This document shows, one piece after another, positions 1 through 64,000 of a stretch of 64,000 nt of DNA; positions within the stretch are counted from its first letter, which is position 1, and every line of letters begins with the position of its first letter. This DNA is from Candidatus Poribacteria bacterium (GTDB lineage: Bacteria > Poribacteria > WGA-4E > WGA-3G): positions 384,001 to 448,000 of the forward strand of contig CBDBFU010000014.1 of assembly GCA_965205025.1 (NCBI GenBank). Reading direction: 5' to 3'. Made by a program: the position numbers and the translations under genes. The notes beneath the pieces were generated by a model. The model did no database searches. It worked only from the letters and a program-made list of their open reading frames with translations, and was not told the origin of the DNA.

Positions 1-83
1 TTGATATTGAGCAGCGAATGATTAGAATGTTACTTGAAAGTGCCCGTGAAGGAAAACTTTGAGATACAAAATGAAAGAACAGC

Positions 84-743
84 TTGGACAAAAAACGGCG
101 TGTTGAATTGAGACTTGATTTGAAAATCCTTGCTATTGATTCCAGTTATGATAAAATTACACAAGGTTCTTATGAGTATCGGAATCGATATGTTTATCCA
201 TACTTGGAAAACAGAGGTTTTGAAATTGTACGTTGTCAGGATCAATCAGCGCGTCGTTTTTATGTTAAATCTAAATTATCCCAAAAAGATATTGTTTACA
301 TAACAGGTGTAGGACATGGGACTGACACGGTGTATATAGGAGAAGATTCTAAACCTATTTTTGATGTGGGTAAGTATCAACCCGAAGAACTAAACAATAA
401 GATAGTCCATCTTTTTGCTTGTCACACTGCTTCTGAACTTGGACCAGACCTTGTGAAGCATGGATGTCTCGCTTTTTTTGGTTATGATGTTGAGTACATT
501 GTTTACATGCATGTTTCTGATGCTTTTTTCGACTGTGACTCTGAAATAGATCGAGCGTTTGCAGAAGGTCTAACAGCAGAACAAGTATACGAGCGCGCAA
601 TTGAATACTATGATTGCAAAATATCTGAATTGAAAGATGGAGGACACTACAAGGAAGCTGCAGCTTTAGAATACAACCAAGAACATCTCTGTGCTCCTTC
701 AGTTAATCCTAAGTGGGGAAATAAAAACGCGAGACTTCAATAG
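84..743 (+). CDS. Hypothetical protein with caspase/gingipain-like (clan CD) His-Cys dyad motifs
   Basis: 219-aa ORF. YITGVGHG and VHLFACHT resemble the strand-His-Gly and strand-Cys motifs of the caspase-hemoglobinase fold. Start codon uncertain. Confidence 0.5.
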   Translation: MDKKRRVELRLDLKILAIDSSYDKITQGSYEYRNRYVYPYLENRGFEIVRCQDQSARRFYVKSKLSQKDIVYITGVGHGTDTVYIGEDSKPIFDVGKYQPEELNNKIVHLFACHTASELGPDLVKHGCLAFFGYDVEYIVYMHVSDAFFDCDSEIDRAFAEGLTAEQVYERAIEYYDCKISELKDGGHYKEAAALEYNQEHLCAPSVNPKWGNKNARLQ

Positions 744-863
744 TATTCAAATAACAGACTTTATTTCAGCTTATATGACGCTTTTAATCGCAAAATTCTG
801 TTCTTCCCATTTTTCACGTAAAATTTCTCGGATCCTGTCTTTTGATGGACTGTCAGACATTGT

Positions 864-1448
864 TCACTCCTTATCATAATATTCGTGCAATTCAGTGATC
901 CACCACTGAAGAACTTTGTTATAAGTTGTTTCGTCAAATTTAGGTATACGGTTAATCTCATCACGCACAAAAGGTGTGCCGGTAAATCCATCCTTTGTGG
1001 GATGCATATAATAATCACCATAACCATTTGGGAACTCCATGGATAATATGTCATATAAACGCATATAAGCTCGCCCACCTTTACCACCTTGCGTTGTATC
1101 CTTTAGGCTTTCAATCAAAAGCGGAATATAAATATGAAGATCAGATTCGTCTATCCAATCCCATTCAATTGATGTAACTTGTTGATAATAAAGTTCATCA
1201 TGCACATATATTCCTGGCAGCTTAGAATCACCTTTTTCATTTGATCCTTTGTAGTAAATTTTAAGGACCGTTGTCCCAGGCCCCCAAGGTCCTATCATAT
1301 AACAAACATTACCTTGAACAATATGCGGTGAACCATAAACTTCCGTAAATGCCCCAATTCGGGGTAATGAAGGTTGTTTGGCACATCCGACAATAACAAG
1401 CACTGTGAGAACGAGAGTGAACATAGAGAATCTACAAAAGTTTTTCAT
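864..1448 (-). CDS. Hypothetical lipoprotein
   Basis: Hydrophobic N-terminus ending in lipobox-like VIVG-C; GGAGG-like RBS upstream. Confidence 0.6.
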   Translation of the reverse strand: MKNFCRFSMFTLVLTVLVIVGCAKQPSLPRIGAFTEVYGSPHIVQGNVCYMIGPWGPGTTVLKIYYKGSNEKGDSKLPGIYVHDELYYQQVTSIEWDWIDESDLHIYIPLLIESLKDTTQGGKGGRAYMRLYDILSMEFPNGYGDYYMHPTKDGFTGTPFVRDEINRIPKFDETTYNKVLQWWITELHEYYDKE

Positions 1449-1879
1449 GAGGGGTTGCCTCCAAAATAAAATATTTTGTTCCTATTTTAACCTTTGAAGA
1501 CATATATTCAACCTAATTACGTTTTCCATACTCACATTCGGCTAAAATAACCTCTCAATCTCAGCAAATTCTTCCTGTTCCCATTTCTCAGTTAAACGGG
1601 AGATATTATCATCTAACCTGCCACCAGCTGTGACCAGATCACAGTTGCAACTCAAACATGGCAAGCGATAACGTCAAGCATCTTGCGGTAGGTGGTGGCA
1701 AATTGCGTTGCAATCCTGCGGTGGCACCGCTTCGCAACGCACGTGCATTTATACCGTCTGTCTGATCATACCGATTTTTGATAGGTACACCATGCACAAT
1801 ACACCGGTGGGCAAAAATGCCGGTTGGAATAGTTGTATTCTCATTGAATTTTTCATACAAAACATGATATTCTTTGTAA

Positions 1880-1966
1880 GGACTCGTTACAGTTGCGGAA
1901 AATAAAGGAGACGATGTCCTCAAAGGGACACTCAATAGCATACTGAAACAAGCTGGTCTAAAATGA
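1880..1966 (+). pseudogene. hicA: HicA toxin C-terminal remnant
   Basis: Reads GLVTVAENKGDDVLKGTLNSILKQAGLK*, a typical HicA C-terminus. Preceded by an in-frame TAA and has no start codon. Confidence 0.7.
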
Positions 1967-1978
1967 GGTAAGAAACCA

Positions 1979-2196
1979 ATGAAATACGTTGTTTGTTTTG
2001 AAAGGGAAGGAAATAGTTGGGGGTTTATGTCCCAGATCTTCCCGGTTGTGTCGCTGTAGGAAAATCTATGGAAAAGGTTCAGACACTGATTGCCGAAGCT
2101 ATTGAATTTCATATTGAAGGACTACGTTTAGCAGGAGAAGAAATTCCAAAACCTACCACTAAATTACCCACTCATAAAACTTCAGGCGAACATTAG
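1979..2196 (+). pseudogene. hicB: HicB antitoxin, frameshifted in a G run
   Basis: MKYVVCFEREGNSWG, then after a one-base shift in GGGGG (2029-2033) continues VYVPDLPGCVAVGKSMEKVQTLIAEAIEFHIEGLRLAGEEIPKP, the HicB signature. Confidence 0.75.
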
Positions 2197-2249
2197 AATT
2201 CATTGAAACACAAGTTCCTTTGTAAAATCAAAACGGCATATATCCCGTT

Positions 2250-2725
2250 ACTGGGCATGTGTGCACGAAAACAATCAACTTTCTCTGCTAATCTCCTTGT
2301 GTCCATCCCTTAGCTTCCCTAGCTCCAGCAAGTTGTTTACCAAATGATATATCTGGTGGATCTCCGTTTTCTGACGGATCTTCCTCAGTAAATAAATCGG
2401 TATGTTGTACTGCATAATTCTTGATAAATTTTAATATTCTGGGTGTAGCAATAAACCATTCTCCTTCAGCACGGAATGCACCAAACTGCGAATGAATTCG
2501 TGATTCTTCTCTGGATGCTTCATCCATTGTATCACAAGGAATGACTCCCATGTCCCATAATTGAGCTTCATTTCCTGTCTGTAGAGTTTTTTGCCGTTTT
2601 AGAGTGGTGTGGGGTTTTGAAAGATTTGCGATAGTTCGTCCAATTTTAACAAAATCTGGTTGCTTATCACCGAAATTGCTTTTTGCAAAAAAATAGACTA
2701 AATAAAGTTAATTTTCATTAGGCAT
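2250..2725 (-). pseudogene. T5orf172/MUG113-type GIY-YIG protein with C-terminal XRE-HTH, inactivated
   Basis: ATG at 2725, TAA at codon 6, then VYFF..FVKIGRT..LQTGN..EESRIHSQF..GEWF. The HTH (FGKQLAGAREAKGWTQGD-LAEKV) is broken by a frameshift near 2290. Confidence 0.7.
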
Positions 2726-2910
2726 GATTAATAATTCCTATGAGGGTTGTCTTCATTAAACCATGTTGGGTAATCCTTAGACATTATAACGGGTCTATTA
2801 AGTAAATGTCAATTCTTCAATATATGTAGGGTGTGTAAAGTAATTGTCACTTTTACTTAACACCAATGAAATCTCAAGTCCAATTTATCCAGTCAGAATT
2901 TCGAGATTTT

Positions 2911-3275
2911 CAGCTTATTCTTTACTACTATAATTTTGATAATTCTATTTAAGGGAAACTGAGAATCTAATGATAAGTCTATTTTGTCGAGTTTTCTATA
3001 TCAAAAATACCGTACTCCAGCGGAGTACTATGTCTATAGAAAACAATATCGGAACAATCTAGCACTCCAGCGGAGTGCTATGTGCCAATACACTTCGTAT
3101 GAAAAACATATAAGTACTTAATACACACTTAAGTTATATGATAATTAACGGATGTGATTCACGGAGGATTGCTATACTTAAAATTATAAACCCTTATAGA
3201 GTAAGGGTTCGTAAAATTGCTCCGTGAAGGTTTCCGTGAAAATGCCATCATCTCAAAACGATAAATATTAACACT
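2911..3275 (+). repeat. About 365-bp direct repeat, copy 1 (copy 2 at 4256-4619)
   Basis: Near-identical sequence at an offset of about 1345 bp, starting cagcttattctttactactataattttgataattctattt. Confidence 0.9.
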
Positions 3276-4255
3276 TTTTCCATAAGACTTAAAAAAATTG
3301 AAGAAAATATAAACTTCTAACAACTAACACACATATATCACAATAACATAAAATAAATTAAATATATTTGTCAAAATGCAAATCAAATGATACAATACTA
3401 TATCGTTCACTAATTATAAACTAAAACCAATACATTACTTGAAAGATATGAAATATTGTTTATACCGTGAAAGTGTAACTCTCTTCTAATTATTTTGGCT
3501 AATTATTTACGCTTCTAAACTTTATGCCAAATTCAACCAAATCCACTATCTGGGAAATAAGAAAATCCATGTTAGAATTACAACGAAAACATTCAGAATT
3601 ATCACCTCATAAGCAGACACAGAGGAAAATCAATCCGAATTCAACCGAATATTTTTTTAGTTTTTCAAATTTTAAAATTTTACACCAATTCATCAAATCC
3701 TTTGTTATCCCAACCCCCAACAGGGTTCTCGGCTCATTTGAAAAATCATTTCTTAAAAAGCAACTAAAAAAACTTGAAAAACTAAAAAAACTTGAAAAAC
3801 TAAAAATAGACCGACTTCAAATCATAGAATTCGGGTTTCCCTGTCCGTTGGTTCAAAATATAGCAAATTGCACGTACAAAGAATCCTCCAAATCTATGAT
3901 TTATGAGATATGTTCCAATATCTTGTCAAAATGGATGGATAAAAAACTTCACATTCAAAAAATCCAAAATCAATGGATCAAAAGAAAAGTAAAAGACGCA
4001 AAATTCATCCCCACTTTCATAATTGGTGCAAATTCTTGTAACCTTAAAAAAAAATGGCTTTAAACCCAGTGTAGTACTAACGGGAGAGGGGTTTTATCAA
4101 TGTCACACCATGTGACAAAAAGTGTAACTTTATTCAACATATAAATAATTAATATATTACTATTGTGAATAACTGAAAAACTAACAACTATAAACTAATA
4201 ACCCTATGATCCGTGATATTCATGCCAAAAACTTTACACACCCTTTTGAGAATTA

Positions 4256-4619
4256 CAGCTTATTCTTTACTACTATAATTTTGATAATTCTATTTTAGAG
4301 AAACTGAGAATCTAATGATAAGTCTATTTTTTGGAGTTTTCTATACCAAAAATACCGTACTCCAGCGGAGTACTATATCTATAGAAAACAATATCGGAAC
4401 AATCTAGCACTCCAGCGGAGTGCTATGTCCCAATATACTTCGTATGAAAAACATATAAGTACTTAATACACACTTAAGTTATAGTGTAATTAACGAATGT
4501 GATTCACGGAGAATTGGTATCATTAAATTATAAACCCTTATAGAACAAGGGTTCGTAGAATTGCTCCGTGAAGGTTTCCGTGAAAGTGCAACCATTTCAA
4601 AACGATAAATTTTAACACT
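4256..4619 (+). repeat. About 365-bp direct repeat, copy 2
   Basis: Matches 2911-3275. Confidence 0.9.
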
Positions 4620-4755
4620 ACACAAAGACAACCTGATTTTCATGCCAAAAACTTTACACACCCTATGTCAGTCTATGACTTGACTTTTCGTAGTAGTCAT
4701 GGTAATTTGCTGGATATCCCTATTACATTATGTGGGTAACTATAATAAGTATACC

Positions 4756-5076
4756 CATAGGCGTCAATTTAGTAAGATTATACCATTTTCAATTGATAGA
4801 TTTACATTAAGACTTATCTGATACAGGGATTATCATATACATATATGAGTCCCGTAGGGACGAAATGTCTATAGAAAACGTGTTTATCCACTATCTTGAG
4901 TCCCGGGGAATGCCTAAATGGCATTCATACCGTTGATTTGATAGGGACAGAATGTCTATAGGAATCGTTATCACCAATACACCAAGCCCCAGCGGGGCGA
5001 AAGGTGTGTAGAAAACGTACAAATCCTAAACTAAGCCCCAGCGGGGCGAAAGGTGTATCCTAAATTGACGCTAATG
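4756..5076. mobile_element. 321-bp MITE with IS4/IS231-like ends and a 20-bp target-site duplication
   Basis: Ends CATAGGCGTCAATTTAG and CTAAATTGACGCTAATG. Perfect flanking direct repeat GTAACTATAATAAGTATACC at 4736-4755 and 5077-5096. Confidence 0.8.
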
Positions 5077-5151
5077 GTAACTATAATAAGTATACCCAAT
5101 GCATTGTTAATCCCATCAGAATTTGAATAATTGAAAATCTAAAATACAATT

Positions 5152-6093
5152 ATGTCACAAAATACAGCCTTTACCTATCACCCCGACTACCTAAACCACG
5201 ACACTGGTGCCGGCCATCCCGAACGTCCGGATAGACTTCGATCAGGTTTAGCAGCACTAAAAGACAGTGATGTATGGGACACACTTCTACAAATTGAACC
5301 AACTCCAGCCAGTATAGACCAAATTGCTTATGCACATAATCAAGGATATAGCGACTATATCAAACAATACTGTGAAGCGGAGATTCCACTAACCTATGAC
5401 ACAATTGTCGTTCATGAATCCTTTGATATTGCCCTACTTTCTACCGGAGGGGTTTTATCTATAGCAGAAGCAGTTGTAACCAACAAAGCGAAGAACGGGT
5501 TTGCAATGGGGCGACCACCTGGTCATCATGCGACACCGGGACAGAGTATGGGGTTTTGTCTGTTTAACAATATCGCGATTACTGCACGGTATCTTCAACG
5601 TGAACATGGTATTGGTAAAGTGGCAATTGTGGATTGGGATGTACATCACGGAAACGGAACGCAGGATATATTCTATGAAGACGAAACGGTTTTCTTCTTC
5701 TCTATCCACCAATCTCCACTTTATCCTGGAACAGGATCAAAGAGTGATAAAGGTGGAGGTAAAGCATACGGAACAACACTGAACGTTCCTGTACCACCAG
5801 GCAGTGGTGATGACGATTACATTACCATATTTCAGGATATACTGATACCTACCTTACGTGATTATGCGCCTGAAATTATCCTTATATCCGCAGGATTTGA
5901 TGCGCACTTTCTTGACCCATTAGGTAATATAAATATCACCGCTGAAGGATTTGCCACATTGACAGATATGATTATGGAGATTGCAGAAGAAACTGCTTCT
6001 GGCAGAATCGTATCAGCATTAGAGGGTGGTTATAGTTTAGAAGGTCTTTCTGGATCTATCGTGGCGCATGTTGAACGGTTGAGTAAAGTGTGA
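5152..6093 (+). CDS. Histone deacetylase family protein (HDAC/AcuC-like amidohydrolase)
   Basis: HPERPDRL, RPPGHHA, GFCLFNN, DWDVHHGNGTQ, SAGFDAH..DP, LEGGY motifs. Confidence 0.95.
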   Translation: MSQNTAFTYHPDYLNHDTGAGHPERPDRLRSGLAALKDSDVWDTLLQIEPTPASIDQIAYAHNQGYSDYIKQYCEAEIPLTYDTIVVHESFDIALLSTGGVLSIAEAVVTNKAKNGFAMGRPPGHHATPGQSMGFCLFNNIAITARYLQREHGIGKVAIVDWDVHHGNGTQDIFYEDETVFFFSIHQSPLYPGTGSKSDKGGGKAYGTTLNVPVPPGSGDDDYITIFQDILIPTLRDYAPEIILISAGFDAHFLDPLGNINITAEGFATLTDMIMEIAEETASGRIVSALEGGYSLEGLSGSIVAHVERLSKV

Positions 6094-6126
6094 TGTAAAT
6101 GATTAATTTCGGTTCGCACAGTAGCA

Positions 6127-7737
6127 TTAAGTCTGAAATTCCGAAGGGACTTCTTGCACCACAGGAATGACATAACTCCGAAGCGTAAGACCTGACACCG
6201 TCTCTGTTTCTACAATTGTCTCTGGGTTCTGACGATGATCAAAGACGATGTAATAGCCTTCCGCCGCATCCTCCGATTTCAGATAAGCGGCGAGTTGTTG
6301 TTTCCCTGCTGCATAGCGGCGTAGTCCTTCCCAAATCTTGGTTTCAACGATATATTTCTGCTGGTTGTGGAGAATAATCAGGTCAAGTCTGCCACGCCCA
6401 GTTGGAACTTCAAGGAACATCGTTCCCCCTACGGTGCGGACGAATTGGTCAAGATAGGCAGAAAGCAGGTATTGACCAACAAACTCATGTGGGGTTTCTG
6501 GCACTTGAAGGATCTTGTAACCTGCACGCCTAATGAAGTTCTTGAAATTTTCAATGAGTAGCCCCATCTCAATCTGCCCATCGGAAGTCAGATACTCAAA
6601 AAAATCTCGACTCGTATTTTCAGGAAAGTAGTCACATTCCAGTCCGTTGATCAAAGGTTGGAACGTCTGCATGATGCAGTGTTGATAAATCGGATTGACT
6701 ATTTCACACATACCCTCAGCATCTTTGGCAATAACGCCATAAGTGGCGAGTACACTGATGATTTCGTCGCGATAAACGAAAGGAACACCTTTGTCATAAG
6801 AGACGATTTTCATTAGAAGGGTTTCAAAACGGCGGCTTTTTTTGATGTTGGTCGTCAAATGTGATAGGTTGGTATTATCTTCCTCAAGGAGTTGTGTGAG
6901 TGCTTGTGCAAAGTGCCCCATCCTAATCGTCTCAGTTTTGGGAATATCCAATTCTGTGGACAGAATCTGTCCGAACCGGTTAACGAGGAACGGCTGTCCA
7001 GCAGTCTGTCTGTGAATAGATTCAATCACTTCGGGGGCAAAGGGTTGCCCGACTTCATCGGTATACTGCCCAAAGAGGTCGCGCACCTGTTCCACAGTAA
7101 AGTTCGGCAGATGAAATTCGTCTTGGATGTTGAACGGTGAGATAGACCGGTCGTAGTTAAGTTGTGTGATGTTCTTGACTCCTACAATACCAACACTATA
7201 CAGACATCGCTCCACTTCAAAATGGTAGATGTGGCGGAGTGTATGAAGAAAATCACTGACAGCGGCTGGCGGGATGCCATCAAACTCATCAATGATAAAG
7301 ACAACTTTCTGTTCACCGTATTCAACTGCCAGTAAACTCGCGAAATCCTCAAAAAATTCTAACATTGAACCGTGATGATTGAAGTGGGTGTTATCTAAGA
7401 GTTGGGTCAATGCATCAGAAAGTCCGTGACCACGTTTCTGGAAAACGCTTTCAATGTGCTTGCGAATCCTTTTGTAAAGCAGCTCGTAAAAATCTGGAAC
7501 GGAGAAGTTTTTATAGATATCAAAACTGAGTTGAATCGGAAAATAGGTTGGATTTTCTGCGGTGAGCGTAGCGAGTGCCAATCGGAAAAACGTTGTCTTA
7601 CCGGTCTGGCGAGGGGCAAATAGGACGATGTACCGTCCATCCTTCACGCGGTTGATGAAATCTTTAACCTCCTCAGTGCGGGGGACGACATAATGTCGGT
7701 CAGGTCGTACCGAACCTTGGGTACCAAACGTTCTCAT
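6127..7737 (-). CDS. AAA-like ATPase with C-terminal PD-(D/E)XK nuclease domain
   Basis: Walker A APRQTGKT, Walker B FIIDEFD, SPFNI motif, C-terminal E..GRGRLDL..IVETK. Confidence 0.8.
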   Translation of the reverse strand: MRTFGTQGSVRPDRHYVVPRTEEVKDFINRVKDGRYIVLFAPRQTGKTTFFRLALATLTAENPTYFPIQLSFDIYKNFSVPDFYELLYKRIRKHIESVFQKRGHGLSDALTQLLDNTHFNHHGSMLEFFEDFASLLAVEYGEQKVVFIIDEFDGIPPAAVSDFLHTLRHIYHFEVERCLYSVGIVGVKNITQLNYDRSISPFNIQDEFHLPNFTVEQVRDLFGQYTDEVGQPFAPEVIESIHRQTAGQPFLVNRFGQILSTELDIPKTETIRMGHFAQALTQLLEEDNTNLSHLTTNIKKSRRFETLLMKIVSYDKGVPFVYRDEIISVLATYGVIAKDAEGMCEIVNPIYQHCIMQTFQPLINGLECDYFPENTSRDFFEYLTSDGQIEMGLLIENFKNFIRRAGYKILQVPETPHEFVGQYLLSAYLDQFVRTVGGTMFLEVPTGRGRLDLIILHNQQKYIVETKIWEGLRRYAAGKQQLAAYLKSEDAAEGYYIVFDHRQNPETIVETETVSGLTLRSYVIPVVQEVPSEFQT

Positions 7738-7900
7738 CTCTTTCTCCTTTCAATCAAATTATATCCAAAAGATGAGAGTTTGTCAACAGCCAGATTTACG
7801 CAATTTTTTCAAAAGTTTATTGACTTCCTGGGCATTGATGATACAAATTTCTGCAGATTATACCATTTCATTTGATCAGGACTTACGCAAATTGAGCAGA

Positions 7901-8291
7901 TCTATCCACCAATCCCCGCTTTACCCGGAAACAGGATCAAAGAATGATAAAGGAGAAGGTAAAGCGTCAGGACAACACTGAACGTTCCTGTACCACCAGG
8001 CAGTGGTAATGACGATTACATTACCATATTTCAGGGTATACTGATACCTACTTTACGTGATTATGCTCCTGAAATTATCCTTATATCCGCAGGATTTGAT
8101 GCACACTTCCTTGATCCACTTGCGAATATAAACCTAACTGAAGATGGCTTTGCAGAATTAACCAATTTAGTTCTGACTGTTGCAGATGATATTGCATCAG
8201 GTAATGTCGTTTCAGCACTGTAAGGTGGTGTAGTCTAAATAGTATCTCCGAGTCTGTCGTGGCACATGTAGAAGGGTTGCTTAAGTGGTAA
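7901..8291 (+). pseudogene. Duplicated 3' part of the HDAC gene, degraded
   Basis: Matches 5701-6093 at an offset of 2200 bp. One-base deletion near 7971; TAA at 8221 replaces the Glu of LEGGY. Confidence 0.9.
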
Positions 8292-8537
8292 ATTTTAACT
8301 TGTAAGAATGCACAATGTGTGTTATTCTGAAAATAGTGTTACTTGGCAAATCTGCCCGTGTAGGTAAAAGTGATACGTTTCGGACGTTGATTTTTTGGTT
8401 GTAACAATATATTTATGTTGCCACCAAGGGTCGCTCCTACAGAAGAAGAACACCTATATTCACTTTTAGTATACATAGGTTTGCTTTGCAAGTCCACTCA
8501 TTTTTAAAACAGAGATTGAAATTCCTGGAGAATCAAT

Positions 8538-10205
8538 ATGCCAACAAATTTAAGTGATTCTAACGACAACATTAATAGAATATTGGGGGTTGATATACAA
8601 TATGAGGTACCGCTTTATCAAAGGCGTTACGTCTGGAATAAGGCAAATTGGGAAACACTTTTGGAAAATATCTTTGACCTGGCAAAGTTAAAACCTCTTG
8701 CACGAGGAGAAGGACATTTTACAGGTCCTATTGTAACCCGTAGCATTGCTGGAGCACAAAACAAATTTGAGGTGATTGATGGACAACAACGACTCACAAC
8801 GTTTGAAATTATTTTTTGTGTTATCAGAGATCTATGTATTGGACTTGAAGATCTGAGAGATAATGCTATAATAACGGACGCAGAGCGACACTTGTTGTCT
8901 GGTTCTAACCATAAACTCATACCAACAATTTACGACAGAAAGGCATTCAAGAAAATAGTTAAGCGAAGATATGGCACAAAGATCCATAAAGCATTTGATA
9001 TAAATAAGAACCTTTTAGATGATAATGGGGTAAAGCGTCTGAAAGAGGACGCTGTAGAAAAAGTTAGATTACAGGTGTTTGGTAAAAAAAAGGTTAGCAC
9101 CAGCATCCTTAATGCTTACCGTTATTTTTATGAGGAGATTAGGCATCATGTCCAAAAAGATTCCAACGAGGTATTTAACCTAATTAGTGTCATTAAGAAT
9201 GATTTTAAGATTATTCACCTATCACTCGGTGAGACCGAGCAAGCGGAAAAGGTCTTTGAATCAATCAATGCAACAGGTAGAATGCTTAAAAATTTCGATT
9301 ATCTCAGAAACAATCTGTTTCTACGGGCTAGAAATTTGGGAGAAGATCCTATAGAAAAGGTGCTATTTAGAGATAAATATTATGAAAATTCAGACTATTG
9401 GCGTTTTGAAAATGAATCTAATTACTGGGATACCGATAAATTAGAGTCATTTCTACGGACTTTTCTCATGGCAACATGGAATCCCAGATGTTTCGAGGAG
9501 AAAAATGCCCAACCATTTGGTGAATATCAAAAGTATAGCAAAAAATTAGAGAGGACGCATGCGGCAGATAAACAGAGAATTCCTTATGAATTCCAGCAAT
9601 TAAGTGGATGGGCAAAATCTTATCGGGAGTTGTTGGAAGATGAACCAAAATTTGATGCTTACGTGAAATTATGTAAAGACGTTGATCTTTCTCGTGACTT
9701 GGATTCGTTGATATTATTCGTAAAGCATAATCATCCAAATCAACTTGATAAAGTTATTGAAATTTTGGAGTCTTATACGGTGAGGCGAATGTTTGTTCTC
9801 GAAAAAACAGCATATACTCTGGCAGAGATAACAAAGGAAAGTTATGATAACATAGTCGGCTTTCTTTTTGAAGTAGTGACAAAAAAAGATGTCACCTTCA
9901 GTACTGAAGCATTCGCAAAATTTCTCCAAAAACATGAGTGGCCAGATGAAGACAAGGTTATAAAGGCCTTTGAACAAGCAGACTCTAAGAACTTTAATTT
10001 TATTACTTATATGTTCCATGAAATAGTAAAATGGGATAAAGAAAGATCTTCACTGTATGGACAGGAACCTTTAAGTTGGGGCGAACATGGGGATCTTTCA
10101 AGAAAGATTGAGGAACTTTTAAAAGATGATTCCGATAAACTTATGGAAATTTTTAATGAAATATGGCCGCCTCCCTTCTACTTTACGAATAATTTTGAAT
10201 CCTAA
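8538..10205 (+). CDS. DUF262 (GmrS/SspE-like ParB-fold NTPase) domain protein
   Basis: VPLYQRRYVW, HFTGPIV, VIDGQQRLTT and VFESINATG..L..FDYLRN motifs. No recognisable HNH at the C-terminus. Confidence 0.85.
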   Translation: MPTNLSDSNDNINRILGVDIQYEVPLYQRRYVWNKANWETLLENIFDLAKLKPLARGEGHFTGPIVTRSIAGAQNKFEVIDGQQRLTTFEIIFCVIRDLCIGLEDLRDNAIITDAERHLLSGSNHKLIPTIYDRKAFKKIVKRRYGTKIHKAFDINKNLLDDNGVKRLKEDAVEKVRLQVFGKKKVSTSILNAYRYFYEEIRHHVQKDSNEVFNLISVIKNDFKIIHLSLGETEQAEKVFESINATGRMLKNFDYLRNNLFLRARNLGEDPIEKVLFRDKYYENSDYWRFENESNYWDTDKLESFLRTFLMATWNPRCFEEKNAQPFGEYQKYSKKLERTHAADKQRIPYEFQQLSGWAKSYRELLEDEPKFDAYVKLCKDVDLSRDLDSLILFVKHNHPNQLDKVIEILESYTVRRMFVLEKTAYTLAEITKESYDNIVGFLFEVVTKKDVTFSTEAFAKFLQKHEWPDEDKVIKAFEQADSKNFNFITYMFHEIVKWDKERSSLYGQEPLSWGEHGDLSRKIEELLKDDSDKLMEIFNEIWPPPFYFTNNFES

Positions 10206-10300
10206 ACCAATAGGTTGTTGAGTTGTGTTAGATTTAATATTAGGTAAGGAATCAGGGAACTCTAACTAAAAAATTGAATTAACCTCAAGGATATTTAGGG

Positions 10301-13300
10301 ATGAATGCAACCCCAGAAAGCTTAAATAGTTTGTTCAGTATTGACGTTCAATATAAGGTACCACTTTATCAACGGCGTTATGTCTGGGAGAATAGTGATT
10401 GGAGCGAGCTCTGGAAAGATATCCTCGATCAAGAAAAAATAGATTCTTTTAAAAACGCAAGACATTTCACTGGTCCCATTGTTACACGTCTCATTAAAAG
10501 ACAACAAAAAAGGTTTGAAGTGATTGATGGACAACAACGCTTGATTACCTTCCAAATTATCTTTTGTGTTATTAGAGATTTATGTGAGTTATTTGAATTT
10601 TCTGGTTCAGAAACAGAAAAAAAAGCAAAAGAACATATAGAAAATGACGAAACTGCCAGAAAAGATTTCCAAAGTAGAGACCCTAATTATGAAGACCCTG
10701 ACAAGAGACTTCCTGATCCCACCTATAAATTCATCCCGACAGATTACGATAAAACAGCATTTGATGCAATAATAGAAAAGTTATATGGAAAAAAAATCAA
10801 CGAAACATTAAAAAAAAATGACAACAGTCCGGAAGAGGATATACTTAAAGAAGCTAGATCACAACAATTTGGTGAAGAAACGGTTAGTGACAATATCCTC
10901 AATGCTTATGATTATTTCTATAAGAAAATTAAGAACTATATTGAAGGAGACACCCAGGAAGACAACCATGTTGAAGGGGTCGAGGAAAAGCTTGAAAAAG
11001 AGAAAAAAATATCCAACTTACTTGATACTATCAAGTCCAACTTTGAACTCGTTCAAATAACGCCTGGCGACTCGCAGCAAGCGGAAGAAATATTTGAATC
11101 AGTCAATGCAACAGGAAGGAAACTTTCAGAGTTTGATTATCTGAGAAACAATCTTTTTCTACGTGCTCGTGACCAAAGTGATGAATTCTATAAAGAGTAC
11201 TGGATCTTTGATAATGATCCTGATTCCTATGATTGGAATGAAGACACACTGGAATCATTTTTTCAGGCGTTTCTTATGGCAAAATTGGGGCCTAATGCCC
11301 TTAACAACAATGTGAAATTATTTGATTTATACCAAGATAACTTAGTTTCCGAGCACAACCTTGCAGAAGAGTTTGAGGAATTAAGAAATCATGCAGAGGT
11401 TTATAGAGAAATGGACGATCCGACTTCAGAGTTTGGAGTCCGAATGCAATTTTATAAAGACCTTAGTACTTTTTATACTGAGGAAGATGAAGAAAGTTAC
11501 AATCCAGTTAAAGGTTTAGAATATAACTATTATGTAACAGTTATTCGATCATTCATTATGTATTTACAACAGAAGTTAAAAAGGCCTAAAGATGAAATCC
11601 TTAGCGTTTTTAAAATTCTTGAATCTTATGTAGCGCGTTGCCTCTTTGCTGATACTGTTACAAATTATGATTCCTATCAATCAATTAAAAGCTTCTTTTC
11701 TGATTTGTTCTCAGAACAAGACGACGTATTTTTTTCAGGAGATATAATAGAATATCTTAAAAGCAAAAAAAGCAAAAGAGAATGGATATCTAATACTATG
11801 ATTAAAAGTTGGTTTCGTGGGGAGAAATATCTTATTAATTGGCACGGATCACTTAGAGAAGATCGACAGTTTTCATTACGTTATATCTTTTATAGAATCG
11901 AAAATTGGAAGAGAAAGCATGCTGGGGAAAATATGTTAAGTTTTGAAGAATTTCCACCTGATAAGGTTTCTGTGCGTACATTTATACAATTAACATCCGA
12001 TGAAGAGGCTTGGAGAAGTCTCGGAAATCTAACTTTTTATTGGAAGGATGATCACGATCAGGAAATTAATACCTTGAATAGCGCAAATGCGTTTCTGCAG
12101 GAAGGACGTAATAACATATTATTATTGAACAGCGAAATATATAGTGAACCAGAATCAAAATGGGAACGAGGAAAAATTAAGGGTAGAGAACAAAAATTAG
12201 TATCTGCTTTCTGCAATATATGGCAGCCTGACCCTTGGGAAGATATTGAAGATATTAAGACTGAGTATCCGCTCCTTGAAGAAGTGGAAGGTACCGTTGT
12301 TAATATTAAAGAAGATGGCGTGTATGTTCAATTAGAGCTTGGTATCAAAGGATATGTCCCTGTCAATGAAATATCGTGGACTCGTCGCAAAATTATTCCT
12401 TCGAAGCATTTCGAACAAGGTGAGACAGTTAGAGCCAAGGTAATAAATGAAGTTGTAAAAGAAGAACGGGAAATTAGGCTAAGCACTAGACAAACGCAAC
12501 CTAAACCTTGGAAAGATTTTGATGCCAAGTATCCGGTTGGTAAAGAAGTGGAAGGTACAGTTATAGAAATAGACAAATCTGGGATAACGCTTGAGTTAGA
12601 AGAGGGAGTTGAAGGAGTGATCGCGAAAGAAGAGATAGCATGGACTGCTCACAGTAATGTTGATCCCAACGACTATGTTAATGATGGCGATCAAATTAAG
12701 TCCAAAATACTTAAAATTTCAAAGGATCAAGGAATCCTGCACCTAAGCATCAAGCAAATGCAACCTAACCCTTGGAAAGATATTGATGCAAGGTATCCAG
12801 TTGGTAAAGAAGTGGAAGGTACAGTTATAGAAATAAACAAATCCGGGATAACTCTTGAGTTAGAACAAGGGATTGGAGGAGTGATCGCGAAAGAAGAGAT
12901 AGCATGGACTGCTCACAGTAATGTTGACCCCAACGACTATGTAAGTAAAGGCGATTGGATTAAAGCCAAAATATTTGAAATTTCAAAGGATCAAGGAATC
13001 CTGCACCTAAGCATCAAGCAAACGCAACCTAACCCTTGGAAAGATATTGATGTAAGGTATCCGGTTGGTAAAGAAGTGGAAGGTACAGTTATAGAAATAA
13101 ACAAATCCGGGATAACGCTTGAATTAGAACAAGGGATTGGAGGAAGGGTTGATGCTTCAGAAATAGCGTGGACTCTCGACAAAATTATTCCTTCGGAGCA
13201 TTTCAAAAAAGATGATACAGTTATAGCCAAAATACTTAAAGTTTCAGAGACAAAACAAGAAATTTTGCTAAGCATCAAGCAAACACAGTCCAATAATCCT

Positions 13301-14110
13301 TGGAAAGATATTGACACGAGATATTTGGTCGGTGAAGAAGTTCAGGGTACTGTTGTTGAAATCGACCGATATGGTACGACTTTTCAATTGGAACCAGGAG
13401 TTCAGGGATTTATTAATCGTGATGAGATGGTGTGGACCAATTCTAGCAAGAACATTGTGCCATCAAAGATTGTAAATGAAGGTGAGGAGATTAAAGCCAA
13501 AATACTTGAAATTTCAGCCGAGAAAGAATATCTTCAGCTAAGTATCAAACAGACCCAGCCAAATCCTTGGATAAAATTTACCCAAAACAATAAAGAAGGC
13601 ACTGTTGTGCAGGGTAAAATTTACGAGTTTACTTCATTCGGGGCCTTCGCTGAATTAGAAAAAGGAATTGTGGGTTTAATTCGCAATTCTGACTTGACAG
13701 ATAGGTGGATCGAAAAACCGGAGGAAATTGTATCAAAAGGAGAAGAATTAGACCTGAAAGTGATTAAAATAGATCAAAAAAAGAGGCAAATTTATTTGAG
13801 CTTGAAGGCAGTTTGGGCGAAAATTGCTGAGAAATACAAAGTTGGTTCTGTTGTCCAGGGAAAAATTGTCAAACTCAGTACTTGTGATGCTTTAGTTGAA
13901 TTAGAAGAAGGAATTGAGGTGCTCATTGAAAAGCATGAACTTGCAGGACAGCTTGAAAAACTGTCAGTTGGAACCGAATTAGACGTGCAAGTGATTAAGG
14001 TGGATCAATACAAAAGACAAATTCGTTTGAAAGAGGTAACCCCTACTCTTTTAGAGACTCGCCTCAAAGAAGCAATAGAGAAAAAAAATACTGACAAATC
14101 CGAGGGTTAA
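10301..14110 (+). CDS. DUF262 domain + degenerate DUF1524-like region + seven S1 (OB-fold) domains
   Basis: Same DUF262 motifs (VIDGQQRLIT, IFESVNATG). SLGNLT motif near 12020. From about 12230, seven bS1-type repeats of the form PW..YPVGKEVEGTV..LEEG..G..EI.W..KIL.I..I.LSIKQ. Confidence 0.85.
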   Translation: MNATPESLNSLFSIDVQYKVPLYQRRYVWENSDWSELWKDILDQEKIDSFKNARHFTGPIVTRLIKRQQKRFEVIDGQQRLITFQIIFCVIRDLCELFEFSGSETEKKAKEHIENDETARKDFQSRDPNYEDPDKRLPDPTYKFIPTDYDKTAFDAIIEKLYGKKINETLKKNDNSPEEDILKEARSQQFGEETVSDNILNAYDYFYKKIKNYIEGDTQEDNHVEGVEEKLEKEKKISNLLDTIKSNFELVQITPGDSQQAEEIFESVNATGRKLSEFDYLRNNLFLRARDQSDEFYKEYWIFDNDPDSYDWNEDTLESFFQAFLMAKLGPNALNNNVKLFDLYQDNLVSEHNLAEEFEELRNHAEVYREMDDPTSEFGVRMQFYKDLSTFYTEEDEESYNPVKGLEYNYYVTVIRSFIMYLQQKLKRPKDEILSVFKILESYVARCLFADTVTNYDSYQSIKSFFSDLFSEQDDVFFSGDIIEYLKSKKSKREWISNTMIKSWFRGEKYLINWHGSLREDRQFSLRYIFYRIENWKRKHAGENMLSFEEFPPDKVSVRTFIQLTSDEEAWRSLGNLTFYWKDDHDQEINTLNSANAFLQEGRNNILLLNSEIYSEPESKWERGKIKGREQKLVSAFCNIWQPDPWEDIEDIKTEYPLLEEVEGTVVNIKEDGVYVQLELGIKGYVPVNEISWTRRKIIPSKHFEQGETVRAKVINEVVKEEREIRLSTRQTQPKPWKDFDAKYPVGKEVEGTVIEIDKSGITLELEEGVEGVIAKEEIAWTAHSNVDPNDYVNDGDQIKSKILKISKDQGILHLSIKQMQPNPWKDIDARYPVGKEVEGTVIEINKSGITLELEQGIGGVIAKEEIAWTAHSNVDPNDYVSKGDWIKAKIFEISKDQGILHLSIKQTQPNPWKDIDVRYPVGKEVEGTVIEINKSGITLELEQGIGGRVDASEIAWTLDKIIPSEHFKKDDTVIAKILKVSETKQEILLSIKQTQSNNPWKDIDTRYLVGEEVQGTVVEIDRYGTTFQLEPGVQGFINRDEMVWTNSSKNIVPSKIVNEGEEIKAKILEISAEKEYLQLSIKQTQPNPWIKFTQNNKEGTVVQGKIYEFTSFGAFAELEKGIVGLIRNSDLTDRWIEKPEEIVSKGEELDLKVIKIDQKKRQIYLSLKAVWAKIAEKYKVGSVVQGKIVKLSTCDALVELEEGIEVLIEKHELAGQLEKLSVGTELDVQVIKVDQYKRQIRLKEVTPTLLETRLKEAIEKKNTDKSEG
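12506..13297 (+). repeat. 264-bp tandem coding repeat (S1 domains 2-4)
   Basis: CCTTGGAAAGAT recurs at 12506, 12770, 13034 and 13298 (period 264), with near-identical DNA between units. Confidence 0.9.
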
Positions 14111-14134
14111 TATTTTCCAGAATCACCAAGCACT

Positions 14135-14848
14135 TCAACAATATGTAGCAACTTTCTTCCCAACATGAATCGCTACAATCCCAAAGGTCTTGCGATAAAA
14201 TTCTACATCCGTTAAACCATTCTGTTCCATAACCGATTTCAATGCATCACAATCTGGAAATTGAAGGACAGACCTTGGTAGATATCCGTATGCATCATTT
14301 TCGTTACGGGAGATTAAGTTTCCAATGAGGGGTAAGATCTTCGTAAAATAGAAGTAGTAAAGTCTCCGAAACAACGGATTCTCGGGTTGTGAAAACTCTA
14401 AGATAACGACCCTGCCACCGGGTGCAGCAACACGCGTCATCTCGCGTATCCCTAACTCTAAATCTGAAACGTTCCGAATACCGAAACCGACAGAGACAAC
14501 GTCAAAAGTATTGTCTAAAAACGGAAGTGAGAGAGTATCTGCTGTCAGAAAGTTTGTGTTACGGTGCGACGCATTCCTTTCCACCTTCTGATTTCCTATA
14601 ACGAGCATTTCAAAGCAGAAATCTGAGCCGATAACGAAACCCTCTGTCCCAATTTTATCCGCATAAGCAAGAGCAAGTTCACCTGTGCCAGTACAAACAT
14701 CTAACACCTTACTCATCGGTTCAACGTCGCTTGCATTGGCAGTTTCGTGTCGCCACATCTTGTCACGCTTAAGGCTTAGCAGCGAGTTAAGAAAGTCGTA
14801 ATAACGAGCAATGGCAGAAAATAGGTTTCTTATTTGGTGTGCCTGCAT
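14135..14848 (-). CDS. menG: Demethylmenaquinone/ubiquinone methyltransferase (MenG/UbiE)
   Basis: LFSAIARYYDFLNSLLS, VLDVCTGTG, LPFLDNTFD, GFGIRNV, PGGRVVILEFS. Likely start is MQAHQ at 14848, just after the repaired pheT stop. Confidence 0.9.
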   Translation of the reverse strand: MQAHQIRNLFSAIARYYDFLNSLLSLKRDKMWRHETANASDVEPMSKVLDVCTGTGELALAYADKIGTEGFVIGSDFCFEMLVIGNQKVERNASHRNTNFLTADTLSLPFLDNTFDVVSVGFGIRNVSDLELGIREMTRVAAPGGRVVILEFSQPENPLFRRLYYFYFTKILPLIGNLISRNENDAYGYLPRSVLQFPDCDALKSVMEQNGLTDVEFYRKTFGIVAIHVGKKVATYC

Positions 14849-14852
14849 AACC

Positions 14853-17283
14853 CTATATCCGTAATTCCGCACCCAATTCCTGCTTAAGACTTTGGACAAC
14901 CTTATCGTGAAGGGCATTTACTGCCTTGTCTGTCAAAGTTTCGGTTGCAGAATGATACGTGATAGCGTAGGAGAGACTCTTCTTGCCTTCCGGGGACCTG
15001 TTCACCTTCATAAAAATCGAATAAGCGGACCGATTCGACTAATTCGCCACCTATTGTCTGGATAAGTCTTGTCGGTGTCTCTGACAATATCTCTTCATCT
15101 ACGACAATCGTGAGATCGCGTGCAACCTTAGAGTAGATTGAGAACGGTTTAAAACATTTGACAAACGCTGAGACCTCCACTAACTTTTCAAAGTCAAGGT
15201 CAAAAAGATACACTGGATACGGCAAACCTTGGAAAACAATATCCCTCTCATACACCGAATTCAAGTGATAATTCTCAAGCAATTCCGGGTGCACTCTGCC
15301 GAAAATACCAATGCGATGATTTCCTAAAACTGCTTCTGCGTTTTGCTCCGGATGGAAAGTTGGATCCTGCGTTTTCTTAAGTGTATAATTGTCAATACCA
15401 CATATTTCAAGGATACCCTCAACAACACCTTTGATGTCAAAAAAATCCGGAGGTCTATACGAATTACCATAGACACCGCCACCCAATACTCCGGCGAAGA
15501 TTCCAGCGACTCGTTCCTGTTCTTTTTCTTGGATAAACACCTTAGACATCTCAAAGAATGTGATATTATCTATTTGGTGATTGAGGTTGTACTGGGCATT
15601 TTCGAGTAAGCTCGGTAACAGTGTTGTACGGAGCACAGACATTTCCGGACTCAGTGGATTTCGCAATTGCAAAGCATCACGAAGCGGATCATTTGCATTC
15701 AATCGAATCTTGTCGAAGCAGTTGGGATCACAAAAACTATAGTTAACAACTTCCATCATACCGGCAGCGAGGAGAAAATGCTTTATACGCTTGCGAACCT
15801 CTGTGCTCGGATTCGGGGTAGGTACAGGAATGTCACCTTTGGGCAATGTTGTTGGGATTTTGTCATACCCATAGACCCGTGCAATCTCCTCAATTAGATC
15901 TATTTCACGTGATATATCTGGCCTGAATGATGGAACAGTCACCTGAAATATATTATCTCCTTGTTGGATAATCCCGAATCCTAAATTCATTAGTATTCTT
16001 GCAATTTCAGGTGTATCAAGTTTAGTACCAAGTATGAAATTGATACGATCGGTCCGGAGTTGTACCTTTAGAAGTTCACTCTTGCCAGGATAAACATCGA
16101 CAACACCTTTACATGAAAAGCCACCTGCTATTTCAACTATTAATTGCGTTGCACGATCAAGGGCAGTGATTACTCCCTCAGGATCCACTTCCCTCTCAAA
16201 TCTATAAGATGCTTCTGTATGCATTCCCAATTTCTTTGAAGTTGCTCGGATACTTGATGCAGAAAAATTCGCACTTTCCAAAAGCACATCACATGTAGAC
16301 TCAGTTATTTCTGAATCATATCCTCCCATAACACCTGCGAGTGCCACAGATTTATCGGCATCGGCAATAACCAACATATCAGGTGTAAGTTCGCGTTCTT
16401 CTTCATCAAGTGTAATTAATTTCTCTCCTTCTGATGCACGTCGTACGACAATTCGGTTTTCAGCAAGTTTGTTGTAATCAAAAGCATGAAGTGGTTGTCC
16501 ATATTCCATCATAACAAAATTAGTCGCATCTACAATATTATTTATTACACCAATCCCTATTGATTCAAGTCTCTTTTTCAACCATTCTGGGGATTCACCT
16601 ATTTTTACACCTTGAATTACACGAGCGGTATAACGAGTACACAAATCAGGTGCTTCAATTGTTACTGATGTCTTACTATTAACATCTATGTTATTTTCTT
16701 TGATGGTAATATTTGGCAATCTTAATGTATTCCCTGTTTCAGCTCTAATTTCCCGACAAACACCTATCATACTTAAACAGTCTGGACGATTCGGCGTTAT
16801 TTCCAATTCAAAGATTACATCATCTAAATCTAATGCTTCAGTTATAGACTTACCAATAGGAAAATCTTTGGATAACTCCATTAATCCTGATGCTTCGTCA
16901 GAAATACCCAATTCCTTTTCTGAACATAACATTCCATGGGATACTTCACCACGCAATTTCGCACGTTTAATGGTGATTCCAGTCGGTAATTCAGTATCGA
17001 TTGTAGCTACAGGTGCAAACATCCCTTCAGAGACATTCGGGGCACCACATACAATCTGTAAATCATCGGTATCACCTATATCAACCTGACAAAGAACAAG
17101 TTTATCTGCATTGGGATGAGGGCGAATAGAATTCACCTTTCCTACTACAACATCATCTAAACCTGTACCTAATTCTGTCATAGATTCAACTTCAATACCC
17201 AACATGGTCAATCTATCAGCAAGCTCAGTTGATGATAAATCAAAATCTATGTAGGTCTTCAACCAATTTAAGCTAACCTTCAT
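14853..17283 (-). CDS. pheT: Phenylalanine--tRNA ligase beta subunit, with an apparent +1 frameshift near the 3' end
   Basis: MKVSLNWLK, HPNADKL, CGAPN, ITPNRPD, SYRFER, DLIEEIARVYGY. Removing one base at about 14991-14995 restores VPEGKKSLSYAITY..ETLTD..ELGAELRI* (stop at 14853). Confidence 0.92.
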
Positions 17284-17347
17284 ATATAAATCCTTATTAC
17301 ATCACTCGGTAGTGTTGAATAGATATCCTTAATTTATCGGTAAACAG

Positions 17348-18361
17348 TTAAAACTGTCTTAAAAATCTAAGGTCATTCTCATAGAATGTCCGTATATCTG
17401 GTATGCGAAACTGTAAATTTGCGATTCTTTCAACACCCATACCGAAAGCAAAACCTGTAACTTCCTCCGGATCATAGTTTACTGCACGAAACACCTCTGG
17501 ATCAACCGCCCCTGCCCCTAATATCTCAATCCAACCAGTATGTCCACAACTTCGACATCCCTTACCTTGACAGACTGTACAGGATATATCTGCCTCAGCA
17601 CTCGGTTCAGTAAATGGGAAGAAATGCGGACGGAATCTCATCTGCGTTTGATCCCCAAACATTTGTTTAGCAAAGGATACCAAAACCCCCTTTAATTCAC
17701 TAAACGTGACATGTGTGTCCACAAGCAGACCTTCTACCTGATGAAACATTGGGGTATGGGACACATCATAATCAACACGATATGCCTTACCGGGGACAAT
17801 AATTCGTATAGGAGGTTTCTGTTTTTCCATTACACGAATTTGAACGGGTGAAGTATGCGTACGAAGTAGATGTCCATCTGTAAGATAAAAGGTATCGTGT
17901 AAATCCCGTGCTGGGTGGTCAGAAGGTGTATTTAAAGCATCGAAATTGTAATGTTCCGTTTCAATTTCTGGACCAGTAACAGCTTGGAACCCCATTTGAT
18001 TAAAGATGGTTTCTATTCGTTCTAAAGTTTGCATTACCGGATGTGCTTTCCCGTAGACAGACTTCCGTCCGGGAAGCGTGATGTCAATTGAATCAGATAG
18101 ATCTTTCTCTTGTTTCTCTCGGTAGAATTCTTCCTTTTTCTCATCAAACAGTTTTTTCAGTTGTTCCCTGATCTCATTTGCGAGTTGACCAACAGATGGC
18201 TTCTCATCTTCGGGCAGCCTGTCCATACCCCGCATGACAGCCGTCAACCTCCCACGGCGAGCAAAATACAAAATCCTGATTTTCTCAAGAGCGTCTGGCG
18301 TTTTAACCTCTTCTAAGGCATTAATTATTTCTCTTTGAATTGCTTGTAGTTCTTCTTTCAT
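17348..18361 (-). CDS. pheS: Phenylalanine--tRNA ligase alpha subunit
   Basis: NFDALN..HPARD.HDTFY, LRTHTSPVQIR, HTPMFHQVEG, FPFTEPSAE, GFAFGMGVER. Confidence 0.97.
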   Translation of the reverse strand: MKEELQAIQREIINALEEVKTPDALEKIRILYFARRGRLTAVMRGMDRLPEDEKPSVGQLANEIREQLKKLFDEKKEEFYREKQEKDLSDSIDITLPGRKSVYGKAHPVMQTLERIETIFNQMGFQAVTGPEIETEHYNFDALNTPSDHPARDLHDTFYLTDGHLLRTHTSPVQIRVMEKQKPPIRIIVPGKAYRVDYDVSHTPMFHQVEGLLVDTHVTFSELKGVLVSFAKQMFGDQTQMRFRPHFFPFTEPSAEADISCTVCQGKGCRSCGHTGWIEILGAGAVDPEVFRAVNYDPEEVTGFAFGMGVERIANLQFRIPDIRTFYENDLRFLRQF

Positions 18362-18394
18362 ATTTCCTCTAATGTCTATTTATGCACCATATTT

Positions 18395-18632
18395 AAACAA
18401 AAATACCCATCACTTCGCTCCATAAAGGATAAATCCTTATGGGGACGAAAGCGATAGGCATCTACTTCCGCGGTACCACCCCGCTTGGCAATTTCTTATA
18501 AATTGCCCACTTTATTGATGTTTTCGACTCCAGGATGAAATTCATCAGTTGCTCTCATAACCGTGCTTTCAGCCGATGACACGGATTCTCTATTTGAGAG
18601 GAATCAACTGCTTACTATGCCCTTCATTGTCA
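18395..18632 (-). ncRNA. T-box riboswitch with Phe (UUC) specifier upstream of pheS
   Basis: Minus strand shows AGTA, AGAGA and GCTGAAAG stem-I motifs, UUC at 18539-18537, T-box GGGGTGGTACCGCG (core 18480-18469) pairing with CGTCCCC, then a terminator hairpin and U-rich run. Confidence 0.9.
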
Positions 18633-18668
18633 ATAATAGTCTATTTCCTTTATAATTTTAATAATACT

Positions 18669-19016
18669 TTAACCTTTAGCTAAGGTGGCAAGTTGTTCAA
18701 AACCCGCTGCATCATTTACAGCTATATCTGCAAGAACTTTTCTATCAAGTTCAATGCCTGCTGTCTTAATTCCATACATGAACCGACTATATGTAAGGCC
18801 ATGCAACCTTGCTGCAGCATTAATCCGCATTATCCAAAGACGTCTGAAATCGCGTTTGCGTGCACGTCTATGTGCGTATGCGTGATTCCAGCCTTTTTCA
18901 ACTGCTTCCATAGCAGTACGGCGAAGGTTGTTACGACCACCACGATACCCTTTGGAGTGCTTAAGTATACGTTTCCGTCTTTTGCGACGGACATTCCCTG
19001 TTTTTACTCGTGCCAT
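18669..19016 (-). CDS. rplT: 50S ribosomal protein L20
   Basis: [40 protein letters not shown]. Confidence 0.98.
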
Positions 19017-19025
19017 TCTGAACTC

Positions 19026-19217
19026 CTAATGAATTAGACGTTTCAAACGCTTCTCATTGCTTGGATCAACAAGCGTTGCCTGTCTTAATCGGCGTTTCCG
19101 TTTTGAGGACTTAGAGATGAAAAGATGTCCCGCATAAGCGCGATTGCGACGGATTTTACCTTTCGCTGTATACTTAAACCGTTTTGCTGCGCCTTTATGC
19201 GTTTTAATTTTTGGCAT
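19026..19217 (-). CDS. rpmI: 50S ribosomal protein L35
   Basis: MPKIKTHKGAAKRF..H....KSSKRKRRLR. Confidence 0.97.
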   Translation of the reverse strand: MPKIKTHKGAAKRFKYTAKGKIRRNRAYAGHLFISKSSKRKRRLRQATLVDPSNEKRLKRLIH

Positions 19218-19409
19218 GACGATTTCCTTATGTTGACGACTTATCTAAACAATCAAGAATGAGTAGAAAATTCTGTGACAGAGATGTAGCAACTAAGATA
19301 CAAATTAAGGAGAGGCAAAAACTCATCCTCCAAATAGTGACACCTTTACATAAGCCGTCGTAAAGAAAGGTCACACTATCTAATTAATTTCTAACATTAT
19401 GGACAAAAA

Positions 19410-19970
19410 TTACGAGGATTTTGGCGTTAATAACATATACATAACGCGTGTTTCCATACGAGGTGGTTGTTCAACCTCAGCGAGTTCAGAAACATCTTTC
19501 TCCAATCGAGCAAGCATGTTTTTACCCAATTCTGTGTGTAACATTTCCCTACCTCGAAAACGAACAGTAGCTCTAACCTTCCACCCATTCTTCAAAAAGT
19601 CTTCTACATGTCGTTTTTTGAACTGGTAGTCATGTTCAGCTGTATCAGGTCGGAATTGTATCTCTTTGAGTACAATTTTTGTCTGCTTCTTTCGGGCTTC
19701 CCTTGCTCGTTTATTCTTCTCGTACTGATATTTTCCATAATCCATTATCTTACAAACGGGAGGTTTGGCATTTGGAGAAACTTCCACCAAATCTAATCCG
19801 ACTTCTTCAGCACGTTCCATCGCTTCGCTTGGGGTCATTACACCGACTTGCTTATTTTCATGATCAATTAGCAAAATCTCTTTAGCACGAATCTGATAAT
19901 TCGATCGAGTTTGCCTTTCCTGCGTTTTTTGATTACGTTTGCCTCTATAATGTATTTTCGACACCCCCAT
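19410..19970 (-). CDS. infC: Translation initiation factor IF-3 (true start may be ATA at 19955)
   Basis: GLDLVEVSPNAKPPVCKIMDYGKY, KEIQFRP, HDY..K, FRGRE. Lies in the infC-rpmI-rplT operon. Confidence 0.97.
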   Translation of the reverse strand: MGVSKIHYRGKRNQKTQERQTRSNYQIRAKEILLIDHENKQVGVMTPSEAMERAEEVGLDLVEVSPNAKPPVCKIMDYGKYQYEKNKRAREARKKQTKIVLKEIQFRPDTAEHDYQFKKRHVEDFLKNGWKVRATVRFRGREMLHTELGKNMLARLEKDVSELAEVEQPPRMETRVMYMLLTPKSS

Positions 19971-20178
19971 AAGTGGTTGGTTAAGAATCCCAGTTATATA
20001 GTATGAGAAATAGGGACCTATATTGAACTACACAACTGACTACATCTCGCATTTAAATTATTCACTGTATGACAATTCCAATGATAATTACATTAAGGTT
20101 ATTGTCACGTCAGTGACTATAATGCTACGTCAAAATGTGAATTAGCATATTATAATACAAAAACCTACTAAATGCAAA

Positions 20179-20535
20179 CTAAAAGTATCCTATCGTCCAT
20201 AGTGTGCGTAATATTATAACCCCTCCAGATAAACCGCCAAGAACTATGATAAAGCTCAGTGTGATAATGAGTGTGAACCTAAAGATTCGATCCGCTAATT
20301 CAGGTTGTTCTTTTATCCAAGCTCGTGCTAATGTAAATGATAAGACGATGGTAATTAGACTCAGCAGTGCTGTTGCTAATACCGATAAAAGAATCCCTTG
20401 AAAGTCTACCATCTCCATCGTTTCTGGTATAGAACCGTATTGTGAATATCGTTGAATTACAAACAGTAAAATGCCTAACAATAATACCAGAAATGCAATG
20501 AAAATTGTTAATGTTAATTTAAATGTCCGATTCAT
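20179..20535 (-). CDS. Hypothetical membrane protein (3 predicted TM helices)
   Basis: 118-aa ORF with three long hydrophobic segments. Confidence 0.65.
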   Translation of the reverse strand: MNRTFKLTLTIFIAFLVLLLGILLFVIQRYSQYGSIPETMEMVDFQGILLSVLATALLSLITIVLSFTLARAWIKEQPELADRIFRFTLIITLSFIIVLGGLSGGVIILRTLWTIGYF

Positions 20536-20975
20536 TATATATTACTGTTTCTCACTTCAGAAGATCCTTTAGTGAATTGTAACTGAATTTGTAACCAATA
20601 TCAACCTATATTGTTAATTTCGGGTGCGTAAAGTTAATGTGAATGGAGAAAAGTGTTAATATTTATTGTTCTGAGATGATTGTACTTTCACAGAAACCTT
20701 CACGGAGCAATTTTACGAATCTTCATATGGCATTCATACCGTTGATTCCTTGATTCCCGAGCCGAATTATCAGCATTGAAAGAAAATCTTAGCGACAATA
20801 GCCTTTCTAATCCCTGTAATCCGTGTAATCTGTACTTCAGACAACTCAAAACAACCAAAATATACTAATCTTACTAATTTGACCCCTATAGGACAAAAAC
20901 TATACGCACCCAGATATGCTGTAAAATTAATTCTGAAATTAACTATAAATGACAACTTATATAATCGAACTCAGG

Positions 20976-22289
20976 TTAACGCAATTCCTTGAATAGACTT
21001 CTCGGTGCTATTACAGTCAAAATCACACCCCTGAAAATTAAAAGAATTGTCAACGCCCCCCACAATCCATGATTTCCGTATGGTAACAACACATAGACAC
21101 TACATAAGAACAGAACCATGGCAACAATCATAGAATTACGTAAGGATTTTGATGCAGTCGCACCAAGATAAACACCATCCCAAATATATGCTGCAATATT
21201 AATCACTGGTGCAACAATTATCCAAATAAGATACGGTTTAGTTTGGAAAATCAGATCCTGTTGATCTGTAAAAAAGTATAATAATCTATTACCATATACG
21301 AGGAATATTAATGAAAATAAACCACTAAAGATAAAACCAAAAATGAAGATGTTTGTAATCGATTCCTTTATACCCCGTAAATTTCCTGCCCCCTTATACT
21401 TACCAATCATACTCTCTGCAGCAAAGGCAAAACCATCAATTGCATAAGACATTAAATTGATATATTGAAGCAATATTGTATTAATTGCCAAGTATGTATC
21501 ACTCAATGCCGCTGATTTCGCAGTGAAATACGCATTACTAAAGACAAGACATAGAGTACGGATGAATATATCGTTACTGATACTAACAAAACGTCTTAGT
21601 TTAAGATAAGCAAAAACCTTTCTAACATCCCATGTTCTCAATACAAATGGATATTTTCCAATGAATAGAATTGTTGCTAAAAAGAGTCCAATATACTGAG
21701 CAATAACTGTAGCTAAAGCAACACCTTCTACCTTCATTCCATAAAATTTGACAAAAAGAATATTCAGAATTATGTTTATAGCATTGACAGTAATTGTCAA
21801 CAACATTGGGTAATGTGCATTCTGTAGTCCTAAAAAGACTCCGTGGAAAACATGTAAGCAAAGCACAGCAGGTGCTGCATAAATACGTAGATGAAAATAT
21901 ATACGACCCAATTGTTCTACTTCAGAACTTGTAGACATTAAATGAAAGCAAATATCAATGATTAACCACTGGAAACATAATAGAAAAAGACCAATTACAA
22001 TACTTAATGATAATCCTCGTATTAGTAGAAACCCACACTCCTGATAATCTTCTTCACCATAGGATTGTGCTACGATACCGGTAGTTGCCATACGTAGAAA
22101 GCCAAATCCCCAATAGATAAAACTGAAGAGCACTCCACCAATACCGACTGCACCTAAGTAATGTTCTGTTTCTAAACGACCCATTAATGCTGTATCCACA
22201 GCACCTAAAAGAGGAACAGAGAAATTACTAAGAATATTTGGGATTGCAAGACGAAAAATCTGTCTGTTAATGTTCTGTGCTTCACTCAT
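20976..22289 (-). CDS. MATE family efflux transporter (DinF-like)
   Basis: LAIPNILSN..VPLLGAVDTA..G, WGFGFLRMATTG, DIFIRT, DGFAFAAE; many hydrophobic segments. Confidence 0.9.
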   Translation of the reverse strand: MSEAQNINRQIFRLAIPNILSNFSVPLLGAVDTALMGRLETEHYLGAVGIGGVLFSFIYWGFGFLRMATTGIVAQSYGEEDYQECGFLLIRGLSLSIVIGLFLLCFQWLIIDICFHLMSTSSEVEQLGRIYFHLRIYAAPAVLCLHVFHGVFLGLQNAHYPMLLTITVNAINIILNILFVKFYGMKVEGVALATVIAQYIGLFLATILFIGKYPFVLRTWDVRKVFAYLKLRRFVSISNDIFIRTLCLVFSNAYFTAKSAALSDTYLAINTILLQYINLMSYAIDGFAFAAESMIGKYKGAGNLRGIKESITNIFIFGFIFSGLFSLIFLVYGNRLLYFFTDQQDLIFQTKPYLIWIIVAPVINIAAYIWDGVYLGATASKSLRNSMIVAMVLFLCSVYVLLPYGNHGLWGALTILLIFRGVILTVIAPRSLFKELR

Positions 22290-22714
22290 AATTACCTATT
22301 ATATTACAATACCTTCACTAAAATGGACGATCCTTCATACCGTTGATTCGATATTCCAGCATTGAAAAAATCTAACAGACAATATACTTCTTCTCCGCGG
22401 AATCTGCATAATCTGTGATTCAGACATCCTTCCCCTATATTTCCACTTCAGAAAGTCTGGTTACTAATTGATTATACCAAAAAAAATAATGAATAAGTTC
22501 CGAACACTACGCATCTAACAATTGTAATTCCCATTGTACTGATTGGGGACAGAAATATTTTCTATATATAAATGAGAACTCTGATTCGAAAGAATATCCA
22601 TTATGGTCGCAATATCAAGATCTGTACAACGAAGGATTTCATACCAAAAATACACTATTCAGCACTTATATTTTCTTTGTAATTTCGCAGAGAATTTAGT
22701 ATACTATTATCCTA

Positions 22715-23587
22715 ATGAAAGATTGGTGTTATTTATTTGCAGCCAAACTAACTGGTCATTGTGTATCTCTACTTCCCCGAAAGATTTCATTAAAAATTGG
22801 TAATCTTTTAGGTAGTATAGTTTTCAAATTCTCTTCACATCAAAGAAAAATAGCCTATGAAAATATAAGACATAGTTTAAACCTTGATGATGAAAAACTG
22901 GTTAAATTATACATAAAAAGGTGCTATCAAAATTTAGGTAAAACTGCTGTGGAATTCATGCGGTTTCCTAAGACAAGTCAGAAATCAATTCAAGAGTTTG
23001 TTCAGTTTGATGGTATACACCATGTAGAAAACGCATTATCAATCGGTAATGGTGCAATAATTCTAACAGGACATTTCGGGAATTGGGAATTGTTAGCCGC
23101 ATCTATCAGTACAAACATAGCTCCCTTAACACCAATTGTCCGAGAATTACGGTCACCAAGGTTGAACGAATTAGTAACAAAATATAGGAAGAAAGCAGGT
23201 TACTCCACTATTGACAGGAATACAGGGGTTAGAGACGCATTAAGGTGTCTTAGAAGTAACAATCTACTCGGAATCGTAGCTGATGTTGATACAACAGTAA
23301 ATGGTGTTTTCGTTGACTTTTTTGGTAGACCTGCATACACCCCCTATAGTCCGATTGCATTTGCATTAAAGACAGGTGCAGCTATTTTACCATCATTTAT
23401 TATACGACAACCTGATGGTTCACATCAGGCAATTATTGAACCACCGATGGAATTAAGACTGACAGATCAGAAAGAACAAGATATAATTGAGAATACTCAG
23501 AAATTCACTAAAATTATTGAGACTTATATACGAAAATATCCTGAGCAATGGATTTGGATGCATGAACGTTGGAAAACACAGTCATAG
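22715..23587 (+). CDS. Lipid A late acyltransferase (LpxL/HtrB family)
   Basis: ILTGHFGNWE, FVDFFGRPA, YPEQWIWMHERWK. Confidence 0.9.
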   Translation: MKDWCYLFAAKLTGHCVSLLPRKISLKIGNLLGSIVFKFSSHQRKIAYENIRHSLNLDDEKLVKLYIKRCYQNLGKTAVEFMRFPKTSQKSIQEFVQFDGIHHVENALSIGNGAIILTGHFGNWELLAASISTNIAPLTPIVRELRSPRLNELVTKYRKKAGYSTIDRNTGVRDALRCLRSNNLLGIVADVDTTVNGVFVDFFGRPAYTPYSPIAFALKTGAAILPSFIIRQPDGSHQAIIEPPMELRLTDQKEQDIIENTQKFTKIIETYIRKYPEQWIWMHERWKTQS

Positions 23588-24158
23588 GAATGTAAACACA
23601 CCTTACCAACAGACGTTTTTGATTAAAATATTGGTAATTGTTCTTCTGAGTTCAATTTCAGTTATTGGATGTAATCGAGAAGATGAAGTAACTATAACAG
23701 ACGATACGGCACCAATTCAACAATTTGAGACTTTTACCACTCAACATAAAGAGGCTGGTGTTTTAAAATGGGAATTGGTTGGGAAGTCATCAGAATTCCA
23801 TGGTACTTTAGTTACGGTAGTGTCACCAGAAGTTGAGATTTATGAAGATGGGAAGATATCTATTACATTGACCAGTCAAATTGGACATTACTATACCGAA
23901 GGGAAAAATAAAGATAATTTATATCTGGTGGGTGATGTAGTTGGTATAAACGAGAATGGTAAGTTATTTACAGAAAAACTACAATGGAGAAATAGGGACG
24001 GTACATTATATTCACCAACTGAAGTAAAAATAGTACGCGGCGATTCAACATGGTATGGAAATAAAATGGTAGGTAATCCAAATCTCGAAACTATCACAAT
24101 GTCTAATAACAGATTTGAACTCTATCCAAAAGACGAGGATATAAATGAAAAGCAGTAA
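23487..24158 (+). CDS. lptC: LPS export protein LptC (real start probably downstream of 23587)
   Basis: N-terminal hydrophobic segment followed by a beta-jellyroll-like region (LYLVGDV..KLFTEKLQW..). Lies between lpxL and lptA-lptB. Confidence 0.75.
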   Translation: MRILRNSLKLLRLIYENILSNGFGCMNVGKHSHRNVNTPYQQTFLIKILVIVLLSSISVIGCNREDEVTITDDTAPIQQFETFTTQHKEAGVLKWELVGKSSEFHGTLVTVVSPEVEIYEDGKISITLTSQIGHYYTEGKNKDNLYLVGDVVGINENGKLFTEKLQWRNRDGTLYSPTEVKIVRGDSTWYGNKMVGNPNLETITMSNNRFELYPKDEDINEKQ

Positions 24159-25029
24159 TTCTACGGCATTATTAAATTTAAAAACAATTTCAAACATAAT
24201 CAACTTTGTATGTTTAAAGATTGCTATTATTCTGGCATTAATCTGTATATTGTCTATTTCTGTTGAAGCTGAGGATTCACCTGTTCCTGATAAGAATGAG
24301 GAAGAAACTGTAAAACCTACTTCCAATGAAAATGATACCCAGTTGGAATCTACTAAAGAGGTAATTACTGGTACATCTGATAGGATGGAAAGAGATCAGA
24401 AAAATGGGATTACAATCCTCATCGGTAATGCCAAGACTGTTCGAAAGAATGAAGAGGACGTCGAAATAGGATTCTTAAATGCAGATAAAATCACACTAAA
24501 AAGTGATCCTGAATCTGGTGAGACTATTGAAATCATCGCTGAAGGAAATGTGGAGATACGGGATCAGGATATGTTTGCTACCTGTGAACATGCTACGATG
24601 AATAATCTTAAAAATATCATTATTCTAAAAGATAAGGTAATCGTTACACAGAATAAAGACAAACTTGAAACAAAATTATTTACTTATAATCGTACTACCG
24701 GTAAGCAAACCGGTGTAGGTGATGTAAAATTTAAAGTCTCAATTACACAAGCCAGTCCAATACAAGAGGAAAACTTAGAAGAACAGAATGATAATTCAGA
24801 TGATGAATCAACTTCAAATGATTCTCAATCTGATAAACCTGATGAAAATCAGAAGAATTCTAAAGACATTCCTGATGAATCTGAAAAACAGGATACATCT
24901 ACTGAAAGTAATACCGAAGCAGATAATAATGATAATACTGAAGAAGATGAATCTGATGAAGAAGAGAAAACGGATGAAGAAGAGAAAACGGATGAAGAGT
25001 CAATTAGCGATGAAACCTCAGAGGATTAA
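24145..25029 (+). CDS. lptA: LptA/OstA family protein with long acidic tail
   Basis: Signal peptide, ADKI..IIAEGNVEI..ATCEHA OstA-like pattern, D/E-rich C-terminus; upstream of lptB. Confidence 0.7.
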   Translation: MKSSNSTALLNLKTISNIINFVCLKIAIILALICILSISVEAEDSPVPDKNEEETVKPTSNENDTQLESTKEVITGTSDRMERDQKNGITILIGNAKTVRKNEEDVEIGFLNADKITLKSDPESGETIEIIAEGNVEIRDQDMFATCEHATMNNLKNIIILKDKVIVTQNKDKLETKLFTYNRTTGKQTGVGDVKFKVSITQASPIQEENLEEQNDNSDDESTSNDSQSDKPDENQKNSKDIPDESEKQDTSTESNTEADNNDNTEEDESDEEEKTDEEEKTDEESISDETSED

Positions 25030-25064
25030 GTTGCTTAATAAATCGTAATAGTTATGTTACAATA

Positions 25065-25209
25065 ACCCAAGTTGCTACTAACGGATTTTGATCGTTTCAA
25101 CACAGTTTTTCATACACTATCCTCACCCCCAGAGGGGTGATATGTCTATAGAAAAGGTATATCAACATTCTGCACTCCAGCGGAGTACTATAATAATGGC
25201 AACTTGGGT
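25065..25209. mobile_element. 145-bp MITE with IS982-like ends
   Basis: ACCCAAGTTGC ... GCAACTTGGGT with a flanking TACAATA direct repeat (25058-25064 and 25210-25216). Contains two REP-like hairpins. Confidence 0.7.
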
Positions 25210-25367
25210 TACAATATAAATTCACTTAAACATTCAATTATTTCTTATGTGAGAGTCTTCTATTTGATGATAATAACTTTATTAAGTACTTAAAAACCAG
25301 ATTTCTTTATCAAACTTAAATTTAGACAGAATATGAATATCAGGTATATGGAGTAACAAATTACAAC

Positions 25368-26114
25368 GTGGGAACAGAATTACAAGCACATAACCTTATT
25401 AAAAAATATACACGACGAGGTCCTATCGTAGTAAATGAAGTGAGTCTTTCAGTTCAACAAGGAGAAATTGTCGGTTTATTAGGTCCAAATGGTGCTGGAA
25501 AATCAACTACATTCTATATGGTTGTTGGATTAATTAAACCCAATTCTGGAAATATTACTTATGGTGAAAGAGATATTACATTTCTACCAATGTACAAAAG
25601 AGCACGATTGGGGATAGGATACCTTTCACAAGAGACATCAATCTTTCGAAAATTGACTGTCCGACAGAACATAGAATCCATCTTAGAAGCACGTGGTATG
25701 CCGAAGAATGAACGTGAAAAAAGAATATACGAATTTACTGATGAGTTAGGTATTTCAAACTTATTAAATCGTAAAGCATATACTCTTTCTGGTGGGGAAT
25801 GTCGTAGAGCAGAAATAGCGCGCGCTCTCGCAGCACAACCTGACTTTATTCTGCTTGATGAACCACTTTCAGGGATTGATCCAATTGCAGTTGCTGACAT
25901 AAAACAGCTCATTTTGCATTTAAGAAATAAAAATTTGGGGATACTTATAACCGATCATAATGCTGTTGAAACTCTCAATATCGTCGATCGCGCTTATCTA
26001 ATAGCTGATGGAAAAATTACATTATCAGGTACGCCAGAAGAACTTCTAAATAGCGAAGTTGCCAGAGAACTTTATTTCGGTCAAAACTTTCATTATGCTA
26101 AAGGGGAGAACTAA
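25368..26114 (+). CDS. lptB: LPS export ABC transporter ATP-binding protein
   Basis: GLLGPNGAGKSTTFYM, LPMYKRARLGIGYL.QE.SIFRKLTV, LSGGE, LITDHN. Confidence 0.95.
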   Translation: MGTELQAHNLIKKYTRRGPIVVNEVSLSVQQGEIVGLLGPNGAGKSTTFYMVVGLIKPNSGNITYGERDITFLPMYKRARLGIGYLSQETSIFRKLTVRQNIESILEARGMPKNEREKRIYEFTDELGISNLLNRKAYTLSGGECRRAEIARALAAQPDFILLDEPLSGIDPIAVADIKQLILHLRNKNLGILITDHNAVETLNIVDRAYLIADGKITLSGTPEELLNSEVARELYFGQNFHYAKGEN

Positions 26115-26218
26115 ATTAACTCCAATTTAGCCGTAGTAATCGCTTAAGAATCTCTTTCTCATGGCGTTAGTATAATTCAACCTCTTTGTTTTAACACCTG
26201 AATATGAAGTGATTCATA

Positions 26219-28018
26219 ATGAAAATACAACCGAAACTTACTCAGACTCCCCAGCTAACAAATAAAATCGTCATGACACCAAAGTTGCAACAAGCAATTA
26301 AGGTGCTTATGATGCCTCAGCTTGAGTTACAACAATTTATAGAGCAGGAATTGGAACAGAATCCTCTACTGGATATTGCTGATGACGATGATACATTCCT
26401 TTCTCAGCAAGAATTCGATCCCGCTTCTGAGTGGAATAAGCCTGAAAAAGACATAAATAGAGTGGATACTGATGTAGACATTGATTGGAATACTGTTTTT
26501 GATGATACAACTGAGATTAAACAAGACAATTTATATGAACATAGTGATTCAGATACACCTGAACCAGATATTGCTGATTCAATTACACTACATGATCACC
26601 TTTACCAACAACTGCAACTGGGTCCATTCAATGACACTGAAAGGAATATTGGAGAACTAATAATAGGTAATCTAAATGATGATGGCAAACTCCAATTGAA
26701 ACTGTTTACACTTCCCTATGAGTATAAGAATGACTTGCTTGAAGAAAATATCTCCGATGAACTAAAAAATATAATTTATAATAACCTGTCTTCAACAGTA
26801 TATAAGAATAGATCTACTTCTAAAGACTCAAAAGAAATAAAATATCATATTGAAACAATTGAAAGTAGATCTAATTCTACAGATAATGATAATTTAGAAC
26901 CGAATACATGGAAAATTAAGGATGTAGTAAATAATCTGATTTATACTATTAAGCAGGAAGGTATTGAATTAAATTTCTATCAACTAACTTTAGAAGATAT
27001 TGCAATGGATGCCAAGTGTCTACTTTCTGATGTCGAATCGGTATTAAGTAGAATTCAGGAGACATTTGATCCTGTGGGGATTGCCTACAGAGATTTAAAA
27101 GAAACATTGATGATTCAAATTACCCAACTGGAAATTCAACATCATAAATTCAATGGGGGGATACCTATTGATACAAAGTATCCATTTCAATTGGCGAAGA
27201 TTATTATTGAAGATCATTTAGATGAATTACTTATGGGAAGAATAATGAAAATTGCACAGGAATTGGATGTTGATAAATCAGAAATTCAGATGGCATCCGA
27301 ATTCATCAGTACTTTATCACCCTATCCAGGAAGATATTTTACTGATCCATCAGTAAAGGATTTAGTTAGATCTCCTGAAACAGTACAAGGAATAACACCA
27401 GACGTAAGAATCGTAGAATTTGAAGATCATTATTATGTACTACCGATGGATAATTATATTCCTCGACTGCGGATAAATCCACACTACTTAGATCTAATGC
27501 GTAATGAAAATAATACTTTAGATGAAGAAACAAAAACTTGGATACTAAAAAAATACAATGATGCATCGGATTTGTTAAGTAGTATTACACAACGAGGACG
27601 AACCCTTGAAAGAGTTACAGAGGCTATCTTTGATGTTCAATCAGATTTTTTTACCAATGGACCAAATAGCATTAAACCTCTAACACTTAAAACTGTTGCC
27701 GAAATGGCAGGAGTTCACGAATCAACTGTTAGTAGAGTGACAAGTAACAAATACGTGCAGACACCCATTGGCACTTTTCCTTTGAAATTCTTTTTCAGTA
27801 ATCAATTAGCAACAACACAAGGAAAATCAGTTTCCGCTAAACAAGTAAAGGCTGAAATTAGACAGATGATTAACAAGGAGAATACAGCAAAACCACTTAG
27901 TGATCAGCGTATTAGCGCAGCATTAAAGGAAAAAGGGATCGTTGTCGCAAGACGGACAGTTCAGAAATACCGTGAAGAATTGGGAATTCTGTCTTCACGC
28001 CAAAGAAAAAGGACTTAA
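26219..28018 (+). CDS. rpoN: RNA polymerase sigma-54 factor, with an insertion of about 95 aa
   Basis: MTPKLQQAIK.L, HESTVSRVTSNKY.QTP.G, PLSDQ and RpoN box ARRTVQKYRE. Confidence 0.96.
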   Translation: MKIQPKLTQTPQLTNKIVMTPKLQQAIKVLMMPQLELQQFIEQELEQNPLLDIADDDDTFLSQQEFDPASEWNKPEKDINRVDTDVDIDWNTVFDDTTEIKQDNLYEHSDSDTPEPDIADSITLHDHLYQQLQLGPFNDTERNIGELIIGNLNDDGKLQLKLFTLPYEYKNDLLEENISDELKNIIYNNLSSTVYKNRSTSKDSKEIKYHIETIESRSNSTDNDNLEPNTWKIKDVVNNLIYTIKQEGIELNFYQLTLEDIAMDAKCLLSDVESVLSRIQETFDPVGIAYRDLKETLMIQITQLEIQHHKFNGGIPIDTKYPFQLAKIIIEDHLDELLMGRIMKIAQELDVDKSEIQMASEFISTLSPYPGRYFTDPSVKDLVRSPETVQGITPDVRIVEFEDHYYVLPMDNYIPRLRINPHYLDLMRNENNTLDEETKTWILKKYNDASDLLSSITQRGRTLERVTEAIFDVQSDFFTNGPNSIKPLTLKTVAEMAGVHESTVSRVTSNKYVQTPIGTFPLKFFFSNQLATTQGKSVSAKQVKAEIRQMINKENTAKPLSDQRISAALKEKGIVVARRTVQKYREELGILSSRQRKRT

Positions 28019-28217
28019 TGGCTATATATAAAAATAAACATAAACTTTACGTGAGAAAAACTCAACTGTTTTATTCACTAATTTTGCTTTCACAGTCAAG
28101 GTCGGGGCGGTTTCTAACCACACCGGAGGTTCTACATAGTCAGTGTTTATAGATAGCTACTTGAGTTATTATTTAGTGTGAACTATACTCAAATAACTAA
28201 CATATTAGGAGACATAC

Positions 28218-28775
28218 ATGAAAATTACATATACAGGACATCAACTGAAGATCACTGACGATATACACAATTACATTATTAATCGAGCAGAAAAAATAGA
28301 ATCACGCTTCAGTGAAATGCAGGAGTTTAATGTCATTCTCAAATCTGAAAAGCATCGTTTTGAGGCAGAAACTATTGTAACTGCACCACGTGTATCGTTT
28401 TATGCCAAGAATACTACACATGACCTTAGAACTGCATTTGATGGTGCCGTTGAGAAAGTTATCAGTCAAATAAGAAAAAACAAGGAACGAGTAAAAGACA
28501 GACGACATAATGCACCACATCGTGAGGTAGTGGCACAATTAAATCCGGAATCAGATGATACCCATTCTGATATAGACACTGGAGATGAACCTACTGTTGT
28601 TCCTGCATCTGAAAAATTCGCTGCAAAACCACTTACTGTTAATGAAGCAGTGGCTGAATTGCATACTTCTGGAGATTCATTACTTATGTTCCTTAACTCT
28701 GATACTCGTCAGGTTAACCTACTTTATCAATCTGATGATGGAGCATATGGTTGGGTTGAACCATCTTTTACCTAA
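28218..28775 (+). CDS. hpf: Ribosome hibernation promoting factor (long HPF/RaiA)
   Basis: MKITYTGHQLKITD..DLRTAFDGAVEKV..QIRK.K, C-terminal KPLTVNEAV..L..F.N..VNLLY..DG.YG; follows rpoN. Confidence 0.9.
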   Translation: MKITYTGHQLKITDDIHNYIINRAEKIESRFSEMQEFNVILKSEKHRFEAETIVTAPRVSFYAKNTTHDLRTAFDGAVEKVISQIRKNKERVKDRRHNAPHREVVAQLNPESDDTHSDIDTGDEPTVVPASEKFAAKPLTVNEAVAELHTSGDSLLMFLNSDTRQVNLLYQSDDGAYGWVEPSFT

Positions 28776-28974
28776 GACCACAAGAATTCCATCAGTTAAG
28801 TTTATCTCATAAATAGTCTAAAGGATGGCAAGATTTTATTAATAATCAGAAAATTGTAATATTGATTGGTGGTTTTGTCTTTAGATACATTGAGAATCCT
28901 ACTATTTGTGGGATAAACATTACTCTCATTAAACATTACACTCTATAACAGTATTGGTGATTTCAGGAATTAAT

Positions 28975-31632
28975 ATGAAAAATCTTCCAAAGATCTACGA
29001 CCCTCAAGATATAGAGGGTAAATGGTATCAATTTTGGGAAGAGAAAAGATATTTTCACGCTGAATCTATATCAGATAAACCTTCCTATACAATAGTTATC
29101 CCACCACCCAATATTACAGGTATCCTACACGTAGGACACGCCTTAAATAATACACTCCAGGATTGTCTCATTCGATGGCATCGTATGAATGGCTTCAACG
29201 TTCTTTGGTTACCTGGTACAGATCATGCAGGTATTTACACAGAATTAATTATGGAGCGAAAACTCGCTGAAGAAGGTACAAGCAGAAATGAACTCGGACG
29301 AGATGAGTTCATTAATCGAATGTGGCAGTGGAAGTCTGAATCTGCTGGTTATATTGTTTCACAATTACAGCAACTCGGATGTTCTTGCGACTGGGAACGA
29401 GGACGTTTTACACTCGATGAAGGATTGTCTAAAGCAGTTAAAACAGCTTTTGTAAAACTATATGAGCAGGATCTCATATACCAAGATACATATATGGTCA
29501 ATTGGTGTCCACACTGTGATACTGCTGTCAGCAACCTTGAGGTAGAACAGATCGAAATTGATGGTAATTTCTATCATATACAATATCCTGTGGTAGATTC
29601 TGACATATTGCTTGAAATAGCAACCACACGGCCAGAGACTATGTTAGGGGATACTGCAGTAGCCGTTCATCCTGAGGATCAACGGTATCAACATCTCATT
29701 GGAAAGACTGTATGTCTTCCTTTATCGAATAGAGAAGTGCCTATTATTTCAGATTCGTATGTTGACATGGAATTTGGCACTGGTGCACTAAAGGTTACAC
29801 CCGCACATGATGTAAACGATTATGAAATAGGTCTGAGACATAATCTTGAACAACGTGTCATTTTTACTACAGATGGATATATGAATGAGGATGCTGGTCA
29901 AGAATATACCGGTTTGTCACGTTTTGATTGTCGTCAAAAAGTAGTTGAGGATTTAGAGAAGTTAGATTATCTGGTTAAGATTACTCCTCATCCACACGCG
30001 GTCGGACATCATGACAGATGTGGTACAATTATTGAACCAACTATTTCTCCACAATGGTATATGAATGTTAAACCACTTGCACAACGAGCAATCGAAGCAA
30101 CTAAAAATGGTGATGTAAAATTTATTCCTGAACGAGAGACTAAGCGGTTTTTACATTGGATGGAGAATATTGAACCATGGCCTATTTCACGGCAGAGATG
30201 GTGGGGACACAGACTACCAATCTGGTTTTGTAAGGCATGTGAAAAATCTACAGCAGCAATGGATAAACCTAAAAAATGTGAATGTGGAGGAACTGAATTC
30301 CGTCAGGAAGAAGACGTCTTAGATACCTGGTTCAGTTCAGGATTATGGCCCTTCTCTACTATGGGGTGGCCCCAGAAGACCGATGAGTTGCAGACGTTCT
30401 ATCCAACTTCTGTTCTTGTTACAGGATGGGACATACTCTTTTTCTGGGTAGCAAGGATGATTATGTTTGGACTAGCATGTACGGATGAAGTGCCATTCAA
30501 AACTGTATATCTTCATGGACTTGTAGCTGATGAAAAAGGACAAAAAATGAGCAAATCCAAAGGGAATGCTATTGATCCTTTGGAGACTATAAAAAAATAT
30601 GGTACAGATGCTTTCCGGTTTGCACTCGTAAATGCAAATACTCCAATTCCTTATGTTCCTTTACCTGAATCACAAATTGAATCTGGCAGGAGATTTACAA
30701 ACAAGATATGGAATGCTGCTCGATTTATACTCATGAATTTGGAAAAATACCCACTACCAAGTGAAAATTTGGATTCCTTTGATGAAGATTTCCTTGAAGT
30801 TAAATGGATCAAGAGTAGAATTGCTCAAACTATAAATTCAGCCACAGATGCATTTGAGAACTATAGATTTCATGAATTAGCACAAACTCTCTATGCATTT
30901 CTATGGCATGAATTCTGCGATTGGTACTTGGAGTTTGTTAAGCAACGGATTGCAAACAATCAACCGTACGCCTTATGGATAGCAGTAGTTGTATTAGAGC
31001 AAACAATGAGACTACTACATCCTGTAATGCCATTTCTAACTGAGGAAATATGGCAACAGTTACCAAAAGATAGTGATGAAAACGGTAGGAACATTAAACC
31101 ATCGGTAACAGTAGCTGAATGGCCAAAATCTGATATTGAAGATACTAATACAGAGGAAACAATGAACACTCTAATGAATGTGATTGATAACATTAGAAGT
31201 ATTCGAGGCGAATTAAATGTTCCTAATGGAGCATCAATTGATGTACATATACAGTCTCCTGATCCAATTGTTAGAAATCACCTTGATTCATATCTTAATC
31301 AGTATTTGCCTGCTTTTACCCGAGTAAACGACATTGTAATATCTGAGTCTTTACCTAAACCAAAAGCATCCGCAGAAGCTGTCATTGGGGATCTTGCAAT
31401 CTACATTCCACTTGAGGGTGTGATTGATCTCGATGAAGAAAAAACACGATTGTCTAAACGCTATCAACAGATTCAAAAAGATATCAAGGCTGCCCAAAAG
31501 ACTTTAGAAAATCCACAGTTTATCGAACGAGCACCTGAAAACGTTGTTCAACAGAAAAAGGACTTAGTTGACAGGCTGTCAACAGAACAGGATAAATTAG
31601 AACGGAGTCTTGCTATGTTAGATACTTCCTAA
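28975..31632 (+). CDS. valS: Valine--tRNA ligase
   Basis: PPPNITGILHVGHA, ATTRPETMLGDTAV, ISRQRWWGH, KMSKSKGN, C-terminal coiled coil. Confidence 0.98.
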   Translation: MKNLPKIYDPQDIEGKWYQFWEEKRYFHAESISDKPSYTIVIPPPNITGILHVGHALNNTLQDCLIRWHRMNGFNVLWLPGTDHAGIYTELIMERKLAEEGTSRNELGRDEFINRMWQWKSESAGYIVSQLQQLGCSCDWERGRFTLDEGLSKAVKTAFVKLYEQDLIYQDTYMVNWCPHCDTAVSNLEVEQIEIDGNFYHIQYPVVDSDILLEIATTRPETMLGDTAVAVHPEDQRYQHLIGKTVCLPLSNREVPIISDSYVDMEFGTGALKVTPAHDVNDYEIGLRHNLEQRVIFTTDGYMNEDAGQEYTGLSRFDCRQKVVEDLEKLDYLVKITPHPHAVGHHDRCGTIIEPTISPQWYMNVKPLAQRAIEATKNGDVKFIPERETKRFLHWMENIEPWPISRQRWWGHRLPIWFCKACEKSTAAMDKPKKCECGGTEFRQEEDVLDTWFSSGLWPFSTMGWPQKTDELQTFYPTSVLVTGWDILFFWVARMIMFGLACTDEVPFKTVYLHGLVADEKGQKMSKSKGNAIDPLETIKKYGTDAFRFALVNANTPIPYVPLPESQIESGRRFTNKIWNAARFILMNLEKYPLPSENLDSFDEDFLEVKWIKSRIAQTINSATDAFENYRFHELAQTLYAFLWHEFCDWYLEFVKQRIANNQPYALWIAVVVLEQTMRLLHPVMPFLTEEIWQQLPKDSDENGRNIKPSVTVAEWPKSDIEDTNTEETMNTLMNVIDNIRSIRGELNVPNGASIDVHIQSPDPIVRNHLDSYLNQYLPAFTRVNDIVISESLPKPKASAEAVIGDLAIYIPLEGVIDLDEEKTRLSKRYQQIQKDIKAAQKTLENPQFIERAPENVVQQKKDLVDRLSTEQDKLERSLAMLDTS

Positions 31633-31715
31633 TATAATCGTCTATGTATTCGTGTATTTTCACAAGAGATTTAGTGTACCTACAACACACTATTATAGTT
31701 TAAACAATTTAAGGT

Positions 31716-32156
31716 ATGGATGATATGGCTATAGAAGACAATAATAAGTGCTTTGTTTGCGGTGAAAATAATCCGTATGGATTTAAGGTCAAACCCCAAG
31801 TTCGAGATAGTGGGGCAGAAGTATTTATTGAATGCACTCCTCCTAATCACATGCAGGGTTGGGCGGGTATTCTTCATGGCGGAATTATCAGTACTCTATT
31901 AGATGAAGTTATTACACACATAGGTATAGAGTCATTTTCAGGTCCTGCGGTAACTGCTCAGCTTGAAGTTCGTTTTCGTAAGCCTGCTCCAACAGGAGTT
32001 AAACTCCTTGTTTCTGCTGAAAGAATTAAAATGTCTCGACGAATAATAGAGGCAACTGCAGTTGTTAAACTTACTGATAGCACTGTTATTGCTACAGGAT
32101 ACGGTAAAGTAATGCCTGTAAGTGACAGTTTCGCTCCAACCGATAATACTGTATAA
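31716..32156 (+). CDS. PaaI family thioesterase
   Basis: CFVCGENNP.G, QGWAGILHGGIISTLLDE, VTAQLEVRFRKP. Confidence 0.88.
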   Translation: MDDMAIEDNNKCFVCGENNPYGFKVKPQVRDSGAEVFIECTPPNHMQGWAGILHGGIISTLLDEVITHIGIESFSGPAVTAQLEVRFRKPAPTGVKLLVSAERIKMSRRIIEATAVVKLTDSTVIATGYGKVMPVSDSFAPTDNTV

Positions 32157-32181
32157 AATACCTCTAAGGTAATTAGTTTAT

Positions 32182-33855
32182 ATGGACATCGAAACAGATG
32201 ATTCTGTAGTGAAATCCAATGATCCCTCAAATTGGGATACAGATGTTCTAATTATTGGTAGTGGTGCTGCGGGATTGCGTGCTGCACTTGCTGCAAGTGA
32301 GTATGTAGAAGTTACACTTATCACAAAAACTACTCTCAAAGAAAGCAATTCTATATATGCGCAAGGTGGTATTGCTGTAGCAATGAACATTGATGACACT
32401 GTAGACCTACATGTAGAGGATACCTGTAAGGCTGGTTGGGGGTTATGTGATGTAAAGGCTGTAGAGACTATGGTATCTGAAGGTATCATTCGTGTCTCAG
32501 AATTAGTAGACTGGGGAGCAAACTTTGATTGGGAAGGAACGCTACCACGTTTCACTCAAGAGGCCGCCCATAGTCGTAAACGAATTGTTCATAAAGGAGA
32601 TGCAACCGGGAGAGAAACTACGGATGTTCTCATTCAAAGGGTTTTAAACAATGATCGGATCCGTGTCATTTCTAACACATTTGCAACAGATTTCATTACA
32701 TCCATAGAGAATAGTTCAAATGGTGAACAGAAAGTTTGTCATGGGATTTACGGAATTCTAAATGGTGAAATCAAGCACCTATTTGCTAAAGCTACTATTC
32801 TGGCTACTGGAGGACTCGGTAGAATTTACCCTTGTACTTCAAATCCAGAAGTAGCTACAGGGGATGGGTTTGCGGCTGCATGGCGTGCAGGATGTAATAT
32901 GATTGACATGGAATTTGTACAATTTCATCCAACCACCTTATATCTTGACAATGCACCAAGTTTTCTAATTTCGGAAGCAGTTCGGGGTGAAGGAGGGAAA
33001 CTTGTTAACATCATAGGGGAGCAATTTATGGACAAGTACCATGAAAATGGTGAACTTGCTCCGCGTGATGTAGTTAGTCGGGCTATTCAAAATGAGATGT
33101 GCCTAACTGGATTCCCGTGTGTTTACTTGGATATTACACATAAGTCTAAGGAATATATTATTGAAAGATTTCCAACAATTTATGAAACTACCAAGAAATA
33201 TGGATTGGACATCAGTATAGATTTAATTCCAGTTAGACCTGGGGCACATTTTATGATGGGTGGTGTACAAACCAATATTGAAACAGAGACGAATATTAAA
33301 GGTTTATATGCGTGTGGAGAAGTCGCTTGTACTGGGGTACATGGAGCAAATAGATTAGCAAGTAATTCTTTGTTAGAATGTCTGGTATATGGTGTTCGGG
33401 CTGGAGTTAATGCCGCAAAACACGCATCATCAATAAGGGCTTCAAATGAATCTGAAATAGATTTAGAACCTGATGACCATACTCAAAAAGTTACTATCGA
33501 ATCTGAATCAGATTTACAATCTGTGAAAGAAGCAATACGGGAGACATTATGGGAGAACGTGGCAATCGAACGGAGTGAAAAAGGTTTGGAAATTACATTG
33601 CAGGATTTAGAAATTATTGGAACAGAAATAGGATATCATCCAGCAACAACAAAATCTCCAATTACAAGCCACATTGAATATTATGAAACAATTAATATGC
33701 TTGTTACAGCATGGTTGATAACAAAAGCTGCACTCATTCGTACTGAAAGTCGTGGTGGACATTTCCGTTCTGATTATCCAGATCAAAATGATGATGACTG
33801 GTTAAATAGAGTTCTCTTGAATAAGGACTATGAACCAAAAATAGTGTGTTTATAG
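32182..33855 (+). CDS. nadB: L-aspartate oxidase
   Basis: IIGSGAAGL, SNSIYAQGGIA, EAAHS..RIVH.GDATG, QFHPT, LAPRDVVSR, GVHGANRLASNSLLE, ESRGGH.R. Confidence 0.95.
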   Translation: MDIETDDSVVKSNDPSNWDTDVLIIGSGAAGLRAALAASEYVEVTLITKTTLKESNSIYAQGGIAVAMNIDDTVDLHVEDTCKAGWGLCDVKAVETMVSEGIIRVSELVDWGANFDWEGTLPRFTQEAAHSRKRIVHKGDATGRETTDVLIQRVLNNDRIRVISNTFATDFITSIENSSNGEQKVCHGIYGILNGEIKHLFAKATILATGGLGRIYPCTSNPEVATGDGFAAAWRAGCNMIDMEFVQFHPTTLYLDNAPSFLISEAVRGEGGKLVNIIGEQFMDKYHENGELAPRDVVSRAIQNEMCLTGFPCVYLDITHKSKEYIIERFPTIYETTKKYGLDISIDLIPVRPGAHFMMGGVQTNIETETNIKGLYACGEVACTGVHGANRLASNSLLECLVYGVRAGVNAAKHASSIRASNESEIDLEPDDHTQKVTIESESDLQSVKEAIRETLWENVAIERSEKGLEITLQDLEIIGTEIGYHPATTKSPITSHIEYYETINMLVTAWLITKAALIRTESRGGHFRSDYPDQNDDDWLNRVLLNKDYEPKIVCL

Positions 33856-34183
33856 ATTCAATTTTGAATGGGATTATCAGTAAACCCCAATAAATAACAT
33901 ACTACTGAAAACCTAACTAATACCATTTCTGGTAATTTAGGTCTCATTAATAGAATCTCTTTAATGTAGCACAAACTTCCAGTTTGTGTAGTATTTCAAG
34001 ACATAAACATTACCTAATACCATTTCTAATTGAAAACATCTCTTTTTTGTACCACAAACTTTCAGTTTGTGACCTGAAATGACTACCATAATAACCACCT
34101 AATGAGACAATAATTTATAGAAATGGTATAATCATGGGAAAATCATTTATAGAAATAGTATAAGTATAAAGATCTTCTTGCAA

Positions 34184-34227
34184 TAAAAAAGTCAACAGGT
34201 GATTAGAAGAATTTACCTGTTGACTAT
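34184..34227 (-). terminator. Probable intrinsic terminator of the lytic transglycosylase gene
   Basis: Inverted repeat AGTCAACAGGT...ACCTGTTGACT with an A run on the + strand (U run on the - strand). Confidence 0.6.
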
Positions 34228-34244
34228 ATTTAATTGTGTTAAGA

Positions 34245-36491
34245 TTATTCAGAAAGGTTGACTAAGATAGGACTACTACTTTCTTGATTAGATTTATCAA
34301 AGGCAGAATTTACGGCTGGTGCTTCAGATTGACCATAGATTTCAATATAGTTATCATAACTATTGATAACCTTTTTGATATGTAAACGGGTCTCTCTGAT
34401 AGTAATCTTCTCAACGAATTCATCAATATCTTTTATCTGCTTTGACTCCAACCATCGTTTCATCCGTCCTGGTCCGCCGTTATATGCACCAGATACCAAC
34501 AAAGGATTGTTATCAAATAATGTATTTAGATAACCAATATACTTTGTTCCCATACGTATATTTATTTCAGGATCTTTTAACATGGAAGATCTAAATCTAC
34601 GGATTTTTAACTGTCGTGCAAGTTCTCTACCAGTAGATGGCATTATCTGCATTAAGCCAATAGCTCCTGCCCAACTAATTGCATCCCTACGGTATCTACT
34701 TTCTTCTAATATCATTGCAAATATTAAAGCCTTATCTACATTATATTGCTTAGAATATTTAGTGACAAATTTGTCATAGTGTTGAGGATAAAGCCACCGA
34801 CGAAGTTTCCCTAACTCCGAACTTGAATGTTGCTCAAAAGATGGAATATCAAGGACCATATCCGCTACCTCTCTGGCTTTGTCATACATTGCTAAGTTCT
34901 CATAGGACATAATTAATGCAAAAAAGCAGACCGGATCAGGATTCGGGGTCAATGATATATGTCTGTTTAATAGGTAAATAGCATCCTCATACAGCCTTAA
35001 TCCCATAAGTGGAAATACTTGTTCAGGACAAGCTTCCTGTACTGTCAACATAGCATCAGGAACTGCTTTTAGTACTAATTCTGAGTTTGTTATTCCTAAA
35101 ATAGCTTTGGCACGAGCACTATAATACCAATAGCGTGCCTTAGCAACTTCTGTAAATATTTTATGGGCAACTTCGGGTTGTTTTTGCCGTTCACGGATTT
35201 TTGCCATCCAAAAGTGCGCACCCATAGCATAACGATTATTAGGGAAGTTTTCTTTTAGTCCTTCAAATGCTTTATAACTTTCCTCATACTTCTTCTGATC
35301 AAAACGACGCCAACCAATACGCCAGGCAGCTAAGTCAGCATATTCTCCACCAGGATCAATTTCGATTAATCGTGAATAAGCATCTAATGCTAATTCTGTT
35401 TTCTCACGCTGTTCATAAATTTGGGCAATATCGTAAAGCGCATTGTCTGCCAATTCACTCCATGAATAGGTTTTCACGAAACGCTCAAGATGCTTAATTG
35501 CAGTTGTATGACTACCTTTTGCTCGATAGCATTGGGCAATTTGATAATATGCCCGGGTTAAATACTCAGTTTTATCACCAAGACTTACAACTGAGTTATA
35601 TTGTTTTAACGCAGTATTATACCATTTTCTACCATGGTTACTCTTCCCGATATAGTATAATGCTCGACCTTTTAGTCTTATGTTTGAATCTGTAGTAACA
35701 GGCATAAGTTCATTTATTGCTGATTTCCAACTACCCTGATAATAGTATACTAAACCACAGTTTAATCGATCAGCGACAGTACGTACTATTGATTTATGAC
35801 CATTATCAAGCATTATTAATTTTCCCAGAGCATCATCTGCTATTGAATCAGTTTGGTTTTCTGAGAGAAGTTTCTGATGTAATTTAAATGCTGTTGAATA
35901 TTGTTTCAATCCTTCTTCACATCTTGCCAAAGCATATGTCGCTCTTCTTTTATAATTGGGTTCATTTAAAATACCTAAAACGGTAGACTTAGCATCACTA
36001 TACTGTTTCTGATCAAGATATAGATTGGTCAGATTCCATTTTGCGTCGATTAAGTAGTGACTTTTCGGATAATCCTTTATCAATTCTGAGTACCAACTGA
36101 TTGCTTTTTCCTTATTATTCATTCTTTCGTATAGTTTAGCAAGTCGGAAAGCAGCACTATCTGCAAGGGGATACTTTTGTGTAATTGAGCGGACATAATT
36201 ACCTACTGCTTTAGGTCTATTCTTTAGTTTTTCATATAAATATCCAAGTGAATGATGGACTTCAAGTTTTTCTTCCTTAGTAATGTTTGAATTCTTTAAT
36301 ATTTCTAATTGTGATATAGCTTGTTTTAGATTTCCTTTGTCAATAGATGCAAAAGCATCCATCCATTGTTTACTTCGCCCCTCTTCTGCAAATGATATTG
36401 AATAGATGAATAGTATGGTAAATAGAAATATATATAATCCTATTCCTCTTTTGTGTTTTCTCAATGTATATACTTTAGCACAATATTGCAT
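34245..36491 (-). CDS. TPR-containing soluble lytic murein transglycosylase
   Basis: TPR array followed by SLT domain ILEES.Y..A.S.AGAIGLMQIMPST..YNGGPG..ETR.HIKKV. Confidence 0.9.
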   Translation of the reverse strand: MQYCAKVYTLRKHKRGIGLYIFLFTILFIYSISFAEEGRSKQWMDAFASIDKGNLKQAISQLEILKNSNITKEEKLEVHHSLGYLYEKLKNRPKAVGNYVRSITQKYPLADSAAFRLAKLYERMNNKEKAISWYSELIKDYPKSHYLIDAKWNLTNLYLDQKQYSDAKSTVLGILNEPNYKRRATYALARCEEGLKQYSTAFKLHQKLLSENQTDSIADDALGKLIMLDNGHKSIVRTVADRLNCGLVYYYQGSWKSAINELMPVTTDSNIRLKGRALYYIGKSNHGRKWYNTALKQYNSVVSLGDKTEYLTRAYYQIAQCYRAKGSHTTAIKHLERFVKTYSWSELADNALYDIAQIYEQREKTELALDAYSRLIEIDPGGEYADLAAWRIGWRRFDQKKYEESYKAFEGLKENFPNNRYAMGAHFWMAKIRERQKQPEVAHKIFTEVAKARYWYYSARAKAILGITNSELVLKAVPDAMLTVQEACPEQVFPLMGLRLYEDAIYLLNRHISLTPNPDPVCFFALIMSYENLAMYDKAREVADMVLDIPSFEQHSSSELGKLRRWLYPQHYDKFVTKYSKQYNVDKALIFAMILEESRYRRDAISWAGAIGLMQIMPSTGRELARQLKIRRFRSSMLKDPEINIRMGTKYIGYLNTLFDNNPLLVSGAYNGGPGRMKRWLESKQIKDIDEFVEKITIRETRLHIKKVINSYDNYIEIYGQSEAPAVNSAFDKSNQESSSPILVNLSE

Positions 36492-36566
36492 TTTGCTTTC
36501 TATTCTCCCGATAAAAAGTAAAATAATACAAACATATAATTATATCCGTAGCTATATTTGTTTAGT

Positions 36567-36620
36567 AAATTACTCTAACTCCCTATTGTAACGAAATTAC
36601 TCTAACATCCTATTGTAACG
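36567..36620 (+). repeat. 27-bp tandem duplication in a divergent promoter region
   Basis: AAATTACTCTAAC(TC/AT)CCTATTGTAACG twice. Confidence 0.8.
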
Positions 36621-36863
36621 ATAGTTTTAGACGAAAGACAACAGAATTAGTTGATATTACTGTAATTTACCTAAGTTCATGGTTATTCTGTTTCATCAGT
36701 ATGACTATAAATCTTTGAGTATAAATCTTAGAATTATCAGTAAATACACATTTCTTCTTATCTATTGTATCATTAAACATACTGAGGATTCTTGAAATTG
36801 TTGTCAGTATTCTATAATTATGGTATACTTTACAATCAATTAGGTGACACGGAGGATACCTCT

Positions 36864-37631
36864 ATGGAAATTGTTGCTCTCGGTAATACTGGTATAGATG
36901 TCTCACGACTTTCAATTGGTACTGGTTCAAACGGTTGGAATGGAAGATCAAATCAAACTGACTTAGGATTAGAAGCTTTTCGAGATCTACTCCTTTATTC
37001 ACACGAAAAAGGCGTTACATTTTGGGATTCTGCTGACCAGTATGGCAGTCATCAGCATATAAAAGAAGCCTTGAAGGAAGTTCCTCGAGAAAGTGTAACC
37101 ATCACATCAAAGACGGTGTCAAGGACTCGTGAAACTGTTGAAGAAGATATTAAACGGTTTCTAAAAGAAATTGATACGGATTATGTTGATATTGTCCTAC
37201 TACACTGCCTTACACAGGTTGATTGGCCAAGACGTTATCCTGATGCTATGGAAGCACTTTTAAGGTGTAAAGAACAAGGGCTAATTCGTGCCCACGGTGT
37301 TTCATGTCACGATTTTGGGGCATTTCAAACTTCCTCTATGACCGATTGGGTAGAGGTTGTTTTGGCAAGAATTAATCATTCCGGCGTACAAATGGATGCT
37401 TCTCCTGCTGATGTTATAAGAACAATGGAACATATGGCTAACGTTGGCAAAGGTATATATGGAATGAAAGTGTTGGGTATGGGTAAATTAGCCAAAGATT
37501 CAGAAAGCCAACGGGATGCAATTGAATTTGTAATGGAACTACCTTGTGTTCATGCAATGACTATCGGCATGACATCACAAGCAGAGGTCGATGCAAATGT
37601 AGCTGTTGTAAACGAATTATCTGATAAATAG
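36864..37631 (+). CDS. Aldo/keto reductase
   Basis: LGNTGIDVSRLSIGT, FWDSADQYG, TDYVDIVLLH, GLIRAHGVS; GGAGG RBS before ATG 36864. Confidence 0.9.
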   Translation: MEIVALGNTGIDVSRLSIGTGSNGWNGRSNQTDLGLEAFRDLLLYSHEKGVTFWDSADQYGSHQHIKEALKEVPRESVTITSKTVSRTRETVEEDIKRFLKEIDTDYVDIVLLHCLTQVDWPRRYPDAMEALLRCKEQGLIRAHGVSCHDFGAFQTSSMTDWVEVVLARINHSGVQMDASPADVIRTMEHMANVGKGIYGMKVLGMGKLAKDSESQRDAIEFVMELPCVHAMTIGMTSQAEVDANVAVVNELSDK

Positions 37632-37662
37632 AAGTAAAATAGTATCAATCGGATTTTGTATG

Positions 37663-37713
37663 TGCGCGAGATTCTCTACCAGTTATCTCTGAGTGGATTC
37701 TCGCGCAGTTTTT
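37663..37713 (+). terminator. Possible terminator hairpin after the AKR gene
   Basis: TGCGCGAGA...TCTCGCGCA followed by GTTTTT; the loop is long. Confidence 0.4.
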
Positions 37714-37744
37714 CGCTATACCTCCCTTAAATGAGAATATTCAC

Positions 37745-39190
37745 ATGGATAAATATGAAATAGTTATCGGTTTAGAAATACATGCTGAACTTTCCACAGA
37801 AAGTAAGTTATTCTGTAATTGTGCATACACATTTGGTTCGTCGGCAAACGACTGCACCTGTCCTATCTGTTTAGGATTACCTGGAACTCTTCCTGTAATC
37901 AATAAACGTGCTATAGAATATGCTATACGGGCTGGTTTAGCAATGAATTGTGAGATTACATCATATAGTAAATTTGACCGTAAAAACTATTTCTATCCAG
38001 ATTTACCTAAAAACTATCAAATATCACAATATGACCTACCATTATGTCAGAATGGAAAGGTCAAGTTTGAACTGAATGGAGAAACAAAAACTGTTGCCCT
38101 CCGTAGAATCCACCTTGAGGAGGATGCAGGGAAATCTATCCATGCAGAAGTAACGGGAGATCCCACACGGAGTTTTATGGATTTCAATCGTGCTGGTGTA
38201 CCACTCATGGAAATTGTGAGTGAACCAGAAATACACTCGCCTGAAGAAGCAATCGCCTACTGTCGTGCTGTTAAAGAGATCTTAGAATATATCGAAGTCA
38301 GCGATTGTAATATGGAGGAAGGGAGTTTACGATGTGAACCAAACATCTCTCTGCGTCCACGTGGCAGTCAAGAATTGGGTACACGAACAGAAATAAAAAA
38401 TAAGAACTCCTTTCAAGAGTTGATCGTAGCAATGGAATATGAGGTTAAACGACAGGCGCGAATACTTGACTCAGGTGGCAAGGTAGTACAAGAAACTCTG
38501 TTATTCGATGCGGAAACTGGGAAAACTGTAGCAATGCGTGGAAAAGAGGAAGCTGATGATTATCGTTATTTTCCTGAACCAGATCTTGTACACGTTCAAA
38601 TTGATGAAGAATGGATTGATGAAATACAACCTTCTCTTCCTGAACTTCCTGCTATCCGAAGAAAACGGTTTACCGATGATTACAATTTAACACATGAACA
38701 AGTGGAATTCCTTACCGCTACACGCCAAATTGCTGATTTCTTTGATGAAGCCACTCAATTGAGTGATAACCCTTCTATCTGTGCTAATTGGATAATGGGT
38801 GATATAAGTCGATTACTCAATAATGCTGAAATAGAAATACAAGATTCAAAACTTACGCCAAAACATCTAAATGAACTAATTCAACTAATCGAAGATAACA
38901 CAATTAGTGGAAAGATCGCAAAATCTGTCATAGATGAGGCATTTGAAACTGGCAAATTACCCAAACATATAGTCGACGAAAAAGGATTATCACAGATTTC
39001 TGATACATCCGAACTTGAAGCTATCGTGCAGAAAGTTATTGAAGATAATCCTGGACCGGCACAAGATTACAGAGATGGAACTAAAAAAGCAATTGGATTT
39101 CTCGTGGGGCAAGTGATGCGCGCAACACAAGGAAAAGCAAATCCACAAGCAGTAAATCAAATTTTGGTAAAAAACTTGTCTATTGAATAA
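37745..39190 (+). CDS. gatB: Asp-tRNA(Asn)/Glu-tRNA(Gln) amidotransferase subunit B
   Basis: IGLEIHAEL, FDRKNYFYPDLPKNYQISQ, IHLEEDAGK, YRYFPEPDL, GQVMRAT.GKANP. Confidence 0.98.
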   Translation: MDKYEIVIGLEIHAELSTESKLFCNCAYTFGSSANDCTCPICLGLPGTLPVINKRAIEYAIRAGLAMNCEITSYSKFDRKNYFYPDLPKNYQISQYDLPLCQNGKVKFELNGETKTVALRRIHLEEDAGKSIHAEVTGDPTRSFMDFNRAGVPLMEIVSEPEIHSPEEAIAYCRAVKEILEYIEVSDCNMEEGSLRCEPNISLRPRGSQELGTRTEIKNKNSFQELIVAMEYEVKRQARILDSGGKVVQETLLFDAETGKTVAMRGKEEADDYRYFPEPDLVHVQIDEEWIDEIQPSLPELPAIRRKRFTDDYNLTHEQVEFLTATRQIADFFDEATQLSDNPSICANWIMGDISRLLNNAEIEIQDSKLTPKHLNELIQLIEDNTISGKIAKSVIDEAFETGKLPKHIVDEKGLSQISDTSELEAIVQKVIEDNPGPAQDYRDGTKKAIGFLVGQVMRATQGKANPQAVNQILVKNLSIE

Positions 39191-39198
39191 GGTTACCA

Positions 39199-39408
39199 AT
39201 GAATATATCAGAGTTAAAAGAAAAACTAATTGTGGTTAATCAGATGGGTTATGTTGTATCAAAGCGGAAAGGTAACACAGGAATTGGATACACACTTGAA
39301 ACCTTGCTTGGTCTTAAGGAAAATAACCTAATAACACCTGATTTTGAAGATATTGAACTGAATTCAAATAGGAGAATTGTATCTAATTATAAGTTTCAGC
39401 GGTCTTAA
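39199..39408 (+). pseudogene. Truncated MvaI/BcnI-family type II restriction endonuclease
   Basis: GYVVSKRKGNTGIGYTLETLLGLKENN..PDF.DIELNS resembles the MvaI/BcnI N-terminus. Only 69 aa, and the expected E-x-K Lys reads Asn. Confidence 0.7.
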
Positions 39409-40642
39409 ATACAATGATGAGTCATGGGATTTCCGGTCATCTAACACGAAGGAATATACCCACTGTTTTCATTCCTATCCTGCAATGATGATACCTCAAA
39501 TTGCAAGAAGGTTACTGAACCAATATGGTGTCGAAGGCGGATGGTTGTTAGATCCGTATTGTGGTACAGGAACATCTCTCGTTGAAGCATCAATATTTGG
39601 TATGCATAGTGTTGGATGTGATATTAATCCATTAGTTCGATTAATCGCCACTGCTAAATTGACCAGCATTTCCTTAGAACAACTTGATACAATACTAAAT
39701 CAAGTTAATGATACTATATTTCAAATAACATTTGGAGCTGAAGACTTACCTGAATCCCCAATTCCAGACATTCAGAATATGGATTATTGGTTTTCTACTG
39801 AGGTAATCAAATATCTCGCCTATCTATTAGGAATGATTAATAAGATTGAAAACGAAGCGGTACGAAATTTCATGACTGTTGCATTTTCTGAGACAGTTCG
39901 AGAAGTCTCTTATACCCGGACAAGTTCTTTTAAGTTGCACCGTATGCAACAACAGAAACTTAAGAATTATGATCCTGATGTCTTTGGTGTTTTTTCTAAG
40001 AAATTAAATAGGAACAGACAAGGTTTAGCAGAATATATTGAAATTCGCAAAGATGTAGAAGCATCTATTTGTGATGCCAATACAGTAAAAGGTGAACTTC
40101 CTCTACCACGGCCATTAGGAGGATATAACTTAGTAATTACTTCTCCACCCTATGGTGATTCACAGACAACAGTTGCCTATGGACAATTTTCTCGACTTCC
40201 TGCAGAATGGCTTGGTATGGCTGACGCACGTAAAATCGATAAAATAGGAATGGGCGGTTATCACTATAAAGAAACATTATCTGATACACCCGTTACTAAA
40301 GCAATTGAAGAAATAAGATCTATTGATAAGAAACGTTCTAATGATGTTTCAGCATTCTATATAGATCTTAGCCGTAGTATCAATTCAGTTGCGAAAACAC
40401 TTTCTAAATGTTCAACAATTTGTTATGTAGTTGGAAACCGTAGAGTTAAGGATATTCAATTACCAACTGACGAGTTTGTAGTATCTGCATTTAGCAAACA
40501 TGGCTTCTCTCATAAGGAGACAATCGTTAGGAATATTCCAAATAAGAGGATGCCTGTGAAAAATAGTCCTTCTAATAATCCTGGTCAAACATCAACTACG
40601 ATGCAAGAAGAATATATCGTTGTTTGCCAGAGAAAACCTTAA
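39377..40642 (+). CDS. N4-cytosine DNA methyltransferase (M.MvaI-like)
   Basis: THCFHSYPAMMIPQ, LDPYCGTGT (SAM binding), ITSPPYGD (catalytic motif of the m4C class), VVGNR.V. Confidence 0.85.
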   Translation: MYLIISFSGLKYNDESWDFRSSNTKEYTHCFHSYPAMMIPQIARRLLNQYGVEGGWLLDPYCGTGTSLVEASIFGMHSVGCDINPLVRLIATAKLTSISLEQLDTILNQVNDTIFQITFGAEDLPESPIPDIQNMDYWFSTEVIKYLAYLLGMINKIENEAVRNFMTVAFSETVREVSYTRTSSFKLHRMQQQKLKNYDPDVFGVFSKKLNRNRQGLAEYIEIRKDVEASICDANTVKGELPLPRPLGGYNLVITSPPYGDSQTTVAYGQFSRLPAEWLGMADARKIDKIGMGGYHYKETLSDTPVTKAIEEIRSIDKKRSNDVSAFYIDLSRSINSVAKTLSKCSTICYVVGNRRVKDIQLPTDEFVVSAFSKHGFSHKETIVRNIPNKRMPVKNSPSNNPGQTSTTMQEEYIVVCQRKP

Positions 40643-40644
40643 AT

Positions 40645-41790
40645 ATGTCCGATGGTCAGATTATCCTTACTTCTGTAACACAACAGTATGGTGATACTGT
40701 TGCAGTGGATAATATCTCATTACAGATTGAAGGTGGTGAGTTCTTTTCTTTACTCGGTCCAAGTGGATGCGGTAAAACGACAACTTTACGGATCATCGGG
40801 GGGTTTGTTTCCCCTTCAGATGGTGAAGTGTTTATCAACTCAATACCGATGCATCAAATCCCTCCATACCGACGGCCAGTAAATACTGTTTTCCAAAATT
40901 ATGCTCTATTTCCCCATAAAACAGTCGAAGAGAATATTGCCTTCGGTTTACAAATGAAGAAGGTTTCAAAAACAGAAATATCTGATGCTGTAGAACATTT
41001 TCTCAATCTAATTCGACTGCCTAATTATGGAAAACGAAAACCCAATGAACTTTCAGGTGGCGAAAGACAACGGGTGGCTCTTGCCAGAGCATTGATAAAT
41101 GAACCATCTATCCTCCTGTTAGATGAACCACTTTCGGCTCTTGATCTTAAACTCCGAAAACAGATGCAATTGGAACTAAAGGAGTTACAGCGTAAGGTAG
41201 GAGTTACTTTTGTATATGTTACCCATGACCAAGGGGAGGCATTAGCTTTATCTGATCGAATTGCTGTAATGAATGAAGGTAAGATCCTACAGGTAGGGAC
41301 ACCATCTGAAATTTATGATAATCCTCAGAATCGTTTTGTCGCAGATTTTATTGGAACTACCAACTTTTTTAATGGAACGATAACTAAACTGGAAGACCAT
41401 TATATAAAGATTCAAGCAAGAACTGCTTCTGTCTATATCCTTACGAGTAGTCTCCATAGGGATATGGAACTTAATGCATCCGTCACTATCGCTGTTCGAC
41501 CAGAAAGAATAGATATCACACCTAAAAAGCATATAGATTCTCAAAATTGTATAAACGGGGTGATACAAGATGTGAGTTATTTAGGCACCACACTTCAATA
41601 TACTGTAATGACGGATTTTGACGATCCTGTGATTGTTAACAAACAATGGCGAGGTAAGACTACCTCGCCAAACAATACTGATTCTGAAGATAATATCAAT
41701 GAAGGAAATTTCACTTTCCAAATCGGTGATTCGGTCAATCTAACTTGGACACCAGAAAATGGTGTTGTGTTAAAAGAGGATTCTGATTAA
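40645..41790 (+). CDS. potA: PotA-like polyamine ABC transporter ATP-binding subunit
   Basis: LLGPSGCGKTT, PPYRRPVNTVFQNYALFPH, LDLKLRKQMQLEL, VTHDQ.EAL; TOBE-like tail. Confidence 0.85.
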   Translation: MSDGQIILTSVTQQYGDTVAVDNISLQIEGGEFFSLLGPSGCGKTTTLRIIGGFVSPSDGEVFINSIPMHQIPPYRRPVNTVFQNYALFPHKTVEENIAFGLQMKKVSKTEISDAVEHFLNLIRLPNYGKRKPNELSGGERQRVALARALINEPSILLLDEPLSALDLKLRKQMQLELKELQRKVGVTFVYVTHDQGEALALSDRIAVMNEGKILQVGTPSEIYDNPQNRFVADFIGTTNFFNGTITKLEDHYIKIQARTASVYILTSSLHRDMELNASVTIAVRPERIDITPKKHIDSQNCINGVIQDVSYLGTTLQYTVMTDFDDPVIVNKQWRGKTTSPNNTDSEDNINEGNFTFQIGDSVNLTWTPENGVVLKEDSD

Positions 41791-41795
41791 CTTCC

Positions 41796-42785
41796 TTATA
41801 ATGGCAACTTAACTTTACCATTATCTTGTTGTTGGGATGTTAAGAAACCGATTATTATCTGAACTACATTATACCCAGCAGTGGCAGGAGATACAGGTGT
41901 CCCACCTTCAGCAACCAATTTTACTGTTTCTCGAACACCAGCAGGAATCCCAGTAATATCCCATGTAGGTGCTTCTATTTTCTCAACTGAATCTCCTTTA
42001 TGTATGGTCGCAGCTTGGTCATTTATAAGAACATACCCATCTGTACCAACAATTTCCGCACGGAATCCAGATGGAGTATTTTTAGGTCCCCCAGCATAAT
42101 ACCCTCTAACACCATTAGCAAAATGGATATATCCATGGGCAGAGGGTTCTGTTGCAGGATTGTGTCCCCCATCCCCTTTATATTCAGTATAATCTTCGTA
42201 TCCGTCTTCTAATTCTGCAGAAACCCATTCCGGTTCTGAATCAGCATAATAACAAATAGCATCAACACAATGTGTACCGTTTCGGAATAACATTGCGCGG
42301 CCACCACTTAGTGTGCCAATTACATAACGTACATCCCCAATTTGTCCACCGTCCACAACTTCATCCTTGGTATGTCTCCATAATGGTTGCCATCTACGAG
42401 TATGGTCAATTGACAGATATGTACCGTTCTTTTCAGATGCATCTAACATTCTCTTTGCATCTTCAACTGAGGTAGCCATCGGTTTCTCACAAAAGATCCC
42501 TTTAACACCAGCATTTGCTGCATCAACAACAAGATCAGCATGACGGTGGTCGGATGTAGCAACTGTAACAATATCCAATTCCTCTTGTGCTAACATCTCC
42601 TTATGGTTGGTATAAAGAGATATATCACCCCAGTTCTCTTGATATTTCGCTTTAAATGCATCCAATGTGTTTTGAACAAAATCACAACCTGCAGCCAATT
42701 CTACGTTATCTAATCCAACTAATCCGGATGCGTGGGTTGTACCAATACCACTACAACCTATTACACCTACGCGTAATTTTGCCAT
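41796..42785 (-). CDS. Gfo/Idh/MocA family oxidoreductase
   Basis: VGVIGCSGIG..H and FCEKPMA motifs. Confidence 0.9.
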   Translation of the reverse strand: MAKLRVGVIGCSGIGTTHASGLVGLDNVELAAGCDFVQNTLDAFKAKYQENWGDISLYTNHKEMLAQEELDIVTVATSDHRHADLVVDAANAGVKGIFCEKPMATSVEDAKRMLDASEKNGTYLSIDHTRRWQPLWRHTKDEVVDGGQIGDVRYVIGTLSGGRAMLFRNGTHCVDAICYYADSEPEWVSAELEDGYEDYTEYKGDGGHNPATEPSAHGYIHFANGVRGYYAGGPKNTPSGFRAEIVGTDGYVLINDQAATIHKGDSVEKIEAPTWDITGIPAGVRETVKLVAEGGTPVSPATAGYNVVQIIIGFLTSQQQDNGKVKLPL

Positions 42786-42796
42786 AATTTTCTCCT

Positions 42797-43786
42797 CTAA
42801 AACCCATCAGTCGTCCAGAAGATGTGATGTGATTGTATATCCTTTGCATTTGGTGCAGAATGACTATGCAGAAGGTTGGGCAGCTTATCAAATAATTCTT
42901 GCTGCATTTCTTCTTTGAACGCTGTGGGTTGTATTACACGATACATCGTGCTTCCATATTTCTCGACTACCGGTGCATTAAATCCATCACCAATAGGAGC
43001 AGGATAGTCTATCTCAAGTTTCTCTTCATCCAATTTTGCAATTATATCAGATATCATAGATTCAAAGAATAAATTCTCACTACCATCTTGACATATAGAA
43101 TTTGATGCAGCAAACTCCTTAACATTGAGATGTCCGTTACGTCTATTTGCAGAAACATATCCATCAATAGTACCGTTCCGTTCTGCAATCCACATACTTG
43201 AGGATTCTGTCTTTACCCAATCAGTCCAATATTCAAGTTTATCCCTTACAAAGATACCGTTGAATTTTTGTGAATAATCGTGGTATAGTTCTGCAATCTG
43301 TCTTACTTCGTTGATGTCTTCAAAGTTCATTGGTCGGATCTTCCACGTATGCTGCTCTTTTCCAATTATAGTCTTTTTAGCCACATATCTGTCAACTTTT
43401 TCCCACCCTTCAATAGAGTAGATTCGTTGGCTTCCGTGTAACATTGAGATAGCAATATCTTTGGATTCCATAAATTCAATGGAATCCAATAATAACTGAG
43501 TAGCGATACCTTTTTTCCTGTATTCCGTTCTTGTACTAACTTCTCCTATACCTCCAACAGTTATTTGTTCGCCGTGGAAATACATCTTTCGAATAAAAAC
43601 ACGAACAGTACTAACAATTTGCCCGTCATCAACAGCAACGCGAATTCCCTCAAAATCCTTCCAAGGATCGTTGTACCAGTGATTAGAGAAATATTGACGT
43701 CCAGCAGAAAATACATGTGTTACATGATCAAGCCATGCTTCAAATTCATCAGGATTAAGTGCTCTATATTCCATATCCAATCTCAA
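42797..43786 (-). CDS. GNAT family N-acetyltransferase (Eis-like)
   Basis: VGGIGEVSTRTEYRKKGIATQLL acetyl-CoA motif A; second GNAT-like domain follows. Confidence 0.8.
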   Translation of the reverse strand: MRLDMEYRALNPDEFEAWLDHVTHVFSAGRQYFSNHWYNDPWKDFEGIRVAVDDGQIVSTVRVFIRKMYFHGEQITVGGIGEVSTRTEYRKKGIATQLLLDSIEFMESKDIAISMLHGSQRIYSIEGWEKVDRYVAKKTIIGKEQHTWKIRPMNFEDINEVRQIAELYHDYSQKFNGIFVRDKLEYWTDWVKTESSSMWIAERNGTIDGYVSANRRNGHLNVKEFAASNSICQDGSENLFFESMISDIIAKLDEEKLEIDYPAPIGDGFNAPVVEKYGSTMYRVIQPTAFKEEMQQELFDKLPNLLHSHSAPNAKDIQSHHIFWTTDGF

Positions 43787-45829
43787 TCAGAACTTTATGG
43801 TAAATTCGCCAAGAAATTGTCTGGCTTGATTACGACTACCAAAAACTTCATATAGATCACCGGATACATCGTAGAAACGTCGTATAAAATTTCTACTTGT
43901 CTCTGCTGGATTTAGATCCGCATATCTAAACCATAGATTTGTTCGTGACCAAACATCCCAATTTACTTCAAGAACTGTAGAACTCGCATCTCCACTATCA
44001 ATCCTTTGTTGTTTATTTAATTCAGGGAACAGAGCATCTTGTGTTAAGTCTGAAGTTCCATCAATTCTACCAACAGATAAGTTAAACTCCTTATATCTGT
44101 AGGGATTTGGATTTGTTATGTATTTCAGATTAGCAGCAAAAGCATTCTCCAATGCTTGGGTCTCAAAATCAAAACTATCTTCAATCTTCGGCGGTGTTAC
44201 ATAACGCTCATCCTGTTCACCATAGGTTAGCTCATCAAGGAGGGTTAGATGCCATTTTTCAGATAGACTATATGTCCAGCCAAATAAATTCTTAAGTTCC
44301 AACTGATTTAATTTATCATCAACGTCCACAGAGAAGTCTATATCCTCATAATCTTCAAGATAATTGTTGCTGAAATTGATAGCACGGGTGCTATAAAACC
44401 CATTCATGTGGGAAGGTTTCACAGTAAACCCAGTAACAGAATATTGAGTGATTGTAAAGTCGCTGGTATCCCGTAAATACAAATAACCTGAAGGATCAAT
44501 ATCAAGAAAAGTTAGGTCATGTTTTTCTTCACTAAGTTGGTCTGTTTCATATATGATTCTATCAATATATCTACCGTTGTTATCGAATTTCTGTATTCGT
44601 GAGATAACATTATGAAACATGGTTAGACGGATATCAGCACGTTTTAATTCATCGGCGAGTTCTTCATCAGTTTCCTCATCTGTTTCATAATCATCATAGT
44701 AACGTCTATACTCAGCCTCTTCAAGCAATCGGAGCCGACGGTTCATTGATGCTGTATCACCGAGAGTAATGTCATTCTGTGCAAATGGACCATATTGTGG
44801 ACGAGTTGCATTTGAAATGGTATCAGCCAGTTCAATTTGTCTTGGGGTACTATCGCCAAGCTGCGTTAATGTAGGGGATAGTGCGATGACTTCCGGCAAC
44901 CCACCAACTTTTCTACGGAATTTACTGGAATCCTTCACTAAAATTTCACCAGATGGTAATATAATCAAACTATTAGGTTGAACAAATTCACCGTTATCCC
45001 TACCTTTCGTACCAAATGCACGTACAAAATTCCCATTGGAATCAAATTTCACTATACGGTTATTACCAGTATCAGCTACAAAGACATTTCCTCTTAGATC
45101 AATTGCAATATCAGCAGAATCCTTATCAAATTCACCATCCCCTGCACCATATCTACCGAAGGTCTTCAATTTAGATCCATCCGCATCAAATTTATGTATT
45201 CGTCCGCGTTTAGCATCCAGTACAAACAGTTGGTTTTGTGAGTTAATTGCAACACGTAATGATCTGTCATGTCCAGTTGGTTGAATACCAAATGCTGTTT
45301 TGCCATTTTCATCTATCATTAATTTCCCAGGTAGAGCAACACCCTGTCGTTCGTCTACAGGATCAACAAAGTATGTATACAATAGTTCACCTGTAGGATT
45401 GAACTTATATACACATGGTGTGAAAATATAGATTTTAGGTTCTGCAGTTTCAGCTATATGATGAGCTGTAATATCCGTTACATATATGTTACCAAAACTA
45501 TCAACAGTCAGATGGCCTGGTTTTTTCAGGATATTCTCTTTTGATTCAGGATTGGTGGGTATTTGGAAGAGGAATTCCCCGGTTGGTGATAGTTTCTGAA
45601 TTAATCTGTTTTCTGTATCAGAGACGTAAATACCGTTATTGAATGTGAGATGGATGTCTTTACCGAATGAACCTTGGGTAGATCCTTTACCTGAGAATTC
45701 CCGTTCAAATTTGATATAATCTATGGCATAAGTATTTTCTAATATAGGGAATACGAATATCAATAAGATTATGTATAGATGTAGGAAGGAAGAAGGTGTA
45801 GATTTTATATGTGTTTGTATTTTTTTCAT
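43787..45829 (-). CDS. Exported NHL-repeat protein with a possible C-terminal beta-barrel
   Basis: Signal-like N-terminus; NHL repeats (IAIDLRGNVFVADTGNNRIVKFD..FG..G..GEF); C-terminus GEFTIKF. Confidence 0.75.
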   Translation of the reverse strand: MKKIQTHIKSTPSSFLHLYIILLIFVFPILENTYAIDYIKFEREFSGKGSTQGSFGKDIHLTFNNGIYVSDTENRLIQKLSPTGEFLFQIPTNPESKENILKKPGHLTVDSFGNIYVTDITAHHIAETAEPKIYIFTPCVYKFNPTGELLYTYFVDPVDERQGVALPGKLMIDENGKTAFGIQPTGHDRSLRVAINSQNQLFVLDAKRGRIHKFDADGSKLKTFGRYGAGDGEFDKDSADIAIDLRGNVFVADTGNNRIVKFDSNGNFVRAFGTKGRDNGEFVQPNSLIILPSGEILVKDSSKFRRKVGGLPEVIALSPTLTQLGDSTPRQIELADTISNATRPQYGPFAQNDITLGDTASMNRRLRLLEEAEYRRYYDDYETDEETDEELADELKRADIRLTMFHNVISRIQKFDNNGRYIDRIIYETDQLSEEKHDLTFLDIDPSGYLYLRDTSDFTITQYSVTGFTVKPSHMNGFYSTRAINFSNNYLEDYEDIDFSVDVDDKLNQLELKNLFGWTYSLSEKWHLTLLDELTYGEQDERYVTPPKIEDSFDFETQALENAFAANLKYITNPNPYRYKEFNLSVGRIDGTSDLTQDALFPELNKQQRIDSGDASSTVLEVNWDVWSRTNLWFRYADLNPAETSRNFIRRFYDVSGDLYEVFGSRNQARQFLGEFTIKF

Positions 45830-45968
45830 TTTTCGCCTTTATTTCTTAGAATATTATACCTGTTGCATGTTAGGTGTGTCAAGCACAAGACGGCAGAAAA
45901 ACTTGCACTTACAGGGGTTATTTGGTAAAATTAAATAATCTGACATTTAGTTAGGAGGATTATATAAA

Positions 45969-46199
45969 ATGGATATTAGAATTGAGTATTGCACTTCTTG
46001 AAACTATAAACCGAAGGCAGCCAGTCTGGCAGAAGCCTTAGAATCTAAGTATGGTGGTCAAGTTAAAAAGGTTAACTTAATTCCCAGTAGCGGTGGAGCA
46101 TTTGAGGTATATGTAAATGATGAATTGCTCTATTCTAAGTTAGAGACTGGGAAATTTCCATCAGATGAGCAGATAACAACATCAATTGATACGATATAG
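45969..46199 (+). CDS. SelT/SelW/SelH (Rdx family) selenoprotein with CxxU motif
   Basis: AGGAGG RBS; MDIRIEYCTS-U(TGA 45999-46001)-NYKPKAASLAE..LIPSSGGAFEVYVNDELLYSKLETGKFP..*; SECIS-like hairpin at 46014-46039. Confidence 0.9.
46014..46039 (+). promoter_or_regulatory. Putative bacterial SECIS element
   Basis: AAGGC/GCCTT lower stem, GCCA/TGGC upper stem, G-containing apical loop about 22 nt after the UGA. Confidence 0.6.
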
Positions 46200-46488
46200 T
46201 AATTTCAGTATTAATGGGTATGGATTCTTACCATACCCATTTCCTTTTATAAGAATACAAAAAACTTGAACCTTGTATATAACACTTAACGTCAGTTTGA
46301 TAATAAAAAATGTCATCTCGATAAACAGAATTTTGTCCTGAAGATTGTCTTTGTAGCACAAACTTTCCAGTTTGTGCATTCTGGTGTTAACTAAAAGATT
46401 GGGTTACAGTGTGTCTTATCAAACTCACGTTAACACTTACATACGATAGACTATCAGAGAATACATCTATCTGTAAATTCCTACACAC

Positions 46489-47559
46489 CTATAGAAACAG
46501 TACCCACATCGGTGTATCTCCTACTTCATAAACATCTAATTCAGATAATAACCCAGTCTCACGGTTGATACGGTAGGTTGCTAATTTCCCTGAATCGCGA
46601 CCACCGACAAAAAGAAAATTCCCTGTTTCATCAATATTAAAAACCCGAGGAACCGGTTCTGTAGGTTGATGTCCTAATGCAGTTAATTCTCCTGTCTCTT
46701 CATCAATCGAATACATTGCTACACTATTGTGTCCACGGTTTGTGGCATACAGAAACTTACCATGAGGATCAATATGGATTTGTGCACAACTGTTATCCCC
46801 ATCAAAATCGTCTGGAAGATTAGAAATTGTTTGAAATTCCCATAATAATCCTGGGGCATCATGTGCAGTGTAGTCCGGTTTATCTGATGTATTCTTCACA
46901 TCTGACTTTTTAGTCACCTCTGCTGTCTTGTATCTGTATGCAGAAATACTTGATCCTTGTTCATTAGATGAATATATAATCGGTTTATTCGGACTTTCGG
47001 TATAATGACGAGGACCAATGGGTTCATCAGGATGATAGTGTCCAAAAGGATTTTCGGATAACATTCCTGTATCCTGATCAAATAGAAACTGGTAGATAGC
47101 ATTTTCAGGAACTGTGTGTGGAACAAAGACATATCGGTTCGAGGCATCTGTTTCAATGTAATGAGCGTGGGGTGCGGTTTCAATGGTTTGAAGTGGATCA
47201 CCTTGTACAGTTCTATCCTCACCTATTTTATGTACTGTAACCATACCTGCCCCGTAATATGCTGATAATAAGAATTTACCACTATTATCGGTGGCTATAT
47301 AACATGTGTCTGCATCAAGATTGATTGTTCGTAATAGAGTGAGTTTCTTTGTTTTATCATCAATCCTGAAGGTTGCAATTTCTTTACTTGAACGGAGTCC
47401 AGCATATAGATAATTACCGCATGGTGATAATGTTAATGGACCTGGAGATCCGGTAACCTCTACATTTTCTTGAAATTCAATCTTTCCATTACTATTGTCA
47501 AATGTATATATAGCTAATCGGTTTTCACCGGCTATTGATAGATATAAGTGTGTCTGCAT
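46489..47559 (-). CDS. pgl: 6-phosphogluconolactonase (lactonase beta-propeller family)
   Basis: AHYIETD, GPRH, YATNRGHNS, PRVFNID motifs. Confidence 0.8.
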   Translation of the reverse strand: MQTHLYLSIAGENRLAIYTFDNSNGKIEFQENVEVTGSPGPLTLSPCGNYLYAGLRSSKEIATFRIDDKTKKLTLLRTINLDADTCYIATDNSGKFLLSAYYGAGMVTVHKIGEDRTVQGDPLQTIETAPHAHYIETDASNRYVFVPHTVPENAIYQFLFDQDTGMLSENPFGHYHPDEPIGPRHYTESPNKPIIYSSNEQGSSISAYRYKTAEVTKKSDVKNTSDKPDYTAHDAPGLLWEFQTISNLPDDFDGDNSCAQIHIDPHGKFLYATNRGHNSVAMYSIDEETGELTALGHQPTEPVPRVFNIDETGNFLFVGGRDSGKLATYRINRETGLLSELDVYEVGDTPMWVLFL

Positions 47560-47703
47560 TGATTATTCCTTGAAGTGAAGTATAGACCTTTAGATTACTT
47601 TGTTTCTATAGTTTAAAGTTAGTTTGATGTGGGGTATGAATCAACCAGATTTTAGAATTGATACGCCTAAAAACCTATGCTATTATACAAACAAAGGAGT
47701 AGT

Positions 47704-47988
47704 ATGACAATTCAAAAATTCCAAGAACAGATTGAAGCTATCTATTATGAACGGGATGCAGAACGAGGTATTCCTCTTACTTTTACTTGGTTTGTTGAGG
47801 AAGTAGGAGAATTGGCTAAAGAGATTCGAAAATGTCCACAAGACATGGATCGGTTACGCGAGGAATTAGCAGATGTTTTTGCGTGGTTATCTACTTTAGC
47901 AAGTTTGCTGGGGATTTCTCTTGAAGATGCAGCAGAGATTTATGCAGATGGCTGTCCTAAATGCAGTTCAACTCCATGTGAATGTTAA
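47704..47988 (+). CDS. MazG-like nucleotide pyrophosphohydrolase
   Basis: EEVGELA..EELADVFAWL plus C-terminal CPKC..PCEC. Confidence 0.85.
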   Translation: MTIQKFQEQIEAIYYERDAERGIPLTFTWFVEEVGELAKEIRKCPQDMDRLREELADVFAWLSTLASLLGISLEDAAEIYADGCPKCSSTPCEC

Positions 47989-48023
47989 CACACAAATACA
48001 TGCTATAATTCTAATTGCATATA

Positions 48024-49307
48024 TTAATTTTCACTCAAGAAACGTTCAAAGTTACCACCAAATAAGTTATTCACATCTCGTTCGATTTCAGAGTGGGTTA
48101 GTGTCCAACTAACATCCAGAAGTGTCTTGTATTTCTCGTATAAGACATCTGAAATTATTTGCCGTGAATGATTCCATTTATAAACGAGTTGATCTAAGAT
48201 TCTGGCATCCGAATGTTGTGGGATAATACTCAATCCCAACAACTCTATCCTTTCACGTGTGATTTCTTCAATTACACTGGGATTATTCATAAACCACCAA
48301 CATCCAAATATCATTAAATTCTTGAATTTCCTACCAATAACACAGAGTTCATGCTGGTTTTCACGAGATAGGAGAGTCACAAGGAACTTGTTGTCTGGAT
48401 TCTCACGAAGTAGAGTTTCAAGACTGGCTAAATCAGCTTTACCTGTACCATCCCCTGCCATTCTGAGTTGGGGATTCACAGCACGTTTAACACCTATCAT
48501 CAGGGCAAATGGAACATTGTACTCTCGTGAGATCGGTAATATGCAGTTATCAAACAACCTTCCAAGTACACCATCTTCAGGATATTGGAAATCAGGCGGT
48601 AGTGAAACTGCCATATATCTTGGATTCATACGTTGGATCCAAGATTCCAAGAAGCGTCTCACTTCTTTATATCCTTTCTCGGTTGAAAGGGTAGGATCAA
48701 CATCATACCCAAGACCACGCAAGTGTTCATAGGCAGTGTCTTCATAGCTATTAATTAGAACATCCATGCGAAGTGCTGCTTCAAAACGCGTATCTCCTGT
48801 ATCTCCTGTTTCCCATACAGGTCCTTCCTCAGGATCAAATGGATCATTCGTCATTACAACTTTAGTGACATTCGACTGTTCAAAAACTGTATCAATAAAT
48901 GCTTCGACTGATGTACTATTGAAATAATCTCGATAGTCCTGCAGATTCCTTGAACTAACATCCAATCCTAATTTATATAATGTAGTAACCACACCTCGAC
49001 AGGCTTCGCTAACAGGTGAATTCTCAATAAAGAGTTTTTGCCAGATTAGGTCTGCTTGTTGTGTTTTATCCATTTCCCAAAACTCATCGTATGTTATATC
49101 CGATTTACGAAACACTTCTGCTATTAGATAATGGTAGGTGAGTAGTTCGTCGATACCCCATAACAAGAGATCTCCGAAAGGAGGACTGAAAAGATGGGTG
49201 TGTATGTCTATGATTTCTTGATTTTCTACTGTATTCTCAATGGTGATCTTTAACTTCTCATCTGATCTAATGTTGGTATCTGAATTATGATTTGGGAGAG
49301 TCATCAT
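48024..49307 (-). CDS. uxaC: Uronate (glucuronate) isomerase
   Basis: DIHTH, IDELLTYHYLIAE, MTNDP.D, GCWWFMN, HSDAR..QL.YKW. Confidence 0.85.
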   Translation of the reverse strand: MMTLPNHNSDTNIRSDEKLKITIENTVENQEIIDIHTHLFSPPFGDLLLWGIDELLTYHYLIAEVFRKSDITYDEFWEMDKTQQADLIWQKLFIENSPVSEACRGVVTTLYKLGLDVSSRNLQDYRDYFNSTSVEAFIDTVFEQSNVTKVVMTNDPFDPEEGPVWETGDTGDTRFEAALRMDVLINSYEDTAYEHLRGLGYDVDPTLSTEKGYKEVRRFLESWIQRMNPRYMAVSLPPDFQYPEDGVLGRLFDNCILPISREYNVPFALMIGVKRAVNPQLRMAGDGTGKADLASLETLLRENPDNKFLVTLLSRENQHELCVIGRKFKNLMIFGCWWFMNNPSVIEEITRERIELLGLSIIPQHSDARILDQLVYKWNHSRQIISDVLYEKYKTLLDVSWTLTHSEIERDVNNLFGGNFERFLSEN

Positions 49308-49782
49308 TTAGCTCCGTACTTATTCTGGTTTGGATATAATTAATAATTTCTTCTGGTGGGTGTTTTCCGAAGCGAACATAGATGCCACGGAAGTTTTCAA
49401 GACGTGTAGGCTTAGAAAATGGACTAAGCAGAATTCCATTCTTGTCGACATAGGAACTTTTAAAAGTATCCCACGAACGATTAGTGGTTGAGCAACAAGT
49501 TGAGACAGTGAGTGTGTCTAAATCACAATGGTAGTTGTATGGAAGAAAATATTTATACAGTGGTCCAATGAGTATACACGCAGAAAGAAATAGGAAAACA
49601 ATCGATTGAAAACTGATATAGATGATACTAAGAATAATCGTTAGAAATAACAGTAATAGAACAGATTTTATCCGATTTTCTACAATCGGGTGGACTTTCC
49701 AAGATAGGTCAGGAGTAGATTGTGGACTCCCATTTGAATCAGATGTATCTTGATTAACTTTGTTCTGTTGTATTTCAGGCAC
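49285..49782 (-). CDS. Hypothetical membrane protein
   Basis: Two hydrophobic segments followed by a soluble domain; in operon with secG and uxaC. Confidence 0.65.
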   Translation of the reverse strand: MPEIQQNKVNQDTSDSNGSPQSTPDLSWKVHPIVENRIKSVLLLLFLTIILSIIYISFQSIVFLFLSACILIGPLYKYFLPYNYHCDLDTLTVSTCCSTTNRSWDTFKSSYVDKNGILLSPFSKPTRLENFRGIYVRFGKHPPEEIINYIQTRISTELNDDSPKS

Positions 49783-49785
49783 GTA

Positions 49786-50244
49786 TTATTCCGGACTTCC
49801 CGGTGGTGTTATAGTTCCTTTAGTATCTTCTTCGGTTGTATCAGTTGTTTCTTCTTCAGTTGTTTCTTCTTCGGTTGATTCGTCAATCGTGTCCGTTAAT
49901 GTTCCTTTAGAATCTTCTGCCTCTTCCTCCTGATCTGCCGGTGTTGCTTCTTGGGTCTGTTCAGTTTTTTCCTCTTCCAAAGGCGTAAGTGATCCATCTA
50001 TTGATTCCCCATAAAACCGCATTAGAAACAGTGATATAACCATAAAACCAATAGCAACCCAAGTTGTCAATTTACTTAAAAAAGATGCTGCACCATGACC
50101 ACCTAAAACCGATTCCATTCCTGATCCACCAAATGCACTTGATGATAACCCCTCACCCTTACTGTCTTGTAAAAGTATAATAAGTGTAAGGACAACACAT
50201 ACAGGTACAAAGATGATTACGACTAATGTTACTATGACTCCCAT
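49786..50244 (-). CDS. secG: Preprotein translocase subunit SecG
   Basis: IILLQDSKGEGLSS.AFGG..FLSKLT; follows tpiA; acidic tail. Confidence 0.9.
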   Translation of the reverse strand: MGVIVTLVVIIFVPVCVVLTLIILLQDSKGEGLSSSAFGGSGMESVLGGHGAASFLSKLTTWVAIGFMVISLFLMRFYGESIDGSLTPLEEEKTEQTQEATPADQEEEAEDSKGTLTDTIDESTEEETTEEETTDTTEEDTKGTITPPGSPE

Positions 50245-50279
50245 TTTTTTCCTCTCTAATTTCTAATAAGTAATATAAA

Positions 50280-51041
50280 CTATCTTGATTGTTTGATGAT
50301 TTCAGCAAATGACTCTGCATTAAGACTGGCACCACCTACAAGTGCACCGTCTACATCTTGTTGTGACATTAATTCTGCAGCATTTTCAGGTTTTACACTA
50401 CCACCGTACTGAATTCTTATTTGCGAAGCAAGTCTATCTGAATAGCACTCTTTCAGGATATTCCGTATAAAACTATGCACTTCTTGTGCTTGATCTGGTG
50501 TGGCAGTTTTACCTGTCCCTATTGCCCAGACAGGTTCATAAGCAATGACGCAGGATTCCATTTCAGATTCGGTTAGGTCTACAATTCCACCTTTAACATG
50601 ATCATCTATTACAGATTCTGTCTTTCCTGCTTCTCTTTCTTCAAGGAGTTCACCGACACAGATAATAGGTTTTAATTCATGTGATAGAGCAGCTTTTACT
50701 TTCTGATTCACAGTTTCATTTGTTTCACCAAAGTACTGTCGTCTTTCAGAATGTCCGATGATAACATAATCACAACCGACATCCTTTAGCATCGGTGCGG
50801 AGACTTCCCCTGTAAATGCACCACTATCTTCCCAGTATAGATCTTGGGCAGCTAATTGAATGTTACTCTCTTCTATTACATTATATATATTGGATAGTGC
50901 TGTAAAAACTGGTGCTACTACTATCTCAACATCGGAAATGTCATCAACTAATTTTGCTAAATCAGTTGTAAGTGAAACTGCCTCTGAAACTGTCTTATTA
51001 AGTTTCCAATTACCTGCTATGATTGGGGTTCGCATATTCAT
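50280..51041 (-). CDS. tpiA: Triosephosphate isomerase
   Basis: IAGNWK, GHSERR, AYEPVWAIGTG, YGGSV, DGALVGGASL. Confidence 0.98.
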   Translation of the reverse strand: MNMRTPIIAGNWKLNKTVSEAVSLTTDLAKLVDDISDVEIVVAPVFTALSNIYNVIEESNIQLAAQDLYWEDSGAFTGEVSAPMLKDVGCDYVIIGHSERRQYFGETNETVNQKVKAALSHELKPIICVGELLEEREAGKTESVIDDHVKGGIVDLTESEMESCVIAYEPVWAIGTGKTATPDQAQEVHSFIRNILKECYSDRLASQIRIQYGGSVKPENAAELMSQQDVDGALVGGASLNAESFAEIIKQSR

Positions 51042-51046
51042 CCCTA

Positions 51047-52060
<1,014 letters not shown>

Positions 52061-52284
52061 TTATTCCTCAATTCATTTACCCGATAGAGCGTTTATATAA
52101 TATCTTCCAATTATTCGAATAAGCTAAAATCCTATTAATATACGGTCAGAAGTGGTTGCTCTTGAGGTAAGGAGTAAGCTGTAGAATTTTAACCAAAATT
52201 ATCTGCTAATATTATTAATTTATTATACGATTCCGATATTATTATACCTTATTTCATCCAAAATTGCAAGTATAGAGATCGCGC

Positions 52285-52810
52285 AGGGTGTGTAAACTTT
52301 TTGTCACTTTACAACAATGTTTCTTATAAAAACGAATCGTTCATACAGATATAATTCTTCTTCTGTAGGAGGGAACTCCGATTCCCGACTCTAACATTTC
52401 TTCTGTCTGATGTGATTCCAACCCACGACCTTCAAGCTACTGTTCCCACCCCTTGGTAGGTTCGGTTTCCCGGGGAATGCCTTATGGCATTCCCCGGGTT
52501 TACAAACGACACTTTCTGTGGCAGAAGTGCTGCCAACAAGTTCACATGAAAGTGGATTGACCAATTGTATTGTATCAAATATATCCGCTCTCTGCTTCTT
52601 CGGGGGATTTAGGAGAATAGGCAGGTTTGCGACCACGACCGAGTTTATAGAATAAACCTTCGTTTTTTATGTGTTTTTACACAAAAAGGTGGGAATTGTT
52701 AAAAGAAAAGGTGGGAGGCATGACAGTCCACTTTTGAAGATTAACTATTTAATTCAAGGGGTTGGAACAGGATTTTGAAGGATCGAGGATCGGAATCCGT
52801 TCCTACAGAA
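52285..52810. repeat. Intergenic cluster of REP/MITE-derived palindromes
   Basis: CAGGGTGTGTAAAC (like the left end at 2828), inverted GTAGGA../..TCCTAC pair with TCTTCT/AGAAGA flanks, and palindrome CCCGGGGAATGCC..GGCATTCCCCGGG (related to about 4902-4927). Confidence 0.6.
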
Positions 52811-52824
52811 GAGAAGATCGGGAT

Positions 52825-54612
52825 CTATATTCTGAAGATTTCGCCTAATTTACTTCCGAGTACGCGTCCTGCACCTAAGAGACAACCTATCAGAATTAAC
52901 ATACCGACAACACCTAAGGCACTGGCTATATAAGGACCATCGCCAAGGCGTTGGGAGAGCGACCAGATTGCTTTTGTGATTGGATAGTACTGGTTCTCTT
53001 GTGCTAATATCAGACTATCACTGACTTCAAGCATAGAAAATGAGAAGACAAGGATTGCACCAGCAAGGATATTGGCGAATACTAAGGGTAATGTGATTTT
53101 GTATAATGTGCGTACTGGGGTTGCTCCCATATTCTGTGATGCTTCTTCGTAGGCGATACTGGTCTGTTGAAATCCAGCATATATTGAACGTAACATATAC
53201 GGCAATCGACGGACGGCATAACTGATGATCAATAATATAGTAGGATTTTTCCGCGGATCTATAATGTTTATCAATTCTACGGGTAGATTACGTAGAAGAA
53301 ATGAAGTGTCTGAAAAACTTCCCATATAACCAAAGGCGATAGCAACACCGGGTAACGCCAACGGTAGCATTGCTATAGCATCTAATAGGTTTTGGAAGGG
53401 TAAGTTCTTACGAGTAAGAAGGTATGCTATCACTACACCTACAATTAGTGCAACAACAGTACTGGATATACTGTACTTTAAACTGTTGAGTATACTCGGT
53501 AATGTATCGGCATGTGTGAATGTTTCACTATAATGTAGAAAGGTATATGTCTTCGGTAATATGGTAAAGTTCCAATCCCCTTCATTCCGTGTTAAAGACG
53601 CTAAAATAACACTGAGATGGGGTAGCAAAGCCATAAAGGTTAGACCACCGATGAAGATGTAGATAATGCTTCGCATACTCCATTTAACATCAACTTCCCT
53701 TGAGGTTACATGTCCACGACCAAGCATTTCATAGTGTTTGGTGCCCGTCCATTTCTTAGAAGCATAGAATGCAAAAGCCGTCAGTACAATAATTAGGACC
53801 ACAAGTGCATATCCCATTGGATTTTGGTTTGCATCTTGTACTTGTCTGAATATTCTGACGGCAATAACATCGTTATAATTAAATATAAGGGGTGTTCCAA
53901 GGTCTGTAAATGACCAGATAAAAACCAATATTGCCCCAGCGAAGTATCCCGGCATCATTAAAGGCAATGTAATATTACGGAAGATTTGAAGCCGTGAGGA
54001 TCCAAGGTTTTCTGCTGCTTCCTCCAGGCTTGGGTCTACATTGGATAAGGCTGCAACGATATTTAGATACATAATTGGGTATAGGTGGAGTGTGGATAAC
54101 AGGACAACACCCCAAAACCCACTCCCAAACCAGTTAATCGGGTCAGCATCCGGACTTAGTATGTGTAATTTTTGTAGAAGCAGGTTGACACTACCGTAAT
54201 TTCCGAAGAATTTCATCATACCCAATGCGCCTACAAACGGTGGCATAATCATGGGTATTAGGATGACGGATCGGAATATATTTCGACCTGGGAATCTGTA
54301 ACGTGTGAGGAAGTATGCAAGCGGTAGACTTAGGATGCTGGTCATTATCGTAACCATGACACCTAAATAGAAGCTATTAACAACCAATTTCCGTATGTTG
54401 GGATCGGTTATCATTAGTTTGAAATAGTGTAGATTGAATGTGTTTTCTATCCAGAATGCTTCTTTGAAAACATAGAGGAGGGGATAGATGAGGAATACGA
54501 GAAAAAATAGAATAGTAAGACTAAGGATTATGATAATTGGCGGGGTTAGATCGTATTTTCGTCTTATCTGCTCAAAGAATGAATGATTCATATAGGTCTG
54601 CTCAATTTCCAA
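52825..54612 (-). CDS. Iron(III)/thiamine-type ABC transporter permease (two BPD domains)
   Basis: Two EAA loops (LEEAAENLG, YEEASQNMGA), PPFVGA, DLGTP. Confidence 0.88.
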   Translation of the reverse strand: MEIEQTYMNHSFFEQIRRKYDLTPPIIIILSLTILFFLVFLIYPLLYVFKEAFWIENTFNLHYFKLMITDPNIRKLVVNSFYLGVMVTIMTSILSLPLAYFLTRYRFPGRNIFRSVILIPMIMPPFVGALGMMKFFGNYGSVNLLLQKLHILSPDADPINWFGSGFWGVVLLSTLHLYPIMYLNIVAALSNVDPSLEEAAENLGSSRLQIFRNITLPLMMPGYFAGAILVFIWSFTDLGTPLIFNYNDVIAVRIFRQVQDANQNPMGYALVVLIIVLTAFAFYASKKWTGTKHYEMLGRGHVTSREVDVKWSMRSIIYIFIGGLTFMALLPHLSVILASLTRNEGDWNFTILPKTYTFLHYSETFTHADTLPSILNSLKYSISSTVVALIVGVVIAYLLTRKNLPFQNLLDAIAMLPLALPGVAIAFGYMGSFSDTSFLLRNLPVELINIIDPRKNPTILLIISYAVRRLPYMLRSIYAGFQQTSIAYEEASQNMGATPVRTLYKITLPLVFANILAGAILVFSFSMLEVSDSLILAQENQYYPITKAIWSLSQRLGDGPYIASALGVVGMLILIGCLLGAGRVLGSKLGEIFRI

Positions 54613-54889
54613 TCGACACTTAACAATTTTGCATTTATAGAAGGTATATATGTGTATGTAATTATACCTTGTATTGTTCAGAAATGCATCTGTTTAATGA
54701 ATAGAGACAGACAGATATTTTAGAGCATATCTCATTATAGTTGTTAGTTATTAGTTGTTAGTTTATAGTTGAGGATATCTCATAGATTATCTATTTGGAT
54801 GGATTTTGTTCAGCTCTTGTCCTAAAAAACGCTGTTTCTACGGTGTTCAATAGCACATAGTGTTGAGATGCATTCGATATACACTCTTA

Positions 54890-57800
54890 CTAATTATCTG
54901 CTACATCGTTAATTTGCAAATCTTCTACTGGTGTCCCATCAGTTTCGGTAACCCGCAAATAGAATCCCCAACTCATTCGCTCATTGCAAACCTTTACGAG
55001 GACGGTATTCTTGCCTGCCTTGAGCGTGACGGGAATAGTGTTTTTATCAAGTATGGCTGTTTGAGCGTTGGGATCTGTGAATATCTCTGCGCCATTTAGC
55101 CATATTTTTGATTGGTCATCACTACAAAATCGGAACAACGCTTCTCGCTCGTTAGGAGAGGTTACGGTTGCCATTGCATAAGAAACACGCCAATCAATGT
55201 CCTCACCGAAGTCAATAAAACCGTTAAAAGCATCATCGGTAAATTTTTTCCAACTTATTTGTCCATCAATGCCTTCATATTTCTTATTTAGATCAATTTG
55301 CGTTGTGTCTTCGGGGATGTATTTCGTATTGTATCCGATTCCAACCGTGTTATCAAATGGACCGAGTATCCACCATGCATTTTCATCAATCATACCTGTT
55401 TGTCTCATCTGTTCCATTGCCTTTTCCGGCATGTTGTTTTTATTGTAGTATTCCGCTAATCCGAGATTTACATTTACGTGGAAGGTCGGTTTGGGAGGTG
55501 GTGCGTTCAACATCTCATCAGCGTTAATGAATTTCAAATCATTAAACGGATTGCCATCTGCGTCTGTAAGTCGCATAAAAAAGTACGTGTATATACTTGC
55601 ATTGCATACCTTGACGAGAATAGTGTTTTCTCCTTTTTGCAGGGTAGCAGGAAAGTTGTAGCGGTCAACTTGTGCCCCACTCATTCTATCATGCTTAAAT
55701 ACCCCTTTTCCGTTTAACCAGACTATTCCTTGGTCATCGCTGTCAAATCGGATAGTAATATCGCGTTCATCAGGTGAAGAGACAATTGCCGATGCGTATG
55801 TTGCAGTCCAATCTATGTCTTCACCGAGCCAGATCATTCCATTTACTGTGTTGTCCTCCGGTTTTTGCCAATGAATGAGTTTATCTTTTCCATAATACTT
55901 TGCAGTTGTGTCAATTTGTGTGTTGTCCTCTGGGATATAAGCGGTATAGATGCCAACATTATCTTTATTGTCAAATGGACCTAAGGTTATCCATGCAGTT
56001 TCTGGAACAAAACCGGTTCTTAATAGATAGTTTTCCGCCTTCTTAGGCATCCCATTTTCTGCATAAGATTCAGCGATGATACGATGAATATTTGCGTGAG
56101 CATTTAAACTCTCTGCAGGAATGGAATTTATCAGTTCATTTAGTATTTGAATGAAACGTTCTTTGTCGTTTGCATTCTTACTTGCTGCAGCGATTTCCTC
56201 CCAAAACATATCCGAATAATGTTCATTAGGTATAAAGCTTAACGCATGTTTGAAGTGTTTTAGTGCCTCATCATAGAGTCCATTAGCGATACAAGCACGT
56301 CCAAGGGTTGTGGGATATGGAGAATAATATGAGTATGTATATTTGAAGAATGCACGTTTCGCGAAATTTAGTGCTGTTTCTGGATAAAGTCCTTTGTCAA
56401 GAAGTTTATCAGCAAAATTACGATAATTGGATGTATTCTGTGCACTGTTAACTGCTTTTTGCCGTATTTTCAACCACTGATCATAAGCGAGTTCCGCTTT
56501 ATCGGGATCACCTGTTTTTGTGTAGATGTCCCCTAAAAGTTCGTGCAGGACAGCACTATTATCCATTTTTGGGAATTTTTGATGTATCTCTTCAAGGATA
56601 GCAATGTGTTTGTCTTCTTGTCCTTCGCCATCGTAAAGTCCAATAATAGCGCGAACAGCAGAATCATATTCATTTTGTTTTAGAGTAGCAGCTAATGCGC
56701 GACGATACGATGCCTCCGCTTGTGAAGTCTGTTCGGTTTTAATATAGGTTTGTGCTAATAGGTCGTAGAGTTGGTATGAAGTCGGATCAAGTTCAATTGC
56801 TTTTTCATAAGCAGCTATTGACTTCGCCAATTGTTCGGGTATTGATTTTTCAGACGTAGTGCCTGTTTCACGGCTCTCTTGCGGTAGATTTTGATAAAGG
56901 TCACCAAGTTTTTTGTGCCACTGTGCGTTTTCTGACTCAAGTGCGGTAAGTCTTTCGTATTGCGTCACCGCTTCTTTAATTTTATCAAAGGCTTCATAAC
57001 TTTCAGCAAGTTTCAAGATACGTTTGGTATCGTTGGGATTCTGTTCCACTAATTTAAGCTGTTCCGGTATCCATTTTTCATAAAGATTACCGGATTTCGC
57101 TGCATCGTTCATTCCAGTTTCCGCTCTATTCCGTGCGTAACTATCGTCAGCATTTTTTGCCATCTGTTGATATACATTAAAAGCGTCTTCATACCGTTTG
57201 GCGGAGAGGTTGCTTTTGGCAAGAATTTCATACAAGTACTTTAGTTCCCAATTGTCATCGGAATTTTCTGCTTGAGTGACAGCATTATCAGCGAGTTTAA
57301 TAGCCGATTCATACATTTCATTATCAAGACATATAGTGGCAAGTGCCCCAAAGAATGACGAGTCCTGTTTATTTTTGATGGATGCAAAAGCGATGTCGGC
57401 TTGGTTCAGGACTGTTTTCACCATATCAGGCTGGTTATTTCTATGAAAGGCAGCAGCAGCGTGATAAAAACTGCGAATATTCCTACGATCCATCGGTTCA
57501 GTTTTACTAAGTAAGTGATATGTTTCGGCAGCTTTCTGGTAATCATTGGTATCCCAATAAATTTCAGCGAGCAGTTCAAGGACGGCAGGATTTGTAGCAT
57601 CCTTTTCAAATTTACCTTCGAAAAGGGTTGTCAATACATCAAGCTGCCCTTGATTTTTATAGACATTTATCAAGGTTTTGCGTGTCTCATCACCGTCAAA
57701 TCGGACTGTAATACCGTTTGAACTATAAGTCGTTGACCTCAGTATTGATTCTATCTCCTTTGATGTTTCGGTTTCGTAGTAGTCCAATGCCAAGTCTAAC

Positions 57801-58678
57801 CTATCTTGTTTTGAGTAGACATTGAGCAGGTCGTTGGCGATTTCATTTCTCTTATAGGGACTATCGGTCATTTCGAGTGCTTTTTTAAATGCATTAGCAG
57901 CTTTCTGTAATTCCCCGATATTACGAAAGTGTTGGGCGCGTTGTTTTTGCATCTCAAATGTAAGGGCACCTTCATCTTCAGTTTTCTGTAACATCTCTTC
58001 TAAATTTCCTTGATAACGATAAAGGTTGACCAATTGCCGTTCAATCCTTTCTCGATCCCATTCTGATGTTGTGGCTGAGATGGCATTCTTCAATGCTATT
58101 TCAGCAGCATCTATGTCCTCAATAAGGAAATAGTGTTCTGCAAGTCTGAGAAAGATTTCTTTATTGCTATATCCGAATACAGTTGCCATCTTATAGTTCT
58201 CGATGGCTGCAGCTACGTCACCTTCTGCTTCATAAAGTTTTGCGAGTCGTGCGTAATGTATCCCCACTTCGGGATATGTTTGAATATATGACTGCGCGAT
58301 TTCAAGTGCCTCGTTGTGTTGACCAGCAGCTTGTAAACTGTTAACAAGTTCATCTTGATACTTGATGTTTTCAGGTTCAGCTTCAAGCAGTTGGCTGTAG
58401 GTTTGTGCAGCTTTTTCGTGTTGATTTGTACGTGTGTAAAGCGATGCGAGTTGTGTGCGGGATTCATTGTCTTCAGGGGTTGCGATCACAATCCGTTCAT
58501 AGATTTCTATTGCTTCCTCTATTTTGTTTTGTTTCACGAATTCTTGTGCTCTATTGACGAATTCTTGTAAAGGTGTACGATTTTTTTCAGTGTCTTGTGC
58601 CGTAAGTTCTGTTATAAAAGGAACCACTATGATTAACATGAAAACGATTAAAAAGAATATCAATTTTGATCGTGTCAT
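54890..58678 (-). CDS. Large exported TPR protein with two C-terminal beta-sandwich repeats
   Basis: Signal peptide, extensive TPRs, duplicated AW..LGPFDN..YIPED..GEDIDW..SDDQ..WLNG..G.NT.LVKVCN domain. Confidence 0.8.
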   Translation of the reverse strand: MTRSKLIFFLIVFMLIIVVPFITELTAQDTEKNRTPLQEFVNRAQEFVKQNKIEEAIEIYERIVIATPEDNESRTQLASLYTRTNQHEKAAQTYSQLLEAEPENIKYQDELVNSLQAAGQHNEALEIAQSYIQTYPEVGIHYARLAKLYEAEGDVAAAIENYKMATVFGYSNKEIFLRLAEHYFLIEDIDAAEIALKNAISATTSEWDRERIERQLVNLYRYQGNLEEMLQKTEDEGALTFEMQKQRAQHFRNIGELQKAANAFKKALEMTDSPYKRNEIANDLLNVYSKQDRLDLALDYYETETSKEIESILRSTTYSSNGITVRFDGDETRKTLINVYKNQGQLDVLTTLFEGKFEKDATNPAVLELLAEIYWDTNDYQKAAETYHLLSKTEPMDRRNIRSFYHAAAAFHRNNQPDMVKTVLNQADIAFASIKNKQDSSFFGALATICLDNEMYESAIKLADNAVTQAENSDDNWELKYLYEILAKSNLSAKRYEDAFNVYQQMAKNADDSYARNRAETGMNDAAKSGNLYEKWIPEQLKLVEQNPNDTKRILKLAESYEAFDKIKEAVTQYERLTALESENAQWHKKLGDLYQNLPQESRETGTTSEKSIPEQLAKSIAAYEKAIELDPTSYQLYDLLAQTYIKTEQTSQAEASYRRALAATLKQNEYDSAVRAIIGLYDGEGQEDKHIAILEEIHQKFPKMDNSAVLHELLGDIYTKTGDPDKAELAYDQWLKIRQKAVNSAQNTSNYRNFADKLLDKGLYPETALNFAKRAFFKYTYSYYSPYPTTLGRACIANGLYDEALKHFKHALSFIPNEHYSDMFWEEIAAASKNANDKERFIQILNELINSIPAESLNAHANIHRIIAESYAENGMPKKAENYLLRTGFVPETAWITLGPFDNKDNVGIYTAYIPEDNTQIDTTAKYYGKDKLIHWQKPEDNTVNGMIWLGEDIDWTATYASAIVSSPDERDITIRFDSDDQGIVWLNGKGVFKHDRMSGAQVDRYNFPATLQKGENTILVKVCNASIYTYFFMRLTDADGNPFNDLKFINADEMLNAPPPKPTFHVNVNLGLAEYYNKNNMPEKAMEQMRQTGMIDENAWWILGPFDNTVGIGYNTKYIPEDTTQIDLNKKYEGIDGQISWKKFTDDAFNGFIDFGEDIDWRVSYAMATVTSPNEREALFRFCSDDQSKIWLNGAEIFTDPNAQTAILDKNTIPVTLKAGKNTVLVKVCNERMSWGFYLRVTETDGTPVEDLQINDVADN

Positions 58679-58869
58679 TGAGATATAACTTCTATGGATA
58701 AATATTCCGCCACTTCAAGATTCATCCGTTCTATTTCCGCGAGGAAACCGCCTGCGGATAATTCATAATTCCGGGGATTAGTTTCAAACGCTTTGAGTTT
58801 TTCAACTATTTTTTGAAAGTGCTCAATGCGTTTGAGTGTTGTTTTAAGTTCTTGATCATTTTGAATCAT
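58675..58869 (-). CDS. Small hypothetical protein (antitoxin-like)
   Basis: 64 aa beginning MIQNDQELKTTLKRI; stop overlaps the start of the TPR gene. Family assignment is tentative. Confidence 0.5.
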   Translation of the reverse strand: MIQNDQELKTTLKRIEHFQKIVEKLKAFETNPRNYELSAGGFLAEIERMNLEVAEYLSIEVISQ

Positions 58870-59082
58870 TATGAACTACCTCTACTATTACGGACTTGAT
58901 TAACGAGCCAAACATCGTCCCAAGCAAATTTGTCCTGCTTTTCTCTGTTTGCAATACCGTTGATTATTTTCCAAACTATACAATTAATAGATGAAATTGT
59001 CAATATCAATGCAGAGGTTGGTAGGGTTATTTTGTTTTCGTATTTTCTGCTATATTTTTTTACATTTCTATATAAACTACCT

Positions 59083-59169
59083 GTAGGTTGGGTTGAGGAA
59101 CGAAACCTAACATGTAACACTAAGCATACAGGAAATGTTGGGTTTCCCATGTGGTTCAACTCAACCTAC
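59083..59169. repeat. Inverted GTAG-type REP doublet (REPIN-like)
   Basis: GTAGGTTGGGTTGA..GAAACCTAACA and inverted TGTTGGGTTTC..TCAACTCAACCTAC. Confidence 0.75.
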
Positions 59170-59345
59170 GTAATAAACTATCAGTAACACTCATGCTGAT
59201 ATTTCAGATGGTTATAAAGGTATAAAAATAGACATTTAATCCTAATATACAGACAAAAAATAACGTGTAAAAACAGACATTTAATCCTAAATACTCAGAC
59301 AGTGAATTGTGTTGTTGTTGCATTTCTCTATTCACCGAAAAAATG

Positions 59346-59763
59346 AAAAAAGTTACACTTTTTGTCACACGGTGTGACATTGAAGTTGGTGTGAATTACC
59401 CCTGTAAACTCTGTCATAGACTGGCTTGAATCCACTTTGAATTAACTTTATAAGAAATTGAAAAAAATGTGATTTTGTGTTTTTGTTGTGCTTCCTGATT
59501 TTGACATTTCCAACGGTTAAAAAGGTATGCTTTTTTGACGTAAATGAAAGTGCGTAATTAGGATCGTTTTTATAGATAGTCATCTTTTAATTTCCTATGA
59601 ATATGTAGCTTTTAGTTGATGGTTTGTGTTCTAACCTGTAATCTTTTTCCTAACCCCTAATTTTCTTTTTATTTTGACAAATATTATTGATATGCTTTTC
59701 TGTTTTTGTGATTTATGTATGTTAGTTGTTAGATATGGGTGTTTTCTTCATTTTTTTAATTAA
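59346..59763 (-). repeat. Diverged inverted copy of the AT-rich segment at about 3289-4131
   Basis: Reverse complement shares TTAAAAAAA.TGAAGAAAA, TCTAACAACTAAC, TATTTGTCAAAAT and TCAATGTCACACC(A/G)TGTGACAAAAAGTGTAACTTT. Confidence 0.75.
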
Positions 59764-60056
59764 AAATGTGAGAACAACATTTCTTGTTAAAATCGTGGAT
59801 TATTGGCTCATGTGTTATTATGTTGTATTTTATGTTTGCGAATATAGGATGTTGACGTGCTTGTAGGTTATGCCGGTGAGATGCTCTTAAAATCCGGGTA
59901 AATCTGTGTCATCTGCGTAATCCGCGATTCAGACACTTTTTTTTTATGGTCATGGAGGGGTAAGCATTTCGGAGATGTTTTCTATTAATTTAACTTAAGG
60001 TTCCTTCCGCTCAAAGTCAGCAGTGCTTTATTTTTACAATTGAATGGATTCGTACT

Positions 60057-60653
60057 TTAGGGTAAATGGCTCCCACTGCCGGTTTGGGACCAGAAGTCTT
60101 CGGCGGTCTGTTGATGGTTCTGACTTAGCCACTGATGAATCCGCCTAAGAATGCGTGGCAACCCTTTTTGTGGCAAGTTTTTTGATTCCCAACTTGCCAT
60201 CTGCCTCCGTAGCGAAACATCAATCGGGTTTTCAACTGAAATATCTACTTGATGGCAGGTTTGTATCAGTTTTCGGTCATCTGTTGCTAAGACGTTAGCG
60301 CTTTGTGTGCGCGTTGCCTGTAAAAGTACAGCGTCCGTAATATCAATTTCCAATGTATCAGCAATCTGCATTGACGTGAGAGTTATCGGTAGGTCTATCT
60401 CAATAATTTTAATCGGACCGGCGGAAAATTTGGAAAGTTGTTGTGAGACAAGGTTAACATCTATATCATAGACCTTTGTGAGTATTGCTTTTACCTCCAA
60501 CAATGTAAGGGTTGTCGTGAACCAACCAGCGTGTTCTCGGATAAATGCCTCACATGCAGCAGATGCGGGGTGGTTATCAAGCAGTGAATAGACAATCAAC
60601 ATAGCGTCTAATCCGCGCGGTGCGAATTGATCAGAAGATAAGGTCATCACCAC
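60057..60653 (-). CDS. PIN-domain (VapC-like) toxin with C-terminal extension
   Basis: GLDAML, TLLEV, ITDAVL, LATDDRKL acidic residues typical of PIN; overlaps the upstream antitoxin gene. Confidence 0.75.
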   Translation of the reverse strand: MVMTLSSDQFAPRGLDAMLIVYSLLDNHPASAACEAFIREHAGWFTTTLTLLEVKAILTKVYDIDVNLVSQQLSKFSAGPIKIIEIDLPITLTSMQIADTLEIDITDAVLLQATRTQSANVLATDDRKLIQTCHQVDISVENPIDVSLRRQMASWESKNLPQKGLPRILRRIHQWLSQNHQQTAEDFWSQTGSGSHLP

Positions 60654-60859
60654 TTACCCTCGGACAAGTCTAATGCCGAAGGAGTTTCCATTTTCAGTTT
60701 TTTGGCATAAATATCGTCCCACGTCTGTGTAGTGGAAGGACGGATTAATATGCCATCGTCTGTTCTTTCGATCACGACACCCGATTCCAACCCCAATTCT
60801 TTCACCCAGTCAAGGGGTAATTTGATTTTATGATCGGTTTCTAACGAAAGTGTTTTCAT
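60647..60859 (-). CDS. AbrB/MazE-type antitoxin
   Basis: KIKLPLDWVKELGL..GVVIERTDDGILIRP. Confidence 0.75.
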   Translation of the reverse strand: MKTLSLETDHKIKLPLDWVKELGLESGVVIERTDDGILIRPSTTQTWDDIYAKKLKMETPSALDLSEGKW

Positions 60860-61016
60860 TGTATCTACCTCTTCCTATAAGCAATTAGAGATAGTATATC
60901 ACGACTTGCTGTGAATTATCAATTGTACTTGCCTTTTGCGTCTGCGTTATGGAAGTCTGCGAAAACACTTGATTTGTTGATCCTCATAATGTTAGTGTGT
61001 TTTGTAAGTCCACCCG

Positions 61017-61508
61017 CTAATCTGCCTCACCTGCATCTTGAAGTGCGTTTTTGATGAGCAACTCGCTCAGGTGCATTCCGTTATCCTGTAACTGAATTAA
61101 AAGCGGCTTGATGACTTCAATTAAGCCTTTTTCCTTTGCCTCAAGTAAAACGCCTACTGTGCCTTTAGTCATTATTCTGATTTTTTTCGCCTTCTGTCTT
61201 CCCCTCTTTTCATCAAGAAGAACGAGCCGTGCGTCATGTTCATTAGCAAGAGCCAATGCCTCGGCTTCACCATCATCAAGTTCCGTATGAACTGCAGCGG
61301 TTCGCGGATCCGTTAAATCAATAGTCTTAATCCAGGGGGCATTTTCGAGTGCCTCTCGGCGGACTATTGGATCCTTTTTGAGAAACTCCTTTTCAACTTT
61401 TCTTGGAATCCACACCTCTGTATAAAGATCCCGCAACAGAGAAAGTAGGTTGAGGCCTAAGAGTCCAACAAGCGGACTGTTATTGCTAATAACTGGCTGT
61501 GTTGGCAT
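61017..61508 (-). CDS. DUF3368 family PIN-like toxin
   Basis: VISNNSPL..L.LLRDLY..VWIP..V..E, LDDGEAEALALA, LLDEKRGR..A, GTVGVLL.AK..GLI. Confidence 0.88.
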   Translation of the reverse strand: MPTQPVISNNSPLVGLLGLNLLSLLRDLYTEVWIPRKVEKEFLKKDPIVRREALENAPWIKTIDLTDPRTAAVHTELDDGEAEALALANEHDARLVLLDEKRGRQKAKKIRIMTKGTVGVLLEAKEKGLIEVIKPLLIQLQDNGMHLSELLIKNALQDAGEAD

Positions 61509-61510
61509 TC

Positions 61511-62800
61511 TTAATGTCCGCTATTGACAAGTTCCTCTTCATCAAGAGTCAAGAGAGAGAGTCCGTAATCTCCCATCAGATACCAGAATTCTTCGCGTGG
61601 CACACCTGCCAGACGTGCTGCCAGACCGCTGCTGAGTTCGTCGTTTCCATAATACTTCATTCCCAACGCGATCCGCGCATCTTTATCAATTTCAAACGGT
61701 TCGCTCCGCGGTGTCAACAACGTTACAATCTTTTTCGGCAAACGACTCCCTATCTTCTCCTCAAAGGCAGCAATGCTCCCGTGGATATTGTGAAATACAG
61801 CGGCAACATCCACTTCTTGAAGAAGTGCAGCAGTCAAATCGGTCTCCGCTTCTTCCCAACCTTTCGCAAGCAACCACGCCTCACCCCGTATATAATAGAA
61901 TTCAGGGACCTTTGGTCTGCGTGTTAGTGCCTCGGTATAATTCGCAATTGCGCTGTCTAACTCGGCTTTGGCACGATAAGCGTTGCCTCGATGTGTGTAT
62001 GCCTCCACAAGTTCTGAATTAATCTGTATGGCTTTGTCATAATCTTTAATCGCCTTGTCCAATTCGTTTTTGGCGTAGTAAACCTGACCCCGATTGAGGT
62101 ATGCCTCGGCAAATTCTGGATTGCAGTCGATTGCCTGACTATGATCTTCAATCGCTTTGTCTATCTCGCCTTGTTCGTTGTAGATGAGACCGCGGCAGGT
62201 ATAGGGTTCTGCAGATTTTGGGTTGAGTTCTATGGCTTTGTTGTAATCTACAATCGCCTTGTCTACCTCGTCTTTATCACGATAAGCCTTACCGCGTTCC
62301 GTATAAGCCTGGGTAAACTCTGGGGCCATCTCTATCGCAGCGTTATAGTCTTCAATCGCCTTGTCTACGTCCCCTTTGCTATGGTAGGTTATACCGCGTT
62401 CTTTATATCTATCGGCAGCCTCTTCGGGTTTGAGACGTATCGCCGTGCTAAAGTCTTGGATGGCTTTCTCAAAAACCAGCAGATTGCGGTAAGCCATCCC
62501 GCGGCCATAGTAGGCAAATGCATCGTCAGGTGTGAGGCTTATGACTTTGCTAAAATCATCGACTGCACGATAAAACTTGCCCTTGTTGTAGTAAGCTATG
62601 CCTTGCTGCCCGTAGGCAATGACATTTTCCGGATCCAGTTCTATTGCTTTGCTAAAGTCTGCAATGGCCTGATCGTACTCACCGTTTTTGAGGTGAGCAA
62701 TACCACGGGTGTTATGCATCGACGCAGCACCTCCGCTTTTTGCGTCAACAAAATCGCTGTTGTAATAGGTATCCACAGAACCTTGGATCAGTTCTTGCAT
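61511..62800 (-). CDS. TPR-array protein fused to a C-terminal UPF0175 antitoxin domain
   Basis: About nine 34-aa TPRs (AY..RG..Y...G..DKAI.DY.KAI.L.P), then ARIALGMKYY....LSSGLAARLAGVPREEFWYLMGDYGLSLL...EEEL. Confidence 0.85.
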   Translation of the reverse strand: MQELIQGSVDTYYNSDFVDAKSGGAASMHNTRGIAHLKNGEYDQAIADFSKAIELDPENVIAYGQQGIAYYNKGKFYRAVDDFSKVISLTPDDAFAYYGRGMAYRNLLVFEKAIQDFSTAIRLKPEEAADRYKERGITYHSKGDVDKAIEDYNAAIEMAPEFTQAYTERGKAYRDKDEVDKAIVDYNKAIELNPKSAEPYTCRGLIYNEQGEIDKAIEDHSQAIDCNPEFAEAYLNRGQVYYAKNELDKAIKDYDKAIQINSELVEAYTHRGNAYRAKAELDSAIANYTEALTRRPKVPEFYYIRGEAWLLAKGWEEAETDLTAALLQEVDVAAVFHNIHGSIAAFEEKIGSRLPKKIVTLLTPRSEPFEIDKDARIALGMKYYGNDELSSGLAARLAGVPREEFWYLMGDYGLSLLTLDEEELVNSGH

Positions 62801-63138
62801 CGGTTTTCTCCTTCACAAGGCAAGTTTCTTGAGGGTAATGATAACATACAATACGCCCTGATTTCAACGGAATGTAGGAGTGATCACCAGATCCCGACTG
62901 CTCTACTTATGGTTTGTTCATCCTCTATGTTCCGTTCCAGGATTGGAACTGTTGGTGTAAGCAGTTTTAGGAGTTACTCATCAGCTTGCCTTCACAATCC
63001 TACATTCTTTGCGATATACCTCACAATAGTCTGAATCGCGGATTACGCGGATGACATGGATTTCGCGGATTAGTGTTCTGTACAATCAAGTAATCTGCAA
63101 AGCGGAGAATTGAATAACGTTATCTGTGGGACAGCGGC

Positions 63139-63320
63139 TTAACTTGATAGATCACAAGTATGTGGTGTTATTTGAGGTACAACGGTATCTACTTCTTGAA
63201 TGGCATGCCAATCAATCACCGCAGTCCACAACTTTTCTTCTTCTGAGTAGTGAACAACACCTTCAGCCTCCAGTTCTTCGCTATAGATGATAAGGGATTG
63301 TCCCTCTTTTGAATCATTTT
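63139..63320 (-). pseudogene. 3' fragment of a small hypothetical gene, 5' end interrupted near a REP hairpin
   Basis: EGQSLIIYSEELEAEGVVHYSEEEKLWTAVIDWHAI looks coding; the apparent N-terminus overlaps the CTCCAGCGGAG repeat at 63337-63349. Confidence 0.4.
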
Positions 63321-63399
63321 TGCTTTCCACGATCTCGCTCCAGCGGAGTGCTCTGTCCATAGAGAGGTAAAAGGACTGGAAGATGTCAACATCCGTTTG

Positions 63400-63792
63400 T
63401 TACACAACCCATGATTGTATACGATCTGCGATGACCGTAATATTGGTGATAGTGCCATCCGCAATCTTAAAACCGAGGTCAATAATCGAATCATCAAGAT
63501 CTAGCAACAAGAAGTACCCGTTTATGTTTAAAAACAAAAGCATGCAATGCATACCAATACGCTTATTCCCATCCAAAAATATGTGTCCGGTAATGATATG
63601 ATGTGCATAAACAGCGGCTTTTTGGAATATAGTTGGATAAAATTCTATATCTCCAAATTTCCCGCCAACCGCTTCAACCAAATAGTGTAACTGATTTTCC
63701 TTGAGCACCTGATAGTCGTCTACGTAGTCTATGGCAACTTTCAGGATATCCTCAATTGTCAAATATCTTATAAGTTGTCGAGGGCTTTCCAT
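63400..63792 (-). CDS. Death-on-curing (Doc/Fic) family toxin
   Basis: YLTIEDI, FYPTIFQKAA, Doc motif HIFLDGNKRIG. Confidence 0.9.
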   Translation of the reverse strand: MESPRQLIRYLTIEDILKVAIDYVDDYQVLKENQLHYLVEAVGGKFGDIEFYPTIFQKAAVYAHHIITGHIFLDGNKRIGMHCMLLFLNINGYFLLLDLDDSIIDLGFKIADGTITNITVIADRIQSWVV

Positions 63793-64000
63793 GCGCGATC
63801 GTAGTCTTGTAGTATTCCATCCGAGGTGATAATAACATCAACCCCCATATTTCTGGCAGTTGTCAAGTCTGATTTGGCTTTTTCTCGTTCTCCGAGGCGT
63901 AGAAATACTCCGCCCCGACTGTAATAAGCATCAGCATAATCGGGATCGAAGTCTATTGCTTTTGTATAGTCTTCAATGGCACGTTCAACCTCACCTATTT
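63768..64000 (-). CDS. TPR protein C-terminus (partial, runs off the window) ending in a Doc-antidote-like peptide
   Basis: Own translation 63998-63768: IGEVERAIEDYTKAIDFDPDYADAYYSRGGVFLRLGEREKAKSDLTTARNMGVDVIITSDGILQDYDRAWKALDNL*; overlaps the Doc start. Confidence 0.8.
   Translation of the reverse strand, partial: IGEVERAIEDYTKAIDFDPDYADAYYSRGGVFLRLGEREKAKSDLTTARNMGVDVIITSDGILQDYDRAWKALDNL

Follow-up and report, generated by a model that had tools for sequence, protein, structure and literature searches.

The window, a stretch of 64,000 nucleotides from a Candidatus Poribacteria genome, contains two adjacent and co-oriented DUF262 genes, here called A and B (Table 1), whose reading frames lie exactly where the first-pass annotation had placed them. 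The strings YQRRYVW, HFTGPIVTR, DGQQR and FES.NATG..FDYLRNNLFLRAR, which it had listed as common to the two products, are present in both translations. Pfam assigns GmrSD_N/DUF262 to residues 19-261 of A (E 6.6e-33) and to B (E 4e-30). All three DUF262 NTPase motifs, as defined in PMC12065111, are kept in both proteins (in B, YQRRYVW for motif I, DGQQR for motif II and FESVNATG for motif III), and their residues do not vary among the 18 family members aligned. Both proteins carry the QRxxxW, DGxQR and FxxxN signatures of GmrSD-like enzymes with a PF03235 head.

No terminator-like site was found in the spacer between the two genes, which suggests that A and B are co-transcribed; the counts of the promoter and terminator scan were not above those of shuffled sequence. 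The gene upstream of A encodes an AAA_35 protein (6127-7737, opposite strand). It was considered as a third component and rejected, as it does not lie beside the pair in the related genome G154 or in the visible part of locus L011. An Rfam scan of positions 1-24000 returned no RNA family, and no RNA run is among the listed public runs carrying the stretch.

Table 1. Features of the A/B locus (window coordinates)
Feature	Position	Strand	Evidence
Histone-deacetylase-family (HDAC) gene, left hotspot border	5152..6093	+	Pfam; 73-77% identical in five related genomes
Gene A, tail-less DUF262 protein, 555 aa	8538..10205	+	ORF list, Pfam, AF2
A-B spacer, 95 nt	10206..10300	+	Terminator scan
Gene B, GmrSD-like body fused in frame to seven S1 domains, 1269 aa	10301..14110	+	ORF, Pfam
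B, DUF262 NTPase head, residues 13-286	10337..11158	+	Pfam, family alignment
B, helical middle domain, ~residues 287-499, SspE-M/'ParBDB' equivalent	11159..11797	+	AF2, 7dri match
B, degenerate DUF1524/HNH-like domain, ~residues 500-644	11798..12232	+	Alignment with relatives
B, S1 array, seven units	12233..14050	+	Pfam (7 stretches), own HMM (7 domains)
S1 unit B1	12233-12505	+	
S1 unit B2	12506-12769	+	
S1 unit B3	12770-13033	+	
S1 unit B4	13034-13297	+	
S1 unit B5	13298-13564	+	
S1 unit B6	13565-13828	+	
S1 unit B7	13829-14050	+	
Tandem DNA repeat, period 264 nt (one S1 unit), 2.5-3.2 copies, 91-84% matches	12479..13314	+	TRF
B, C-terminal tail LETRLKEAIEKKNTDKSEG	14051..14107	+	Alignment columns 1801-1910
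ubiE-type methyltransferase, right hotspot border, then pheT, pheS	14135..14917	-	Pfam, synteny

Fold of the two proteins and the HNH site

Residues 1-644 of B form a full DndI/SspE/GmrSD-like body. The AF2 model of B 1-650 (pLDDT 84, pTM 0.81) recovers the three-part DndI/SspE fold of head, helical domain and loop-type HNH domain, with DndI (Z 18.7, 523 residues aligned) and SspE (Z 17.1) as the best structural matches, followed by BrxU (Z 9.4). The SspE C-terminal-domain entry 7dri aligns to B 270-648 with a Z of 16.8 and an rmsd of 5.7. In the AF2 model of A (pLDDT 77), a ParB/Srx-type NTPase head leads into a helical middle domain and from there into a short helical C-terminus; the model is all-helical after residue 283 and is closest to DndI (Z 17.0, 445 residues aligned) and then SspE (Z 15.4). 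Using the sequence of B 1-650 alone against solved structures, nothing relevant was obtained, and a profile search of solved structures returned only the DUF262 heads of 9jfl, 20yv and 20yw, plus S1 proteins; the entries 20yv and 20yw are titled 'DUF262 domain-containing protein'. The PADLOC models matching the pair are Orf5 (E 2e-41), HEC-06 (E 2e-34), mREase_IV (E 9e-15) and SspE. Descent of the pair from the GmrSD/SspE/DndI defence family is supported by these sequence and model matches. When alignments of A 1-470 and of B 1-492 were combined in a complex prediction, the score was 0.37 versus 0.35 for one control, which weighs neither way on binding.

To our knowledge, all characterised GmrSD-like proteins (GmrSD, BrxU, SspE, DndI, HEC-06) cut DNA, and their HNH site is essential. 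In A, described at first pass as lacking a nuclease tail, the HNH beta-hairpin region is wholly missing from the translation, the alignment and the AF2 model. B had been described as keeping LGNL without EH..P, and the alignment agrees: the beta hairpin (554-557, 577-580) and SLGNLT (573-578, nt 12017-12034) are retained, with S573, G575, N576 and T578 nearly invariant, while the (D/E)H..P motif and the ~50-residue insert of the HNH domain are absent, the insert being deleted across the clade of B. The GNL Asn is thus kept (N576) and the general-base His is not, and no conserved His lies near SLGNLT in the alignment. Standalone relatives retain 'LEHILP...IGNLT', whereas B and its clade do not; no aligned tailed relative except L016_1 has the His, its place being empty or taken by R, Y or T, and several sister clades have an E-R pair in place of E-H. 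Neither the protein scan nor the genome scan matched PF07510 (GmrSD_C/DUF1524) in A or B. The HNH motif reads EHICP in HEC-06 and DHIYP in BrxU, and the E471A/H472A change in the former and DH mutants of the latter abolish defence (bioRxiv 10.1101/2024.01.29.577857). The HNH catalytic residues being gone from both A and B, a loss of cleavage is predicted and supported at the sequence level.

Origin of the S1 array

At the junction around position 12233, the closing helix of the family (...FCNIWQ) passes directly into an S1 inter-domain linker (PDPWEDI...). PF00575 matches B with an E of 5.3e-90, and the in-frame continuation into seven S1 domains proposed at first pass is recovered by both profile methods. 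With the genome's own RpsA the array shares 32-35% identity, and the highest-scoring part of that protein is domain 4 for B1-B5 and domain 6 for B6 and B7; scores to RpsA domains 1 and 2 were 38-65, versus 146-230 for the best matches. In bS1, domains 1 and 2 anchor the protein to the ribosome. Because no S1 unit of B resembles them in the comparison with the own RpsA domains, the retargeting to ribosomes that had been suggested looks unlikely. The C-terminal tail LETRLKEAIEKKNTDKSEG is conserved among S1-tailed homologues; its bS1-like character, also claimed earlier, is weakly suggested by a resemblance, seen by eye, of TLLETRLKEAIEKK to MGALLKQEMGKNN near the C-terminus of the own RpsA. The separate rpsA for which the first-pass annotation had advised looking is found at G000:C9, adjoining metK and ahcY, and encodes 822 aa with six S1 domains. 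This gene and the domain comparison rule out B as the genome's real rpsA.

Units B2 and B3 are identical at 75 of 88 residues (dN/dS 0.37), and the 264-nt tandem repeat marks units B2-B4 as recently duplicated or homogenised by gene conversion. Inspected by eye, B2-B4 have other residues where canonical S1 domains contact RNA through aromatic side chains and His, so that RNA binding by these units is not assured. Judged by these comparisons, B has captured bS1 domains of the mRNA-binding type and multiplied them by duplication within the array. Its S1 units and PxPW linkers, perhaps together with the C-terminal tail, stem from bS1-type domains, whereas the 644-residue GmrSD-like body and the variable number of units (1 to 9 in the 15 S1-bearing proteins among 121, counted with our own HMM) set B and its homologues apart from bS1.

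Integrity, distribution and mobility of the pair

Short-read contigs from two runs of one study, one per run, match positions 8300-12558 with zero differences and both bridge the body-S1 junction; a contig from a second study, of a sponge metagenome, bridges it too, with 102 differences over 11051-12418. All bridging contigs fall apart within 12558-13087, a part of the array with nearly identical S1 units, and the copy number of units 2-4 is therefore that of the original assembly. At least five further genomes of the phylum, from relatives titled Candidatus Poribacteria, carry this fusion as well, and in each of them it follows a tail-less DUF262 gene. Two objections that the first-pass annotation had raised against itself, a chimeric assembly at the junction and a lack of homologues, are answered by the bridging contigs from two studies and by the fusion in other Poribacteria genomes, which together rule out a chimera.

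S1 fusions were found in at least 6 of the 176 genomes of the phylum, among the matches listed. Wherever the context is visible (6/6: the window, G154, G095=L011, G144, G136=L014, G083=L021), the S1-tailed gene is directly preceded by a tail-less DUF262 gene, and the upstream and downstream partners form separate clades in a quick tree. The pair is hence real, recurrent and non-chimeric. G154 encodes a full-length B orthologue, 67-70% identical, with the 3.8-kb frame open. In the L011 orthologue the S1 array is split into two overlapping frames; the split, which falls within a repeat of a short-read contig covered 6.6x, could stem from misassembly. Outside the tailed clade, a single untailed gene is present in 59 of 59 loci (L031-L089). 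A cold-shock domain (CSD) instead of S1 is carried by 69 of the 120 family proteins listed, some with Hfq too. From this sequence survey, the S1 fusion is a single branch within a larger family of pairs whose OB/Sm tails (S1, cold-shock domain, Hfq) are interchangeable, and the paired DUF262 family is expanded in Candidatus Poribacteria, the phylum of the window.

The first-pass account did not include this larger family. One public run with a related copy is a sponge metagenome. A DUF262-S1 fusion was described nowhere in the literature that we searched, in keeping with the earlier statement that none was known. In the ESM Atlas, ordinary GmrSD clusters were retrieved at a score of 0.84 and none with S1, a result that says nothing on rarity since only clusters of 50 or more members are covered.

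The cassette lies in a hotspot bordered by the HDAC and ubiE genes. The ubiE/pheT/pheS synteny is kept in L011, L014, G154, G078, G091, G094 and G101. The HDAC-ubiE interval is empty in G101 and filled with FGE-sulfatase genes in G094, G091 and G078, the last with TnpB also; such empty or differently filled hotspots occur in close relatives of the same genus. The GC content of the cassette is 0.34-0.37, versus 0.41-0.45 in the flanks. Between the window and G154, dS, approximate as calculated by NG86 on AT-rich genes, is 0.46 for B and 1.6 for A, and saturated for ubiE, HDAC and pheT. The low GC and a synonymous divergence far below that of the flanks point to horizontal exchange, and in sequence comparison the cassette behaves as an accessory, horizontally moving element. 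The frames are intact with dN/dS values of 0.26-0.41 (0.37-0.41 for B, below 1 in its head, body and tail); purifying selection is evident, contrary to the relaxed selection mooted earlier as a refutation. In the neighbourhoods of the pairs, no gene family recurs besides DUF262 and the syntenic ubiE/pheT/pheS/HDAC genes; Uma2 and MNT-HepT genes are nearby in L016 only.

Known relatives and possible functions

With DndI and SspE, the pair has in common the DGQQR NTPase head, the helical DNA-binding middle domain and the loop-type HNH finger with its GNL Asn; it differs in consisting of two paralogous subunits, one of them with seven S1 domains, and in the missing His. A search of the own genome (95.5% complete) with TIGR03183, which we take to be DndC, gave no match. 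DndI and SspE nick as single chains and depend on their HNH site as well as on an accompanying DNA-modification operon (PMC11662687). GmrSD, BrxU and HEC-06 share the PF03235 head and the PADLOC family with A and B, but their required (D/E)H..P HNH motif and PF07510 are absent here; the extra domains of the GmrSD family recorded by Machnicka et al. 2015 in the accessible part of PMC4619093 are DUF4268, DUF4357 and DNA_binding_1, not S1 or CSD.

The likeness to CoCoNuT is conceptual, namely a type IV restriction lineage with cold-shock-like OB folds and a predicted action on RNA. CoCoNuTs are McrBC-derived, with the nuclease inactivated in some branches and RNA targeting predicted (PMC11090510); the accessible text of that paper reports no S1 arrays for them, and DUF262 has 0 occurrences in it. 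They differ by an McrB AAA+ GTPase unrelated to ParB/Srx DUF262, by coiled coils and by HEPN or other nuclease effectors, and Pfam scans of A, B and their neighbours found no McrB-type GTPase, coiled-coil, McrC or HEPN domain. A resembles NsnA (Menshen) and DndB in its ParB-DUF262 head and helical 'ParBDB'-type domain with no DUF1524. However, NsnA is followed by the ABC ATPase NsnB and the effector NsnC, and A by its tailed paralogue; neither an ABC ATPase nor an NsnC-like gene was found near A in neighbour Pfam and defence-model scans. DndB sits in a dnd operon and A does not.

Our tentative reading, to which we give somewhat less than an even chance, is that the pair is a GmrSD-derived conflict module binding single-stranded nucleic acid instead of cutting DNA. 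A and B would form a self-contained, horizontally mobile two-gene module, derived from single-chain GmrSD/DndI/SspE-type enzymes, in which DNA cleavage was given up. As the solved relatives are dimers, the two proteins may work as a hetero-oligomer. NTP binding and hydrolysis at the DGQQR sites would gate nucleic-acid engagement, and through the S1 array the module could bind single-stranded RNA, or ssDNA, multivalently. In place of cutting, the pair would sequester or block foreign transcripts or replication intermediates, or call in a host nuclease. Among biological roles, we regard a part in conflict with phages or other mobile elements as the likeliest. A more specific form of this reading is rather unlikely: an NTP-gated, nuclease-free, RNA-directed immune module derived from a restriction-enzyme lineage in which A-B seizes phage transcripts or ssDNA via the S1 array and blocks translation or replication. 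If true, it would be a GmrSD-family counterpart of the RNA-targeting CoCoNuT that works by sequestration, with cold-shock/Hfq arrays in sister modules. Against a conflict module stand the lack of a recognisable effector in a pair with a dead HNH site and of conserved defence neighbours, the flanks being housekeeping or metabolic in the window, L021 and L029.

Such neighbours also favour a phylum-specific regulator or RNA chaperone, in which a DndB/ParB-like NTP-gated DNA clamp with an RNA-binding tail would link a DNA site to nascent RNA, e.g. in regulation coupled to transcription or in organising nucleoid and RNA. All three tail types, S1, CSD and Hfq, are classic domains of general RNA chaperones; neither protein has a nuclease site, and purifying selection acts on both. 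DUF262 proteins with a helical domain and no nuclease, such as DndB and NsnA, are known to act as regulators or sensors (PMC12065111). We nevertheless hold this regulator to be somewhat unlikely, given its patchy presence among the matches listed (at least 6/176 genomes, same-genus hotspots empty or differently filled), the base composition and synonymous divergence that point to horizontal exchange, and the quick change in unit number and tail type. Patchiness, horizontal exchange and quick tail change are features of accessory conflict genes. It is improbable that the pair still restricts by cutting, through the ParB/Srx-fold head or a non-canonical site on the HNH scaffold, with the S1 array only aiming the cut at single-stranded or transcribed nucleic acid. 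SLGNLT is nearly invariant, DndI cannot nick without the corresponding Asn, N541 (PMC11662687), Machnicka et al. argue for a possible nuclease activity of the GmrS/ParB-Srx domain (PMC4619093), and several sister clades replace E-H by E-R and not by random residues; yet the general-base His is lost in the aligned tailed relatives except L016_1, with no conserved His nearby, the ~50-residue insert is deleted in the clade of B, and PF07510 finds no match. That a duplicated type IV restriction gene is decaying here without function, joined by accident to an rpsA-derived part, is very improbable and already largely refuted. Such decay would account for the lost catalytic residues, the fairly high dN/dS of B and the split array in L011, which may be artefactual, but not for a 3.8-kb frame that stays open at 67-70% identity, selection on head, body and tail, invariant NTPase motifs and pairing kept in 6/6 contexts.

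The A/B pair belongs to a clade of paired GmrSD relatives in which the NTPase was retained and the nuclease lost, and which gained single-strand-binding tails of different kinds on repeated occasions. If the conflict module is defensive, an immune sensor would have been re-armed with a non-nucleolytic, RNA-directed output, and the mRNA-binding half of a core ribosomal protein would have been recruited into an accessory module. A and B, with their DGQQR motifs and the S1 array, offer a tractable pair for asking what a nuclease-free ParB-like NTPase cycle controls.

The DUF262-S1 fusion

Pfam analysis of genes A and B, which are separated by a 95-nt spacer, revealed a GmrSD_N/DUF262 match in each product (E 6.6e-33 for A and 4e-30 for B) and seven S1 stretches in B (PF00575, E 5.3e-90). 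GmrSD_C/DUF1524 was matched in neither protein, by the protein scan or by a genome-wide PF07510 scan, whose matches in this genome lie at two other loci. Both proteins match the PADLOC defence models Orf5, HEC-06, mREase_IV and SspE, with E-values of 9e-40 (A) and 2e-41 (B) for Orf5, known here by its model name only.

Positions of the genes and regions discussed (window positions where no locus or contig is named)
Feature	Position	Strand	Description
Gene A	8538-10205		tail-less DUF262 protein, 555-aa ORF, co-oriented with B
Gene B	10301-14110		DUF262 body and S1 array, 1269-aa ORF, co-oriented with A
AAA_35/AAA_22 ATPase gene	6127-7737	-	536 aa
Low-GC stretch	2500-4500		30-31% GC, lowest of the first 24 kb
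Orphan ORF	3524-4063		lysine-rich, in the 30-31% GC stretch, no Pfam match
Acidic ORF	24145-25029	+	294 aa, signal-like N-terminus; C-terminal half long, very acidic, low-complexity (runs of D, E, S, T, N)
GmrSD gene	G000:C33:30930-32545		own genome, canonical (PF03235 + PF07510, E 4e-30), one in-frame TGA
rpsA	L090:3596-6064 (= G000:C9)	-	own genome
B orthologue	L011:2787-6282 (= G095:C276)		two overlapping frames
DUF262 gene row	L014:793-10277 (= G136:C14)		four genes
Uma2-family gene	L016:4527-5288		flanks a CSD-tailed DUF262 pair of another Poribacteria genome
Fused nucleotidyltransferase-HepT gene	L016:12069-13025		MNT-HEPN type, flanks the same pair

All sequence strings quoted in the first-pass annotation are present in A and B, and the fusion that it described, with a chimeric assembly as the alternative, is genuine. 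A short-read contig recovered in two runs of one study matches 8300-12558 with zero differences and thus spans the body/S1 junction (around 12233), and a second study, of a sponge metagenome, yielded a contig that shows 102 differences over 11051-12418 and spans the junction in a related strain. The short-read contigs break up in the interval 12558-13087; three S1 units there are nearly alike (84-91% DNA identity), so the number of those units is based on the original assembly. PF03235 and PF00575 occur together in 14 of the 120 database proteins listed, and one of these (1231 aa, 67% identical) lies on a 5.5-Mb contig. Among the matches listed for the 176 phylum genomes, with 195 further matches beyond the list, DUF262-S1 open frames are found in at least six (the window's own G000, G154, G095 with two frames, G144, G136 and G083). 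The B orthologue of G095 is split within the S1 repeats into frames of 744 and 431 aa on a 7.3-kb short-read contig with 6.6x coverage; a frameshift and misassembly of the repeat are the two explanations for the split.

Full-text search for DUF262 with 'S1 domain' found no paper (supplements may list further architectures), and the matches for DUF262 with 'cold shock domain' concern another subject by title and abstract. Among the matches listed, papers on GmrSD with RNA-binding terms hold no description of the A/B architecture, and the word Poribacteria is absent from those retrieved with GmrSD or DUF262. For GmrSD-family proteins, the additional domains recorded in a 2015 survey are DUF4268, DUF4357 and DNA_binding_1 (PMC4619093). 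The homologous proteins are called 'DUF262 domain-containing protein' in databases and no more.

DUF262 bodies and the HNH site

The AlphaFold2 model of B 1-650 (pLDDT 84, pTM 0.81) aligns over its full length with solved defence proteins, namely DndI (Z 18.7, 523 residues aligned), SspE (Z 17.1 for the whole chain; Z 16.8, rmsd 5.7, over 270-648 for the C-terminal-domain entry) and BrxU (Z 9.4). The corresponding model for A (pLDDT 77) aligns with DndI (Z 17.0) and SspE (Z ~15), and consists of helices only beyond residue 283. The motifs defined for DUF262, QRxxxW, DGxQR and FxxxN (PMC12065111), are invariant in 18/18 aligned family members.

In the alignment, standalone relatives (Nitrosomonas, a gammaproteobacterium and several single Poribacteria genes) keep the HNH pattern intact, as LEH(I/V)(L/M)P followed after ~50 residues by IGNLT...N..L.N. 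B and its near relatives have lost EH and the ~50-residue insert and keep SLGNLT alone; remoter tailed relatives carry R or Y in place of H, and EH is kept only in L016_1, a protein with a cold-shock tail, among the tailed relatives aligned. The entire hairpin is missing from A and its near relatives, and other upstream partners have 'ER' where 'EH' is expected. Alanine swaps in HEC-06 (E471A, H472A) and at D and H of DHIYP in BrxU show that these very residues are needed for defence (bioRxiv 10.1101/2024.01.29.577857). The Asn of GNL (N541) is required in DndI (PMC11662687). Under the canonical mechanism, both A and B fail to qualify as HNH nucleases.

Origin and exchange of the tails

An S1 inter-domain linker (PDPWEDIEDIKTEY) follows directly on the family's closing helix (...FCNIWQ). 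The separate rpsA gene anticipated by the first-pass annotation was located on contig 9, beside metK and ahcY, and its product (822 aa, six S1 domains) is 32-35% identical to the B array. In a unit-by-unit comparison, B1-B5 score best against RpsA domain 4 (171-214) and B6-B7 against domain 6 (230 and 146); the tail is thus an old capture of the mRNA-binding S1 unit type, amplified internally. B2 and B3 have 75/88 residues in common (dN/dS 0.37), and homologues hold 1, 3, 3, 3, 4, 4, 4, 5, 5, 6, 6, 7, 7, 8 or 9 units (15/121 proteins). RNA binding by the array is something we infer, because B2-B4 lack, by eye, the aromatics of the usual RNA-contact strand that B1, B5 and B6 keep. The earlier proposal of retargeting to ribosomes is unlikely to hold, since no B unit resembles bS1 domains 1-2 (scores of only 38-65 against those of RpsA), which anchor bS1 to the ribosome. 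RpsA itself has a strongly acidic N-terminal extension of ~180 residues before its S1 domains and, after them, a C-terminal one of ~125 residues in which D, E, S and T abound; with rpsA open frames ranging from 680 to 1130 aa across the phylum, both extensions are probably variable.

Other tails occur on the same body. A cold-shock domain (CSD, PF00313) is present in 69 of the 120 database proteins listed, several of them with Hfq (PF17209) as well, S1 is present in 15 of the 120, and locus L021 combines S1 and CSD within a single protein. In 6/6 genomes with visible context, the gene directly upstream of the S1-tailed one encodes a tail-less DUF262 protein; CSD-tailed pairs (L016, L029), untailed pairs (L012, L013) and a tailed singleton (L030) are also found. 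The loci whose record titles lack Poribacteria (L031-L089) have one untailed gene each, of ~500-950 aa (59/59). A quick maximum-likelihood tree with SH-aLRT support, for which the careful search is unfinished, groups upstream with upstream and downstream with downstream partners in three lineages and places the CSD-tailed P0013 within B's S1-tailed clade. At L014, in the same hotspot as A and B, the four genes encode 576, 805, 600 and 895 aa, the last S1-tailed, and a 181-aa HDAC gene fragment between the second and third points to two stacked pairs with a broken border gene.

Genomic setting and candidate function

A and B lie between a conserved histone-deacetylase-family gene (HDAC) and ubiE-pheT-pheS. 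Across related complete genomes, the HDAC-ubiE interval is empty (G101) or holds an FGE-sulfatase gene (G094, G091), this gene with TnpB (G078), or A+B with a DDE-transposase fragment (G154); in the window it holds A+B and the AAA_35 gene. The latter is divergent from A over an 800-nt spacer, ends by eye in a PD-(D/E)XK-like motif (...RLDLII...IVETKIW...) and was not found next to the pair in G154. Neighbourhood comparison revealed no recurrent gene family beside the pairs other than the syntenic flanks, and DndC was not found in the window's genome. GC is 0.34-0.37 over 8-12 kb vs 0.41-0.45 in the flanks. Between the window and G154, dS (NG86) is 0.46 for B (body 0.61, tail 0.36) and 1.6 for A, low values compared with ubiE, HDAC and pheT, which fall outside the NG86 correction range, suggesting that the cassette was exchanged after the two genomes split.

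The structure described for A and B has good support, which does not extend to function. Both genes are constrained, yet evolving faster than ubiE (dN/dS: A, 0.26; B, 0.37-0.41; ubiE, 0.12 against L011). Simple decay and hidden nuclease activity are the less likely readings. The main rival is a regulatory or RNA-chaperone role, to be set beside the S1, CSD and Hfq tails. Since the pair descends from defence enzymes, behaves as an accessory, mobile element and changes its tails and unit numbers rapidly, we favour a conflict module, directed against phages or mobile elements. Conceptually, its nearest precedent is the CoCoNuT branch of McrBC systems, for which RNA targeting was predicted from OB folds and from nucleases that are in part inactivated (PMC11090510). 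In such a conflict module, A and B would have given up DNA cutting for NTP-gated binding of single-stranded nucleic acid.

Follow-up and report, generated by a model that had tools for sequence, protein, structure and literature searches.

Two neighbouring poribacterial operons couple TPR proteins bearing putative antitoxin tails to PIN-like and Doc toxin-family genes

Two adjacent operons on the minus strand of the analysed DNA, a stretch of 64,000 nucleotides from the genome of a sponge symbiont (Candidatus Poribacteria) hereafter called the window, each combine a TPR gene with the gene of a toxin family. The two TPR proteins share a terminal cap and diverge behind it into different C-terminal tails, a UPF0175 domain in one case and a stretch of 21 residues in the other, and the tails are followed by a DUF3368/COG2405 PIN-like gene and by a Doc gene, respectively. 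This layout, which the original prediction had described from the window, is borne out by the gene order and by a cap profile. The data establish the architecture and show that it recurs, that tail and toxin co-vary, that the chassis is common to both operons and that purifying selection acts on it. Judging from the sequences, we consider it probable that both operons are of the type II toxin-antitoxin type, the antitoxin being the C-terminal tail of a TPR protein that is built on one common chassis. Such a TPR-antitoxin fusion is apparently a previously undescribed design, none having been found by exact-phrase searches of open-access text.

The first operon consists of a 429-aa TPR-UPF0175 gene, the putative antitoxin (61511-62800, minus strand), and a 163-aa DUF3368/COG2405 PIN-like gene, the putative toxin (61017-61508, minus strand), which starts 2 nt past the stop codon of its partner. 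The 429-aa protein, which contains AETDLTAALLQEVDV, begins with the leader MQELIQGSVDTYYNSDF and continues through about eight TPRs into a module made of the terminal repeat, the cap and an 'FH' segment (61712-61912, minus strand, residues 297-363). A complete UPF0175 domain occupies its end (61529-61708, minus strand, residues 365-424). The FH segment is a conserved stretch of 30 aa between the cap and UPF0175 (COG2886, HTH-like). Both family labels of the original prediction proved correct: the tail matches PF03683 with 47 bits against a cut-off of 27.9, over profile positions 10-69 of 75, and the PIN-like protein matches PF11848 (2.6e-13) as well as the PADLOC model PDC-S70 (2.3e-42 over residues 6-161). 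PF03683 is also found on 19 of 20 database matches to residues 300-429, in proteins of 236-657 aa. Neither the PIN nor the UPF0175 part, nor the Doc-type tail described below, had a significant match in sequence searches of the PDB.

The second operon lies at the end of the window. Its TPR gene is represented by the 3' end (63768-63998, minus strand), which runs off the window end at 64000 and comprises 76 codons with TPR family matches plus a stop, closing with AKSDLTTARNMGVDVIITSDGILQDYDRAWKALDNL. The terminal repeat and cap (about 63834-63941, minus strand; cap profile 51.6 bits) are followed directly by the 21-aa tail IITSDGILQDYDRAWKALDNL (63771-63833, minus strand; stop codon 63768-63770). 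The downstream gene encodes a 130-aa protein of the death-on-curing (Doc), Fic-fold toxin family (63400-63792, minus strand) and overlaps the TPR gene by 25 nt. Its assignment to Doc, likewise made in the original prediction, is confirmed by matches to Pfam Fic PF02661 (2.9e-10), to TIGR01550 DOC_P1 (59.5 bits, cut-off 38.65) and to the PDB Doc chains 9vzc_A (4.1e-9) and 3k33_A (2.9e-5). The Doc motif is defined as HxFxD(A/G)NKR, and the form present here, HIFLDGNKR, is invariant in 27 relatives. Among 527 Doc relatives at E<=1e-5, all those named by source are Candidatus Poribacteria Doc toxins.

Relatives of the Doc-type tail are about 21 aa long, sit directly after the cap and follow the pattern ..IL.DYDRAWK.L.NL; positions D60, I62, D65-K71, L73 and N75 are invariant in five sequences, including the whole DYDRAWK core. 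The original prediction had called this tail Doc-antidote-like, a likeness that we could not substantiate. The tail alone matches no antitoxin family in Pfam, NCBIfam or the PDB, and the ORF upstream of Doc matches TPR families only, with no Phd/YefM, AbrB or RHH match in Pfam or NCBIfam. A resemblance to known Doc partners was seen by eye as A[FYW]..L[AD][KN] in two to three of five partner C-termini and failed when turned into a profile: with a model of the C-termini of five antitoxin-position proteins beside annotated Doc relatives, three of the tails ranked 456, 1666 and 1708 among 7747 ORF ends. We dropped this likeness as evidence because the five-sequence profile misses the poribacterial tails. 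It is the position and the conservation of the tail that suggest its antitoxin role.

The two TPR genes share more than their general repeat character. The string A..DLT.A....VDV, proposed originally as the signature of the common cap, has exactly two occurrences when the 64-kb window is translated in all six frames, one in each TPR gene. We modelled the terminal repeat and cap as a 36-column profile, with the UPF0175/cap family as its sole source. In the five Doc-type proteins, this profile gives 29-52 bits for the terminal repeat and no more than 16 bits for internal repeats; since it thus picks the Doc-type terminal repeats over the internal ones, the common cap exceeds general TPR likeness. 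The signature itself is only partly general: the cap is retained, whereas the letters VDV are replaced by GINN, GNED or GSED in Doc-type relatives. The consensus of the complete cap+FH module, ..W..A..DL..A...G.D[VI]...FH....S...FE...G..LP..I..LLT, is matched by the 429-aa protein with 123.5 bits, and in the Doc-type gene the FH segment is missing behind the terminal repeat and cap. NCBIfam NF047558, a 'TPR end-of-group domain', was rejected as the identity of the cap: it scores 60.9 on the whole protein (cut-off 32), its best stretch is an internal repeat at residues 35-59, and the isolated cap and tail segments do not match it at E<=10.

The likeness extends to the other end of the genes. 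The N-terminal leader and first repeats are common to both types, with 45% identity over 148 aa from residue 1 between one protein pair (P0022 and P0004). Upstream of the TPR-UPF0175 gene lies a promoter-like site (TTGAAA, 18 nt, TG-TATCAT; 62838-62867, minus strand), after which the 5'UTR is conserved, with GGAG ahead of the ATG at 62800. The block TTGACA...TGTTATCAT...TTGTGGAGG.GAAAAGTGATG can be aligned ahead of 15 of the 17 leader-type genes, and the Doc-type TPR gene of locus L023 is preceded by the same block. Inspection of the upstream alignment by eye revealed no consistent operator palindrome in the 5'UTR.

We then consider recurrence in 46 fetched loci from 39 assemblies, labelled Poribacteria (41), 'uncultured bacterium' (4) and Verrucomicrobiia (1, a weak TPR-only match). 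The loci were fetched by patterns derived from the fusion, one of them inside the cap, and the counts of tails and toxins add the window. Fusions are present in 45 loci of 38 species-level genomes. Tail type and toxin type, whose co-variation the original prediction had put forward as its check, co-vary completely in this sample. A PIN gene comes next in 48 of the 53 UPF0175-tailed TPR ORFs (39 intact-looking, 9 remnants) and is absent within 900 nt in the remaining 5, so that PIN is decayed or missing in 14 of the 53 fusions; Doc is never found downstream of a UPF0175 tail. Doc follows the Doc-type tail in all three cases with genomic context, overlapping by 4 or 25 nt, and neither toxin follows any of 39 other TPR ORFs (14 cap-ended or TaqI_C-ended, 25 other). 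The coupling is tight, the distance from the stop of TPR-UPF0175 to Met1 of PIN being -26 to +11 nt in 38 pairs. All 53 UPF0175 matches in the loci and window stand behind a cap+FH module and none stands alone, but the absence of free UPF0175 genes reflects a biased sample, because the fetch patterns came from the fusion itself. The fusions range from 170 to 1346 aa. The smallest, of 170 aa, form tandem arrays in two loci (L038 and L044) and have about two repeats and cap+FH before UPF0175, while six UPF0175-type ORFs carry further cap+FH modules inside their long forms. In plasmid and phage collections, no TPR-antitoxin fusion was found; the matches comprised TPR proteins of a generic kind and, in Planktothrix, free UPF0175 genes.

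The surroundings in the window include a third, conventional pair directly downstream (60057-60859) that is not TPR-linked: a 70-aa AbrB/MazE-like ORF (60647-60859, minus strand; PF04014 MazE_antitoxin 0.0035, below cut-off) and a 198-aa PIN gene (60057-60653, minus strand; PF01850 6.9e-8, above cut-off). Between the two TPR operons, a 73-aa ORF (63139-63360, minus strand) corresponds to a conserved small protein of 86-103 aa that is shortened at the N-terminus here; its full-length relatives adjoin TPR-UPF0175 pairs elsewhere. It has no family match in Pfam or NCBIfam and probably lies outside the TPR-toxin modules. Rfam and tRNA scans of the 56-64 kb interval found nothing.

The chassis also exists beyond antitoxins. 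The full cap module was found in 125 database proteins, 97 of which end there without a tail; because most of these proteins lack an antitoxin tail, the TPR part has a function of its own. Other C-terminal ends are TaqI_C, nuclease-like, DUF4268 and TIR, and some chassis proteins have an N-terminal TIR (ThsB-like) or FRG (PDC-S15) domain. One further tail (P0219/P0248) was considered as YefM-like and set aside, its match to Rv2865 being non-significant (E 0.78) and Pfam and NCBIfam giving no match. The modular TPR-antitoxin/toxin platform of the original prediction therefore survives as swappable tails on a common chassis, and not as an antitoxin family.

These tail-less proteins invite a reading in which the TPR proteins are primarily 'eukaryote-like' host-interaction factors or scaffolds of other defences, and the fused cassettes serve only selfish addiction or stabilisation, the TPR part having no control over the toxin. 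The number of repeats varies freely while the tails stay constant, as this reading would have it, and the internal cap+FH modules of the long forms suggest simple read-through fusion of adjacent genes. The accessible text of PMC3909097 takes poribacterial TPR proteins, whose near-consensus arrays are abundant in the phylum, to be candidates for host interaction; its main text nowhere uses the words TIR, FRG or antitoxin. However, even the 170-aa forms keep their two or so repeats with cap+FH, and no free UPF0175 gene occurs in the loci, selected as they were by fusion-derived patterns. Purifying selection on cap+FH (dN/dS 0.18) is as strong as on the UPF0175 domain (0.14), and the N-terminal partners are of defence type rather than secretion signals. 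We regard this explanation as unlikely. That the fusions are accidents with no selected function, arising from errors of assembly or gene calling or from cassettes that landed sporadically in TPR gene ends, is very improbable and already contradicted. Many source genomes are metagenome-assembled, repetitive TPR arrays are prone to misassembly, and in one locus (L023) the Doc-type TPR gene is frameshifted and its Doc truncated. Yet an unbroken open frame runs through 53 UPF0175-tailed ORFs in 38 genomes, of which several are complete 5-6 Mb chromosomes; no part of these proteins is better conserved than the junction at which cap+FH passes into UPF0175. The promoter and leader are conserved as well, and the co-variation of tail and toxin is complete. 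The dN/dS values, 0.14-0.23 with PIN included and far below 1, indicate that purifying selection acts on the fusions, which are not sporadic; the original prediction had likewise argued against accident.

A different doubt concerns the PIN-like protein, which might be catalytically dead, the TPR-UPF0175/PIN pair then being a regulatory or scaffolding complex instead of a functional toxin-antitoxin pair. Position 9, which we take to be the first catalytic Asp, with catalytic columns assigned from general PIN patterns, is Asn in 31 of 37 copies; toxicity is therefore not assured and the nuclease may be inactive. The Asp is nevertheless retained in the other 6 copies, E31, E41, E81 and D99 are invariant in all 37, and the gene is under constraint (dN/dS 0.23). 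That PIN often decays where its antitoxin gene persists, giving 9 remnants and 5 losses among the 53 fusions, is what one usually sees when a gene is harmful. The dead-PIN explanation also does not extend to the Doc pair, with its intact Fic motif, and we find it distinctly improbable. In the accessible parts of the literature, the COG2405 family is tabulated with 2-5 conserved active-site residues, marked '+/-' (PMC5499597), and PDC-S70 is described as lacking experimental validation (PMC12988326), both of which would fit an inactive protein.

Returning to the type II reading, we propose a mechanism in which the common chassis, with its conserved promoter and 5'UTR, short N-terminal leader, variable number of near-consensus TPRs and terminal repeat with cap helix, would present one of several tails. 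Each tail would bind and neutralise its own toxin, whose translation would be coupled to the TPR gene or begin within it: the DUF3368/COG2405 PIN-like protein would be the partner of the UPF0175 tail, and the Doc kinase-type toxin that of the Doc-type tail. The repeats, preceded in some proteins by a TIR or FRG domain, could act as an added protein-binding module that sets the availability of the tail, e.g. via turnover, oligomerisation or the binding of a ligand. What we infer here is the toxicity, its neutralisation by the tails and whatever sensing role the repeats may have. New tail combinations may arise from recombination within the repeats and in-frame fusion of adjacent TPR genes. A bolder version, possible in our view though doubtful, sees the recombining TPR chassis as a general poribacterial adaptor, a protein-binding sensor with exchangeable outputs: N-terminal TIR or FRG, tails against no fewer than two unrelated toxins (the PIN-like protein and Doc), possibly a YefM-like-looking tail, and nuclease-like or TaqI_C ends. 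The TPR-antitoxin/toxin pairs would then be ligand-triggered abortive-infection or stress switches, in which a phage or host protein that binds the repeats would pull the tail away and so release the toxin. For a link between TIR domains and TPR in Poribacteria, open-access text searched by exact phrase gave nothing relevant.

With the predicted type II pair of UPF0175 (COG2886) and COG2405-DUF3368 PIN, the first operon shares the domain families, the antitoxin-first order, the strand and the tight coupling. The described antitoxins are small, whereas UPF0175 here forms the last 65 residues of TPR proteins of 170-1346 aa (429 aa in the window), joined through the cap+FH junction and sometimes preceded by TIR or FRG. 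In the accessible portions of PMC5499597 and PMC2701414, UPF0175 is reported only beside COG2405, as a predicted HTH antitoxin. The PIN component of that pair corresponds to the PADLOC candidate defence system PDC-S70. The second operon resembles Phd-Doc of phage P1 and its relatives in having a Doc with a Fic-type motif and an upstream gene that overlaps the toxin start. The C-terminal helix of Phd binds Doc and, by analogy, the Doc-neutralising element here is likely a short C-terminal stretch of the upstream TPR protein. In contrast to Phd, this protein consists of a TPR array and a 21-aa tail with no Phd/YefM, AbrB or RHH fold, and it has no evident DNA-binding domain through which it could autoregulate.

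Sensor-linked or multidomain comparators are the fused CapRel-type systems, the promiscuous Panacea antitoxin domain, the chaperone-dependent TAC antitoxins and the TPR sensor arms of Avs/STAND proteins. The idea common to all is a neutralising element with an extra module that decides toxin release. The operons described here combine one constant module with different toxin families. They differ in having no NTPase; in Panacea the constant module is the antitoxin, here it is the TPR chassis and the putative neutralising tails differ. As for the 'eukaryote-like' TPR proteins of Poribacteria and sponge symbionts, they have the same abundant near-consensus arrays in the same phylum (accessible text of PMC3909097), and what distinguishes the present subset is its tie to toxin genes and defence-type domains. 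On sequence grounds, the TPR-tailed pairs are a putative variant of type II toxin-antitoxin systems apparently not seen before.

If the tails do neutralise, one repeat-protein chassis would have captured the antitoxins of unrelated toxin families, providing a natural system in which to study the control of toxin release by an added binding domain. The unvalidated PDC-S70 or UPF0175-COG2405 pair and the Phd-less Doc module would gain concrete partners. Lastly, part of the 'eukaryote-like' TPR repertoire of sponge symbionts would belong to the machinery of conflict or defence and not to the factors of host interaction.

All the relevant genes of the window lie on the minus strand. A TPR ORF truncated by the edge of the window (63768-63998, with 76 codons inside it, ending in ...AKSDLTTARNMGVDVIITSDGILQDYDRAWKALDNL) overlaps by 25 nt (63768-63792) the gene of a 130-aa Doc toxin (63400-63792). 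The toxin matches Pfam Fic (2.9e-10), TIGR01550 (59.5 bits vs a cut-off of 38.65) and the PDB Doc chains 9vzc_A and 3k33_A, and its HIFLDGNKR motif is invariant across 27 relatives. The second module comprises a 429-aa protein (61511-62800), with at least eight TPRs and UPF0175 at residues 365-424 (47 bits vs a cut-off of 27.9), and a 163-aa DUF3368 protein (61017-61508), which starts 2 nt past the stop codon of the former and matches the PADLOC candidate PDC-S70 over its full length (2.3e-42). The combination of UPF0175 (COG2886) with an adjoining COG2405/DUF3368 gene has been predicted as a toxin-antitoxin pair (PMC5499597 and PMC2701414), with UPF0175 reported from no other setting than beside COG2405 and predicted to be an HTH antitoxin; PDC-S70 is described in PMC12988326 as an unvalidated PIN candidate from 'guilt-by-embedding'. 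A conventional pair is located beside them, formed by a 70-aa ORF (60647-60859), a weak AbrB/MazE-like partner below the Pfam cut-off, and a 198-aa PIN toxin (60057-60653), whose Pfam match stops at residue 132, with a C-terminal extension of ~65 aa beyond the PIN domain. The housekeeping genes for GAPDH, TIM, SecG and GatB are found further upstream in the window, and we therefore regard the gene cluster as a chromosomal islet rather than an obvious mobile element.

The original prediction held that one TPR scaffold carries swappable antitoxin tails, each placed before its cognate toxin, and this co-variation is borne out in related genomes. A scan with the fusion alignment A1, using one genome per species, provided 46 loci in 39 assemblies (41 Poribacteria, 4 'uncultured bacterium' and 1 Verrucomicrobiia by record title, the last a weak match through TPR only); their best identity to the window is 86%, and the window's own genome is not among them. 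PIN is the next gene for 48 of the 53 UPF0175-tailed ORFs of these loci and the window (39 intact-looking, with at least 140 of the 163 residues covered by a single tblastn segment, and 9 partial remnants), and five have no PIN within 900 nt downstream; Doc is next in none. Conversely, Doc follows all three Doc-type tails and PIN none of them. Neither toxin follows the TPR ORFs whose end lies no more than 15 aa past the cap module (n=9), those in which this module is joined to a 351-aa TaqI_C domain (n=5), or the other TPR ORFs (n=25).

In 53/53 UPF0175-type ORFs the UPF0175 domain is preceded by the terminal repeat, the cap and a conserved 30-aa FH segment, and no free UPF0175 ORF occurs among the 46 loci and the window; because the loci were gathered through the fusion itself, this sample is uninformative on free antitoxins elsewhere in the genomes. 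A database query with residues 300-429 returned 20 proteins, 19 of them with PF03683, a tail identity of 63-86% and a total length of 236-657 aa, some with FRG or TIR. In the fetched loci and the window the fusions span 170-1346 aa (median 475), and PIN Met1 lies -26 to +11 nt from the stop codon of the antitoxin gene (38 pairs). The PIN reaches at least 150 aa in 37/49 ORF-level matches. In the loci L038 (2219-4941, 9089-12199) and L044 (9797-14611), minimal pairs of a 170-178-aa TPR-cap-UPF0175 gene and a 163-aa PIN gene stand in tandem, three or four to an array. PIN position 9 (window codon 61482-61484), presumably that of the first catalytic Asp judging by PIN patterns, carries Asn in the window and in 31/37 relatives and Asp in 6/37; the PIN-like protein may lack nuclease activity. 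Median pairwise Nei-Gojobori dN/dS values are 0.18 for cap+FH (762 pairs), 0.14 for UPF0175 (775 pairs) and 0.23 for PIN (148 pairs).

The description of the other tail as 'Doc-antidote-like' is not supported, as its 21-aa sequence matches no antitoxin family in Pfam, NCBIfam or PDB sequences. Antitoxin-position genes beside five annotated Doc relatives have the ends ...EAYKELAK, ...DAFNELAK, ...AVYEELAK, ...ALEKLSKN and ...GLLDRLK, which loosely resemble ...RAWKALDNL; their profile misses the tail, ranking poribacterial tails 456, 1666 and 1708 of 7747, and we therefore dropped this resemblance as evidence. The tail is nonetheless recurrent. The last 42 residues, in a word-limited search with only 4 candidates, retrieved the database proteins P0021 (TIR-TPR-tail, 317 aa) and P0022 (173 aa), and DYDRAWK is present in two further ORFs of fetched loci. 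One (L008 11712-12050) lies directly behind a TPR-UPF0175/PIN pair and shares a 4-nt overlap with a 123-aa Doc; the other (L023 1518-1751) overlaps a Doc cut off at 51 aa, and its TPR gene is frameshifted, so that this module is decaying. D, I, DYDRAWK, L and N are invariant in the five Doc-type tails. For the Doc, 527 relatives were obtained at E<=1e-5; the top 120 are 66-78% identical, and those for which a source gives a name are called Candidatus Poribacteria Doc toxins; at least 130 aa are found in 66 of these 120, and 54 start with M[KR]YLT. Forms of 130 aa begin with 7 additional residues, mostly MEN[SP]RQH. From possible codons read off the protein, we infer that this extension, two bases out of frame, would be compatible with an overlapping ...WKTLGN.. 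end, an indirect hint as to the genes upstream of these relatives; the reading frame of the overlapping tail may be what maintains the extension.

The cap A..DLT.A....VDV is found twice in the six-frame translation of the window, at the two tail-bearing TPR genes. Its specificity was tested because the A..D...A part is the plain TPR B-helix consensus. A 36-column profile of terminal repeat and cap, derived from 68 cap sequences with the Doc type excluded, gives 69.2 bits for the terminal repeat of the 429-aa protein and at most 13.4 bits for its internal repeats; the corresponding values for Doc-type proteins are 29.2-51.6 and at most 16.0 bits. Since terminal repeats outscore internal ones, the cap is a real feature common to both types. 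The letters VDV vary in Doc-type relatives. The NCBIfam 'TPR end-of-group' model was rejected as the identity of the cap, which it does not describe.

The non-TPR leader and the first repeats are also common to both types: Doc-type P0022 is 45% identical to UPF0175-type P0004 over 148 aa, aligning from residue 1, and the L023 Doc-type gene is 43% identical to P0013 over 181 aa, starting at MQGLNQE. A promoter/5'UTR block, TTGACA-17/18-TGTTATCAT...TTGTGGAGG.GAAAAGTGATG, aligns upstream of 15/17 leader-type UPF0175 genes, with the site at 62838-62867 of the window among them, and also precedes the L023 Doc-type gene. Six long UPF0175-type ORFs (L008 9779-9979, L015 10409-10609, L018 9779-9979, L030 7141-7341, L035 5702-5902 and L041 11048-11248) and P0002 (residues ~80-145) contain an internal cap+FH module, from which we conclude that long forms originated when a neighbouring TPR gene upstream was fused in frame to the antitoxin-bearing one. 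Among ten UPF0175-type ORFs scanned for their N-terminal extensions of at least 55 aa, FRG is found in two, TIR in one and two TIR (one ThsB-like) in one; six gave no domain match.

This chassis is not restricted to antitoxins. Profile A2 (cap+FH, 67 columns) matched 13,422 of 1.84 billion representative proteins at E<=1e-3, 1,651 at E<=1e-10 and 44 at E<=1e-30; many of the weak matches must be plain TPR proteins. Among the best 150, 25 match via repeats only and 125, known from protein sequence alone, have the full module; 97 of the latter end within 15 residues past it and 28 continue. The continuations are UPF0175 (six), a TaqI_C-like domain (nine; PF12950 in locus copies), an end like the C-terminus of the retron Ec67 RT/endonuclease model (two; P0233 at 1.8e-11, P0216 by similar sequence), DUF4268 (one), TIR with pentapeptide repeats (one), an 81-aa tail that is antitoxin-like by eye with no significant match (two), the ENYARAWKTL-containing tail of P0282, reminiscent of the Doc-type tail, and, for the remainder, further repeats or low-complexity sequence. 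In five loci, TIR- or FRG-TPR-cap+FH proteins have the 351-aa TaqI_C-like end (L023 2252-4924, L005 5437-8247, L006 3246-8198, and the same architecture at L013 5836-9084 and L022 4384-8124), which matches the C-termini of PADLOC type IIG restriction enzymes. The L023 copy overlaps by 4 nt an AAA ATPase gene of the PtuA/GajA/AriA kind (4921-6360), and the two resemble a candidate defence module in its own right that uses this chassis.

Small conserved ORFs adjoin these genes. One of 64-77 aa (MIQN.QELE.TL.RI..FQK....L...ETNP.NY.LSAGGFLAEI.RMNLEV) immediately precedes a TPR-chassis gene in 6/6 places seen (window 58675-58869, minus strand; L039 9449-9673, L005 9711-9932, L024 9656-9880, L006 9650-9793, L023 1949-2182); it has no Pfam, NCBIfam or PADLOC match and might represent another small partner or a regulator. 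The 64-aa window copy is separated from the toxin-antitoxin cluster by 1.2 kb of AT-rich sequence (58870-60056, GC 0.31-0.34) in which no ORF matched a family and scans for tRNAs and Rfam families found nothing. The copy overlaps by 4 nt the beginning of the gene for a 1262-aa TPR protein (54890-58678, minus strand), which combines an N-terminal signal-like segment with TPRs, lacks the cap+FH module, and shows in its C-terminal half two similar ~130-aa stretches (WI/WW.LGPFDN...Y.A..V.SP.ER...) as well as a weak Glyco_hydro_2_N-like match. Between Doc and the TPR-UPF0175 gene, a 73-aa ORF (63139-63360) encodes an N-terminally truncated version of an 86-103-aa protein (MNKP.VFADFHN.DA.GR.RLNC...IIYSEELE.EG.V.YSEEE.LWTAVIDW.AIQE) that adjoins TPR-UPF0175 pairs in three other genomes (L009 7528-7839, L005 12460-12744, L012 11318-11578); neither form has a family match.

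An exact-phrase search of open-access full texts found no description of a TPR-antitoxin fusion. A poribacterial single-cell genomics paper (PMC3909097) presents TPRs as eukaryote-like host-interaction candidates, and its main text is without the words TIR, FRG and antitoxin. The best-supported reading of our data is that the window contains two toxin-antitoxin-type operons in which a tail, carried by a common and recombining TPR chassis, is the putative neutralising element. The TPR part itself could act as a sensor, a scaffold or a stabiliser, or have a host-interaction function of its own.
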